Origin: a virus
Lineage: Duplodnaviria > Caudoviricetes
DNA: 47,280 nt
Virus record (IMG/VR): IMGVR_UViG_3300032225_001750
Coordinates: 1 to 47,280 of that record
Reading direction: 5' to 3' (one strand)
In this document: piece by piece, positions 1 to 47,280 of the stretch
How positions within the stretch are numbered: the stretch's first letter is position 1
How the letters are laid out: each line of letters opens with the position of its first letter
Translations under genes and position numbers: made by a program
Notes under the pieces: generated by a model
What the model saw: only the letters and a program-made list of their open reading frames with translations
Databases searched by the model: none
Told to the model about the DNA's origin: nothing

Positions 1-444
1 AGAGTTGGCATCAGCAAAAGTTACAGTATGCGTAAATGTAATTGTCCAAGCATTGGTACCGCTACCAGTTGCAGTGGTTTTACTTGTGGTGCCAGTAAAT
101 GTTCCGTATTCTGTGCCCACTGCCGCGGCGTTGCCACGATTGGTTGTGACTGAGGTGATGTCTGCTGACACGTTGGCCAAAATACCAATTGTGGTGCCTG
201 CTGTGGGTGCTGTTCTTGATGTAAGCGTTGTTGAGGTTTGAGTTCCTGCTGTGGCCAAGGTGTTGACCAGGCTGGCCCATTGTGTTGCTGAGACAGTACC
301 GCCAGTTGAGGCTGAACCCAATGTTGTTTGTCCCCAACCTTTGTCGCCTGATCCTGTGGCCCAGATGTCATTCAAACCACCTGAGTTGGTGGTAAATGTG
401 TTGTAGTCTGATGCTTGTATTAAACTTCCGCTTGAATATGTCAT
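1..444 (-). CDS. Virion structural / tail fibre-associated protein (runs off the left edge of the window)
   Basis: Not in the ORF track. ATG at 444 with AGGA just upstream, 12 nt after the stop of the fibre gene. Reads MTYSSGSLIQASDYNTFTTNSGGLNDIWATGSGDKGWGQ... and is open to position 1. Thr/Gly/Ser-rich, as is typical of virion proteins. Confidence 0.8.
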   Translation of the reverse strand, partial: MTYSSGSLIQASDYNTFTTNSGGLNDIWATGSGDKGWGQTTLGSASTGGTVSATQWASLVNTLATAGTQTSTTLTSRTAPTAGTTIGILANVSADITSVTTNRGNAAAVGTEYGTFTGTTSKTTATGSGTNAWTITFTHTVTFADANS

Positions 445-456
445 TTCTGTTCCTAA

Positions 457-2505
457 TTAGTTCTTGATGGTCACAATTGCTTCAATTGTACCCGATCCTG
501 AGGTCATCTTGTCAACTAGACTTCGTCCAATCACATTGAATGACGTAGCCTCACCAGGTTGGGCCGCTCTTGCAATGCCTGCGCCTGCTGAAACCAATCT
601 GTCGCCTTTGTGTACAATGCCTGTTACTTTAACTGGGACACGTCCAGTCATTGCAACTGGAGGATGTGTGTCGTTTTCGCCTGCGCCACCGTTCATTAAG
701 TATGCCGCTCTAGTACTTATCACACCAAACACGTTTTCGCTTAATTCTGTGAGCGATTTGGTAATTTCTTTAATGCCACCCAGTTCAACCACTGTGCCTG
801 CTTCTAGCACTTCATCTGCGGCAAAGCGTTCTGCAACGTCGGCGTAAAGTGCTGTGGTTGCCTGTGCAAATACTTGGTTAAAATAAGCAGTTGAACTTCC
901 AATATTGCCCACTGCGTTTGCATTGGTATTAACAATATTGCCAACTCTAATGGTACCTGTTGATACGTTTAAATTACCACCGGTGATGTTGCCTGTAGCC
1001 GAAATCAATCCACCAGTTAAGACGTTTCCACCGATGATATTACCAGTTGTGCTAACTGAGCCGCCTGCAGGTGGAATCACATTACCAATAAAGTTTGCAC
1101 CAGTAATGTTGCCGCTTGCGCTAACAGTTACCGCGTTGACAGCAGAAGTATAAGTGGCGTTAAAATATCCAGTTGGGCTGCCAATGTTGCCCACAGCATT
1201 TGTGCCACCTTTGGCAATGCTTTGTACATTGGCCACGTTGGCATATACTGTTGTTGTGTCAATCACCACCACATTTGACGTTCCACCAATGTTGACAGTT
1301 GCACTGCCGCCTGAACCGGTGAATTGTACGTTCGAAGTTCCATTTTCAATTTTGGTTGCACTGGCTGCCGCACTAATACCACTTAGTGTAGAGCCGTTAC
1401 CATAGTAATAGTTGGCTGAGACATTGCCACTGACATTGGCATATCCAGTGATATTGGCACCTGCTGTAGAAAATACTGCTATATTTGCTGTTCCGCCAAT
1501 GCCAACTGTGATGTTGCCACCTGAACTAACCACAGTGACATTACTTGTACCTGAATTAATGTTAGCAACCGAAGTAATAACGCCGGTTAAGGACACACCG
1601 TTACCAAGGATATAATTACCGGTTACGTTACCGGTTGCTGATACCAATCCGCCTGTTAAGATATTGCCAGCAGTGACATTACCAGTGGTACTGACATTAC
1701 TACCGGCAGGACTGATCACATTGCCAACAAAATTTGCTCCATATACATTGCCTGTTGCCGACACTTGCCCAGCGGTTAAAATATTACCGCCAGTTATGTT
1801 ACCAGTTACGTTTCCGTACCCACTGATATTAGCACCAGTAGTAGTAAAGATGGCTCGTGTCGTGCCGCCGGTGGTCACAACCAAGTTGGCTGCACTCACA
1901 AGATTACCGGCCATGTTTGTGCCGGTGGCATTGCTAAATGTAACACCTTTGTAGACTGTGGGGAATAAGGTAGAAACAGGTGCGGCTGCAGTAAAGTTAG
2001 CGTCGCTACTGAAAATAGCAACTCTCACGCTGTTGGAATACAGTGTGGTCACATAGTGAGGCGTGGCTGAAGTATCGTTAATTGTTTCGGGGATGGCACC
2101 TGTTGTGCCTTGACTGCTGGAATAGGCCGGTCCAACCACAATGAAACTACTACCAGTATAAACTTTTACCTGCTGGTTTGTGGTATCATACCACAAGTCA
2201 CCTGTTACATTTGAAGTAGGTTGTGTGGCACTGGCTGTGGAAAAACTTGCTGTTTTGAATATTGTACCGTTGTAAATTTTGAGTAAACCATTGGTTTTGT
2301 CCCACCAAATTTGCCCGGTCAATGGCGCAGTTGGGGCCGTGGTGTTTGAAAAGTTCTCCAGCATCTGGATAAAGTTTTCGTCTAAGAATTCACCGTATCC
2401 AGCATAATTTTTACCCACCAAGGTCACGCTACTGGTTTGATTGTACGTGCCATCTGTTATGGTGGCAAAAACTGAGCCGTCTGTAAGATTAATTGTATAT
2501 GCCAT
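457..2505 (-). CDS. Tail fibre / adhesin with C-terminal intramolecular chaperone (peptidase G2-like autocleavage) domain
   Basis: 682 aa. N-terminal attachment region (LVGKNYAGYGE...ENF...P.GQ.W.D), many GN(V/I)TG beta repeats, and a C-terminal YADVAERF...GTVV.LGG...GV.S...VA..GRVPVKV.G.V.KGD.LVS...G motif. Confidence 0.75.
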   Translation of the reverse strand: MAYTINLTDGSVFATITDGTYNQTSSVTLVGKNYAGYGEFLDENFIQMLENFSNTTAPTAPLTGQIWWDKTNGLLKIYNGTIFKTASFSTASATQPTSNVTGDLWYDTTNQQVKVYTGSSFIVVGPAYSSSQGTTGAIPETINDTSATPHYVTTLYSNSVRVAIFSSDANFTAAAPVSTLFPTVYKGVTFSNATGTNMAGNLVSAANLVVTTGGTTRAIFTTTGANISGYGNVTGNITGGNILTAGQVSATGNVYGANFVGNVISPAGSNVSTTGNVTAGNILTGGLVSATGNVTGNYILGNGVSLTGVITSVANINSGTSNVTVVSSGGNITVGIGGTANIAVFSTAGANITGYANVSGNVSANYYYGNGSTLSGISAAASATKIENGTSNVQFTGSGGSATVNIGGTSNVVVIDTTTVYANVANVQSIAKGGTNAVGNIGSPTGYFNATYTSAVNAVTVSASGNITGANFIGNVIPPAGGSVSTTGNIIGGNVLTGGLISATGNITGGNLNVSTGTIRVGNIVNTNANAVGNIGSSTAYFNQVFAQATTALYADVAERFAADEVLEAGTVVELGGIKEITKSLTELSENVFGVISTRAAYLMNGGAGENDTHPPVAMTGRVPVKVTGIVHKGDRLVSAGAGIARAAQPGEATSFNVIGRSLVDKMTSGSGTIEAIVTIKN

Positions 2506-2523
2506 GTGGGTTACCTATTCCTA

Positions 2524-2531
2524 TATTTATA
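2524..2531 (-). promoter_or_regulatory. T4-type late promoter TATAAATA
   Basis: Exact TATAAATA on the - strand, 18 nt upstream of the fibre ATG. A gp55-like sigma factor is encoded in the window. Confidence 0.75.
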
Positions 2532-3132
2532 CGGCATTGATATTGCTTAGTGTCTGGATTCGAAGCGTGTAATCAATTTGAATTTGACGATTCAAACTCT
2601 TTTGTACCGGGTGAAAAATCACATGGGTAATTAGGCGTAAATTATCAGCGGCGCCGTTCCATGTTTTAAGTCCCAGTTCATCAAATACATATTCACCATT
2701 ATAATTGGTTGAATTGTCAAATGCCTGCTGTTCAGCTGGTTCACCATAGTCCAACAAACAAGTCACTAAAATATCAGTATACGCATTTCCGGTAGTGTGT
2801 AACACCGTCATTTTGTTGTTTTCTGGATCTGTATCAGCGGCTGAATTATCGTCTACCACTTTTTGATAGGTTTGATTATAAAGTGATGCACTTTGTCCTG
2901 TAGTATTTGGGGGCAGATATGTAATAACGCCAGTGGGGTCCACACTACTACCACCGTTGCCAAACGCCATTTGATAGATGTAGCCCAGGTTGCGGTCTGC
3001 AAGACTTTGAGCCATTGCTACTGAAATATTTTCATAGTGGATAGCGTTATGATCATTATAGAATATTTCGCCGCTTGCGGGGTCATGAATTTTGACATGC
3101 CCAGTAATTTTTGCCAGTCCCGAGGTTATCAT
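2527..3132 (-). CDS. Conserved virion structural protein (baseplate/fibre attachment region)
   Basis: 201 aa inside the structural operon. MAFGNGG...FDELGL...L.THV.F.P..KS..R...I.Y.. resembles tail-collar/fibre attachment-type proteins. Confidence 0.6.
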   Translation of the reverse strand: MITSGLAKITGHVKIHDPASGEIFYNDHNAIHYENISVAMAQSLADRNLGYIYQMAFGNGGSSVDPTGVITYLPPNTTGQSASLYNQTYQKVVDDNSAADTDPENNKMTVLHTTGNAYTDILVTCLLDYGEPAEQQAFDNSTNYNGEYVFDELGLKTWNGAADNLRLITHVIFHPVQKSLNRQIQIDYTLRIQTLSNINAV

Positions 3133-3278
3133 GCTCGTCCCTCCACGTAAGTTTTTTGAGTTGTTGGGTCAAACACTCTAAAATGTCCTTGCACATTAAC
3201 GGTGCCGGTTTCGTTGGGTTTGCTGGGCTTTTGCTCTTTTTTAGGCTCAACTGTGTGATTTTGCTGTGTATTTGACAT
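3129..3278 (-). CDS. Small 49-aa protein below the ORF-track cutoff
   Basis: ATG at 3278, reads MSNTQQNHTVEPKKEQKPSKPNETGTVNVQGHFRVFDPTTQKTYVEGRA*. Its TGA overlaps the next ATG (ATGA at 3129-3132), it fills the gap between two genes, and GGTAAATA lies 7 nt upstream. Confidence 0.75.
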   Translation of the reverse strand: MSNTQQNHTVEPKKEQKPSKPNETGTVNVQGHFRVFDPTTQKTYVEGRA

Positions 3279-3285
3279 GGTCTTT

Positions 3286-3293
3286 TATTTACC
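3286..3293 (-). promoter_or_regulatory. Late promoter-like GGTAAATA
   Basis: TAAATA core in the short intergenic gap, matching the motif seen before other structural genes. Confidence 0.55.
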
Positions 3294-3297
3294 TTGT

Positions 3298-6200
3298 TTA
3301 TAACCCACGCAAGAACCTTGCGGCTTGCGTTTGGGTATCTTGAAGTGCAACACCATTGCTGGCGGTGCCGTCCCCGGGTGCGTACCAAGTAACGCCCTGA
3401 CGTACTAAAATTGTAACTTCAGAACCAGCGGCAGGTGCTATATCAAACTCTACTGCTAGTGGATCAAAATCAGTTACAAACCAACGGTAAGTGCTATCGG
3501 CAGTGGTATCACTGGCTGCGTACTGGCGTATTCCGCCCACATAGACTTCAATTGCGTCAGTTTCAACTGCGGAGTCTGCAAAATCAGCAATTACAATACT
3601 AGGTGCATAGAATATTGTGGTACTAGCGTCGCCCATGCTAGAGTCGCTTACAATATAATTTTGGAACTGTGTGGGTAACAAATTGCCGCGACCCATGTCG
3701 TATACATTAGCACCGACACTATGATCTGCCGCTCCAGTGCCTGCTGTGCCACGTATTAGTCCCGAAATAGTGTTTGCCACAGTATCGCGCTCACGATACA
3801 TGATACGCTCGCCGTCAATGGTGACTATGCCAAAAATTCCAGCGGCCAGATCTGGAGCACTTAGGGCCTGTGCATTTGCAACATAAGCGATGTTTGCAGT
3901 GCCTGACAAATCTTGTGTCAGTGTGGTAGTTGTGACTTCGGTAATTCTGTAAGTGGCCTGTATCCCACGCATGTCTTGGAATATGCGGAAAGCCATTGCT
4001 TCTGGTACCACGCTGTTGGTAAATGCTTCAACAACTAAAACGTCACTGACTCCAATTACTCCGCTGGCCAATATCAAGTAATCGCCACTCACAGTATAAT
4101 CCAGGCCTTCAAATAGTCTGTAACCATTTAATGTGACCCAAAGTCTGCTGGCACTGTTTATACTTCTTTCTAAGTAGAAATTGTTTACATATATTGTGGT
4201 TCCTGAAGAATAATCAAATGCTCCAGGAGCGTTGTTTGCGGTATCTGGATACGAATAATTAGTTGAGTCGTAGCCTTCTGTAACAGTTACACTATCTGTA
4301 ACAGGGCCTTTAAACACTAGTGTCAAGGGCCATAATTGAGCAGTATCGTTCCAGGTAGTCACTGCAAATAAATCATTCAAGACCACTGCAGATGATATTT
4401 GTAATTGGTTGGCAACAACTCTATATCCGGCCGCAGTGCTTACGGCAATTAAAATTCTTGCACCGCTGGTGGGAGGGGTTGTAAACACCACTTGGCGACC
4501 TGGGGTATTACTACCAGTCCAAGCGGTCACGCTGTAGTTACCTGTGGTAGGGCCGACACTTTGTGTTTGTAAAATGTTATCTATCCATACTGTGATATCT
4601 GTAGGGGCATAGATTGTTGATTGGCTGTATCCACCGCGTTGTGGCAATCCAAAACTCACGCTAGAATCATCGCCAATCCATTCGATACCTTCTGGTGGCT
4701 GTAGTCTTAATCCGTTGCGTGTGACCACAAGGTTGGCCGGGTTGGTACCTTGAACACTGTTGGTCAGATAGATAATTTTGCTGGTTACAAGATTACTATC
4801 AGCCACTTGGTATTGTACCTGTGGTGTGCTCCATGAGTACACAGTACTTGCTTGTCCTGTTCCAGAACCAATTCCGGTTGCTGTGAAAGTCACGCCTAGA
4901 GTGTTTGAAGCGGCACCAATTGAGGTCCAACTAGTTGAGCCAACAGCGGTAATAGTGTATGACTTGCCAATAACAAAGTTGCCAGCATTGATGGTATTTG
5001 TTCCAAATACCACCATGGCAATACCATCTGTGGCGCCATAGTCAGTTCCAAAATCTACTAGACTTTGCAAGGTTGGCACAAATTCAAACCAATACAATGC
5101 ATTAGTAATGTTCACACCAATTGGTACATCTTGTAGTGCTCGGTAGTAATTGCCGCCATTGTTAACAACTGCCAACTTGCTATAACTATCTAGTATATTC
5201 CAGTCAGTGCTGGCAACATATGGAGTCCAAGTCACACTGTCAACGTTCTCGCCGTTTACAAATACTGCAATGCTGGTGATTTCTGTTGATCCCACTGGGA
5301 TCACTACTGTCTCGCCAATGTCACTGCCAATGTAGTTGGCACGATACAACTGACTACCGCCGCCAAGTTCAAACACATTAATCTGGAACTGATCCCCAAG
5401 ATTTACTGCTGGTGGAGTCAGTATCAAAGAAACTGTTTGATTGACCCAATCAATAGTATAGTTTGTGCCAAGTGCAAGATCGCCACCGGTGGTAATATCG
5501 CTGATCAATACTTGAACTGGATGGTTGGTTATCCCGGCCCAACTGTATGCTGTTTCGATTGCAGGATTGTATGTGTAACGAACGCTACTCCATTGGAATC
5601 CGTGTCCATCTCTGTTCCAATCTGCTCCTGGGCGTGTGTAAACGCGGAAGTCTAAGGTGTCAAATTCTGCGCCATTGATCAATTCTTCAGGGGCATGACC
5701 TTCGTACAAGCCAATAAATTCGCCGCCGTCAACGTTGATATCTGTAGGCAATGTACCTAGTGTGACATCTGTAAATGCACTTGAATAGTTGGTATCCACT
5801 GATAAAAGGTTATTCAAGAAGTAGTCGCCGTACACTTGAACACCTGGATAATCAACGCCATCAATCAGTAATGGCAATTCAAGACCAGGTTGATTGACCC
5901 CAGGTACATAATATCCCATGGTACGATCAACTCCAGTTAGTGATCTAGCAGGCACCAAGGTCCAATCCTCAAGATTAAATGTTGGTCCCATAATTGGTGC
6001 ACCTGAAGAATCAGCAGGAGTCGCAATCCATACACGATTTTCATATCGTACTAGCATGCCAGACAAGTAAGTGCCATTTGGATTCCAAGTCAACACATCA
6101 CTGAAATATTGGAAACGATCATATTTGATCACAGTGCGGAAACTACGCACAAGATTGTTGGTCATTCTAGCATAAGCACGAGCCTCAGTACCATTGCCAC

Positions 6201-9200
6201 CATCAAATGTAATTGTGGGCGTTTGGCTGTACCCTGACCCTGAGTTAGTAACATTTACTGCCACCACCCGGCCTAAACTACTGATTACTGCGGTGGCTTC
6301 TGCTGGGGTCAATGCATCGCCGGTGATTACAACCACTGGTGGTTCAGTATAACCTGATCCACCATCAATAATTTCCACACTGTCTAATACCAACAAATAA
6401 TTGCTGTACCACTGATTGTATGGCCATGTAGACCAGACTGGACTAGTTGCTGGCAAATCACTTTGTGCATTGGTTGTTGAGTTAAATGCTGTGCCATGAT
6501 CATATGGCAACAAGATTGGGCTTGTAAATTCCGGTACCGCCAGCGATGTATTATAGTATGCTGGCAAATCAAAATCAGTCAAATCGCCAAAAAATTCGTC
6601 GAATCCATTGTACTTCAAGTTGAATTCACGAACACTGACATGGTATGGTTTGACCTCTTGAATATAGTCGCTGACAAATTCTTGATTGTCGCGAACATAA
6701 TTTTGATACGGAATCAATTGACGAATTCTATGATCTACGTCAATTAGGCTGGTCTTGACCAACCATTCAGGTGCAGAGAATTCGCTCAACACAAAATTAA
6801 ACATCAACACCAAGGCTTTGTTGCGTTGTATTGCTAGATCATCAATCAACAATTCTTCATTGATGGCTTGAATAATTTTTCTAGTTTCTGTCACGGGCTC
6901 TTGATCAAAATATTGTGCATCAAATACTTCAACATCAAATCCAAAACGTCCCACTGCGTAGTCCCAAAGGTCTGCAGAGAATTCGATGGTGCCATCTTGC
7001 AGGCCAACTCGATCCCAACCTAGAACAGTTTTTAGGTATATTTCAAATTTACCTTGTGCATTGGCAGTGACTTTGGCACTGCTTCCAACAGCCACAGTGA
7101 GTGTGGCCAATGCTGAATAAGTGGGCACTTCTGCTACAACTGTGGTACTGGAATTGTATCCTGGGAGATACCAGTTAATATAACTCCAGTAGTCTGGTGT
7201 GTTATACCCTTGTACCCGAGTCAATTTCAATGCTCTTGTGCCGGGAGTGGTGTCACTTTCAACAACTGTATAAATTGTCCACAGACCGCGTTGACTGCTG
7301 TCAGTGGTCACAAGATATTTGTATCCTAGTGGGATAGAGCCGCTTGGATTAGACCAGAATGGTGTTTGAAATCCTAATATTTCTAAGTTGGCCACTTGCA
7401 GATTCCAGTTGGTTACTGTAACATTGTTTACGATTTGAGTCTGTGATGGAATTGGTTCGTTGCTGTTGAGCAAAGTAAAACTTCTGCTTTCGCTGATAGG
7501 GTATTGTGCCAATACTGCGTTTACACGTTTCAAGTAATTTTTTAACGCCGCAAAACGATCCACAAACATTGATTGGCGTGGACGGAATTGTACTCCATAG
7601 CGTTCTGCAGGACCAAGATTGGGATCCGGTACCTTGTTGCCAAATGTGTCTACTCCACAGAAACTATCTTGTAACTTGCGGTATAAACCGTCACTCAAGA
7701 ACCCATCAGCACGGTCTTGTGGAATTAGTTCATATTCAACGTGTACATTGTCGTCGGTGTATTCTCGATCGTATTCAATACTGATAACAGTATCACTAGC
7801 AGAAATGTAGTCGGCGCTGTTGTATAATGCAATTGTGCTGGCATTGATTGGTGCCATGTAAGGAATACCACTGGCCTTGGGATCCGCAATATAAGATGCA
7901 ACTGTGCTTGCTGGTAATGTTTTGCCCAATTGGGTTGCTGTGACTGTGATACCACGCACCCAGAAATAGTAGTAGGTAGCAAATGTTCCATCTTGTGAAA
8001 GATTTGTATTAACAGTGTAAGATGCTGTGTTTAAAGGGATTCCTTCGCCGGTATATGATGTAGGAGGGGTTGTACTTTGTACCCATTGGTACACGTCAAC
8101 TTCGCTGCCTGGGAACAATTGTGCCCAGCGTCGGCTAGCATACACAATTGAATCTTGATTGGGGTCAATAAATCTTACTGTGCTGATATCCCACCAAATT
8201 TGTCCCACGTGATCAGCAAACCAAGTGGTGCCTATGATGTTTGTGGGACCTGTATTGTATGAGGCAGGATCAACCGCACCAATGTAATCAATGTTGGCGC
8301 GACTTGCACCTAATATCTTGCCTTGTAAGGGATTGATAAAATCCAAGAACTCTGTTCGAGCACTTGTTATTCTGTCGTACAGGAATACACTATTTAATAA
8401 TCGAATATCAACTGTAGGCTGTTGAATTTGTGCCACAGACCAGGCAGGTGAGTCAGAAGGGTTTTCAAACACAAACACAGCGCCAAAGTTTGCATCACTA
8501 TCGCCTGCGTCATTCTTGGGAGCACCGGCCATCAACACACCGGAGGTATAGTTCACTGCGGCACCAAACGTATCATATGATCCTATTTGACTATTGTTAA
8601 CCTGTTGTCCAAATACAAATTTACCAGGATTGGTTATGGTTAATGAACTACTGGGCAAATAATCAAATGTGTAAATTGCACCGCTTTGTACAATTACTGA
8701 GAAGAATGTGGTGCTACCAGCGTCAAATATTGTGGTGCCATCATCAAACACCGTTTCAAGATATATTGTGCCTTGTGGTGCACCAACTACCAAGTTCACT
8801 GCCGAGTCATTGATACTGATAGCACTGCCAAATGCCGCATACTGCACAGGATATGGACTAGTGATAGTTTGTGTCCATGCAAAAGTTTTAAATCCTAGGT
8901 CAGCAAATGTTGTACCCACAGTTCCGGGTGCCACTTGTACTTTGTTGAATGGTGCGGCAGCCACAGAATTCTTGACACTGACTGTGAGATAACCTGTGGT
9001 GCTGACCGTGGCCAGTACGTTCGGTACCGCGCTGTTGATTGCACTGGCCAAACTTGCCAATGTTGCGGCAACTGGAACTTCAACATCTATGTTGTTGATT
9101 CTAATTGTGTTGCCAGCAGTGAGTGAGGGATTGGCCACTGTGGCAGTGATAGTACCATAGATACGACTTTGATTTACAAAACGCTCAACCACACCACCTT

Positions 9201-12200
9201 TGAATATTTGTTGGCTGCTTTGTGGCTCGCCCACATACAGGCTACAATTGTTGGCGCAGATGTCTACTGCTTGACCAAAGTTGCTGAATTCTGCAATCAC
9301 ATGCTGGTCAACTTCCTGCACTTGTTGGAACTGGTTGGTTTCAATTTCAACAATATCACCAATCTGCAGATCCCCAAGAATTGTCACAGTATCTCCAGAC
9401 ACAGTGAATGAATCAGGAGCATTGATTACACTATTGGTTTGATTGATGTAGAACTGATTATTGACAATCACACTCACTGGCGCTGGTGGTGTGCCGCCTA
9501 GCACTGTGAAACTCACGCTGGAAGGATCTGTACCATAGATAAATTTTTGTACGTTTCGATCAAATATATAAACCGCACCTGCTTGAACTTTGCCATTAAT
9601 TGTGCGATCGGGTGTACCAATTAACACTTGGCGACCATCTGTGGTACATGAAACTGAATGTCCAAATCTATCTCCAGCACTAAGGCCACCCGTGACCATA
9701 CCGGAATCGATTGTGTTTACATATTCAAAATATCCTTTGGCGCTGACTACAATAATGTCTGACACGCCATAAGATCCAGTAAATGTTACAGTGGTGCCGG
9801 CAAATGTGTAATCAATGTTGGGGCGCAATAGCACTTCATTGACTTTGATGCTGAACGAATATATGTTTGTGGCGGTGAACAAGCCGACTCTACGACCGTC
9901 AGCATTAATAGCATTATCAAGATTGTAAGTGGTTGCAGTATACGGAATTTGGAAACTATTATAACGTGCAAATTCAATCAAGGTCGATGCCAACGCTGTG
10001 CCCGTTCCAGATCCTACTCCAGTGGCAATAAATTCCACACCCACGGTGTTTGAACTGGCACCAATGGCAACAAAGTTGGTAGTTCCCACACTTAGAATTG
10101 TGTATGTTTGTCCTGATACAAAACTTCCAGCAGTGGCCACTCCTGGATTGTTTGTCAACTTAACTGTGCTAAAATTAGAATTCACAGTATAATCAACATC
10201 AACTGTTTGCACCTGACCGTTTAGTGTTACTTTGAGTTGATATTTGTTATTGATTTGTATGGTGTTGTTGATATTAAATGATTGGGTCGAACCATCAGCG
10301 GTGGTTCTGATAATTTGTTCTTGCCAGTCAACATATCCATAGGCGTGTACGCTGTTCAGTCCTGGTGCCCCAATGTACATCCAACGTTCGTCTAGGCTCA
10401 TGGCCACACTATAACCAAACTCGCCGGCACCTGTTAACAATGTGCCATATCCAGCAGGTTGTGTGAGCAATTGTGATTGTCCGTAAGGGATAGATCCAGG
10501 AACGCCCAGGGCTGGATCACGATAAATCACACATGCATATCCGTTATCGGCCTGGCCAGCAGATCCCAAGCTGGCACTGGCACCGGCTACTGCCCATGTT
10601 TGGTTACCAAAATCCACAGCATTACCATACCCACGCACGCCTGTTGCATCCAGGGTCAAAATTGCATCGCCTGTGCCCAATGGGCTTACAGGTGTGTATT
10701 GGTCGCTATATCCTTTGACATATACATACACAGCACCTTTGGCAGTGCCACTAGCAAAACCATAACGTGGACTGCCAACCAATGCCGCAATTTTATTTCT
10801 AGCTTGTGATACACTGGCGCCATATTGTTCACTTGCATCAAGCAACACTGGACTTAACGAGGTGATTGTTGAGAACACATTGTTCTTTTGCAACACTTCC
10901 CAGAGTCCGTCCCCGTTGTCGTCGACCCAAACTTTGGCGCCTGGCAAAATATTCAATGCATATGGCAAGGTGTCAACGTCGCTGGCCTGTGCAACTCGCA
11001 TGGTTTGTAGTGTAAAGCCAATGCCAGTACCGTTGGCCACTGAACGGTTACTGACAAATGTGAACGCAATGTTTACAGTATCAAGACTTGGGACGCTGAG
11101 CACCTGGTATACTCCGTTGATTTCTGTGTCAAAGAACTTGATGATCAGTTTGTCACCAACTGCCAAATTGTGATGGTCATTGAATATCACACGGCTGGTG
11201 CCATTCAAGTTATCGCAAACGTGCTGTATCTGTCCCGGCACTGCTTGAGCACGATAAATGCCCCAGTCATAATCATTGATCTTGGCAACCCAGATGCTTG
11301 TGCCAACTTCAATTTTGTCAATGTTGGCTGCTAGGCTGGCGGTGTTTGTAATATCAAACACTGTGATATCAGTGTCATTGAGACTGACATATCCTGCCGA
11401 AGGCAGTCCAGTATCTGTGGGTAATTCAGTTGTGGTAGGAAGAATAGCGGTGCTAGTGAGTTTGTAACTCGATCGCCAGACATCCGTTAAGAAAATAGTT
11501 TGATCTGCTTCACTCTGTTGTTGTGGTACTATAACTTGTACCAAACTAGGGTTGCTACTCAATAATGCACGATTCAATCTCAATTCAAAGAAACTGCGAT
11601 TGGCATTGGCTCCATACACCGCACGTTGTACCGCCCAGTTTTCATAAATTGAATAGTCAGCGGCTTCCTTGCCCAGGTTAGCGGCTTTGAACAATTCAGC
11701 AGATAGAATAGTACCTTTGGTTCCTAAAAATTGTCGATACACATTGACTTGGCTAACATCATCAAGATTTAGTGCGGCCAGGTATTGACGTGGCTTGAAT
11801 CCAATCAATCCATAGGCTAGAAGATCATTGTCAGTTTCAATATTGGCAGTATTGATGTTGTAACTGTTCATCAACTGATCGGCTTTGTTGGCCAAGTTAG
11901 GCAACAATCCAAGTTCAATTTGATTGTAGTTGCTCTGCGCCCATACATTGAAATCAAATTTTGCACTGGGTTGAACAATAGTAAGTGCTTGCCAGTACAC
12001 ATTCTTGTACTTGACAATTTCACCTTTAGGGTAAGTTTTTAATCCAGTCCACTCTTGTACGTTGTTTTGATTCAAGATAAAACCAGGAGTATCCACACTT
12101 CCGTTCCAGTCACTAGTAGTCACCGCTACCAAGGTTAGTCTATTTTGTCTTGCGCCAGTTACAGGATTGTATATTAAATCTCCAAACACGCTTTGATTGT

Positions 12201-15200
12201 CTAACACAATCATGTGTTCAAAGTTGGTAAATCTCAAATTGATATAACTTATGCTTTGTGTGGTCAGTGGTTCTATAGTAAAAGTATTGCCCAAGCGAAC
12301 GACATTTAATGAGCGAGTGGGTATTTCAGTTGAATTTTGATCCAGCAACAAGTTCTCGCTAGTCTCAGTTACAATACCATCCACTACTGCACCAAGGCGT
12401 GTGACTGTTAATCCCCCGGCCAGCGGATTCAAATTGATAATGGCATTGGTTCCCCAACCTTGTTGGCTCCAATACAAGAACTCATCAACCATTCTAGACC
12501 AGTCTAGAGTGTAACCGTTGGCTCGGTCAAGAAATGTCAGTCCTTGATTTTCTAATAGTTTGCCATAACTTAACAAGAAGTCGCTCACCGCAGTTTCATT
12601 AACAAATACAAATCCGTATGGTACTTGAACTACATTGGTTGAATAAAATGTTGGCACTCGTACAGTGATACCCCCCGAACTATATTCTTGCAGTTTACCT
12701 ACGGCTTGGCTTTGTAATATTTCAAAGTATGGTTGTGAGGTTCCGTATCCAAATACTGCGTAGCCCCCACCGTCAACTTTTTGTATTGCCACACTGCTGT
12801 ATTTGATTTGATCGAATGGCTGATTTTTATACAACAAAATGTTGTAACTTTCATCGGGAATTGTCAACGTGGTGTTTGTGCTGTTGGGGCTGGACTTTTC
12901 TGTAATCAACTTGATATATTGTTTGTCTGAATAACTGGCCATGCGATAGCAAAGTCTAACGTCTAGTGCTTTGAGATCAGCAGTCAATAGGTCAGTTGAG
13001 TTGATGCCAGTTTGTCTATTGTAGTCCACGATCCAGTTGATATAACTGGCTTTGCTGACACCATTACCATATACTTCGACGCCATTGGCATCTAGTCTAT
13101 AGCGGCCATTATAAAGATATTGGTTGTAGTCTGTGTCAAACTTGTATAAATTTCGATCGGCAAACAATGCAAAGAATTTTGCCGGGCGAGTAACTGCCAG
13201 CACATGCATTACTGAGAATGGATATGCAGAACTGTTCCACCAAGACGCTTCAACCGGGCCGCCATCGCCAATTGCCCAACTCTTTTGGTATCTAGCACTG
13301 ATGTTTTGATTGAAAGGCACTCCGCCTACCACGCTATCTCGTGGGCTTAACAATTCGCCTTCGCCGCCGGTGGGAATTACAGAAGTTAGTCCTGATCTTG
13401 CATACTTGGGTTTGTAATAAGGCACAACAGGATCAGCAACAAGACCTACGGCCAGGTCGTCCCATAACACCAAGTTGTCTGCGGTGTATGGTGCTGGGCC
13501 ATAACGATCTTGCCACCAGGTAGGTTCAACAGTCAGTCCCAGCATTTCCCAAGGAGTGTAACTGGGTTGTTGGGTGTCGTAGAAATAGCGATAGATACCG
13601 CGCCAGGCACCCAACAAGTTTTCGTTATTGAGTCTGTTAGTGGTGTTGCTATAGTTCCAAGTAAATTCATTTGTGGCACTAAACGTTTGAGATTTATAAT
13701 CTAGTTTGTTCCAGCCGCAATAACTCAACAAGTCCCCAGCAAATATATCATTAATTTCCGTAAAAGTGTATCCTGTGTCACGGAACTGGCCAGGCAATAC
13801 ATCTTCCACTGTGAGCGGCACAGGGTTGCCATCTTGTTTGATATTATTGTAAATTCTAGTTTCAAATTCCAACAACACTTGATCGCGAATGTCTCCAAAC
13901 ACCGGAGTCTCACTACCATCATGTCCAATAACAAACTCACCTGTTCCATTGCTGGTCACAAGTGTGGCTATCTCAGGTTGCCAAGCAGGATACAGGCCCA
14001 TCTTGCTGGGAGTGTTTGGTACAAAACTTCCGTAAGTGGCGCTGTACTCATTGATTGTGACTATGTCTCCAATGGTAAGAGTTGCACTGATTGTGATTCT
14101 TGGGCCGTTTGTGGCCACAACATAATCTCGATCGCGAGTGAGAATAACATCATTTAGATATACACAAAGTCCAAGATAGTTTGCTGAGGTATAATTGTAA
14201 ACTTGTACAGTATCAAATGTGTCACGAGTGGTTGGTCCCACCGTATAGGTATTACTATAAGAGGTAACACCCTGAGGAATCATATCGCTCCAATAGAACG
14301 GTTGGGTATCTAATTTTCCCAGTGTAATATCTGCTATGGCCTGATCAAGAATAGTAGCCGTGGTTTTAAATGCAATATTGTTTTGAGTCAGCACAGCATC
14401 TAACATTTGTGCTTTGAATTTAATATACTCACGACTGTTGTATTGCAATGACGCAAATATATTATAACCGGGACTGCGCATGAAATAACCAGCCAAAGTC
14501 AGCGGGCCACTTTGTTGTAAAATTTCCAATCCATAAGGAATAATATTGCCAAGATCACGACTGTTATTTGAACCGTTGATAGGCCCGGTCAAGTCTAATA
14601 AGTTTTCACAAATACTTTCATAATGAGTACGTATGGTACCTAAAGTAAACGCCGGACTGTTTGCATTAAGCGGATTGCTTTGCAAATTGCTTGGTACTTG
14701 ATAAAATCCCACGCTACTGGTTTGGTCGCTGAGTGCCAATACTTCAATAACATCCGTGGGCAAATAAGTATTGGTCAACGTAATAATTGTTCTGTCTGTG
14801 CCAACGGTATAGGTGTACATGCCAGGCTCAATGAATACACTACCAACATAAATTTTTATTACAGGTACTGCAATTGATGTTTGTGAATTCACTGCAATAT
14901 CGAGTTGTAGTGGTTGTCCTGTATAGGTAAACTTAAACTGTTGATAAATTTGCTGTTCAACCACAGCAGTCTGCCATCCTATCAATTTGTGATAAGTCAC
15001 ACGATCTTCGTACTCTCTTGCGGCACCTGAACTAATAGGAGTGGAGGTACTGACATTATCTATAGTATAGGTAAAGGTATCAACGTACAAGTTATTGTCA
15101 AACACAATATCACCAACGTTGTTGATGTTTAGATACTGCAATGGAAATTGCAAAACTGGATCAAGAATAGTAGTATCGCCCACAGCGTAACTGAATAACT

Positions 15201-17496
15201 TTGATCCTGCAAAGTCGCTGGATTGGTATTTTACTCGATTGCCAAAACTCACGCCGTCTGCATCGTATATGTTGAATAACGGTGCTTGTTGAACTGCTGT
15301 TTTTTGCTGTGCTTGAGTCCAGGCAGTGCCATCGAACCAAAATGTTTCGCCAGCATAGGTGTTACCGTAGACACAAACCGTACATTCATCAAGTTGAACT
15401 GCGCCATCTATGGCTTCGGTCAACACAATAATCGGTTGTGCAATTAACGGTGGTATAGTGTCAGGGGTAGCAAAACTTACTACATAGATTTTATCTCGTA
15501 CACTTAAATCTTGATCTGCGGCAAATATAACTCGAGAGCCTTCAACCAATGTGTATCCATCGGTGGTATAACCGGTAGAACCTTCTACATTTGAAAGTGC
15601 ATCGGTTTCGGTAAAGTCAATGATATCAACTGGTGCTTTACCTTGAGTGCCCATGTTCCAAAGACGAATATTAGGTCGGAACTGTATGATTGGTCGCTTG
15701 GCACGAAAATTGTTGTCAAGATTTACATTGGTGTTGTTGTATTCAGCAGTAGCATTGAGTACGCTGACATGAAACCAACGATTGCTTCTAGACCATGCAT
15801 TTAAATCTTGACTGGCACGACTAATCGTTAGATAATCCAAATCTGTTGGTTCTATAGCAATAGTACTATCATTGTAATCAGTCACATACGTTTCTGGTAT
15901 GACAAAATTTTCAACAGGTAGCAACTCAATGGCGGTACCAACGCCACTGACATAGTATTCGTGATTGCTAATGGCAATTGAATTCATAGTGCCTGTACCT
16001 GATTGCAACGTTACCGCTGGACCGTTGGGTACTGCACTTACTGTAAATTTAATACCATTGGCCGCAATTGATCTTACATAGTAAGTTGTCCCGGCTTCTA
16101 GCCCGCCAAGTGTTGGGGTTAAAAATACAACTGCTTGTCCCACATACAAATGTACAGCATCATAATAAGTGATATAGTTTGTACCGGCTTCGGTAGCGGT
16201 GCATTGAAAACTGCTAGTACCTGATTTATATCTAGCAGGAATTACATCGCCAGTAAATCTTACTTTAAGACCATTTGAAAATATCACACCATTGGGACTG
16301 GTATAGGTTGGTTGGCCGATGATAGTGTCAACATCAAGTACACTACTGTTCCCTGGTTCAATTAAAACAATGCGTCCAAAAATTTCTGAGTTTGTGCCAG
16401 ACTGATAGTACAATGTATCTTGAACTGCGCTCAACAGTGGAATACTACGAATAACTCCGGCCGCATCTTTGTACCATTGGGTATTGCTGTAGACTGTGCC
16501 GTAACTGGTAGTCCACTTTTCCAAACTATTGATAGTAGATAATTCTGCAATTTGCAGATAAATTACATCATCAACTGTGACGTAAGTTATTTGATATTGT
16601 TGTGTGAGTGCCGGATTGTTGATAAAAACCAACGTGCGATTGTTTAAATTGGTTGTTCCGTCAATGCCGCCGGTTGCAACAATAAAATCAAGCAAAGGTT
16701 GCCCGTTGATATCATTATAGGCCAATTCGGTCACTAAATCAATTGTACCAATACTGGTCAAAGTTTCATAGTAAAAACTTTGTGCTGTTTTAAGTGGTGC
16801 ATTAAAAAATACTGTGCCAGACGTTTCTCCATTGTTGGTCACGCCATACACATCTCTACTGCTGATGTTTGGAGTTGCTGGTATCTGCCCCGAAATGCCA
16901 GGAGCAGATTGTATCCAAAATTCATCAGTGACTTGGAAAGTATAACTTCCACCGCGCACCAATTCAATTGTGGGATTGTTGCCAATGACGCCAGAAAAAT
17001 TGTAAGCATTGTTGTTGGTACTGACTACAAAATTATCACTAGTAGCAATGCCAGTGGCAGCAACGTCCACAGCATCAGGGCCACCGGGTACCCAATAATA
17101 TTGACTGAAGTTTATAAAAGCATCAAAGTCAACAAACGGATCCCAGGTATAGTATTCGCTAGAATACAATCGATCAGGACGAGTACTGTTGCCACCTTGA
17201 AACCCCACAGCATCGTTCAGCCCAGGGTAGGTAATGGCGTTTTTGATAGTATTGGTATCAGGCACCAAACTAACAACACCTGGTTCCAATTGATATTCGG
17301 CTCGGGTTTTTGTGGGCTCGACCACATATTTGTCGTTGGGGTTTACACCAGGTCCCACTGTACGACCAATGAAGCCTTGCGTTTTTCTAAAGTTAGGTTC
17401 CTGGATCAGTTGATCAAGTGTGGCAGCCAAAAATTGTTTGTTGGCATCGGTTTGAAAAATTTCAGGAAGAAAATTTACGCTACGTGTGTTGGCCAT
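3298..17496 (-). CDS. Giant (~4732 aa) baseplate wedge / fibre-like structural protein
   Basis: Uninterrupted 14.2-kb ORF, ATG at 17496 overlapping the gp6 stop (TGATG). Contains seven FG-GAP-like repeats, three CBM5/12-like W..Y..G..V.Y....W/Y modules, GGSGY...P.V.I repeats and a YI.EVKPYH motif. Position next to gp6 suggests a gp7-like role (inference). Confidence 0.75.
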   Translation of the reverse strand: MANTRSVNFLPEIFQTDANKQFLAATLDQLIQEPNFRKTQGFIGRTVGPGVNPNDKYVVEPTKTRAEYQLEPGVVSLVPDTNTIKNAITYPGLNDAVGFQGGNSTRPDRLYSSEYYTWDPFVDFDAFINFSQYYWVPGGPDAVDVAATGIATSDNFVVSTNNNAYNFSGVIGNNPTIELVRGGSYTFQVTDEFWIQSAPGISGQIPATPNISSRDVYGVTNNGETSGTVFFNAPLKTAQSFYYETLTSIGTIDLVTELAYNDINGQPLLDFIVATGGIDGTTNLNNRTLVFINNPALTQQYQITYVTVDDVIYLQIAELSTINSLEKWTTSYGTVYSNTQWYKDAAGVIRSIPLLSAVQDTLYYQSGTNSEIFGRIVLIEPGNSSVLDVDTIIGQPTYTSPNGVIFSNGLKVRFTGDVIPARYKSGTSSFQCTATEAGTNYITYYDAVHLYVGQAVVFLTPTLGGLEAGTTYYVRSIAANGIKFTVSAVPNGPAVTLQSGTGTMNSIAISNHEYYVSGVGTAIELLPVENFVIPETYVTDYNDSTIAIEPTDLDYLTISRASQDLNAWSRSNRWFHVSVLNATAEYNNTNVNLDNNFRAKRPIIQFRPNIRLWNMGTQGKAPVDIIDFTETDALSNVEGSTGYTTDGYTLVEGSRVIFAADQDLSVRDKIYVVSFATPDTIPPLIAQPIIVLTEAIDGAVQLDECTVCVYGNTYAGETFWFDGTAWTQAQQKTAVQQAPLFNIYDADGVSFGNRVKYQSSDFAGSKLFSYAVGDTTILDPVLQFPLQYLNINNVGDIVFDNNLYVDTFTYTIDNVSTSTPISSGAAREYEDRVTYHKLIGWQTAVVEQQIYQQFKFTYTGQPLQLDIAVNSQTSIAVPVIKIYVGSVFIEPGMYTYTVGTDRTIITLTNTYLPTDVIEVLALSDQTSSVGFYQVPSNLQSNPLNANSPAFTLGTIRTHYESICENLLDLTGPINGSNNSRDLGNIIPYGLEILQQSGPLTLAGYFMRSPGYNIFASLQYNSREYIKFKAQMLDAVLTQNNIAFKTTATILDQAIADITLGKLDTQPFYWSDMIPQGVTSYSNTYTVGPTTRDTFDTVQVYNYTSANYLGLCVYLNDVILTRDRDYVVATNGPRITISATLTIGDIVTINEYSATYGSFVPNTPSKMGLYPAWQPEIATLVTSNGTGEFVIGHDGSETPVFGDIRDQVLLEFETRIYNNIKQDGNPVPLTVEDVLPGQFRDTGYTFTEINDIFAGDLLSYCGWNKLDYKSQTFSATNEFTWNYSNTTNRLNNENLLGAWRGIYRYFYDTQQPSYTPWEMLGLTVEPTWWQDRYGPAPYTADNLVLWDDLAVGLVADPVVPYYKPKYARSGLTSVIPTGGEGELLSPRDSVVGGVPFNQNISARYQKSWAIGDGGPVEASWWNSSAYPFSVMHVLAVTRPAKFFALFADRNLYKFDTDYNQYLYNGRYRLDANGVEVYGNGVSKASYINWIVDYNRQTGINSTDLLTADLKALDVRLCYRMASYSDKQYIKLITEKSSPNSTNTTLTIPDESYNILLYKNQPFDQIKYSSVAIQKVDGGGYAVFGYGTSQPYFEILQSQAVGKLQEYSSGGITVRVPTFYSTNVVQVPYGFVFVNETAVSDFLLSYGKLLENQGLTFLDRANGYTLDWSRMVDEFLYWSQQGWGTNAIINLNPLAGGLTVTRLGAVVDGIVTETSENLLLDQNSTEIPTRSLNVVRLGNTFTIEPLTTQSISYINLRFTNFEHMIVLDNQSVFGDLIYNPVTGARQNRLTLVAVTTSDWNGSVDTPGFILNQNNVQEWTGLKTYPKGEIVKYKNVYWQALTIVQPSAKFDFNVWAQSNYNQIELGLLPNLANKADQLMNSYNINTANIETDNDLLAYGLIGFKPRQYLAALNLDDVSQVNVYRQFLGTKGTILSAELFKAANLGKEAADYSIYENWAVQRAVYGANANRSFFELRLNRALLSSNPSLVQVIVPQQQSEADQTIFLTDVWRSSYKLTSTAILPTTTELPTDTGLPSAGYVSLNDTDITVFDITNTASLAANIDKIEVGTSIWVAKINDYDWGIYRAQAVPGQIQHVCDNLNGTSRVIFNDHHNLAVGDKLIIKFFDTEINGVYQVLSVPSLDTVNIAFTFVSNRSVANGTGIGFTLQTMRVAQASDVDTLPYALNILPGAKVWVDDNGDGLWEVLQKNNVFSTITSLSPVLLDASEQYGASVSQARNKIAALVGSPRYGFASGTAKGAVYVYVKGYSDQYTPVSPLGTGDAILTLDATGVRGYGNAVDFGNQTWAVAGASASLGSAGQADNGYACVIYRDPALGVPGSIPYGQSQLLTQPAGYGTLLTGAGEFGYSVAMSLDERWMYIGAPGLNSVHAYGYVDWQEQIIRTTADGSTQSFNINNTIQINNKYQLKVTLNGQVQTVDVDYTVNSNFSTVKLTNNPGVATAGSFVSGQTYTILSVGTTNFVAIGASSNTVGVEFIATGVGSGTGTALASTLIEFARYNSFQIPYTATTYNLDNAINADGRRVGLFTATNIYSFSIKVNEVLLRPNIDYTFAGTTVTFTGSYGVSDIIVVSAKGYFEYVNTIDSGMVTGGLSAGDRFGHSVSCTTDGRQVLIGTPDRTINGKVQAGAVYIFDRNVQKFIYGTDPSSVSFTVLGGTPPAPVSVIVNNQFYINQTNSVINAPDSFTVSGDTVTILGDLQIGDIVEIETNQFQQVQEVDQHVIAEFSNFGQAVDICANNCSLYVGEPQSSQQIFKGGVVERFVNQSRIYGTITATVANPSLTAGNTIRINNIDVEVPVAATLASLASAINSAVPNVLATVSTTGYLTVSVKNSVAAAPFNKVQVAPGTVGTTFADLGFKTFAWTQTITSPYPVQYAAFGSAISINDSAVNLVVGAPQGTIYLETVFDDGTTIFDAGSTTFFSVIVQSGAIYTFDYLPSSSLTITNPGKFVFGQQVNNSQIGSYDTFGAAVNYTSGVLMAGAPKNDAGDSDANFGAVFVFENPSDSPAWSVAQIQQPTVDIRLLNSVFLYDRITSARTEFLDFINPLQGKILGASRANIDYIGAVDPASYNTGPTNIIGTTWFADHVGQIWWDISTVRFIDPNQDSIVYASRRWAQLFPGSEVDVYQWVQSTTPPTSYTGEGIPLNTASYTVNTNLSQDGTFATYYYFWVRGITVTATQLGKTLPASTVASYIADPKASGIPYMAPINASTIALYNSADYISASDTVISIEYDREYTDDNVHVEYELIPQDRADGFLSDGLYRKLQDSFCGVDTFGNKVPDPNLGPAERYGVQFRPRQSMFVDRFAALKNYLKRVNAVLAQYPISESRSFTLLNSNEPIPSQTQIVNNVTVTNWNLQVANLEILGFQTPFWSNPSGSIPLGYKYLVTTDSSQRGLWTIYTVVESDTTPGTRALKLTRVQGYNTPDYWSYINWYLPGYNSSTTVVAEVPTYSALATLTVAVGSSAKVTANAQGKFEIYLKTVLGWDRVGLQDGTIEFSADLWDYAVGRFGFDVEVFDAQYFDQEPVTETRKIIQAINEELLIDDLAIQRNKALVLMFNFVLSEFSAPEWLVKTSLIDVDHRIRQLIPYQNYVRDNQEFVSDYIQEVKPYHVSVREFNLKYNGFDEFFGDLTDFDLPAYYNTSLAVPEFTSPILLPYDHGTAFNSTTNAQSDLPATSPVWSTWPYNQWYSNYLLVLDSVEIIDGGSGYTEPPVVVITGDALTPAEATAVISSLGRVVAVNVTNSGSGYSQTPTITFDGGNGTEARAYARMTNNLVRSFRTVIKYDRFQYFSDVLTWNPNGTYLSGMLVRYENRVWIATPADSSGAPIMGPTFNLEDWTLVPARSLTGVDRTMGYYVPGVNQPGLELPLLIDGVDYPGVQVYGDYFLNNLLSVDTNYSSAFTDVTLGTLPTDINVDGGEFIGLYEGHAPEELINGAEFDTLDFRVYTRPGADWNRDGHGFQWSSVRYTYNPAIETAYSWAGITNHPVQVLISDITTGGDLALGTNYTIDWVNQTVSLILTPPAVNLGDQFQINVFELGGGSQLYRANYIGSDIGETVVIPVGSTEITSIAVFVNGENVDSVTWTPYVASTDWNILDSYSKLAVVNNGGNYYRALQDVPIGVNITNALYWFEFVPTLQSLVDFGTDYGATDGIAMVVFGTNTINAGNFVIGKSYTITAVGSTSWTSIGAASNTLGVTFTATGIGSGTGQASTVYSWSTPQVQYQVADSNLVTSKIIYLTNSVQGTNPANLVVTRNGLRLQPPEGIEWIGDDSSVSFGLPQRGGYSQSTIYAPTDITVWIDNILQTQSVGPTTGNYSVTAWTGSNTPGRQVVFTTPPTSGARILIAVSTAAGYRVVANQLQISSAVVLNDLFAVTTWNDTAQLWPLTLVFKGPVTDSVTVTEGYDSTNYSYPDTANNAPGAFDYSSGTTIYVNNFYLERSINSASRLWVTLNGYRLFEGLDYTVSGDYLILASGVIGVSDVLVVEAFTNSVVPEAMAFRIFQDMRGIQATYRITEVTTTTLTQDLSGTANIAYVANAQALSAPDLAAGIFGIVTIDGERIMYRERDTVANTISGLIRGTAGTGAADHSVGANVYDMGRGNLLPTQFQNYIVSDSSMGDASTTIFYAPSIVIADFADSAVETDAIEVYVGGIRQYAASDTTADSTYRWFVTDFDPLAVEFDIAPAAGSEVTILVRQGVTWYAPGDGTASNGVALQDTQTQAARFLRGL

Positions 17497-20400
17497 CAAA
17501 CTACTCCGCTACCAGGTGCGGTACGCAAGTTGGTACTGGTCAATGCTTCAATCACTTCAATGTTGTTGATTGTAGCACCGTTGACAAAAATTTCATTTGG
17601 TGCTGAACGTATTTCGTACAAGTCGCCAAAGTACTTTTGACTGTTGAGTGGTACCAGCACCACTGAACTGATAATTGTTCCAAGTTCTCTATGCAAGTAT
17701 GCTGCCAGTTCTGAGAAGTAGAATGTGTCACCAAAGTTCCATTTGTCAATACTGAAGTATGAGTTCATGGAAGCAACAACACTACTCTTGATTTCGCTGG
17801 TGCTGGCAGTGGATCCTTGCGCACGAATCACTTTGATTGTGGCACGTAATTCTTGTGCGGCCTTTTGACCAAACAAAGGTTTGAACACAACTGAATTCAA
17901 AATAATATTATCGCTGATCATTTTGTAATTTTGTAAGCCTTGGTACTCAGTTGACAACTGATCAATGGTTGGTACATCGGGTTCAGCCACAGTTCCTGTG
18001 GTATCGCGAATCCAGTTTTGATAGGCAGTATAATAACTCAAGGTCACAACATACAAATCAATAATGTTGGTTGTGCCTGGATCAATGCGTGTGGTCAATG
18101 GAGCATTGTGACGATATTGGTAGTACAATGCCTGACGTCCAGTTCTAGCGATCCATTCGCTGGTGACATCAACCAGCGTTCTTGCTCCTGTGACACTGAT
18201 TGACAATTGATAGAATGCACTTTGCTCATAGGCATAGAATACTTGTCCTGGTGTCCAAGCGGTTTTTTGTAATTCAATTTCATCGTAGGTGCCATAGTCA
18301 CTTACGACCACATCAGGCTCCACCAACAAATATCTTTGCAGGTTATCAAAATCCACTGTTTTTTGCAAGTAAACATACTTTTGTGTAGAGTTGGTATCAG
18401 GTGCAACAATTTCTTTGAAGAAGTCTGGATTGTCTGGTACACCATCATTATCACTATCGCGATATCCTACCAAGACTTGGAAGTCATCAACATAGCCATC
18501 ACTTTCAACTGGCTGCCCAGTAATGGTCATAGTGATGTCTCCAGGCAAGTGATCTGTTGAGTCGGGCTTGGTATTGACTGCCAACACATTGATAAAATCT
18601 TTGATCACTGTGCCAGTGCGACTGTCGTAAATTTGTCCACCATCATAGTAGAAGAAACGTGTTTGTAACACCGATCCAAAGTAATAGGCCAAGCCACGGA
18701 AAGTAGATGTGTAGTTTTGGTTTTGCACCACAAACTGTATCAACCATGACGCATCCAAGTTGGCACCCGATGTGTTGCCAGCATACTGCTGGCTCCAGGT
18801 ACTATCTTGTGCCAAGTTGGTACTGGTAATTAGATACCATGAATCGGGTTTGCCGGTGATGTCACCGTTGTTGTCGTATCCCAGGCCAAAGTTGCGATTC
18901 AACAAGATTTGTTCAGCAATGCTCTGTTCAATTGAAACTGGCAAGTCAGTAACAAACAGCGGAATAATTGTGTCAACTATGGCACCTGTGGGCACAAAGT
19001 TGTTGAGTGCAACAGGACCTGCACCCGAAGGAAGATTACCAAGACCGTTGTTGTATCCTGAACCCACAATGCTGATGGGACTGGCCCAGATTTCTAACTT
19101 TTGATCTGCTGAAGTTGGTAACCCTTGTTGTAGTTTATTATTACGATCAAAATAGTAACCCACAGGAGGTACAAATTTAATCAAACTGCCCACTACTACA
19201 TATTTGAATGCTGTGGTTGTGGTGGTTCCTACCGGGATTGGTGATCCTGTGGGCCAGGTGGTTGAATAAACTGCATTTTTAAAATAGCCAGTTGTTTCGT
19301 TTGCTAGTGTAGTGCTTTGAGTCCATGAAGCACCTGTCACCCATGTGGTGCCACCATATGTGGGCAATGTGGTAGCAGTGACTCTAGGAAAGTTTTCATA
19401 GTAAAACTGACGCATGGTAGTTTGTGCAATAGCCGGTTGTACCTGGTTGCCAACAAAGTCAGCAATCTCATTGCGATTGGTATATGAGAACAATATAGTG
19501 GGAAGAATGTTCTGTTCCCATAATCCGCCATCACTACCAAATGTGTTTGTGCTAGAGTATTTGCCGGTGTTGTCCACCAGGTCAAGATAGCGGCTTGTAC
19601 CAATCGATGCACGGTTCAGTGCCTTGCTTTTGACAATTGAATTGTATTGGGTGTATGGAAAGAGATTGTAGTCTTCACCGTTGACCATACGGTCTTGTGT
19701 GTAGTAACGTGCAGGAGCACGTTGCTTGATAGCATCAATAGATTCACGTGCTTGGCTGTTGCTAACAGGTTGTGTGATACCACAAGTGAATGTGAGTGTT
19801 TCAAGATTGCCTGAGCGACTGATGTAACTGATTGGAATTTGCACTGCCTGCATTTCTGCAGGATTGATAATGTACTGCAATCCATTGCTTGCACGAACAT
19901 AGGCACGGAACGTACCTACAGGAATTTCTGAGAACACACCATCACCAAATACCATAGTGATCTGATCATTAGTACGACTTGTCACACTATAGATAGGGCG
20001 CAAGTCTGTGGCCACTTGTTCTGCACCAGCAGAGTAAATGTTTTCTGTATATGCCCATTCGCGACTGACATTACCAACGTTGTCTAACTGGAACAACCAG
20101 CGGTCTTCGTTATTGACACCCTCGATGTTGATGTTCACCGTGCGATTGCTGACTTTTTCTGCCAAGTTGAAATCTTGATTTTGTAGCACGCCTTGCTTGA
20201 ACATAAAAAAGTAGCCGGTGTTGGCTGACTGAAATCCCAAACTGTCGTTACGGAACAAGATGTTAAACGGTTGGTTGGCTCGTGGTGGTGGCTCATACAA
20301 ATAAGTTGCACCTGCTGAAGTTGATGTCATGGCCTCAAATGGCATGTTGACACCGTCCACGGTGGCCGTGTATGGCACAATTGGCAAGTAACCGGGCACA

Positions 20401-20972
20401 AGATTAATGCCATATTCGCTGGTGCTCACGCCCAAGATAGTCTGCTTGTTGCCCGGACGACCAATTTTTTGTGTGTCTACCAAACTGGCATTGATAATTG
20501 TGGTGAACTGTTCTTGCCAATCGGGGTTGGTTTGATCGGCCCAGTTCACTGTGTAATTTGCTAGGTTTACACCTTGGTAGTCCACAACATTTTCTGTTGT
20601 GGTAACTGAAAATACTTTGAGCAAGCCCTGTGCGGCAATATTGCGTTTGGCTGTGTAACTGATTAAATTTGCCAGGCGCACTACACTATCACGACGTTCT
20701 GCCGTGTCCATGTAGTTTTCGCGAGTGTTTAAATCTGTACGGAATGCCAGCGCCTGGCCCATGAACGCAATAACGTCCAGCAAGGCAATGTATTCTGATG
20801 ATTCAATGTAGTCGTTGAACGTTTCTGGATAATACAAGCGCAGGTAATCAACAAAACTTTTGCGCAGAGTTTCAAAATCATAACTTTGAAAGTCGGCTTC
20901 GCGATAGGTTTGATAGATTTGTTTCCAATCCTGTACACCAAATATCGCCGTTTGTCTAGTTGTTTTTGCCAT
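17496..20972 (-). CDS. gp6: Baseplate wedge subunit, T4 gp6-like
   Basis: 1158 aa. DFETLR..F.DY..SS...LLD..A...N.RE...TA.RRDSV..LA.L..Y..KR, FGDG.F..IP and ES...IK..AP..Y..Q.R.V..EDY motifs of the gp6/baseplate J family. Confidence 0.85.
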   Translation of the reverse strand: MAKTTRQTAIFGVQDWKQIYQTYREADFQSYDFETLRKSFVDYLRLYYPETFNDYIESSEYIALLDVIAFMGQALAFRTDLNTRENYMDTAERRDSVVRLANLISYTAKRNIAAQGLLKVFSVTTTENVVDYQGVNLANYTVNWADQTNPDWQEQFTTIINASLVDTQKIGRPGNKQTILGVSTSEYGINLVPGYLPIVPYTATVDGVNMPFEAMTSTSAGATYLYEPPPRANQPFNILFRNDSLGFQSANTGYFFMFKQGVLQNQDFNLAEKVSNRTVNINIEGVNNEDRWLFQLDNVGNVSREWAYTENIYSAGAEQVATDLRPIYSVTSRTNDQITMVFGDGVFSEIPVGTFRAYVRASNGLQYIINPAEMQAVQIPISYISRSGNLETLTFTCGITQPVSNSQARESIDAIKQRAPARYYTQDRMVNGEDYNLFPYTQYNSIVKSKALNRASIGTSRYLDLVDNTGKYSSTNTFGSDGGLWEQNILPTILFSYTNRNEIADFVGNQVQPAIAQTTMRQFYYENFPRVTATTLPTYGGTTWVTGASWTQSTTLANETTGYFKNAVYSTTWPTGSPIPVGTTTTTAFKYVVVGSLIKFVPPVGYYFDRNNKLQQGLPTSADQKLEIWASPISIVGSGYNNGLGNLPSGAGPVALNNFVPTGAIVDTIIPLFVTDLPVSIEQSIAEQILLNRNFGLGYDNNGDITGKPDSWYLITSTNLAQDSTWSQQYAGNTSGANLDASWLIQFVVQNQNYTSTFRGLAYYFGSVLQTRFFYYDGGQIYDSRTGTVIKDFINVLAVNTKPDSTDHLPGDITMTITGQPVESDGYVDDFQVLVGYRDSDNDGVPDNPDFFKEIVAPDTNSTQKYVYLQKTVDFDNLQRYLLVEPDVVVSDYGTYDEIELQKTAWTPGQVFYAYEQSAFYQLSISVTGARTLVDVTSEWIARTGRQALYYQYRHNAPLTTRIDPGTTNIIDLYVVTLSYYTAYQNWIRDTTGTVAEPDVPTIDQLSTEYQGLQNYKMISDNIILNSVVFKPLFGQKAAQELRATIKVIRAQGSTASTSEIKSSVVASMNSYFSIDKWNFGDTFYFSELAAYLHRELGTIISSVVLVPLNSQKYFGDLYEIRSAPNEIFVNGATINNIEVIEALTSTNLRTAPGSGVV

Positions 20973-20992
20973 TATACTGAGCCTCTATTGTT

Positions 20993-21000
20993 TATTTATT
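20993..21000 (-). promoter_or_regulatory. Late promoter-like AATAAATA
   Basis: TAAATA core 20 nt upstream of the gp6-like ATG. Confidence 0.55.
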
Positions 21001-21020
21001 GATATTAAAAACGGCTTAGT

Positions 21021-21398
21021 TTATACGTAAGACGCCGAACGTTGTTGTAAGTCAAAGAAAATACTCAGTCTTTGTGCATCTGTACTGGGTACTACCGCAA
21101 GTTGAATTTCAATCAATATGCCATTTTCTTGTGGGTACACCTGTGTGTCGCTGATGTAGATACGCGGATCGCCGCCGGCCACACGCTGTACTTCTGTTAC
21201 TATGTTGTTTTGCAATTCTTCCAATTGATTTTCAAACAAGAAGTCCCACAACGTGGTACCGTACGCAGGACGACCGGGCAGTTGTCCCTGGCGTATGTTA
21301 AAGGCGTTTAAGAGGTCACGTTTGACCAGTGCAAAGTCCGTGAGCGTGAACTTTTTGTATTGATTTTGTGTATTGAAGCCAATGAATGTTTGTGCCAT
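21021..21398 (-). CDS. gp25: Baseplate wedge subunit, gp25/GPW-like
   Basis: 125 aa. D..LVK.DLLN.F..R.G....P.YG..LWD.LFE....DPR is the gp25 family pattern. Adjacent to gp6. Confidence 0.85.
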   Translation of the reverse strand: MAQTFIGFNTQNQYKKFTLTDFALVKRDLLNAFNIRQGQLPGRPAYGTTLWDFLFENQLEELQNNIVTEVQRVAGGDPRIYISDTQVYPQENGILIEIQLAVVPSTDAQRLSIFFDLQQRSASYV

Positions 21399-21402
21399 AT
21401 GG

Positions 21403-21410
21403 TATTTATG
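21403..21410 (-). promoter_or_regulatory. Late promoter-like CATAAATA
   Basis: TAAATA core only 4 nt upstream of the gp25-like ATG. Confidence 0.6.
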
Positions 21411-21415
21411 GGTGC

Positions 21416-23041
21416 TTATTCGCCCTCTCCGCGCCCTTCAATTTTCTGACTCAATGCATACAATCTTTCTTTCTGTGAAGCAGAGAAGGCAGCGGCGGCT
21501 TGGATTTTTGTAGTAAGGATGTTTATACTAAACTCAGATGCTCGGATTGTTTTTTGTCCCTCGGCATCTAGGTTATTGTAGATGTCAACCAGTTCTTTGG
21601 CTTTGGGAAGACCATTGATGTTGTAGTTGTTGCGTATGGCATCACGTTCACCATTGAGTGCATCGTATTGCGCTTGTGTAATAGTCTGTTGGTTCTCCAG
21701 GGCGGCAAATTTTGGATCCAAGGCCTGCAATTGCTGAACCGATGGATTGAGGTAGTCGTTGAAGAAGATTGTGGCCTTGTCAATGTAAACTTGTGCAGAC
21801 CCCGAAGGGGCTTTGGCTGAGTAACTAGGTACAGGTATCTTGGGATCACCCACAACTCTAGTACTAGCTGCGTCCAGTGTAGCGCGATTCACTGTATCCG
21901 ACTTGGGCACAGGAACATCTTGTTGTTTGAATGCTGTGGGTATCTTGGTATTGACCAAGTTCACAGCAAAAGCACCATCACGAACAGCACTACTAAAGCC
22001 CGCTTGTATTGCGCCTGTGGCATCACCCGGGATGGGTAAGCCTTTGGCAAACGCTTCTGCATTGGGTAGGCTTTTGGCAGCATTCAGTGCCATGCCAGCA
22101 ATACCCTGGCTACTCAAGTTCTGCACAGGTACACCCACTGCACCTAAGCCTGCCACACCTTTGGTCATGAGGTCCTGTTGTATCTGACTTTGTTTGCCTG
22201 GGTTAGCCAGTAAATCAGTTGCGCTCTTGATACCGTCTTTGCCAGTCCAGGCTGCAGGGCTTTTGATTACATTGGCAAACAAACTTGCGCCCTTGGCAGC
22301 CAAAGCCGCTACTCCGGGCTTGACAAATCCTGCTGTTTCCAACTGTTTTAGATCAAGTCCAAAAGATCCAAGACCTTTGGTGTTGCTGACAGCATCAGCG
22401 GCTTGACCTGTTAAATTCTTTGCCTGAGCCAATACGCCATTTACTTCAGGCACGCTCATGGGACCGATTCCGCTCACGGCACCAGCACCAGTGATACTGC
22501 TGGCTACTTTTGTGAAATCAGCAGTGTTGATGGGATTGGTCACAGGAAAACCGGTTATGGTTTTGTTGATGTTTTGTATTGAAGAAACTGCTGTGGATCC
22601 TTGTATCACCGCGGCATTGACCAGCGCCTTGCCTGCATTCACGGCTCCGGTGATGGCTGAAGAAACAGCACCCGAGGCCGCTGACACAGCAGGACCAATG
22701 GCCGCAGTCAATCCTGCGGCAGTTGCGGCCAACGATCCACCTAGTGCTCCTCCGGCGCTGCCAAGAGCAGTACTGATTGATCCCAATGATGCAACACTTC
22801 CCACACTGCCAAGAGCGCCAGCAATACCACCTTGTGCTTGTTGCAAGGCACTTTGAGCGCCAGCAAGACCGTCAGCCGCTTGTGAAGCCGCAGAAAGACT
22901 GTCACCGGGTTTGAATCCTACCAAAGAGCCCGTGGAATCTTGTTTTTTAAAGATCGCTTCAGCTTGATCTCGTGTGAGGCCTTCAGGACCTTTTATACTA
23001 AATGGTTTTCCATCGCTACTGGTAAATGAGAATTCAGCCAT
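21416..23041 (-). CDS. Baseplate-associated Ala/Gly-rich protein with a possible degenerate lysozyme-like domain
   Basis: 541 aa between gp5 and gp25. The central G.FG....QLE.AG.VKPG...WTGKDGI.S...L.N...Q segment resembles lysozyme-like domains attached to tail spikes. Confidence 0.5.
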   Translation of the reverse strand: MAEFSFTSSDGKPFSIKGPEGLTRDQAEAIFKKQDSTGSLVGFKPGDSLSAASQAADGLAGAQSALQQAQGGIAGALGSVGSVASLGSISTALGSAGGALGGSLAATAAGLTAAIGPAVSAASGAVSSAITGAVNAGKALVNAAVIQGSTAVSSIQNINKTITGFPVTNPINTADFTKVASSITGAGAVSGIGPMSVPEVNGVLAQAKNLTGQAADAVSNTKGLGSFGLDLKQLETAGFVKPGVAALAAKGASLFANVIKSPAAWTGKDGIKSATDLLANPGKQSQIQQDLMTKGVAGLGAVGVPVQNLSSQGIAGMALNAAKSLPNAEAFAKGLPIPGDATGAIQAGFSSAVRDGAFAVNLVNTKIPTAFKQQDVPVPKSDTVNRATLDAASTRVVGDPKIPVPSYSAKAPSGSAQVYIDKATIFFNDYLNPSVQQLQALDPKFAALENQQTITQAQYDALNGERDAIRNNYNINGLPKAKELVDIYNNLDAEGQKTIRASEFSINILTTKIQAAAAFSASQKERLYALSQKIEGRGEGE

Positions 23042-23042
23042 G

Positions 23043-24581
23043 TTATTTCGCCTGTATTTCTATGCCGGGAGGAACTGGTACTGCACCAGGTGGTGGTGAA
23101 GGTTTGCCTTCTTCAAACTCTATCTCGACATCCACACCTTTGTTGTGGTATGGATAAGGTTCATGGGTGGGCGCACGACTCACTGTGCTTTCAAGTCCTT
23201 CAGGTTTGACTATCCAACCCCGGCTGGTATCCCATTCAGTGTCATCCAACAAGGTTGTGGTCAAGGGCTGAGGGTTTGTGACTGTACCGGCAGCAGGTCC
23301 ATTGAGATCAATTCCACCTGCTTGCAAAGCCAATGCAGATCCTGCACCCCATGAGCCAGATGCGCTGTTTAGTGTGAGTGTGCCATCTGCCTTGACGCCT
23401 ATTGTGCTTTTGCTGTACAAGGTAATATCGTCCTGTGCCTGGATACTCAAGAATGTGTCAGTTTCCAACTGCATGTCCTCCATGCTTTTCATTTTCAAAT
23501 AGCGCCCAGCAAACATGTTGATATCTCGGTCAGCATGCAGATTAATGTCGCCCTTGGTACGAATGTTCACACTGTTGGTGGCATAAACATCTACTGTGCC
23601 TTCTACTCCAAATTCAATCCAGGTCTGTCCATTGGCATGAATGATGTAGAAAAAGTTTCCAGTATCACTCATGGTGATCTGATGGCCTTTTGAGGTTCGT
23701 AATCTCAGCAGAGCATTGTTGCCTTCAGTGTCACCGTCGTCCATCACAAAACTATGTCCGCCCACACGACCAATTACTTTGGCATCGCCAGGTTTGATTT
23801 CTCCGGCATTTAGTTTGGCATTGATATCGTTGGGCTTCATGCCACCTTGATAGATGGCTGTGCCTGGTGTGCTGATACCAAACACAGCACTAGGGGTTTC
23901 TCGCTGACTGCTGGAATTTATAGTGCCACGTTCGTTATCAGTTATGAGACCTTGCTGAAGTAGGGCTTGTGCCACGACACTTTGTACAGGTTTTATACCA
24001 TCAAAAAATCTTGGATTATTAAAAAGTTCATCTTTGTTGATGTTGATTTCGGCCACAGGCAATCTTGATGCATCGGCAAAATAACTTTGTTGATTTTGAT
24101 TCTGCACTTCGGCCTGTGGTTTGTCCACTGAACCAATGGCCGGGACCATGCGACCTGTGCCCTGTTCAGGAGCAACACCAATGTAATAACCTTGCGAACG
24201 ATCACCGTTGACAAAGATACAAATCACAGTCACACCCACATCCGGAGGCGTAAACCACATGCCATAACTGTTAGGGGTTCCGGGATAGCCGCCGTTGTCC
24301 TGGGTTTGACCGTTGGTGGTGGTTTTGGGAGTGTTACCGTAGAAAGGTGGCATGTAACTCACTGTGGTCCACTTGGTGTCATTCTTCATGCCTGCTTCGG
24401 GATCATCTTGTGTACCACCATCAGCAAATGCTTCAATATACACACGCAACCGACCGCTACGAGTTGGGTCCACAGTGCTCATGACTATACCAGTAAACGG
24501 ACCAAACTCCGAAGGTACTCCACCGCGGTCTAATTTATAGTTGCCTGGGCGGCCTTTACTACGTTGTACATTATCTACCAT
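23043..24581 (-). CDS. gp5: Baseplate hub / central spike, gp5/VgrG-like (OB fold plus beta-helix)
   Basis: 512 aa. G.V....DP.R.GRLRV, PP.VG..V...F.NGD, GH.FVMDD, R.RT..GHQI.M.D and short beta-helix repeats. Confidence 0.8.
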   Translation of the reverse strand: MVDNVQRSKGRPGNYKLDRGGVPSEFGPFTGIVMSTVDPTRSGRLRVYIEAFADGGTQDDPEAGMKNDTKWTTVSYMPPFYGNTPKTTTNGQTQDNGGYPGTPNSYGMWFTPPDVGVTVICIFVNGDRSQGYYIGVAPEQGTGRMVPAIGSVDKPQAEVQNQNQQSYFADASRLPVAEININKDELFNNPRFFDGIKPVQSVVAQALLQQGLITDNERGTINSSSQRETPSAVFGISTPGTAIYQGGMKPNDINAKLNAGEIKPGDAKVIGRVGGHSFVMDDGDTEGNNALLRLRTSKGHQITMSDTGNFFYIIHANGQTWIEFGVEGTVDVYATNSVNIRTKGDINLHADRDINMFAGRYLKMKSMEDMQLETDTFLSIQAQDDITLYSKSTIGVKADGTLTLNSASGSWGAGSALALQAGGIDLNGPAAGTVTNPQPLTTTLLDDTEWDTSRGWIVKPEGLESTVSRAPTHEPYPYHNKGVDVEIEFEEGKPSPPPGAVPVPPGIEIQAK

Positions 24582-24590
24582 GTGTTTCCT

Positions 24591-27500
24591 TTAATCGTCA
24601 GTTTTGCTTATCTGTTGCACAGCAGGATTTGTGGTACTGGTAGGATAGCCTGGCGACTGACTACCACGTCCTTGATTGCCTCGAGCAGCCGCAATTGCAT
24701 TTGATCTTGCAATCAATCCAGGCAATTTAGGCGGTCCACTGTTGTTTGATTCTACCACGCCCACTGTGCCTCCAGCGCCATCTGTGGGTGGCTTTGGTGC
24801 TCCTGCTGGTTGTGGATTAGGTGAAACATAATTTCCATTAAAGTTACCCGAGGCGTCATAAGACCCGCCGGTGTTTTCGTAATTGGGTGGAGATTGCGTT
24901 GATCCTGCTCCTTGAGATTGTCGCAAAAGTCTGGCCGTTTCCGCATCAGTCTGGTTGTTGTCGCCGCGACGTGATGATCCACTATTGGTAGCATTTTGTG
25001 CGGCCTTTAATTGTGCTTGCGTAAATCTTCTGGTACCAGTACCGGTACCAGTTCCACTACTGGTACGTTTGGTATCTGGACTGGCATTGGCTACCAATGC
25101 CGCTGCCGCAGGATTGGCAGCATTGGTGCCTGACGGTATGGGAAACAGATACAAACTGCCATCAATGGTTTGCTCAAAACTGCCACCTTTGAATTCACTT
25201 GTGACCTTGGTAGCAATGTACACTCGACTTTGTAATGGCTTTTTGTCAGGACCTTTTTGTTTCACATAAGGGTCGGCTACACCAGTTGTGAGGTCATAAT
25301 CTTCTGGCCGTTGCCACAACATCTCAAACAGGATATCTTGACTGTCAAAACTTATTGATCCGTCTGCTTCGAATCCTGTTCTAGCCGCAGGGTATACTGT
25401 GCTGGCAGTTAATGGTTTGAACTGACTGCCTTGCATGATCCAGGCAGGGTCTCCAATGATTCGTACCTTGGTACTGGCCAGGTCGCTGGGATTATAAAGT
25501 ATTTCAGCAGCATTGGCATTGGGTTCAAGTTCTTTGCCATCAGCACCGAAATTACTTTCTCCACTTCTTGGACTGTAAACATACTTCACAAGATCTGCCA
25601 TGCTACTGGTATATTTTTTATTCAATTGAGAAGTTATGCTGGTGCCAGGTCCATTACCACTCAAGGTGCTCACAAACATGGTGTTGAGTGTTTCTTGATA
25701 GTCTTTGACCGCGGTGTTTCGACCAGTAAACCAAAATGGATAACTTTTGTGGACTCCAGTGAATTTAGTAGAAGGAAAATATTGACTGTTGAGATTCTTG
25801 ACCAAGAACGGGCTTACTGTGTATTTGATTTTGTAGGCATAGTCATTGCGATTGCTGTCAAAGTCTTTGCGCTCACAACTCATGCTGATGGTAAACCATG
25901 AAACGTTTTTGGTTGTTTGTTGATTGGGTGTTTGCACACCGTCGGGATCTACTATTACAAGTTTTTGTTTGCCAATATAACTGGAATTTCTAATCACCAA
26001 TTCGATCACTTGCAAGATCTGTTGGCCGGCTGTGATGCTGAAGTTGCGATTTAGATAGTCAACTGAAATAGTTTGTTGATTCAAGTTGCTTGGATTTTTA
26101 TCTGTGTTTTGTTGCATGGGAGATTGTTTGGCATCTTTTTTGACATTGGGCAGTTGAATTTTAGCCCCACTGATGTCGGCGGCACTGGCCAGGCCTGGTA
26201 TGCCCACAAATTCAATTGCGTACTCATCAGCAATGAGATAAGTTCCTCTTCGCACAAGTTCTTGTTGGAAATCATTCATGGCTCCCATCAGGCCTTCTGT
26301 GATTGTTTTCTTTGGGCTTGGTGCCGCGGCTGCCGAAGGCGGTGCACCGCCATAAAATCCGCCTGGTTGTGCGTCAGCATCGCCACTGGGTGCTTCCTTT
26401 GCCGCAATAGCATTATCCACTGCTCTTACTGATGCCTGTGTTGCCGGGGCTGTGGTAGACTTACCTGGATTGGCATTGGGTGCTGTGCCTGTTGAGTACT
26501 TGGCATTGCCTCCCAGCAACCCACCCACAGTACTGTCAACCAGTTGCACATCATATGGTATGGTTCCACGACTTGAACCTCCGCCGATGTTCTGTCCAAC
26601 AGGTGCGGCTTCAAAATCATATGATACTGTTTTTGTACCAATGGTCCAGTTGACTTTGGCAATTATAAAAGGTATAAATTTTTCCACAACGGCAGCAGGA
26701 TCGCTGGTGTTAGCGGGAGAATCTAAGCCGCCTTTGACAGGATATACAATATTACCACTTTCGTCATAGCCATAAAAACGCAGGACCATGAGATAAGTGG
26801 CAGCAGTGTAGTTGACTTTGCCGTCGGCACCCTTGGGTTCAAAGTTGGCCACGGCCTCGTACATTCTATCCAACAAGGTGATACCCTGTGGTTCAACTAC
26901 TGTGAATTTAAGACTGGTAGCAAGATGCGCGGCGCCTGTGCCTTTGCCCACGCATTGAGTTTCTACAGTGACCGAATCAATGTAAAAATCGTTTGTGAAG
27001 AATGGACTGCGGTTAGCCGAGGCATAATTGTTAGTAGCGGTTCTGTTTGTTGCGGTAGGATCAAATACACTTTCTTCGCCACCACCGCCGCCACCAGCAG
27101 TAGAGGCCGGAGGTCTAATAACACCATCACTCACGCCAGCACCACCAGATTGAAACAGCAAGCTGTATCCATCAATTTTTTTGTCTTTGCTGTTTAGTAA
27201 TTTTGAATACTGAGCACTTGACATCAAGTATACTGATGCTGACCATGCATAGTTGTTGTAACGATCTAAAATATTGGGCTGTGGGTTAACCTGTATGGGA
27301 TTGTTTTGAGCCGCATTGGCATTGGTGTTGTTGGTTGATTTATTGGGCAGGGTACCGTCATCTCCAGGTGCCGCAACACCAGGGTCGGTTTTTAAATCAA
27401 CACCACCGGGTATGCCGCCGGGATTGTACAACTCTCCTGTTTCAGGATTGCGTCTTAGGTTTGATAGTGTGCCATCTTCGGCTCTGACATTGATACCTTG

Positions 27501-27974
27501 TGTGTATGGACCTGTGGCCTGTGTTTGTTCCGTGGTTCTTGTTGGTGCATCAGTGCCGGTGGTACCACCAGTGTCAGATGTGGCAGGCACATCAGCATTG
27601 GTTGGCGTGGTAGTGTCAGGTGGAGGGACTATGCGTCCATCTGCTTTGACTTGAGCAGCCACGGGTTTGGTAGGGCCTTGCGGTCCATCTTCACTGGCGG
27701 CTTGGCTGGCTGTAGCAGGTGGTTGTGGTTGTGGCTCTGGAGTATTGGCTGCTTGATAATCGCTGTTGATTTGATTAATATTGGCTGCCAAAGCATTGAT
27801 CTTGTCCACTGCTCCTGGTGTTTGTTCTGCAAGAGGTGTTGTGGCTAGACTGGTGATTGATGCGGCAGTAAAAGGAGGATACCCTATAACAGCATTTACA
27901 CCAGGACCTGTAATACGTAGTTGTCCGCTGGGTGTTATACTGAAATCATATCCATCAATATTGAATCCTGCCAT
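24591..27974 (-). CDS. Baseplate hub protein (gp27 / late control D-like) with long low-complexity P/T/A/G extensions
   Basis: 1127 aa between gp53-like and gp5-like genes. Contains F.VVEP.G, I.GDP.W and Y....V.S.F..G.F.Q.. hub-type motifs. Confidence 0.55.
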   Translation of the reverse strand: MAGFNIDGYDFSITPSGQLRITGPGVNAVIGYPPFTAASITSLATTPLAEQTPGAVDKINALAANINQINSDYQAANTPEPQPQPPATASQAASEDGPQGPTKPVAAQVKADGRIVPPPDTTTPTNADVPATSDTGGTTGTDAPTRTTEQTQATGPYTQGINVRAEDGTLSNLRRNPETGELYNPGGIPGGVDLKTDPGVAAPGDDGTLPNKSTNNTNANAAQNNPIQVNPQPNILDRYNNYAWSASVYLMSSAQYSKLLNSKDKKIDGYSLLFQSGGAGVSDGVIRPPASTAGGGGGGEESVFDPTATNRTATNNYASANRSPFFTNDFYIDSVTVETQCVGKGTGAAHLATSLKFTVVEPQGITLLDRMYEAVANFEPKGADGKVNYTAATYLMVLRFYGYDESGNIVYPVKGGLDSPANTSDPAAVVEKFIPFIIAKVNWTIGTKTVSYDFEAAPVGQNIGGGSSRGTIPYDVQLVDSTVGGLLGGNAKYSTGTAPNANPGKSTTAPATQASVRAVDNAIAAKEAPSGDADAQPGGFYGGAPPSAAAAPSPKKTITEGLMGAMNDFQQELVRRGTYLIADEYAIEFVGIPGLASAADISGAKIQLPNVKKDAKQSPMQQNTDKNPSNLNQQTISVDYLNRNFSITAGQQILQVIELVIRNSSYIGKQKLVIVDPDGVQTPNQQTTKNVSWFTISMSCERKDFDSNRNDYAYKIKYTVSPFLVKNLNSQYFPSTKFTGVHKSYPFWFTGRNTAVKDYQETLNTMFVSTLSGNGPGTSITSQLNKKYTSSMADLVKYVYSPRSGESNFGADGKELEPNANAAEILYNPSDLASTKVRIIGDPAWIMQGSQFKPLTASTVYPAARTGFEADGSISFDSQDILFEMLWQRPEDYDLTTGVADPYVKQKGPDKKPLQSRVYIATKVTSEFKGGSFEQTIDGSLYLFPIPSGTNAANPAAAALVANASPDTKRTSSGTGTGTGTRRFTQAQLKAAQNATNSGSSRRGDNNQTDAETARLLRQSQGAGSTQSPPNYENTGGSYDASGNFNGNYVSPNPQPAGAPKPPTDGAGGTVGVVESNNSGPPKLPGLIARSNAIAAARGNQGRGSQSPGYPTSTTNPAVQQISKTDD

Positions 27975-27977
27975 AGA

Positions 27978-28277
27978 TTAGAACCCCAGTGCTGTTTTCA
28001 GCGTGTTTATTTTTGGCAAATAAATCAAGGTACCAACTGCAAAGTCCATGGGTGGTGCTTGCAAGGTGTTGGGGTTGCGTTGGTAAAACACCCACCACAG
28101 GCCAGCGTTGCCATACAAGTCAAATGCCAACAGGTCTGGACGATATTGATAAGTGGTGTTGATAGTAAAACTTATATCGTCATTTTCCTTGGGTATAGGT
28201 CTGTTGACCATAGTCTCAAGAAAGAATTGGCTGTAGCCAGTTTGATAATAAGGACTGGTTGCGTCGTATTGTGCCAT
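27978..28277 (-). CDS. gp53: Baseplate wedge subunit gp53-like (LysM-like)
   Basis: 99 aa. RPDLLA.DLYG...LWWVF...N......DF..G..IY.P is the gp53/LysM-like signature. Confidence 0.85.
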   Translation of the reverse strand: MAQYDATSPYYQTGYSQFFLETMVNRPIPKENDDISFTINTTYQYRPDLLAFDLYGNAGLWWVFYQRNPNTLQAPPMDFAVGTLIYLPKINTLKTALGF

Positions 28278-30640
28278 TACCAGAACCCCCCTTTGAGTAG
28301 GTCACCATTGGCAAATCCTGCCAGACTGAACTGCTTGCTGATCTGAGCACGAGTCTGTGCAGGTATAAGTGTGATATCAATTTCCATTTTGGTCGGTACA
28401 TAACTGGCCGGTGTGTTGTTGGTGACACTGCCTACCACTGTGTTGGGTGCCGGGGTGGGCGGTTGTGCACCTTTTGGCAGCAAGGCATTTACCAATCTAT
28501 TCAACCCCGATAGTGATCCGCCTGCTGGCAAACTGGCACCTGCTGGATTGTAGCGATTGTTCAAGTTCAGGCCAAAGTTGTTGGGATTGGTTGTTCTTAT
28601 GTAGTCCACATCGTTGGGCAAGGTGTAATTAAACGAACTTATCACCACAGGATGATCTGAAAATTGATAGCCACCAAGACCGTTGAGCAAACATATGGGA
28701 GGAGGTGTTCCCCGCTGTGGATCTTGTCCGTAGAACATTTTGGTTGCTGATCTAAAGAAATGTATCACTGCCAACAGGTAGTTGGCTTCGGTGGTGTTCT
28801 GTGCTGTGAACGTGCCACGTATTTGGATGTCGCCCACTCGAGAGTTTTTGTAGAACAATCCGCGATAGTTTGAGTGCACCAGGTCATACTGCTCATAGTT
28901 GGCTGAGTAGGTGGTGGTGATACTTGGTGTGTAAGGGAATATCACTCCGTCGGTGCCTGACCCGGCTCTTAACGGTGCTAGTATTCCTGGGTTTTCGGCG
29001 TTGTAGAGATAATTTGCTTTTGGGGCCAGACTCAATCTCACACGCCAATCGGTATTGCCTGGTTGCTTGTACCGTGCTTGAATTGTGGCTTGCTGTTGTG
29101 CTTTGTTTCGAATAGCAGCCTCTTGACTACCTTGTTCTTGATCAACTAGCGCAGATACTTGGTCAGTGTTTATGGCAGCGTTGCGGTCTGGTCGCGCAGC
29201 CAATTCATCATACAAGGCAGCATCTTCATCACTCAACACATCAGATGGAGCCTGGGTCAAATGATCGTAGGCTGCGGCGTCGCTTTGCGCAGCCTGTTCG
29301 TCAGCAATGGCTTGATCTTCGGCGGCTAGCACTCCATATGGATCTCTTGGTCCCACTGATAGGTCTTTATAGGCCGCTGCCTCCTCATCAGCAATGGCCT
29401 GGTCTTCGGCGGCCAGTACTCCGTATGGATCTGCTGGGCCAACGGTTTGAAATGCGGCGGCATCATTTTGCGCTGCCTCTTGCTCTGCTATGGCAGCATC
29501 TTCGGCAGCCAATACCCCATATGGATCTGTTGACAAGTGATCATAGGCGGCAGCGTCTGCACGATTGGCGGCTTCTTCTGCCAAGGCCGCATCTTCGGCC
29601 GCAAGCACTCCGTTGGGATCACGCGGTACAGATAATTTGCCAAACGCCTCAGCATCTGCTTGAGCCGCTTGTTCATCGGCAATGGCTTGATCTTCTGCTG
29701 CCAATACGCCATTGGAATCACGTGGTATTGCCAATTTGCCAAATGCTTCCGCGTCGCTTTGCGCTGCCGCTTCGGCCGCTAATTGTGCATCTTCTGCCGC
29801 CAGTACTCCGTTGGGATCACGTGGTGCCACTGTTTGGAATGCAGCCGCATCACTTTGTGCCGCTGCCTGGTCTGCCAAGGCCTGATCTTCTGCTGCCAAT
29901 ATACCAGCAGTGTCTTTTGCTGTAAAAGTATTTGCAGGTGCTACCAGGGCCGCTATACCCGAGCCAGTGGTTGCGGCAGTTGTTGTAGCAGTGGGTGTGC
30001 CACCAAACAAGCCCCCCACAGTAGATGCAAAATTAGTAAACAGCGAACTCAATCCTGATCCGCCACCGGTACCGCCACCTAGGAAGCCGCCAAATAGCCC
30101 TTTGATAGTTCCTAGTGCGTTGTCTATCGAAGGCAAATTTGTGGTGAGATTGCCAAAGCCAAATCCGGGCGTGACATTAAGAATACTGCCAGGCAGTTGT
30201 GGTATGCCCAGTCTAGCACGAATGTATGGATCTGTGGGATCTGCTCCGCCCAACAGTTTGATTTGATCTGGTGTCAAGCCCGACAGCGGGTCATTTAGTT
30301 TGACAGGAGTGGTACTCAAATGTCCGTAAGCCTCAGCATCGCTTTGTGCTGCCGCTTCGGCTGCCAATTGAGCATCTTCTGCCGCAAGTACTCCGTTGGG
30401 GTCACGTGGCACAGATAATTTGCCAAATGCCTCAGCATCACTTTGTGCTGCCGTTTGTTCTGCAATGGCTGCATCTTCGGCGGCCAACAAACCGTGAGGA
30501 TCTGATATGGCAGTCTGGTACTGCACAGTTTTTGTATCAGTTGTTGTGTTGGGTACTGTGTTGGTCGTAGGGAGATTGGGTGGATTTGCCACCACTGTGA
30601 TTGTGCCACCGTTGCTGCCTGCGCCTGTTGGGTCTGCCAT
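28277..30640 (-). CDS. Tail tube initiator / baseplate tube-cap-like protein with a long N-terminal acidic repeat region
   Basis: 787 aa. The C-terminal ~260 aa (FPYTP.I...Y.A.Y....HSNY...F..Q...EA.Y.LA..HF.RS.TKM..G...G.PPP...L...G......PVV...F...LP..VDYI) is a tube-like fold. The N-terminal part carries 9-10 repeats. Confidence 0.65.
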   Translation of the reverse strand: MADPTGAGSNGGTITVVANPPNLPTTNTVPNTTTDTKTVQYQTAISDPHGLLAAEDAAIAEQTAAQSDAEAFGKLSVPRDPNGVLAAEDAQLAAEAAAQSDAEAYGHLSTTPVKLNDPLSGLTPDQIKLLGGADPTDPYIRARLGIPQLPGSILNVTPGFGFGNLTTNLPSIDNALGTIKGLFGGFLGGGTGGGSGLSSLFTNFASTVGGLFGGTPTATTTAATTGSGIAALVAPANTFTAKDTAGILAAEDQALADQAAAQSDAAAFQTVAPRDPNGVLAAEDAQLAAEAAAQSDAEAFGKLAIPRDSNGVLAAEDQAIADEQAAQADAEAFGKLSVPRDPNGVLAAEDAALAEEAANRADAAAYDHLSTDPYGVLAAEDAAIAEQEAAQNDAAAFQTVGPADPYGVLAAEDQAIADEEAAAYKDLSVGPRDPYGVLAAEDQAIADEQAAQSDAAAYDHLTQAPSDVLSDEDAALYDELAARPDRNAAINTDQVSALVDQEQGSQEAAIRNKAQQQATIQARYKQPGNTDWRVRLSLAPKANYLYNAENPGILAPLRAGSGTDGVIFPYTPSITTTYSANYEQYDLVHSNYRGLFYKNSRVGDIQIRGTFTAQNTTEANYLLAVIHFFRSATKMFYGQDPQRGTPPPICLLNGLGGYQFSDHPVVISSFNYTLPNDVDYIRTTNPNNFGLNLNNRYNPAGASLPAGGSLSGLNRLVNALLPKGAQPPTPAPNTVVGSVTNNTPASYVPTKMEIDITLIPAQTRAQISKQFSLAGFANGDLLKGGFW
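29200..30502 (-). repeat. Coding repeats of ~29-33 aa, consensus DPxGVLAAEDxAxAxxxAAQSDAxA(F/Y)xxLxxPR, in blocks of 2 and 7-8 copies
   Basis: Seen directly in the translation and in DNA (recurring gcatcttc[tg]gc[cgt]gc, ccgttggg[ag]tcacg). Confidence 0.9.
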
Positions 30641-30658
30641 GATTGTGTTCCTATCACT

Positions 30659-30666
30659 TATTTACC
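30659..30666 (-). promoter_or_regulatory. Late promoter-like GGTAAATA heading the tail operon
   Basis: TAAATA core 18 nt upstream of ATG 30640 in the divergent intergenic region. Confidence 0.6.
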
Positions 30667-30698
30667 CATTTCAAAAACCACGTAGTTTAAGAAACAGG

Positions 30699-30731
30699 TT
30701 GACAACTGTTGTAAATGTGCTACAATAAATA
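30699..30731 (+). promoter_or_regulatory. Sigma70-type promoter (TTGACA-16 nt-TACAAT, extended -10 TGn) overlapped by a late motif AATAAATA
   Basis: TTGACA 30699-30704, TACAAT 30721-30726, AATAAATA 30724-30731, then AGGAG RBS before ATG 30755. Confidence 0.7.
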
Positions 30732-30754
30732 CATATTAGGAGACCCAGTCACTC

Positions 30755-31651
30755 ATGACTTTACTACCCAAAGCCGCACCTCGTGTGAACTATCTCAACA
30801 ACAGAGATATCTTAAAAGAAATTCACCTCAGCAAAAACAACTACTGCTGGTTCCAGGACAGAGCAAACGATCACCAATTTGATATTATTTTGCCATCAAT
30901 AGACAAGATCAATCAACGTACCATTGCCGAAGCCCGACGCAATCGAGCAGATCGTCTCAAGCGTGAAGGCACTATTGTGGACCCTAAAAAGATACCCAAC
31001 ACAGACGTTGTTTTTCGCATTACGTGTTGGGATCACATACCCAAAGCGCCTAAGAAAATTACCAAGGCAGAAGCCAAACGTCGCAAACTAGAAGACATAC
31101 TGGACCTGGATGATGCCACCGAAGATGATCCACTAGCAGACATTGTGGATGTGCCTGTGCTGGATATGAACCATGTGCGTGTGAACTTCCCTCCGTTTGA
31201 ACACTATCGTATTGATGAAGAAAAGAAACCATTCATCGTGGGACGCAGTCATTGGAAAGGTGATCTAGCCACTGGCGAGTTTTCCAAAGATCACGGTGAC
31301 ATGACCAAGAAACTGGCCATGATGTTTATGAAACTATGCGAAAGATATGCTACAAGGAGTAACTGGCGTGGATACACATACAACGAAGAAATGCGAGGTC
31401 AAGCCTTGCTACAACTCAGTCAAATCGGACTCCAGTTTGACGAGTCAAAATCGCAGAACCCTTTTGCGTATTATACTGCCGCTATCACTAATAGTTTCAC
31501 TCGTATCTTAAATATTGAAAAGAAAAATCAAAACATACGCGATGACATACTAGAGATGAACGGACTCAATCCTTCATGGACCCGTCAGAACTCGGGCAAA
31601 CACAGCATGGCTGCCATGTCCGGACCGGTCGTAAGTAGTCTTGATGAGTAG
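30755..31651 (+). CDS. gp55: Late-transcription sigma factor, T4 gp55-like
   Basis: 298 aa. YLNN..., N(W)RGYTY.EEM...A......FD..KS.NPFAY.T....N.F.R....EKK. Lies upstream of gp47/gp46 as in T4-like phages. Confidence 0.85.
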   Translation: MTLLPKAAPRVNYLNNRDILKEIHLSKNNYCWFQDRANDHQFDIILPSIDKINQRTIAEARRNRADRLKREGTIVDPKKIPNTDVVFRITCWDHIPKAPKKITKAEAKRRKLEDILDLDDATEDDPLADIVDVPVLDMNHVRVNFPPFEHYRIDEEKKPFIVGRSHWKGDLATGEFSKDHGDMTKKLAMMFMKLCERYATRSNWRGYTYNEEMRGQALLQLSQIGLQFDESKSQNPFAYYTAAITNSFTRILNIEKKNQNIRDDILEMNGLNPSWTRQNSGKHSMAAMSGPVVSSLDE

Positions 31652-31663
31652 TATAATAGTTAG

Positions 31664-32458
31664 ATGACCAAAAAGAAAATTTTGTTTGTCGGGTGTTCAT
31701 TTACTGCCAATAGTGGGTTTACCGCAGAAAATCAACCTAGATTCCATTGGCCCTATTTACTGAGTCAGCATTATCAAACAGAATTTACCAATTCAGGATG
31801 GGGAGGATCTAGTAATGACGAAATTGTTACTCGTGTTGCCCAGGCCACTTCTAAAAATTTGTATGATCTAGTGCTGGTGCAATGGTCAGAGATTAGCAGG
31901 CAGTGGATTTATCATTCAAATCAAAATGTAGATGACCATACTATCCTCAATGCATCGGATTCTCCAAAAGGGTGGCTATGTGATAGTAACGAAGTGCAAC
32001 AGTATGCTAAATTGTACCATGCTTATTTTAATAATCCATACGCAAATCTTAGAAAATGGTTGTGTCAAGTGATAACACTGGCCGGTTATCTTGACTCCAA
32101 GAATCAACCTTATGTTTTTGTCAAAGGATTTGAAAATTATGTTTCTGCGTTTAAAAATATCAAGTATGCTCCCGAAACAGGTTTTAAAAATTTGGAAAAC
32201 CTTATAAAAAAGTTTTTAGATTTTGATAATCGTCCAGATGATTATATATTTCACAAGATTAAAGAAATACAATTTTTACTTGACAGTGCAGGGAAATCAA
32301 ACTGGTTGAATTTCAACTCTTTAAGTATCCTTGATGCAACAACTGATCTAGCAGATGATGAGATGCATCCTGGTATTGAGTCTAATTTAGAATTGGCCAA
32401 ACAACTTATCTCATACTGTGATAATAATAATCTACTAACACATGACCAATCTATTTAA
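31664..32458 (+). CDS. SGNH/GDSL hydrolase-like protein (paralog 1)
   Basis: 264 aa. GCSFT, N.G.GG.SN and C-terminal D.MHPG correspond to SGNH blocks I, II and V. Visibly AT-richer than its neighbours. Confidence 0.6.
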   Translation: MTKKKILFVGCSFTANSGFTAENQPRFHWPYLLSQHYQTEFTNSGWGGSSNDEIVTRVAQATSKNLYDLVLVQWSEISRQWIYHSNQNVDDHTILNASDSPKGWLCDSNEVQQYAKLYHAYFNNPYANLRKWLCQVITLAGYLDSKNQPYVFVKGFENYVSAFKNIKYAPETGFKNLENLIKKFLDFDNRPDDYIFHKIKEIQFLLDSAGKSNWLNFNSLSILDATTDLADDEMHPGIESNLELAKQLISYCDNNNLLTHDQSI

Positions 32459-33458
32459 AAAAGCGGCGGTGTTTACCGACATTCACTTTGGCTTGAAAAG
32501 CAACAGCGTTCAACATAACGAGGACTGCCTGAACTTTGTGAAATGGGCTGTTGCCAAGGCACGAGAGGAAGGTTGCGAAACCTGTTTGTTCCTTGGTGAC
32601 TGGCACAACAACCGTGCCAGCCTAAATATTGTTACCCTAAACTACAGCCTGCGGGCCTTGGAGCACATGAATGCAAATTTTGAGCGTGTTTATTTCATTC
32701 CTGGAAATCACGATTTATATTATCGCGATAAACGCGATATACAAAGTGTCGAATGGGCAAAGCATCTCCCCAATGTACAAATATGTAACGATTGGTTTAG
32801 TAGCGGCGATGTCGTTATTGCACCTTGGTTATGTGGCGATGACCATAAACGGATTCCCCGACTGAAAGGCCGATACATGTTTGGGCATTTTGAACTGCCC
32901 GGGTACTTGATGAATGCCATGGTAGAGATGCCGGACCACGGCGAAGTTCGACGAGAAGACTTTGGAAATTTTGAGCATGTGTTTACCGGACACTTCCACA
33001 AACGTCAAACCAAGAAAAACATCACATACATTGGCAATTGTTTTCCACATAACTACGCTGATGCCGGAGACGATGAACGTGGCCTAACCATCATTGAGTG
33101 GGGTCAAGAGCCAGTGTATCATGCCTGGCCCGATCAACCACGTTATCGTGTGCTGGGACTGGCCAGTATCATTGACAACGCACCCAACTTGCTTGCACCC
33201 GACATGCATGTTCGTGTACAATTAGATATTGAGATTTCATATGAAGAAGCCAATTTCATCAAAGAAACTTATATCCGAGACTATGGTCTAAGAGAGATGG
33301 CTTTGATCCCAAATAAAAATAGTTCCGTAGATACTGACATGGCCCCGGGTGAAGTTAAATTTGAATCAGTAGATCAAATTGTAACTGATCAGATCACCAA
33401 TATCGAGTCTGAATTCTACGACAATAAATTGTTGTTAAAAATCTATCAGAATCTATGA
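32442..33458 (+). CDS. gp47: Recombination endonuclease subunit, gp47 / SbcD / Mre11-like
   Basis: 338 aa. Metallophosphoesterase motifs DIH, GD, GNHD, GH and GHFH. Confidence 0.92.
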   Translation: MTNLFKKAAVFTDIHFGLKSNSVQHNEDCLNFVKWAVAKAREEGCETCLFLGDWHNNRASLNIVTLNYSLRALEHMNANFERVYFIPGNHDLYYRDKRDIQSVEWAKHLPNVQICNDWFSSGDVVIAPWLCGDDHKRIPRLKGRYMFGHFELPGYLMNAMVEMPDHGEVRREDFGNFEHVFTGHFHKRQTKKNITYIGNCFPHNYADAGDDERGLTIIEWGQEPVYHAWPDQPRYRVLGLASIIDNAPNLLAPDMHVRVQLDIEISYEEANFIKETYIRDYGLREMALIPNKNSSVDTDMAPGEVKFESVDQIVTDQITNIESEFYDNKLLLKIYQNL

Positions 33459-35218
33459 TAAGCATAAAAAACTTAACCGTGAAGAATTTCATGAGTGTGG
33501 GTGCGGCCACGCAAGGCATTGACTTTGACCGTACTGACTTGACTTTGGTACTGGGTGAGAACTTGGACCTAGGTGGTGATGGATCACGTAATGGTACCGG
33601 TAAGACCACAATCATCAATGCACTGAGTTATGCTTTATATGGACAGGCGTTAAGCAATATCCGTAAAGATAACCTAGTGAACAAAACCAACAGCAAGAAT
33701 ATGTTAGTGAGTTTGGACTTTAATGTTAATGGACAAGAATATAGAATTGAGCGTGGCCGCAAACCCAATGTGTTGCGTTTTTACATCAACAACGAACACC
33801 GGGTTGCCGAAGACGAAGCGCAAGGCGACAGTCGTGAAACCCAAGATGCCATTGAGCGTGTGATGAACATGAGTCATGACATGTTCAAACATGTGCTGGC
33901 CTTGAATACTTATACTGAACCGTTTTTGAGTTTGAAGGCCAATGACCAACGCACTATCATTGAGCAGTTGTTGGGTATTACTTTGTTATCAGAACGTGCT
34001 GATGCAATCAAAGAACTCAATCGCCAGACCAAAGATGCTATTCAAGCAGAAGAATTCCGCATACGTGCTGTTCAAGAAGCCAACAAGCGTATCGAAGAAC
34101 AGATTGAAAGCCTGCGTAAACGTCAACGTCTATGGATTGCCCGGCGTGATGAAGATGTGGGCAAACTAGAACAGGCCATTGCGGATCTCGAGCACATAGA
34201 TATCGATGCTGAAGTTCAAGCACATAGAGACCTAGAAGCGTTTCATGCGAAGAAAAAAGCCTTAGATGATGCCACACGTTACATTCGTCAAATTGATGCA
34301 GACGATGCCAAATTAAACAAACTGTTAGACAAACTCAAAACTGAGATTGCGGCATTAGACGCTCATAGATGTCACTCATGTGGGCAAGACTTGCATGATG
34401 ACAAGCAGGACGAACTAAAACAGGCCAAACAGGCTTTAGTGCAAGAAACAGCACTGCAACTCCTGGCCAACGACACTCAGCGTGAAGAACACTTGACCAC
34501 ACTGACACAGATCGGATTGCTAGATACAGCACCAACAGTGTTCTATGATTCGTTAGAGCAAGCCCTGAACCATCGCAACACTGTGGAAACTTTACGCAAG
34601 GACCTTGCCACTAGATCTGCAGATGCAGATCCTTACGAAGAACAGATTTCAGACATGCAAGGACAGGCTCTGCAGACGGTAACATATGATGCACTAAATG
34701 AACTCACTCGAGTGCAAGATCATCAAGACTTCCTGCTCAAACTATTGACATCAAAAGATAGTTTTGTACGCAAGAAGATCATTGATCAGAACTTGAGTTA
34801 CTTGAATGCACGTCTTACACATTACTTGGATCGTATTGGACTACCACATACTGTAAAGTTCCAGAATGACTTAACAGTAAGTATCGAAGAACTGGGTCGT
34901 GAACTTGACTTTGATAACTTATCACGTGGTGAACGCAACAGACTGATCCTTAGTATGAGCTGGGCATTCCGTGATGTTTGGGAAAGTTTATATTCACCAA
35001 TCAACTTGTTGTTTATTGACGAGTTGATTGACAATGGCTTGGACACCCAAGGTGTAGAGAACGCACTGGCCTTGCTCAAGAAGATGAGTCGAGAACGCCA
35101 CAAATCAATCTGGTTGGTTTCACATAGAGATGAACTGGCCGGGCGAGTAGAAAACATTCTCAAAGTGATCAAAGAAAACGGATTCACCAGTTACAATACG
35201 GATGTTGAGTTAGCATGA
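33455..35218 (+). CDS. gp46: Recombination ATPase subunit, gp46 / SbcC / Rad50-like
   Basis: 587 aa. Walker A NGTGKTT, coiled coil with CHSC zinc hook, LSRGE signature, Walker B LLFIDE and SH loop. Confidence 0.93.
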   Translation: MISIKNLTVKNFMSVGAATQGIDFDRTDLTLVLGENLDLGGDGSRNGTGKTTIINALSYALYGQALSNIRKDNLVNKTNSKNMLVSLDFNVNGQEYRIERGRKPNVLRFYINNEHRVAEDEAQGDSRETQDAIERVMNMSHDMFKHVLALNTYTEPFLSLKANDQRTIIEQLLGITLLSERADAIKELNRQTKDAIQAEEFRIRAVQEANKRIEEQIESLRKRQRLWIARRDEDVGKLEQAIADLEHIDIDAEVQAHRDLEAFHAKKKALDDATRYIRQIDADDAKLNKLLDKLKTEIAALDAHRCHSCGQDLHDDKQDELKQAKQALVQETALQLLANDTQREEHLTTLTQIGLLDTAPTVFYDSLEQALNHRNTVETLRKDLATRSADADPYEEQISDMQGQALQTVTYDALNELTRVQDHQDFLLKLLTSKDSFVRKKIIDQNLSYLNARLTHYLDRIGLPHTVKFQNDLTVSIEELGRELDFDNLSRGERNRLILSMSWAFRDVWESLYSPINLLFIDELIDNGLDTQGVENALALLKKMSRERHKSIWLVSHRDELAGRVENILKVIKENGFTSYNTDVELA

Positions 35219-36018
35219 TTGCCTCCACTGTTTTTCACGGGTGTTCGTTTACTGAAGGCATCGGGCTTGATTTAGAAAAGTTAGATCCCAATTTGTGGGT
35301 TAATATTCTTTATCAGTCAACAAAACAATTATCAACTACAAAATTAATCAATGCAGGCATGGGAGGAACAACTAACGAAGAAATATTTCTATCTGCATTA
35401 AACACTATAAACAACAATCCTGGATGTCAGTATCTGTTTGTTGCATTTACTGCATTTAAACGACTGCGTGTAAATCCCAGTGTTGAATTATACAACACCG
35501 ACATATTTTTAGGCAGTGGAAAAAAAATCAATGATGTCCATATCAATCCCGAAATTACAATTTCTGGAAGTTATGTTGAGAACATTCGAGATAGATTTTT
35601 TGATCTAACACATTTACACTACGATATAATAAAAATTTTACGCTATACTAAACTTATTGAACACACCGCAAGGAAATTTAATATAGAAGTTTTTTTTATT
35701 AATTCATTGATGTCTATTGACAAAGATTATTTTGTTCCAGTAACAAAATCGTCTAGACTTCCTGGCGATACTACACCATTGACTCAAGAATTGTTAAATG
35801 TTAAAACTAGAAACGATGAAGAATATTTTCAACTATACGATAAAATCCATCTGGATTATAAAAATACAAACAGTCTACTATGTAACTGGCTCAATTTAGA
35901 TCAAGGATTTAAAACAAATTTTTATTTGGATCAAGGCAACGACAATTCACACCCAGGACCAGTCAGTCACCAGGCATTTGCAAAGTTTCTGACAGAAAAA
36001 ATACAGGTTTACCTGTAA
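35215..36018 (+). CDS. SGNH/GDSL hydrolase-like protein (paralog 2)
   Basis: 267 aa. GCSFT.G, NAGMGGTTN and DNSHPG. ATGA overlap with gp46. AT-rich. Confidence 0.6.
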   Translation: MIASTVFHGCSFTEGIGLDLEKLDPNLWVNILYQSTKQLSTTKLINAGMGGTTNEEIFLSALNTINNNPGCQYLFVAFTAFKRLRVNPSVELYNTDIFLGSGKKINDVHINPEITISGSYVENIRDRFFDLTHLHYDIIKILRYTKLIEHTARKFNIEVFFINSLMSIDKDYFVPVTKSSRLPGDTTPLTQELLNVKTRNDEEYFQLYDKIHLDYKNTNSLLCNWLNLDQGFKTNFYLDQGNDNSHPGPVSHQAFAKFLTEKIQVYL

Positions 36019-36058
36019 TATGATAACTATACAGCAAGGATAAATCGCACTAAAACAC

Positions 36059-36487
36059 ATGACATGGCTATATCAAGACACCCCAGTTGAGACGTTGCCC
36101 GAAGAGTGTGTTGGATTTGTTTACTTGATCACATGTAATCTCACTGGTCGCAAGTACATAGGCAAAAAATTAGCAAAATTTTCCAAGACAACATACAAGA
36201 CTGTAAAACAAAAAAACGGCACAAAAAAGCGCAAGAAGATACGCTCCAAGATCGATAGTGATTGGAGAGAGTACTACGGGTCAAGCCCAGAATTAACCGC
36301 AGACGTAATCAAACTAGGCACCGAAAACTTCACCAGAGAAATACTTTACTACTGCGGATCAAAATCCGAATGTAGTTATGTCGAAGCAAGAGAACAATTT
36401 GCTAGGCGAGTATTAGAATCACGAGATTATTACAACGTCCACATCCAGGTTAGGGTGCATGGTTCACACATAATAAACCGAATTTAA
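36059..36487 (+). CDS. Short stand-alone GIY-YIG family nuclease
   Basis: 142 aa. GFVYLIT...RKYIGKK, later conserved E (YVE) and YYN, and a Lys/Arg-rich insertion. No C-terminal DNA-binding domain. Confidence 0.7.
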   Translation: MTWLYQDTPVETLPEECVGFVYLITCNLTGRKYIGKKLAKFSKTTYKTVKQKNGTKKRKKIRSKIDSDWREYYGSSPELTADVIKLGTENFTREILYYCGSKSECSYVEAREQFARRVLESRDYYNVHIQVRVHGSHIINRI

Positions 36488-36489
36488 CA

Positions 36490-36818
36490 GGCAGCGATCA
36501 CGACACAGTGCTGAGTGCTATGGCTCAGCCCCATTGAGGAACGGTGAGATACCCGGTCTAGACTTGGGCGTCAAAGGCAAATTGCTAACTTAAGGCAACA
36601 AATGGTTTGGGCTCTGTGAAGAAGATACACCCCATGCTCGTAGAACTTGGATCTATATCGGGTTACTAGGGTTCCGTTGATATGTGAAGCGTGAGTAGGG
36701 GGTACCGGTCAACCGCCTCCGTGTGTGCAAACACAATCTCATTAGTATAGATGACTGCTGTCACTCGGATGATGCGCTCTCATTTTCACCGTGCATACGG
36801 TGAATTATGACCACATAA
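36490..36818 (+). ncRNA. Putative large structured non-coding RNA (unassigned family)
   Basis: ORF-free. Closing stem 36490-36500/36752-36762 (10 of 11 pairs), internal stems 36510-36529, 36630-36640/36692-36701 and 36643-36674, a GCAA tetraloop hairpin 36722-36735 and a perfect 8-bp hairpin 36785-36804. Many G-U pairs favour the + strand. Confidence 0.55.
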
Positions 36819-36860
36819 TCTGGATGATACTTAATTCAAATAATTAAAGAAAAACAATCA

Positions 36861-36904
36861 GTTGTTGAGCGTGAGCGAAAACAACAGACTTACGTAGTAA
36901 GTCT
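36861..36904. terminator. Tandem hairpins between convergent operons (likely bidirectional terminator)
   Basis: GTTGTT...AACAAC (36861-36885) and perfect AGACTTAC-GTA-GTAAGTCT (36886-36904), abutting the radical SAM stop codon. Confidence 0.5.
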
Positions 36905-38467
36905 TTAATATGTTGATACTTCCACAGTTGCTTTGTTGATTGGAATTACTCGGTGTTTGTTATCAGTGACAAATGCATCTTTGTCAACTAGCCCTAGATC
37001 AATCACATTTTTTTTGTGTTGCTGTATACTAGACTCAATCTCTGCCGGAACTTCATAACCTAATGAAATAGCCAATCTCATCATTTTTATCATTCTAATA
37101 TATCTTTCTTTTAGGGTCAATTCTGGATTGGTTGCCACTGTAAAATCATGGTTGTTGCTGGCAAATTCTATGCCAAGTTCGCCTATGTAAGATTCTAAAG
37201 GAGTACCATGCAAAATCAATGCCGGAGTTAACATGTTGATACCTAGCGCAGTTTTATTCACAATATATTTTTGATACCGCCTAAACATGTCCAATGTTGC
37301 TTCAAAATCTTCTTTGGTTTCTGTAGGATAAGATGCCATGATCAATAGCCAGTTTTTTATTTTGTATTTTTCACACATTTCAAAGTGCCAGTCTATATCG
37401 GTGTTTGAAAACTTTTTGCCTATGTGGTCACGTACCGCTTGACTGCCGGACTCAATGCCTACTTGTATATGATCAACTCCGGCTGCTTTCATTAAGGCAA
37501 ATAATTTTTCAGGATGCGATTCTTTTGGTCTTATGATAAATTGAGATGAAAGTTTAAATGTTGGTAGTCCATGTTGTGCTTTGTGTTCAACAAGAGTTTC
37601 CAGCAGTTTGATAAATGATTTGAGAGAGCCGTTTATCAAACTATCAGTACACCAGAAACTGGTTACACCTGTGTCCATATAATGCTTGACTATTTCATCG
37701 GCTACATTCTTGCCATTGCGATATCTAAATTTTTTCCACAATGTACTAACATCGCAAAAACTACATCTTCTAACGCAACCGCGACTGGTGGTGATTGACA
37801 ATGTGTGCTCACGATTCACACCCGGGTACAATGAAAAATCAAATTTTTTGTATGACGGCATTGGCACTGCATCAAGATTGTCAATTTGAGGTTGTCGGGT
37901 TTCGGGCACTCCTGCTGAATTTAAACCTTCGGCAGATCTGACACCATTGAGAAATTGATCAAAAACAATATCTCCTTCTCCTAACACATAGTAGTCTAGC
38001 AAATTGTTGTTCACAAGATATCTACCAAAAGTCACTGCATTGTCTCTGAGAAACATGCAGGGTACCGATAGTCCTGGGCCACCTGCAATGATTTCAATAC
38101 TACTGACTTTTTTGAATTTTTCTAAAAATTTCAATGCCCATCCTTGATTATGAGAAGTCAACACTGTTAATGCAATGCAATCACACTGTTCTGACACTAT
38201 GTCCTGAATCAATTGGTCTAAAAAATCATTCACGATCTTGTCAAGATCAACAGGTAAATCCTTTAAACCACGAGTAACATGAGCAAAACACTGGTCCCAT
38301 GCGTCTTGTCCGGCGCTGTGAAAGAATTCAACATTGATATCTTTTAACACATAGTCAATATTGTTGTGTTCACAGACTCCGGCTAAAAATGCCAGGCCAG
38401 CTGATGGCCTAGTGTATTGCAGTTGCGCACTGCTGACTAAACATAATTTTTTAAATTTAGGAGTCAT
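36905..38467 (-). CDS. B12-binding domain radical SAM protein (class B-like)
   Basis: RGCVRRCSFC (CxxxCxxC), N-terminal cobalamin-binding-like region (P..GLAFLAG, GGPG, GEGD), GIESGS and YPTET motifs. Start placed at ATG 38467. Confidence 0.85.
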   Translation of the reverse strand: MTPKFKKLCLVSSAQLQYTRPSAGLAFLAGVCEHNNIDYVLKDINVEFFHSAGQDAWDQCFAHVTRGLKDLPVDLDKIVNDFLDQLIQDIVSEQCDCIALTVLTSHNQGWALKFLEKFKKVSSIEIIAGGPGLSVPCMFLRDNAVTFGRYLVNNNLLDYYVLGEGDIVFDQFLNGVRSAEGLNSAGVPETRQPQIDNLDAVPMPSYKKFDFSLYPGVNREHTLSITTSRGCVRRCSFCDVSTLWKKFRYRNGKNVADEIVKHYMDTGVTSFWCTDSLINGSLKSFIKLLETLVEHKAQHGLPTFKLSSQFIIRPKESHPEKLFALMKAAGVDHIQVGIESGSQAVRDHIGKKFSNTDIDWHFEMCEKYKIKNWLLIMASYPTETKEDFEATLDMFRRYQKYIVNKTALGINMLTPALILHGTPLESYIGELGIEFASNNHDFTVATNPELTLKERYIRMIKMMRLAISLGYEVPAEIESSIQQHKKNVIDLGLVDKDAFVTDNKHRVIPINKATVEVSTY

Positions 38468-38972
38468 TCTGAAGAAGGCCTTCAAACTCATCGAGTTGTT
38501 GTAGTATTCTATTTATATCGTCTGGTTCTTTGCCAAACAAGTCAGACGCACTGTTGGTATTTTTCTTTCTCTGTCGTATTACCCAATCCAGCAGGGGAGT
38601 TTCAAAGTGCCACAGAAATTTTCCGTTTGGTCCCCAGAGTAGTCCCCCGGGGATTTTGCAGTCATTGAACATGAAAGTACCTTGGTATTTGAACATTTCG
38701 GGCAATTGAATATTGTCGACATAGAAATCTACCAGTGTTACTGTTTGATCGGCAAGAATTTTGTTACCTACAAAGTTCACATTGGCATCTGTTTTGCCAT
38801 ATCTTTCAATTTCTAACACATGAACACCGTCAAACAAATCAAGATCAAGAGTGACTGATAACTGTGATTCAGTAAACGCAATTTCTTGTTGTACATCATC
38901 ATCTATACAAAAACGCAACAAGGGCCATCCATTGAATTCTGTAGCACAAAATTTTATAGTTAACTGATCCAT
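38457..38972 (-). CDS. Hypothetical protein, probable radical SAM partner
   Basis: 171 aa from ATG 38972 (TAATG overlap with the upstream stop). Overlaps the radical SAM start and has similar AT-rich composition. Confidence 0.6.
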   Translation of the reverse strand: MDQLTIKFCATEFNGWPLLRFCIDDDVQQEIAFTESQLSVTLDLDLFDGVHVLEIERYGKTDANVNFVGNKILADQTVTLVDFYVDNIQLPEMFKYQGTFMFNDCKIPGGLLWGPNGKFLWHFETPLLDWVIRQRKKNTNSASDLFGKEPDDINRILQQLDEFEGLLQNDS

Positions 38973-39304
38973 TAGAACTGATCCGGCCAATCTCTAAACA
39001 ATGCGTGTTGAATATTACCTGAAACGAATTGATTAAAACTTTTATGTTTGACTTCGAGTTCGCCTTCAAGTGGTGCTACTCGTTTGAATGCTGAATCCAT
39101 TTGACCCATGTCTTTGAACTCCATGATGATCATCCACTCAGGCATGTCGGCTATGCTACGGAATCCCATCTTACATCTTGTGATTCTGTAAGATTCCATC
39201 TTGCCTTCTGAGATCAAATGATCAAAGAAACTCTTCATTCCGTTGACCCAGTCTAAGTCTGAGATGTCGCCTTCTTTATCGGCCCATATTGTGTATAAAT
39301 CCAT
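38972..39304 (-). CDS. DUF6614-like small alpha/beta barrel protein
   Basis: 110 aa. Y.IW.D....SD.......F...L...G....RI.R.K.GF......E..I..EF....Q...AF..V.......E..H............ALFRDWPD recalled as DUF6614-like. Confidence 0.55.
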   Translation of the reverse strand: MDLYTIWADKEGDISDLDWVNGMKSFFDHLISEGKMESYRITRCKMGFRSIADMPEWMIIMEFKDMGQMDSAFKRVAPLEGELEVKHKSFNQFVSGNIQHALFRDWPDQF

Positions 39305-39306
39305 AG

Positions 39307-39741
39307 TTACTCCAGTGGTCCTAGTAGTTCAAATCCGTCTATTTGAGATTTGTACAGGTGTGCTTGTTCAAGATACAGGTACTTGAATCCCCGTGCCTTG
39401 TAGATAGCACACTCTGTTTTCATTGTTTCAATTCCCAGACGCAGTCCTGGTTTGTGATAGTTCCATGCAAATTGATCGCATAAGGCATTCTCGTTGTCGT
39501 AGCGTCGAATCAAACTGAACGCCACAAGATCCATGCCATCATAGTAACCAAGCACATCAGTAGCAGGATCCAGATACCTTGAATCAAACATGGGCATGAC
39601 ACTGGCAAAACGTTTGTGTTGACAGTATTCTCTGTAGATGTTGTTCAGCACTCCTATGTCGGGCATGCGAAGATGCTGCCACTTGACTGATTCTGTGTAT
39701 TGAGTTTGACTCAAATCAATTCTAGCAAACTGATATGTCAT
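39307..39741 (-). CDS. GNAT-fold protein resembling the C-terminal domain of Arg/Leu-tRNA-protein transferases (ATE1/Bpt)
   Basis: 144 aa from ATG 39741 (ATGA overlap). YY....LVAFS......., F.W.Y..P.L.LG......E....K..G..YLYL.....YK....FE parallels the ATE_C pattern. Confidence 0.55.
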   Translation of the reverse strand: MTYQFARIDLSQTQYTESVKWQHLRMPDIGVLNNIYREYCQHKRFASVMPMFDSRYLDPATDVLGYYDGMDLVAFSLIRRYDNENALCDQFAWNYHKPGLRLGIETMKTECAIYKARGFKYLYLEQAHLYKSQIDGFELLGPLE

Positions 39742-40238
39742 CTTGGATCCTGTCTGTGATGGAACAGGCCTTGCAAGTATTGTTCTGGCCACCCATGATA
39801 AAATCCTCGGGAGGCCATTTGCTGGGCTTTGGTATTGAGATCACTCAATCCTTGTATCAATGCCAACGCATAAGTTCCTTGATTCATTGAGACACCGTTT
39901 ACAATTTCGGGATCCGCAGGGTGATCTTCCATGGCAATCAAGTCTCTGGGCACAAGTGTTTCTTGATTAGCAAGTTCTATACTGTTGGCAAATAACTCAC
40001 GTGACCATTCCGCAGGATCGTACGCATAGATCACAACTTCGTAGTTGTCCATGCCGTATCTTGCTCGATTCTTTAGATCATACAAGGGATCCATACCTAG
40101 AAACACACCATATGTCTTTTTGAGTCTTGCTGACCGTGCAAACGGACAAGGAGGAAAACCTCCTAGACTGGGGTGTGGAACTTCTACAAAGTTCTTGATC
40201 CAGGATTCTATATCTTTTTTAACTTGTTCCAGTTCCAT
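39738..40238 (-). CDS. DUF1415-like protein
   Basis: 166 aa. W...FVE.......CPFA, DHP and L..Q....L......L...G.Y..W motifs. Confidence 0.5.
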   Translation of the reverse strand: MELEQVKKDIESWIKNFVEVPHPSLGGFPPCPFARSARLKKTYGVFLGMDPLYDLKNRARYGMDNYEVVIYAYDPAEWSRELFANSIELANQETLVPRDLIAMEDHPADPEIVNGVSMNQGTYALALIQGLSDLNTKAQQMASRGFYHGWPEQYLQGLFHHRQDPR

Positions 40239-40426
40239 TAGAAGAAAGGTAATTTTGACGTTTTGGTTGTTTCAAGATTGCTCTTGATCAGTTCTGCGAT
40301 CAATGTACGTTCTTGATAACTCATGTTCATGACATCTTCGTATGTGCCACCGCCACGCATGTGCCAACTCATTTTTAAACAGTTTGCCTTGACATCATTT
40401 GCCTCCTCTTCCATGCGATCAATCAT
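40238..40426 (-). CDS. Baseplate hub assembly catalyst / tail chaperone, gp51-like (probably also the -1 frameshift extension of the gp26-like gene)
   Basis: 62 aa from ATG 40426. W.MRGG..Y....NM...ER...... resembles gp51/GT-type chaperone C-termini. The frame is open back through the slippery site at 40468-40474. Confidence 0.6.
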   Translation of the reverse strand: MIDRMEEEANDVKANCLKMSWHMRGGGTYEDVMNMSYQERTLIAELIKSNLETTKTSKLPFF

Positions 40427-40452
40427 GGCAGAAATTTCTTCAGTCGACAGGC

Positions 40453-41298
40453 TTAGGAGGCGACGCCGAAAAAAGCGGCTTGATCCAAGGTGAGAGTTTG
40501 TTCGTGTTTGTGACTGCAATTGTGGCATTCAACTTCAAAAGGTTTAACATCAGAAGAATTGCGTAGTTCAATAACTCGATCCCGTATTTCCGTATATAGT
40601 TTACGATCACAGTTGACCAGGAAGTCACGGATAAAATCAATTTCAGTTACCAAGGCATCGGGTGTGCGTATACTGGCAATACTGTATTTGAGAGTTTCAA
40701 TTGTGAGTTCGGTGATCAGATGCATGGTTTCGTTGAGTCGTTTGATTTTTTCCTCATCGCTCATGTTAGGATCATTCTGAATCTGTTGCACACTACGCTG
40801 TTGCTCGTACTGTTTAAGACCTACCTGACTTTGACTGCGATAACTCACAGGCATGAGTGTGATTTCCAAATCACCATACTGGATTGGAGTGTCATAATCG
40901 GGCTCTCTGATACTGTCAAGCACCATGCGCAAATCAACGCCAAAGTCAGACTCAGTTTCGCACTTGGGGCATTTAGTAGCAATTTCCATTTCATGTCCGT
41001 AACTGGCAATTCTAATAGCAATCAGCACAGCATTCAAATCAAGTCCGGGTATTTCCCAGGCATTTTTAATATTGGGTACACAACTGTGAATCACGTTGAT
41101 CACAGCCTGTCCGTTGAATAGTGCGTCTGGAGTACGATATGTAATTTCATCTATAGCAGTCATAGGATATACTGGCAATTCTTTGTTTTCGGGCATGGTC
41201 AATGCTGTGGTAGGCCAATGGCGGCCACCCGATGGTAAACTCAAATAAATGGCTGGTTGTCTAAAAAATTGTTTCAGCGGGTTCGCAGTTTGGGGCAT
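40453..41298 (-). CDS. gp26: Baseplate hub assembly chaperone, gp26-like
   Basis: 281 aa. LPS.G...V.PMT..DE, D..A.LIAIR.ASYG..., CPKC and C-terminal CHNC, typical of gp26-like proteins. Confidence 0.7.
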   Translation of the reverse strand: MPQTANPLKQFFRQPAIYLSLPSGGRHWPTTALTMPENKELPVYPMTAIDEITYRTPDALFNGQAVINVIHSCVPNIKNAWEIPGLDLNAVLIAIRIASYGHEMEIATKCPKCETESDFGVDLRMVLDSIREPDYDTPIQYGDLEITLMPVSYRSQSQVGLKQYEQQRSVQQIQNDPNMSDEEKIKRLNETMHLITELTIETLKYSIASIRTPDALVTEIDFIRDFLVNCDRKLYTEIRDRVIELRNSSDVKPFEVECHNCSHKHEQTLTLDQAAFFGVAS

Positions 41299-41306
41299 AT
41301 TTCACC

Positions 41307-41328
41307 TATAAATATATCTATACTTATG
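41307..41328. promoter_or_regulatory. Pair of oppositely oriented late promoters: TATAAATA (+, 41307-41314) and CATAAGTA (-, 41321-41328)
   Basis: Both lie in the 40-bp gap between the divergent gp26-like and tape-measure-like genes. Confidence 0.6.
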
Positions 41329-41338
41329 GGTTTAAAAC

Positions 41339-44083
41339 ATGTCTGAAAATATCTCTGAAACACAACGACAACTTTCTGAAGCAATGGCCGCAGTTCAGCG
41401 AGATATGGCCGCATATGGACAAGTCACTAGAGAAACTGCTGATCAGAGAAAAGACGCAGAGATGAAGGCCAAATATGGCATCAATAACTTCACAGCTGGC
41501 ACACAGCAGGCTGCCAAATCACTAGAATCACTGGGCTCTGCACTGTTGGCAGGAGCCAAGGCCATGGCCGAAGGTCGAAAAGGTGCAGCCGCTATGAACG
41601 GAGCACTGGATGAACTAGCTCAAGCAGCCACGGCAGCAAGTGCGGCCCTGGCCTTTATGATACCCGGTGGTATCATAGTCAAAGCCTTTGTTGCGGCCTT
41701 GGGCATGGGCACTGTGGCCATGATCAAGTTCAATCAAATGACACTGGAAGCAGTGGACAAACTGCACAAGGGCTATCAGGGCATGTACAAGTCAGGTGCA
41801 GCTGCCAGTGATGGTATGTCAGGAGTGTTTAAAGATGCCAAAAAACTAGGACTCAGCATGGGCGAACTGGATAGTTTTGTTCAGTTGGTTGCTGAAAATT
41901 CCAAAGACTTTGCACTGTTTGCCGGGTCAGTAGGTGATGGAAGAAAACGTCTGGCAGACATGGGACAGGCTCTTGATTCAAGCCGTGTGTCATTGTTCAA
42001 TCTGGGCATGACTACTCAAGACATCAATTCAGGCATGGCTGGCTATATCAAACTGCAAACAAGACTGGGACAGGCACAACGCATGACCACAGACCAGTTG
42101 GCAGCCGGTGCATTGAATTACTTGAAAGAACAAGATGCACTGGCCAAACTCACTGGTCAAAGTCGCCAAGAGATGGAACAGCAACGTGAACGTGCGTTGC
42201 AGAAAGAACAATTTGCAGCCAAGGTTCAAGAACTGCGCAACAACGGACAAGGAGACGCCGCAGAAAGATTGATGAAATTAAATTCAATCTATGAAGCCGC
42301 TGGCCCGCAAATGGCCGCTGCCTTTCAGGCATCTGTTACGGGCAACTTGTCAAATGCAGATGCACAAAAAGCCAATCTAGCTACCAATGGTGAATTGATT
42401 CGTACCACGCAATTGGTGATTGACGGAAGAATGAGCGAGGTCCAGGCCGCCCAGGCCACTGGTCAAGCTATCAAACAAACAGCCAACACCATAGGTACCA
42501 CACTGGGGCAATTTGGTGCCTACAACAACACATTCGGTGAATTGCATGAACAGTTGAAACTGGCACAAATGTCTGAAGGTGACCTGGTCAAGAACTATGA
42601 AAAAATACTAGCGGATCAAAAGAAACAACTGTCAGGCACAGACGGATTGACTGCACTAATGTCCAATACTGTTCAGGCACAAATAAAAGCCAATGAAATG
42701 ATGGAAACAACCATGATGGCTAATGCAGGTTCTGCAATCGCTATGGCCAACAGCATGCAAGATGCGTCAATGAAGGCTGCTGATGCAATGATAAAATTTG
42801 TTGAGAAAATCATGGAATCCATCGATGCACTGGGCAAGTTCTTGGAAAAACTAGTGCCTGGACAGAGTGGCCTGAGCACAGGTATTGACTTGGCGGCCAC
42901 TGGTGCTGGGGCCGCCGAAGGTGCGGCACTGGGATTCCAGGCTGGTACTTTGATCACAGCACTAACTGGTGGTACTGGTGCACTTGCGATTCCACTTCTC
43001 ACAGCACTGGGTGGCATAGGCGGCGGGTTGGGTGGCCATGCTCTAGTTGAGATGCTGAGTGGTCGTGCGGCAGGCGGCCCAGTTGGCAAAGACACTCCTT
43101 ATGTGGTGGGTGAGAATGGTCCAGAGATTTTTGTGCCAAAAACTTCAGGAGATATTGTACCTAACAACCGACTTAGTACAGGTGCTGCCATAGGTGGCAA
43201 CTTCTCCACAGCCATTGACGACATGTACAAGGACGTAAAAACACAAGAAAAAACACTTGATGCGGATACACAACGTCAGAAACAATTTAGTGACTTACAA
43301 AAACGTTATTTTGATACCTATGGCGGTTTCATGAAAGACGTGATTGAACAAGTGGAAGACAATGATCCCAAGGATGCCTCATCCACAATTGGTCGCATGT
43401 TCTCGGGCATGATGGGCATGCTTGGCGGCGGCGGCCTGCAAATGCCCAAAGCATCAAACATCATGGGCATGGGCGGTGGTCAAGGCCTACAAGCAACATC
43501 ACAAGCAGACTTGACAAGAATGGGCCTCAATGTCAAGTCAGGCGATGCACAAGCCGCTGGTGCAGGCATCAGTCCCAAACTGATCGAAATGGCCCGAGCC
43601 ATACAGTCAGGTGTGCCAGGGTTCGGCTACTTCTCAGCGTTCAACGATCGATTTCATCAAGAAAACGCATCATCCAGCAAACACACACAAGGCCTGGCCA
43701 CCGACTTTACCCTGGCCCAGGCACCCAGCGCACAGGATGGAAAACAAATCACCAACTGGCTCAAAAGCATGGGTGCCAGCCTGGCCATAGATGAGTACAA
43801 CAATCCCAGTTCAAAAGCCACCGCAGGACACTTCCACGTGGAGATTCCGGCCTTTGAATACGGTGGTAATATACCCGCAGGCCAATTGGGCATTGCAGGA
43901 GAGAATGGCAAGCCAGAAATAGTCACTGGGCCAGCATCCGTAACATCAAACAACGACATCATGGGTGCATTCAATGCCATGAACGGCCTGTTGGCACAGT
44001 CAGTTGGCAAACTAGATGATCTGTTGCGAGCACAAAAAGACAACAATGATATCTCCAACAAGATGTTGCGTATGCAAACTTGA
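41339..44083 (+). CDS. Tape-measure-like protein with C-terminal M15-type Zn peptidase domain
   Basis: 914 aa. Long Ala/Gln/Met-rich helical region, Gly-rich hydrophobic stretch, two A.GG....GE.G.E motifs, and SKH..GLA.D...HFH between them. Confidence 0.7.
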   Translation: MSENISETQRQLSEAMAAVQRDMAAYGQVTRETADQRKDAEMKAKYGINNFTAGTQQAAKSLESLGSALLAGAKAMAEGRKGAAAMNGALDELAQAATAASAALAFMIPGGIIVKAFVAALGMGTVAMIKFNQMTLEAVDKLHKGYQGMYKSGAAASDGMSGVFKDAKKLGLSMGELDSFVQLVAENSKDFALFAGSVGDGRKRLADMGQALDSSRVSLFNLGMTTQDINSGMAGYIKLQTRLGQAQRMTTDQLAAGALNYLKEQDALAKLTGQSRQEMEQQRERALQKEQFAAKVQELRNNGQGDAAERLMKLNSIYEAAGPQMAAAFQASVTGNLSNADAQKANLATNGELIRTTQLVIDGRMSEVQAAQATGQAIKQTANTIGTTLGQFGAYNNTFGELHEQLKLAQMSEGDLVKNYEKILADQKKQLSGTDGLTALMSNTVQAQIKANEMMETTMMANAGSAIAMANSMQDASMKAADAMIKFVEKIMESIDALGKFLEKLVPGQSGLSTGIDLAATGAGAAEGAALGFQAGTLITALTGGTGALAIPLLTALGGIGGGLGGHALVEMLSGRAAGGPVGKDTPYVVGENGPEIFVPKTSGDIVPNNRLSTGAAIGGNFSTAIDDMYKDVKTQEKTLDADTQRQKQFSDLQKRYFDTYGGFMKDVIEQVEDNDPKDASSTIGRMFSGMMGMLGGGGLQMPKASNIMGMGGGQGLQATSQADLTRMGLNVKSGDAQAAGAGISPKLIEMARAIQSGVPGFGYFSAFNDRFHQENASSSKHTQGLATDFTLAQAPSAQDGKQITNWLKSMGASLAIDEYNNPSSKATAGHFHVEIPAFEYGGNIPAGQLGIAGENGKPEIVTGPASVTSNNDIMGAFNAMNGLLAQSVGKLDDLLRAQKDNNDISNKMLRMQT

Positions 44084-44087
44084 TCAC

Positions 44088-44095
44088 GGTAAATA
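44088..44095 (+). promoter_or_regulatory. Late promoter-like GGTAAATA
   Basis: TAAATA core 7 nt upstream of the portal ATG. Confidence 0.55.
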
Positions 44096-44102
44096 AACTA
44101 CT

Positions 44103-45887
44103 ATGGCAGATACAAAACAAGGCTCTTGGCGCAAATACTTCAAGGTTGCAGACAATTCTGGCTCAATGAGCCCAATATCAGGCACAAATCAATTTGGTTT
44201 ACCCAACTACCCCCGCAACGACGGCAACAATGGTTCAGCACAAGCAGACTTTGTGTTTCGTAACTATGCCAGCAGACTGCCAGAAGTGTACTCTGGCCAC
44301 CCCAACCGTGTGGAGCGTTACAACCAGTACGAAAACATGGACATGGACTCGGAAGTCAATGCCTGCTTGGACATCATTGCTGAGTTCTCCACACAACTGA
44401 GCGAAACCAACGGCACACCTTTTGATGTAAAGTATCACGACAAGCCCACAGATCACGAAATTGAAATTATCAAGAAGCAGATGCAACAGTGGGTCAAACT
44501 CAACAAACTAGATCAGCGTATCTTCAAACTGTTCCGCAACACCATCAAGTACGGTGATCAAGTGTTTGTGCGTGATCCAGAAACATTTGAAATGTACTGG
44601 GTTGACATGAGTAAAATCATGCGTATCATTGTGAACGAATCCGAAGGCAAACGTCCTGAGCAGTACGTGATTCGTGACATCAACCCCAACTTTCAGAATA
44701 TGACTGTGGCAGCCAAGACTACCACAGACTACATGACCAATCCTGTGACAGGTACCATATCAGGATCATCAAACTACACCATGCCCAACGGTGGTGCCGG
44801 AGGCGGTGTGGGCAACAGCAGATTTATGCAGGCCATGAATGAAGCCACAATTGATGCCAAGCACGTGGTACATTGCAGTTTGAACGAAGGCTTGGATGTG
44901 TTCTGGCCGTTTGGACGCAGTATTCTAGAACAAATTTACAAGGTCTACAAGCAGAAAGAACTGCTGGAAGACGCTATTCTTATCTATCGTGTGAGTCGTG
45001 CTCCTGAGCGACGAATCTTCAAGATTGACGTGGGCAACATGCCCAGTCACTTGGCCATGCAGTTTGTTGAGCGTGTGAAAAACGAAATGCATCAGCGCCG
45101 AATCCCTACCATAACAGGTGGCGGACAAAACATGATGGATTCAAGCTACAATCCACTTAGTATCAATGAAGACTACTTCTTTCCCCAGGGACAAGACGGA
45201 CGTGGTTCATCAGTAGAAACATTACAAGGCGGTGCTAATCTTGGTGAAATTGACGACTTAAAGTACTTTAACAACAAGATGGCACGTGGTTTGCGTGTGC
45301 CATCAAGTTACTTGCCCACTGGTCCTGACGATTCTGACCGTGCTTTGAGCGACGGAAAAGTAGGCACAGCACTGATACAAGAGTACAGATTCAACCAGTA
45401 TTGTGAACGTTTACAGGCGTTAATTGCTCAAAAACTAGACGACGAATTCAAGATGTTCTTGAAGTGGCGCGGGTTTAACATAGACTCGGGCCTGTTCAGC
45501 CTGGGCTTTAATGCACCTCAAAACTTTGCCAGTTACCGTCAAAGTGAACTGGACAACACACGCATCCAGGCGTTTATGCAGTTGGAACCCTTGCCTTATA
45601 TGTCAAAGCGTTTCTTGCTTGAACGTTTCTTGGGCTTGACTGAAAGTGAAATCAAAGACAACGAAGACATGTGGCGTGAAGAACGTGAAGATCCAGAACT
45701 CAAGGTTGCTGGCAGTGACCTACGTGCTGTGGGCATCAGCCCAGGTGCCATGCAAACAGACATTGAAACTGGTGAAGAAATTGGTCAAATGGAACCAGCA
45801 GGAGTGGGTACACCTGAAGTGGGTTCAGCACCTGCAGGTCCTGTGGTACCTGGAGGCGTGGGCGGCGCAGGCGCTCCGGCAGCATAA
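44103..45887 (+). CDS. gp20: Portal vertex protein, T4 gp20-like
   Basis: 594 aa. Y..M....EV..., LLEDA..IYR..RAPERRIF.IDVGNMP...A, EDYF.P....GRGS.VETL.GG.NLGEIDD..YF..K..R.L.VP.S. Confidence 0.95.
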   Translation: MADTKQGSWRKYFKVADNSGSMSPISGTNQFGLPNYPRNDGNNGSAQADFVFRNYASRLPEVYSGHPNRVERYNQYENMDMDSEVNACLDIIAEFSTQLSETNGTPFDVKYHDKPTDHEIEIIKKQMQQWVKLNKLDQRIFKLFRNTIKYGDQVFVRDPETFEMYWVDMSKIMRIIVNESEGKRPEQYVIRDINPNFQNMTVAAKTTTDYMTNPVTGTISGSSNYTMPNGGAGGGVGNSRFMQAMNEATIDAKHVVHCSLNEGLDVFWPFGRSILEQIYKVYKQKELLEDAILIYRVSRAPERRIFKIDVGNMPSHLAMQFVERVKNEMHQRRIPTITGGGQNMMDSSYNPLSINEDYFFPQGQDGRGSSVETLQGGANLGEIDDLKYFNNKMARGLRVPSSYLPTGPDDSDRALSDGKVGTALIQEYRFNQYCERLQALIAQKLDDEFKMFLKWRGFNIDSGLFSLGFNAPQNFASYRQSELDNTRIQAFMQLEPLPYMSKRFLLERFLGLTESEIKDNEDMWREEREDPELKVAGSDLRAVGISPGAMQTDIETGEEIGQMEPAGVGTPEVGSAPAGPVVPGGVGGAGAPAA

Positions 45888-45890
45888 ATA
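45883..45890 (+). promoter_or_regulatory. Late promoter-like CATAAATA
   Basis: Overlaps the portal stop codon, 5 nt upstream of ATG 45896. Confidence 0.55.
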
Positions 45891-45895
45891 TTCCT

Positions 45896-46117
45896 ATGAT
45901 ACTACATGAATTTTGGCACAAAGATCCCCAAGCCTATCAGGATCTAGCACAAGACAACAGCCAAACACAACTGGGCGACATGCGTAAAACGCATCTAACT
46001 CTGCGTCAGTTGAACAAACTGCGCAAGATGAATGATGTGCGCACAGTTGAATACAAAGAAAAACTCAAATTGGTGCGTCAGCAGTATGCGCCTGCTCCTG
46101 AAGCACCGGCGATGTAA
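45896..46117 (+). CDS. Small head-module protein (hypothetical)
   Basis: 73 aa between portal and scaffold, with a basic RK..LTL.QLNKLR.M...R motif. Confidence 0.65.
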   Translation: MILHEFWHKDPQAYQDLAQDNSQTQLGDMRKTHLTLRQLNKLRKMNDVRTVEYKEKLKLVRQQYAPAPEAPAM

Positions 46118-46163
46118 TTTATCGTCATTTCGACCCCATAAACCGCGTCTTTTTCTCCTAGTG

Positions 46164-46171
46164 TGTAAATA
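46164..46171 (+). promoter_or_regulatory. Late promoter-like TGTAAATA followed by AGGAG RBS
   Basis: TAAATA core upstream of the scaffold gene, inside the inverted repeat GTGTAA/TTACAC (46163-46180). Confidence 0.55.
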
Positions 46172-46202
46172 GCATTACACTTTAACCTATAGGAGTTTCC
46201 TT

Positions 46203-47072
46203 ATGAATAGATTTGAACAATTGATCGAATACGTGATCAATGATGAAGACGCAAAAGCTCGCGAACTTTTCCATGACATCGTTGTGGCCAAAAGTCGTGA
46301 GATTTACGAAAACTTGATGCAAGAAGAAGCCGAAGAAGACCTTGATGAGTCTGCTGAGGAAGAACTTGACGAGTCCGAAGAAGAAGAGATGGATGACGAA
46401 GAAGAGGAAGATCTAGACGAAGGCGCCATGGGCGGCGACGCTAGTGACGACTTGATCGACAACATCGAAGCCGACGAATCGCAAGACATGAGCATGGAAA
46501 GCGCAGAGGAAGACATGGATGAAGATCACATGGAACCCGACGCTGACAACATGGGTGGTCCAAGTGATCATGACAGTGACAACGAGCCAGCCACCAAAGA
46601 CGACATCATGAATTTAGAAGACAAATTGGACCAGTTGATGGCCGAATTTGAAGACTTGATGGGCGACAGCATGGGCGGCAACGGCGACGGTTTTGGTCCT
46701 GATGAAGGCGGTGACGCAATTGAAATGGACGACACAGAAGAAATGGAAGGCATGATGGAAGCAGTGACATTGAAAGCCGCTCCTAAGCCCGTTACTTCTG
46801 AAGAAGGCGGCGTCAACAAGCGTTCCACAGTGAGTGCAAATTCGGGTGCTAAAGGCCCAATTGGCAACACAGTCAAGCCAGTACACACAGGTGGCGAAGG
46901 CGGCGGCAAGCATGATGCAGCCGGCGCATACAGCAACCAGACTAAAGACTTGATCGGCCAGGTGGGTAACACACCTGCTCAGTCCAAAGGCCAACAACCC
47001 AAGCCTGCTACCAAGCCACATTTGGCACAAGCAACAGGTGTTAACACAAAGAGCCCAGTGGCACGCGGTTAA
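46203..47072 (+). CDS. Acidic prohead core / scaffold-like protein
   Basis: 289 aa, extremely D/E-rich, between portal and prohead protease, with repeated LDE motifs. Confidence 0.6.
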   Translation: MNRFEQLIEYVINDEDAKARELFHDIVVAKSREIYENLMQEEAEEDLDESAEEELDESEEEEMDDEEEEDLDEGAMGGDASDDLIDNIEADESQDMSMESAEEDMDEDHMEPDADNMGGPSDHDSDNEPATKDDIMNLEDKLDQLMAEFEDLMGDSMGGNGDGFGPDEGGDAIEMDDTEEMEGMMEAVTLKAAPKPVTSEEGGVNKRSTVSANSGAKGPIGNTVKPVHTGGEGGGKHDAAGAYSNQTKDLIGQVGNTPAQSKGQQPKPATKPHLAQATGVNTKSPVARG

Positions 47073-47075
47073 TAC

Positions 47076-47280
47076 ATGAAAACGCTAAGAGAACAACTTA
47101 CCTTTAATCAGGCCAATATCCAGGTTCTAGAAGAATCTGGTCCTGATGGCCAGGGTAAGCACCTCTATTTGAAAGGCATTTGTATTGAAGGCAACAAGCG
47201 CAATGCAAATGACCGCGTCTATCCCATGCACGAAATCAGCAAGGCAGTTAACACAATTAATGAGCAAATCAAAAGCGGTA
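47076..47280 (+). CDS. gp21: Prohead protease, T4 gp21-like (runs off the right edge)
   Basis: Not in the ORF track. MKTLREQLTF...KHLYLKGICIEGNKRNANDRVYP matches the gp21 LY..GI......N.N.RVYP N-terminal motif. Confidence 0.85.
   Translation, partial: MKTLREQLTFNQANIQVLEESGPDGQGKHLYLKGICIEGNKRNANDRVYPMHEISKAVNTINEQIKSG

Follow-up and report, generated by a model that had tools for sequence, protein, structure and literature searches.

The 417-nt gap (36488–36904) behind a small nuclease gene in the 47,280-nt stretch of viral DNA analysed here (the window) encodes a real conserved non-coding RNA, and the 3′ module of this RNA carries two copies of a variable 7-mer that are almost always identical within a locus. 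We consider it an evenly balanced question whether this RNA is a ColE1-like pre-primer, in which repeat 1 pairs with the template at repeat 2 and sets up an R-loop origin. A replication origin had been listed among the alternatives in a preliminary description of this DNA, and it coincides with our preferred reading, for and against which the chances are likewise equal.

Genomic Context and the Nuclease Gene

The window is part of the genome of a T4-like jumbo phage. Near-complete relatives of this phage measure 332–347 kb, the closest cultured gp46 proteins are those of PA5oct-like phages, Phosso, Atu_ph07 and GAP32/RaK2-like phages, and portal and baseplate genes are also found in the window. 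The genes for the late sigma factor gp55, gp47 (32442–33458) and gp46 (33455–35218) form an operon on the plus strand (30755–35218), and the RNA lies at the end of it, facing a convergent gene. Two low-GC inserts (35215–36018 and 31664–32458), one with a weak DUF6071 match, break up the operon, and in relatives, genes similar to these inserts sit between the nuclease and the RNA. A DUF6614 gene with two small partners was also noted on the minus strand of the window (38972–40238).

The 142-aa GIY-YIG reading frame reported at 36059–36487 (plus strand) was confirmed as a SegE-like domain (PF19835, E 1.7e-32). It had been described as a catalytic domain with a basic insertion and no DNA-binding tail, which agrees with the structure model (pLDDT 89.8) of a GIY-YIG core plus a long basic β-hairpin, the latter being the insertion. 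Both the superfamily fold and the catalytic motif are present, with the invariant residues Y22, Y33, G35, E109 and N126; Foldseek against the PDB returned I-TevI at a probability of 0.98 and nothing below E 0.001, and a PDB sequence search gave a single weak match. The protein thus has its fold and invariant residues in common with the SegE-like family (PF19835, phrog_447) and the catalytic domain of I-TevI but differs from them in the missing tail, in the long hairpin and in a gene that alternates with PD-(D/E)XK and EndoVII genes. It should be noted that phrog_447 is called "NAD synthetase" in PHROGs and in many GenBank records, which the Pfam match and the fold mark as a mis-annotation.

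The alternative gene in this slot at RNA loci encodes a PDDEXK_15/RusA-like resolvase. Three genomes that are 95–100% complete (G006–G008) carry the GIY-YIG gene and no PD-(D/E)XK resolvase, and the opposite holds for G001 (85%). In cultured relatives, EndoVII occupies the slot in GAP32 and Turkey5, and a RusA-like gene does so in PA5oct and Phosso; that of Atu_ph07 holds neither and shows no matching gap. Because the GIY-YIG gene alternates with PD-(D/E)XK and EndoVII genes, a resolvase-like job can be expected for it, and it is probably the junction-resolving nuclease of the operon, among three unrelated nucleases that use the slot. Strict replacement is weakened by G008, the one record of five searched that has an EndoVII domain, since it carries the GIY-YIG gene too.

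Structure of the RNA

The absence of any open reading frame of at least 60 aa from 36488–36904, stated in the preliminary description, was confirmed, and covariation bore out its proposal of a structured RNA in the gap, which proved to be conserved. Covariation is the support on which this rests because the folding energy of 36488–36825 is ordinary (z −0.32, not above chance). In an alignment (A1) of 39 sequences of type A, the type to which the window belongs, the corrected fold comprises 14 helices, two pseudoknots and 75 pairs, is 96.0% paired (slid controls, 35–46%) and contains 34 pairs changed on both sides, a value as high as which occurred in 0 of 500 shuffles; the fold came from unsupervised covariation on the same alignment that scored it, and the shuffles ignore kinship. 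G-U pairs outnumber A-C combinations (320 versus 25 cells) and 18 of 20 variant loops are of the GNRA type, indicating that it is the plus strand that folds, as RNA.

The sequence words quoted earlier were all found at their coordinates. The 41 pairs built from them are 78.6% paired in the same 39 sequences, with support mainly from the hairpin at 36510–36529, where both partners have changed in 6 of 7 pairs; this alignment also upholds the GNRA hairpin and the G-U-rich hairpin (stem 36644–36664). Other proposed helices fared worse. The closing helix (36490–36500/36752–36762) is only 57–64% paired, the GAGG-CGGT/ACCG-CCTC helix has zero pairs changed on both sides, as has the GAGAT/ATCTC pseudoknot at 80% pairing, and CCCC-TGCTCG/TGAGTA-GGGG has one double change among 10 pairs. 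The RNA is pseudoknotted, as had been suspected, but at 36651–36657/36746–36752 and 36676–36680/36709–36713. As for the trailing hairpins, the one at 36785–36804 stands, while that at 36805–36818 lies over a variable spacer and is unconserved. The direct repeats at 36764–36773 and 36819–36828 had been overlooked.

The structured RNA occupies positions 36490–36830 of the plus strand (ends approximate). Its variable 5′ domain (36502–36572) is composed of the helix 36502–36504/36570–36572, the hairpin 36510–36529, the helix 36530–36533/36565–36568 and a hairpin at 36539–36558 with a loop that we take to be T-loop-like. Covariation supports the two hairpins that follow, at 36582–36598 and 36608–36634 (inner pair 36615–36616/36628–36629). 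Then comes a long G-U-rich stem (36636–36672), which covaries among copies within one cultured genome and whose loop (36651–36657) pairs with 36746–36752 as pseudoknot 2. The conserved core (36674–36752) contains pseudoknot 1, the helices 36692–36695/36738–36741 and 36698–36702/36716–36720, and the GNRA hairpin (36722–36735). Pseudoknot 1 (36676–36680/36709–36713, 5 bp) is invariant inside type A; over a set of 185 cores, all its bases pair in 159, through 12 compensating sequence pairs.

Relation to Catalogued RNAs

In Rfam searches, the window matched no family at the gathering threshold, and at E 10 it gave three chance hits (E 6–9), none of them to RF01718 (Polynucleobacter-1), which relatives of type B did match. 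In these, RF01718 is the 5′ domain (120 and 80 bits), and it takes the place of the variable 5′ domain of type A. A type-B profile matches the window at E 2.7e-27 through the core and the repeat module, which the two types have in common. The RF01718 model (141 positions), in contrast, leaves out the core, both pseudoknots and the repeats, and the type-A 5′ domain of the window does not match it. Part of the family is already catalogued as RF01718, which covers the 5′ third of the relatives, with the core, the pseudoknots and the 3′ module outside that model; the window subtype lies beyond Rfam.

The one paper found to name RF01718 gives it with 16 members and as probably cis-regulatory, without a function (Weinberg et al., 2010; PMC2864571), and none has been assigned since 2010. 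No published account of the whole RNA was found in a search that took in few subscription journals. A tRNA/tmRNA search of the window gave nothing, and likeness to FMN-riboswitch, box C/D, RNase P and group I/II motifs found no support in Rfam.

Repeats Locked in cis

Repeat 1 (36764–36773) consists of CTC and the 7-mer at 36767–36773, and repeat 2 (36819–36828), the putative template-capture site and likely 3′ end of the RNA, of TCT and the 7-mer at 36822–36828; between them on the plus strand stands the 8-bp hairpin 36785–36804. With anchors that ignored the 7-mer, the 7-mers were identical inside the locus in 126 of 132 distinct modules, and 2 more were mis-anchored. A larger set of 164 modules gave 147 identical 7-mers, 4 single mismatches and 13 mis-anchored cases, with a further 92 loci showing no module under its anchor, many through truncation or a weak hairpin. 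Fourteen different 7-mers occur. On a 125-leaf tree of the RNA body, 58 changes fall on one repeat and 56 on the other, with 59 joint changes; block exchange could inflate this count, but one spacer background carries four of the 7-mers.

The repeats also differ between copies of one genome, each copy being self-matched. Examples are the G001 copies (AGATGAA and GCATGAA), one of four copies in the genome G011, two PA5oct paralogues, and the GAP32 copy at 99 kb, in which two positions are changed in both repeats. Since copies in one genome differ and yet match themselves, the constraint acts in cis; a shared protein would not require this, whereas pairing between repeat 1 and the complementary DNA strand at repeat 2 would.

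A search for a variable guide-like segment beside a conserved scaffold had been suggested. In the phage genomes searched, the variable 7-mer matches only its twin 55 nt away and no separate target, and its frequency in its own genome is neither raised nor lowered. No third complementary strand was found in the RNA (13 versus 7.7 of 130) or in the aligned genomes, where one G006/G007 site was not repeated in other pairs. Comparison of protein residues with the 7-mer gave top values of 0.27, 0.37 and 0.19 against permutation maxima of 0.29, 0.29 and 0.30, and we read the single excess, at N-terminal positions, as kinship. With no third strand and no tracking by the protein, pairing with complementary DNA remains as the candidate. 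At positions +1 to +9, the mismatches are mostly (137 versus 5) wobbles of the kind that would let repeat 1 pair with the template of repeat 2; 111 of the 137 are one near-fixed difference at +8, and −2, −3 and +11 lean the opposite way. Pairing of spacer with spacer, good in some lineages and weak overall, was dropped.

Copies, Cultured Relatives and Transcripts

The G011 genome carries copies at 34.9, 165.6, 233.0 and 311.2 kb, behind sigma70-type promoters, and one of them follows a resolvase gene and an RNase H gene. Around each copy (L409–L412), some 1.3 kb of non-coding DNA is conserved, including tandem promoters and, on either side, arrays of short direct repeats; the arrays are iteron-like, and the whole unit has seemingly been duplicated around the genome. 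The gap element of Turkey5 matches 72 cultured records, in 4–5 places in most of those listed; the E. coli phages 121Q, PBECO4 and Sharanji (host listed as K-12 MG1655) have it in 4 places each. A descriptor of pseudoknot 1 plus the module, written after both sets had been seen, matched GAP32 at exactly five places and had no hit in 10 shuffles. All five are on one strand, 53–84 kb apart, with extended −10 promoters upstream. In a minimum-gap test, the spacing of the copies is significant in GAP32 (P 0.0045) and falls short of significance in Turkey5 and G011 (0.053 each).

Sequence profiles from the lake phages do not match the copies in cultured phages, so the link between the two sets is one of architecture and gene order; nor did blastn give a match, either for the window RNA in cultured phages or for its relatives in plasmids. 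No promoter was found before the window's own copy, and a single copy was detected in each of three near-complete freshwater genomes.

The descriptor misses PA5oct. In this phage, two paralogues of the gap that adjoins the resolvase lie at 12.9 and 246 kb. The latter is ncRNA004, an ORF-free plus-strand transcript accounting for 0.02–0.08% of phage reads (Lood et al., 2020; PMC7318152, values of Table 1 and of the passages cited), and its listed end, 246,734, is the last base of the second repeat, a single post-hoc case with the end taken from read coverage. As a paralogue of the element in the gp46–resolvase slot, transcribed from the plus strand and with the same end module, ncRNA004 resembles the window RNA; the likeness is one of short motifs and architecture, with no significant alignment. 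By eye, family-like short words without significant alignment were also seen in ncRNA002 and ncRNA003 of PA5oct (21,951–22,401 and 103,065–103,368; L495). Pseudomonas phage HRDY3 has a 630-nt gap (L494:2310–2940) with GCGAAGC-type mini-hairpin words and direct repeats and without the RNA core.

The family extends beyond jumbo phages, since GC-rich homologues lie near serine recombinases with no GIY-YIG gene. One, in the 39-kb temperate phage G012 (L334), is accompanied by ParA, a resolvase and an initiator-like gene, and another (L413) sits beside a serine recombinase-like frame on a metagenome contig. A pattern search for such homologues gave 1 true locus in 80. Of five matches in a GTDB scan, three were chance and two were phage contigs binned in a MAG; the two (L402 and L404; 148 and 183 kb) are jumbo-phage contigs in a Haliscomenobacter MAG, which is either a hint at the host or misbinning.

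Contigs from RNA libraries (7 runs) cover the gene and the RNA, one of them spanning the stop codon; their ends differ, and, being possibly of DNA origin, they do not prove a transcript. One chimeric contig in X1 was taken as an artefact.

A Possible R-Loop Origin

The surroundings of the RNA have an origin-like anatomy, with the element's own sigma70-type promoters, 4–5 dispersed copies, downstream AT-rich DNA, C(GNA)G hairpins and a word resembling one in ColE1. In the window, repeat 2 is followed by an AT-rich stretch (36829–36861), a candidate unwinding element, then on the plus strand by the word GAGCG-N-AGCGA (36867–36878), like that downstream of the ColE1 origin region, and by an 8-bp hairpin with a C(GTA)G triloop (36886–36904), which is probably a single-stranded DNA hairpin and scores also as a minus-strand terminator. 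Hairpins with C(GNA)G triloops have a DNA-specific stability. This word or a related one is present in 87 of 137 loci, compared with 18 of 137 in an upstream control that is overestimated for short loci, and C(GNA)G hairpins of at least 7 bp are present in 77 of 128. An upstream promoter and a downstream AT-rich element occur together at the G011 and GAP32 copies, and an RNase H gene lies beside the element in G011 and Phosso.

According to the mechanism that we propose, the window RNA would be transcribed from the gp55–gp47–gp46 operon, and repeat 1 of the growing RNA would capture the template DNA strand at repeat 2. A lasting R-loop would form and likely start replication of the phage DNA. 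The 3′ end of the RNA would arise at or near repeat 2 through RNase H, termination or the RNA itself, and helicase and primase may be loaded at the AT-rich stretch and, on the displaced strand, at the DNA-type hairpins.

Initiation at ColE1 depends on base pairing between an rG stretch in RNA II and a dC stretch in the template, after which RNase H produces the primer and the primosome is loaded on the displaced strand; a T4 origin is described as combining a promoter with an unwinding element (for ColE1, the passages cited from PMC4412123, PMC5043065 and PMC3167613; for T4, that from PMC4412123). The window family resembles the former in a promoter-driven structured RNA, a putative template-pairing stretch, RNase H, a candidate single-strand signal downstream and the word GAGCG-N-AGCGA, present in both (ColE1 L406:1332). 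It differs in that there is no sequence homology, in that the capture sequence would be a variable 7-mer and not a G run, and in being phage-borne and multicopy. With T4 oriF/oriG it has in common a T4-like phage, several sites that would be primed by transcription, and the promoter with an AT-rich element; between these two, unlike oriF/oriG, it has a conserved folded RNA of 300–600 nt with matched repeats. If the reading holds, the element works like a ColE1/T4 R-loop origin while being a member of neither by sequence. Sequence likeness to RNA II was in fact nil (best E 0.29), and no match to RNAI of Rfam was obtained.

Counting against an origin are this lack of homology to RNA II, the absence of a promoter before the window's own copy, the RNA-library contigs that do not prove a transcript, the single copy detected in each of the three lake genomes, the initiator-like protein that the phage G012 has of its own besides the element, and the GC skew, which gives no origin signal. 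The literature searched does not treat the initiation of replication in T4-like jumbo phages.

The strongest rival, unlikely in our estimate, is that repeat 1 invades the RNA–DNA hybrid at repeat 2 solely to end or release the transcript, the free RNA being a decoy, scaffold or regulator. It explains the cis-locked repeats equally well, fits the end of ncRNA004 at repeat 2 and the copies with their own promoters, and would account for a fold more complex than a primer obviously needs. It leaves unexplained the AT-rich tail, the DNA-type hairpins, the ColE1-like word, the RNase H neighbours and the dispersal of the copies, and the small share of phage reads due to ncRNA004, just 0.02–0.08% in the values cited above, also speaks against it.

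The R-loop reading can be carried further, to a form that we regard as improbable. Giant phages would then possess a widespread family of protein-free programmable replication starters, in which a freely variable 7–9-nt guide on the doubly pseudoknotted RNA captures its own template strand and the RNA may cut itself for the primer end. The 4–5 copies would fire several origins simultaneously in a 350-kb genome, and the 7-mer would be a private address, so that rewriting both repeats would retarget the element.

Other Explanations of the Repeats

Direct repeats flanking a hairpin are prone to slippage, and it is conceivable, at a rather low likelihood, that the repeats are kept alike by recurrent slippage, or by templated mutation, across the hairpin and that the function of the RNA is unrelated. 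The arrangement in the window is of this kind, and the 4 single-base mismatches are consistent with it, but the neighbouring fixed differences (CTC versus TCT, and G versus A at +8) have never been levelled. No joint that skips the hairpin was seen in the RNA-library contigs, whose cover is thin, and the arrangement persists from the lake phages to GAP32 and the GC-rich elements.

A ribozyme core that cuts its own 3′ module, with the repeats as the substrate or as makers of the primer end, appears to us still more doubtful. The compact core, the two pseudoknots and the invariant unpaired bases would suit it; against it are the lack of an internal guide complementary to the 7-mer, of any Rfam ribozyme match, and of spliced joints in the same thinly covering contigs.

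Least likely of all is the ribonucleoprotein of nuclease and RNA, which the preliminary description had put forward and in which the 7-mers would be twin guides: the long basic hairpin of the protein and the tight linkage in the window clade speak for it, but each partner occurs alone, other resolvase families fill the slot, and the 7-mers, with no third matching site and no bias in frequency, do not behave as guides. The linkage was counted from both sides. Of 80 gene-centred loci, 68 extend 600 nt downstream, and the RNA is present in every one of these, in 56 cases within 120 nt (38 of type A, 20 of type B and 10 of type C among the 68), as judged with profiles built partly from those same loci. 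Starting from the RNA, the gene is present in 61 of 70 loci with 1 kb upstream and absent in 9; a second pattern gave 47 loci with GIY-YIG, 17 with PD-(D/E)XK and 12 with neither, these 76 overlapping the 70 and taking in a few chance matches. Across the loci and genomes compared, the linkage is thus not obligate: the four G011 copies are without the GIY-YIG gene, and cultured T4-like phages with a homologous nuclease have 148, 87 and 28 nt behind the gene, leaving no room for the RNA. Co-evolution of the protein with the RNA scaffold was not observed either, in that a protein of 100% identity is found before two very different RNA types, A and C, and the 7-mer differs in 8 of 13 protein pairs with at least 95% identity.

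RNA-guided systems such as OMEGA/HEARO (IscB, TnpB) and TIGR-Tas have a small nuclease gene beside a structured RNA. The window family is similar in that adjacency and in the two similar units within the RNA, but its linkage is not obligate, its 7-mer tracked no target in the phage genomes searched, and neither a Nop-domain gene nor a reverse transcriptase gene, as expected of TIGR-Tas, retron or DRT systems, was found in any of five records (three of them at least 95% complete). The nuclease gene is an exchangeable neighbour, and its protein is probably no subunit of the RNA.

At a single site behind nucleases that are 92–100% identical (L008 versus L009, L005/L006, L002), the RNA may be of type A, B or C, a pattern resembling that of exchangeable alleles or of incompatibility groups. 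Most loci have one AGGCA at the start of the RNA, which possibly signals initiation or processing; tandem AGGCAC repeats were seen upstream of the RNA in L098, L130 and L158, from which the nuclease gene is absent.

Implications

For the very large unnamed GIY-YIG family, the slot behind gp46 suggests a job, that of a stand-in for Holliday-junction resolvases. Even without an origin function, direct repeats locked in cis inside so large an RNA would call for a mechanistic explanation. If the origin reading is true, one RNA family equips hundreds of lake phages, as well as PA5oct and the Asteriusvirus/GAP32-like phages, with dispersed origins, and does so by a base-pairing rule that would be open to any sequence, where ColE1 needs a G run.
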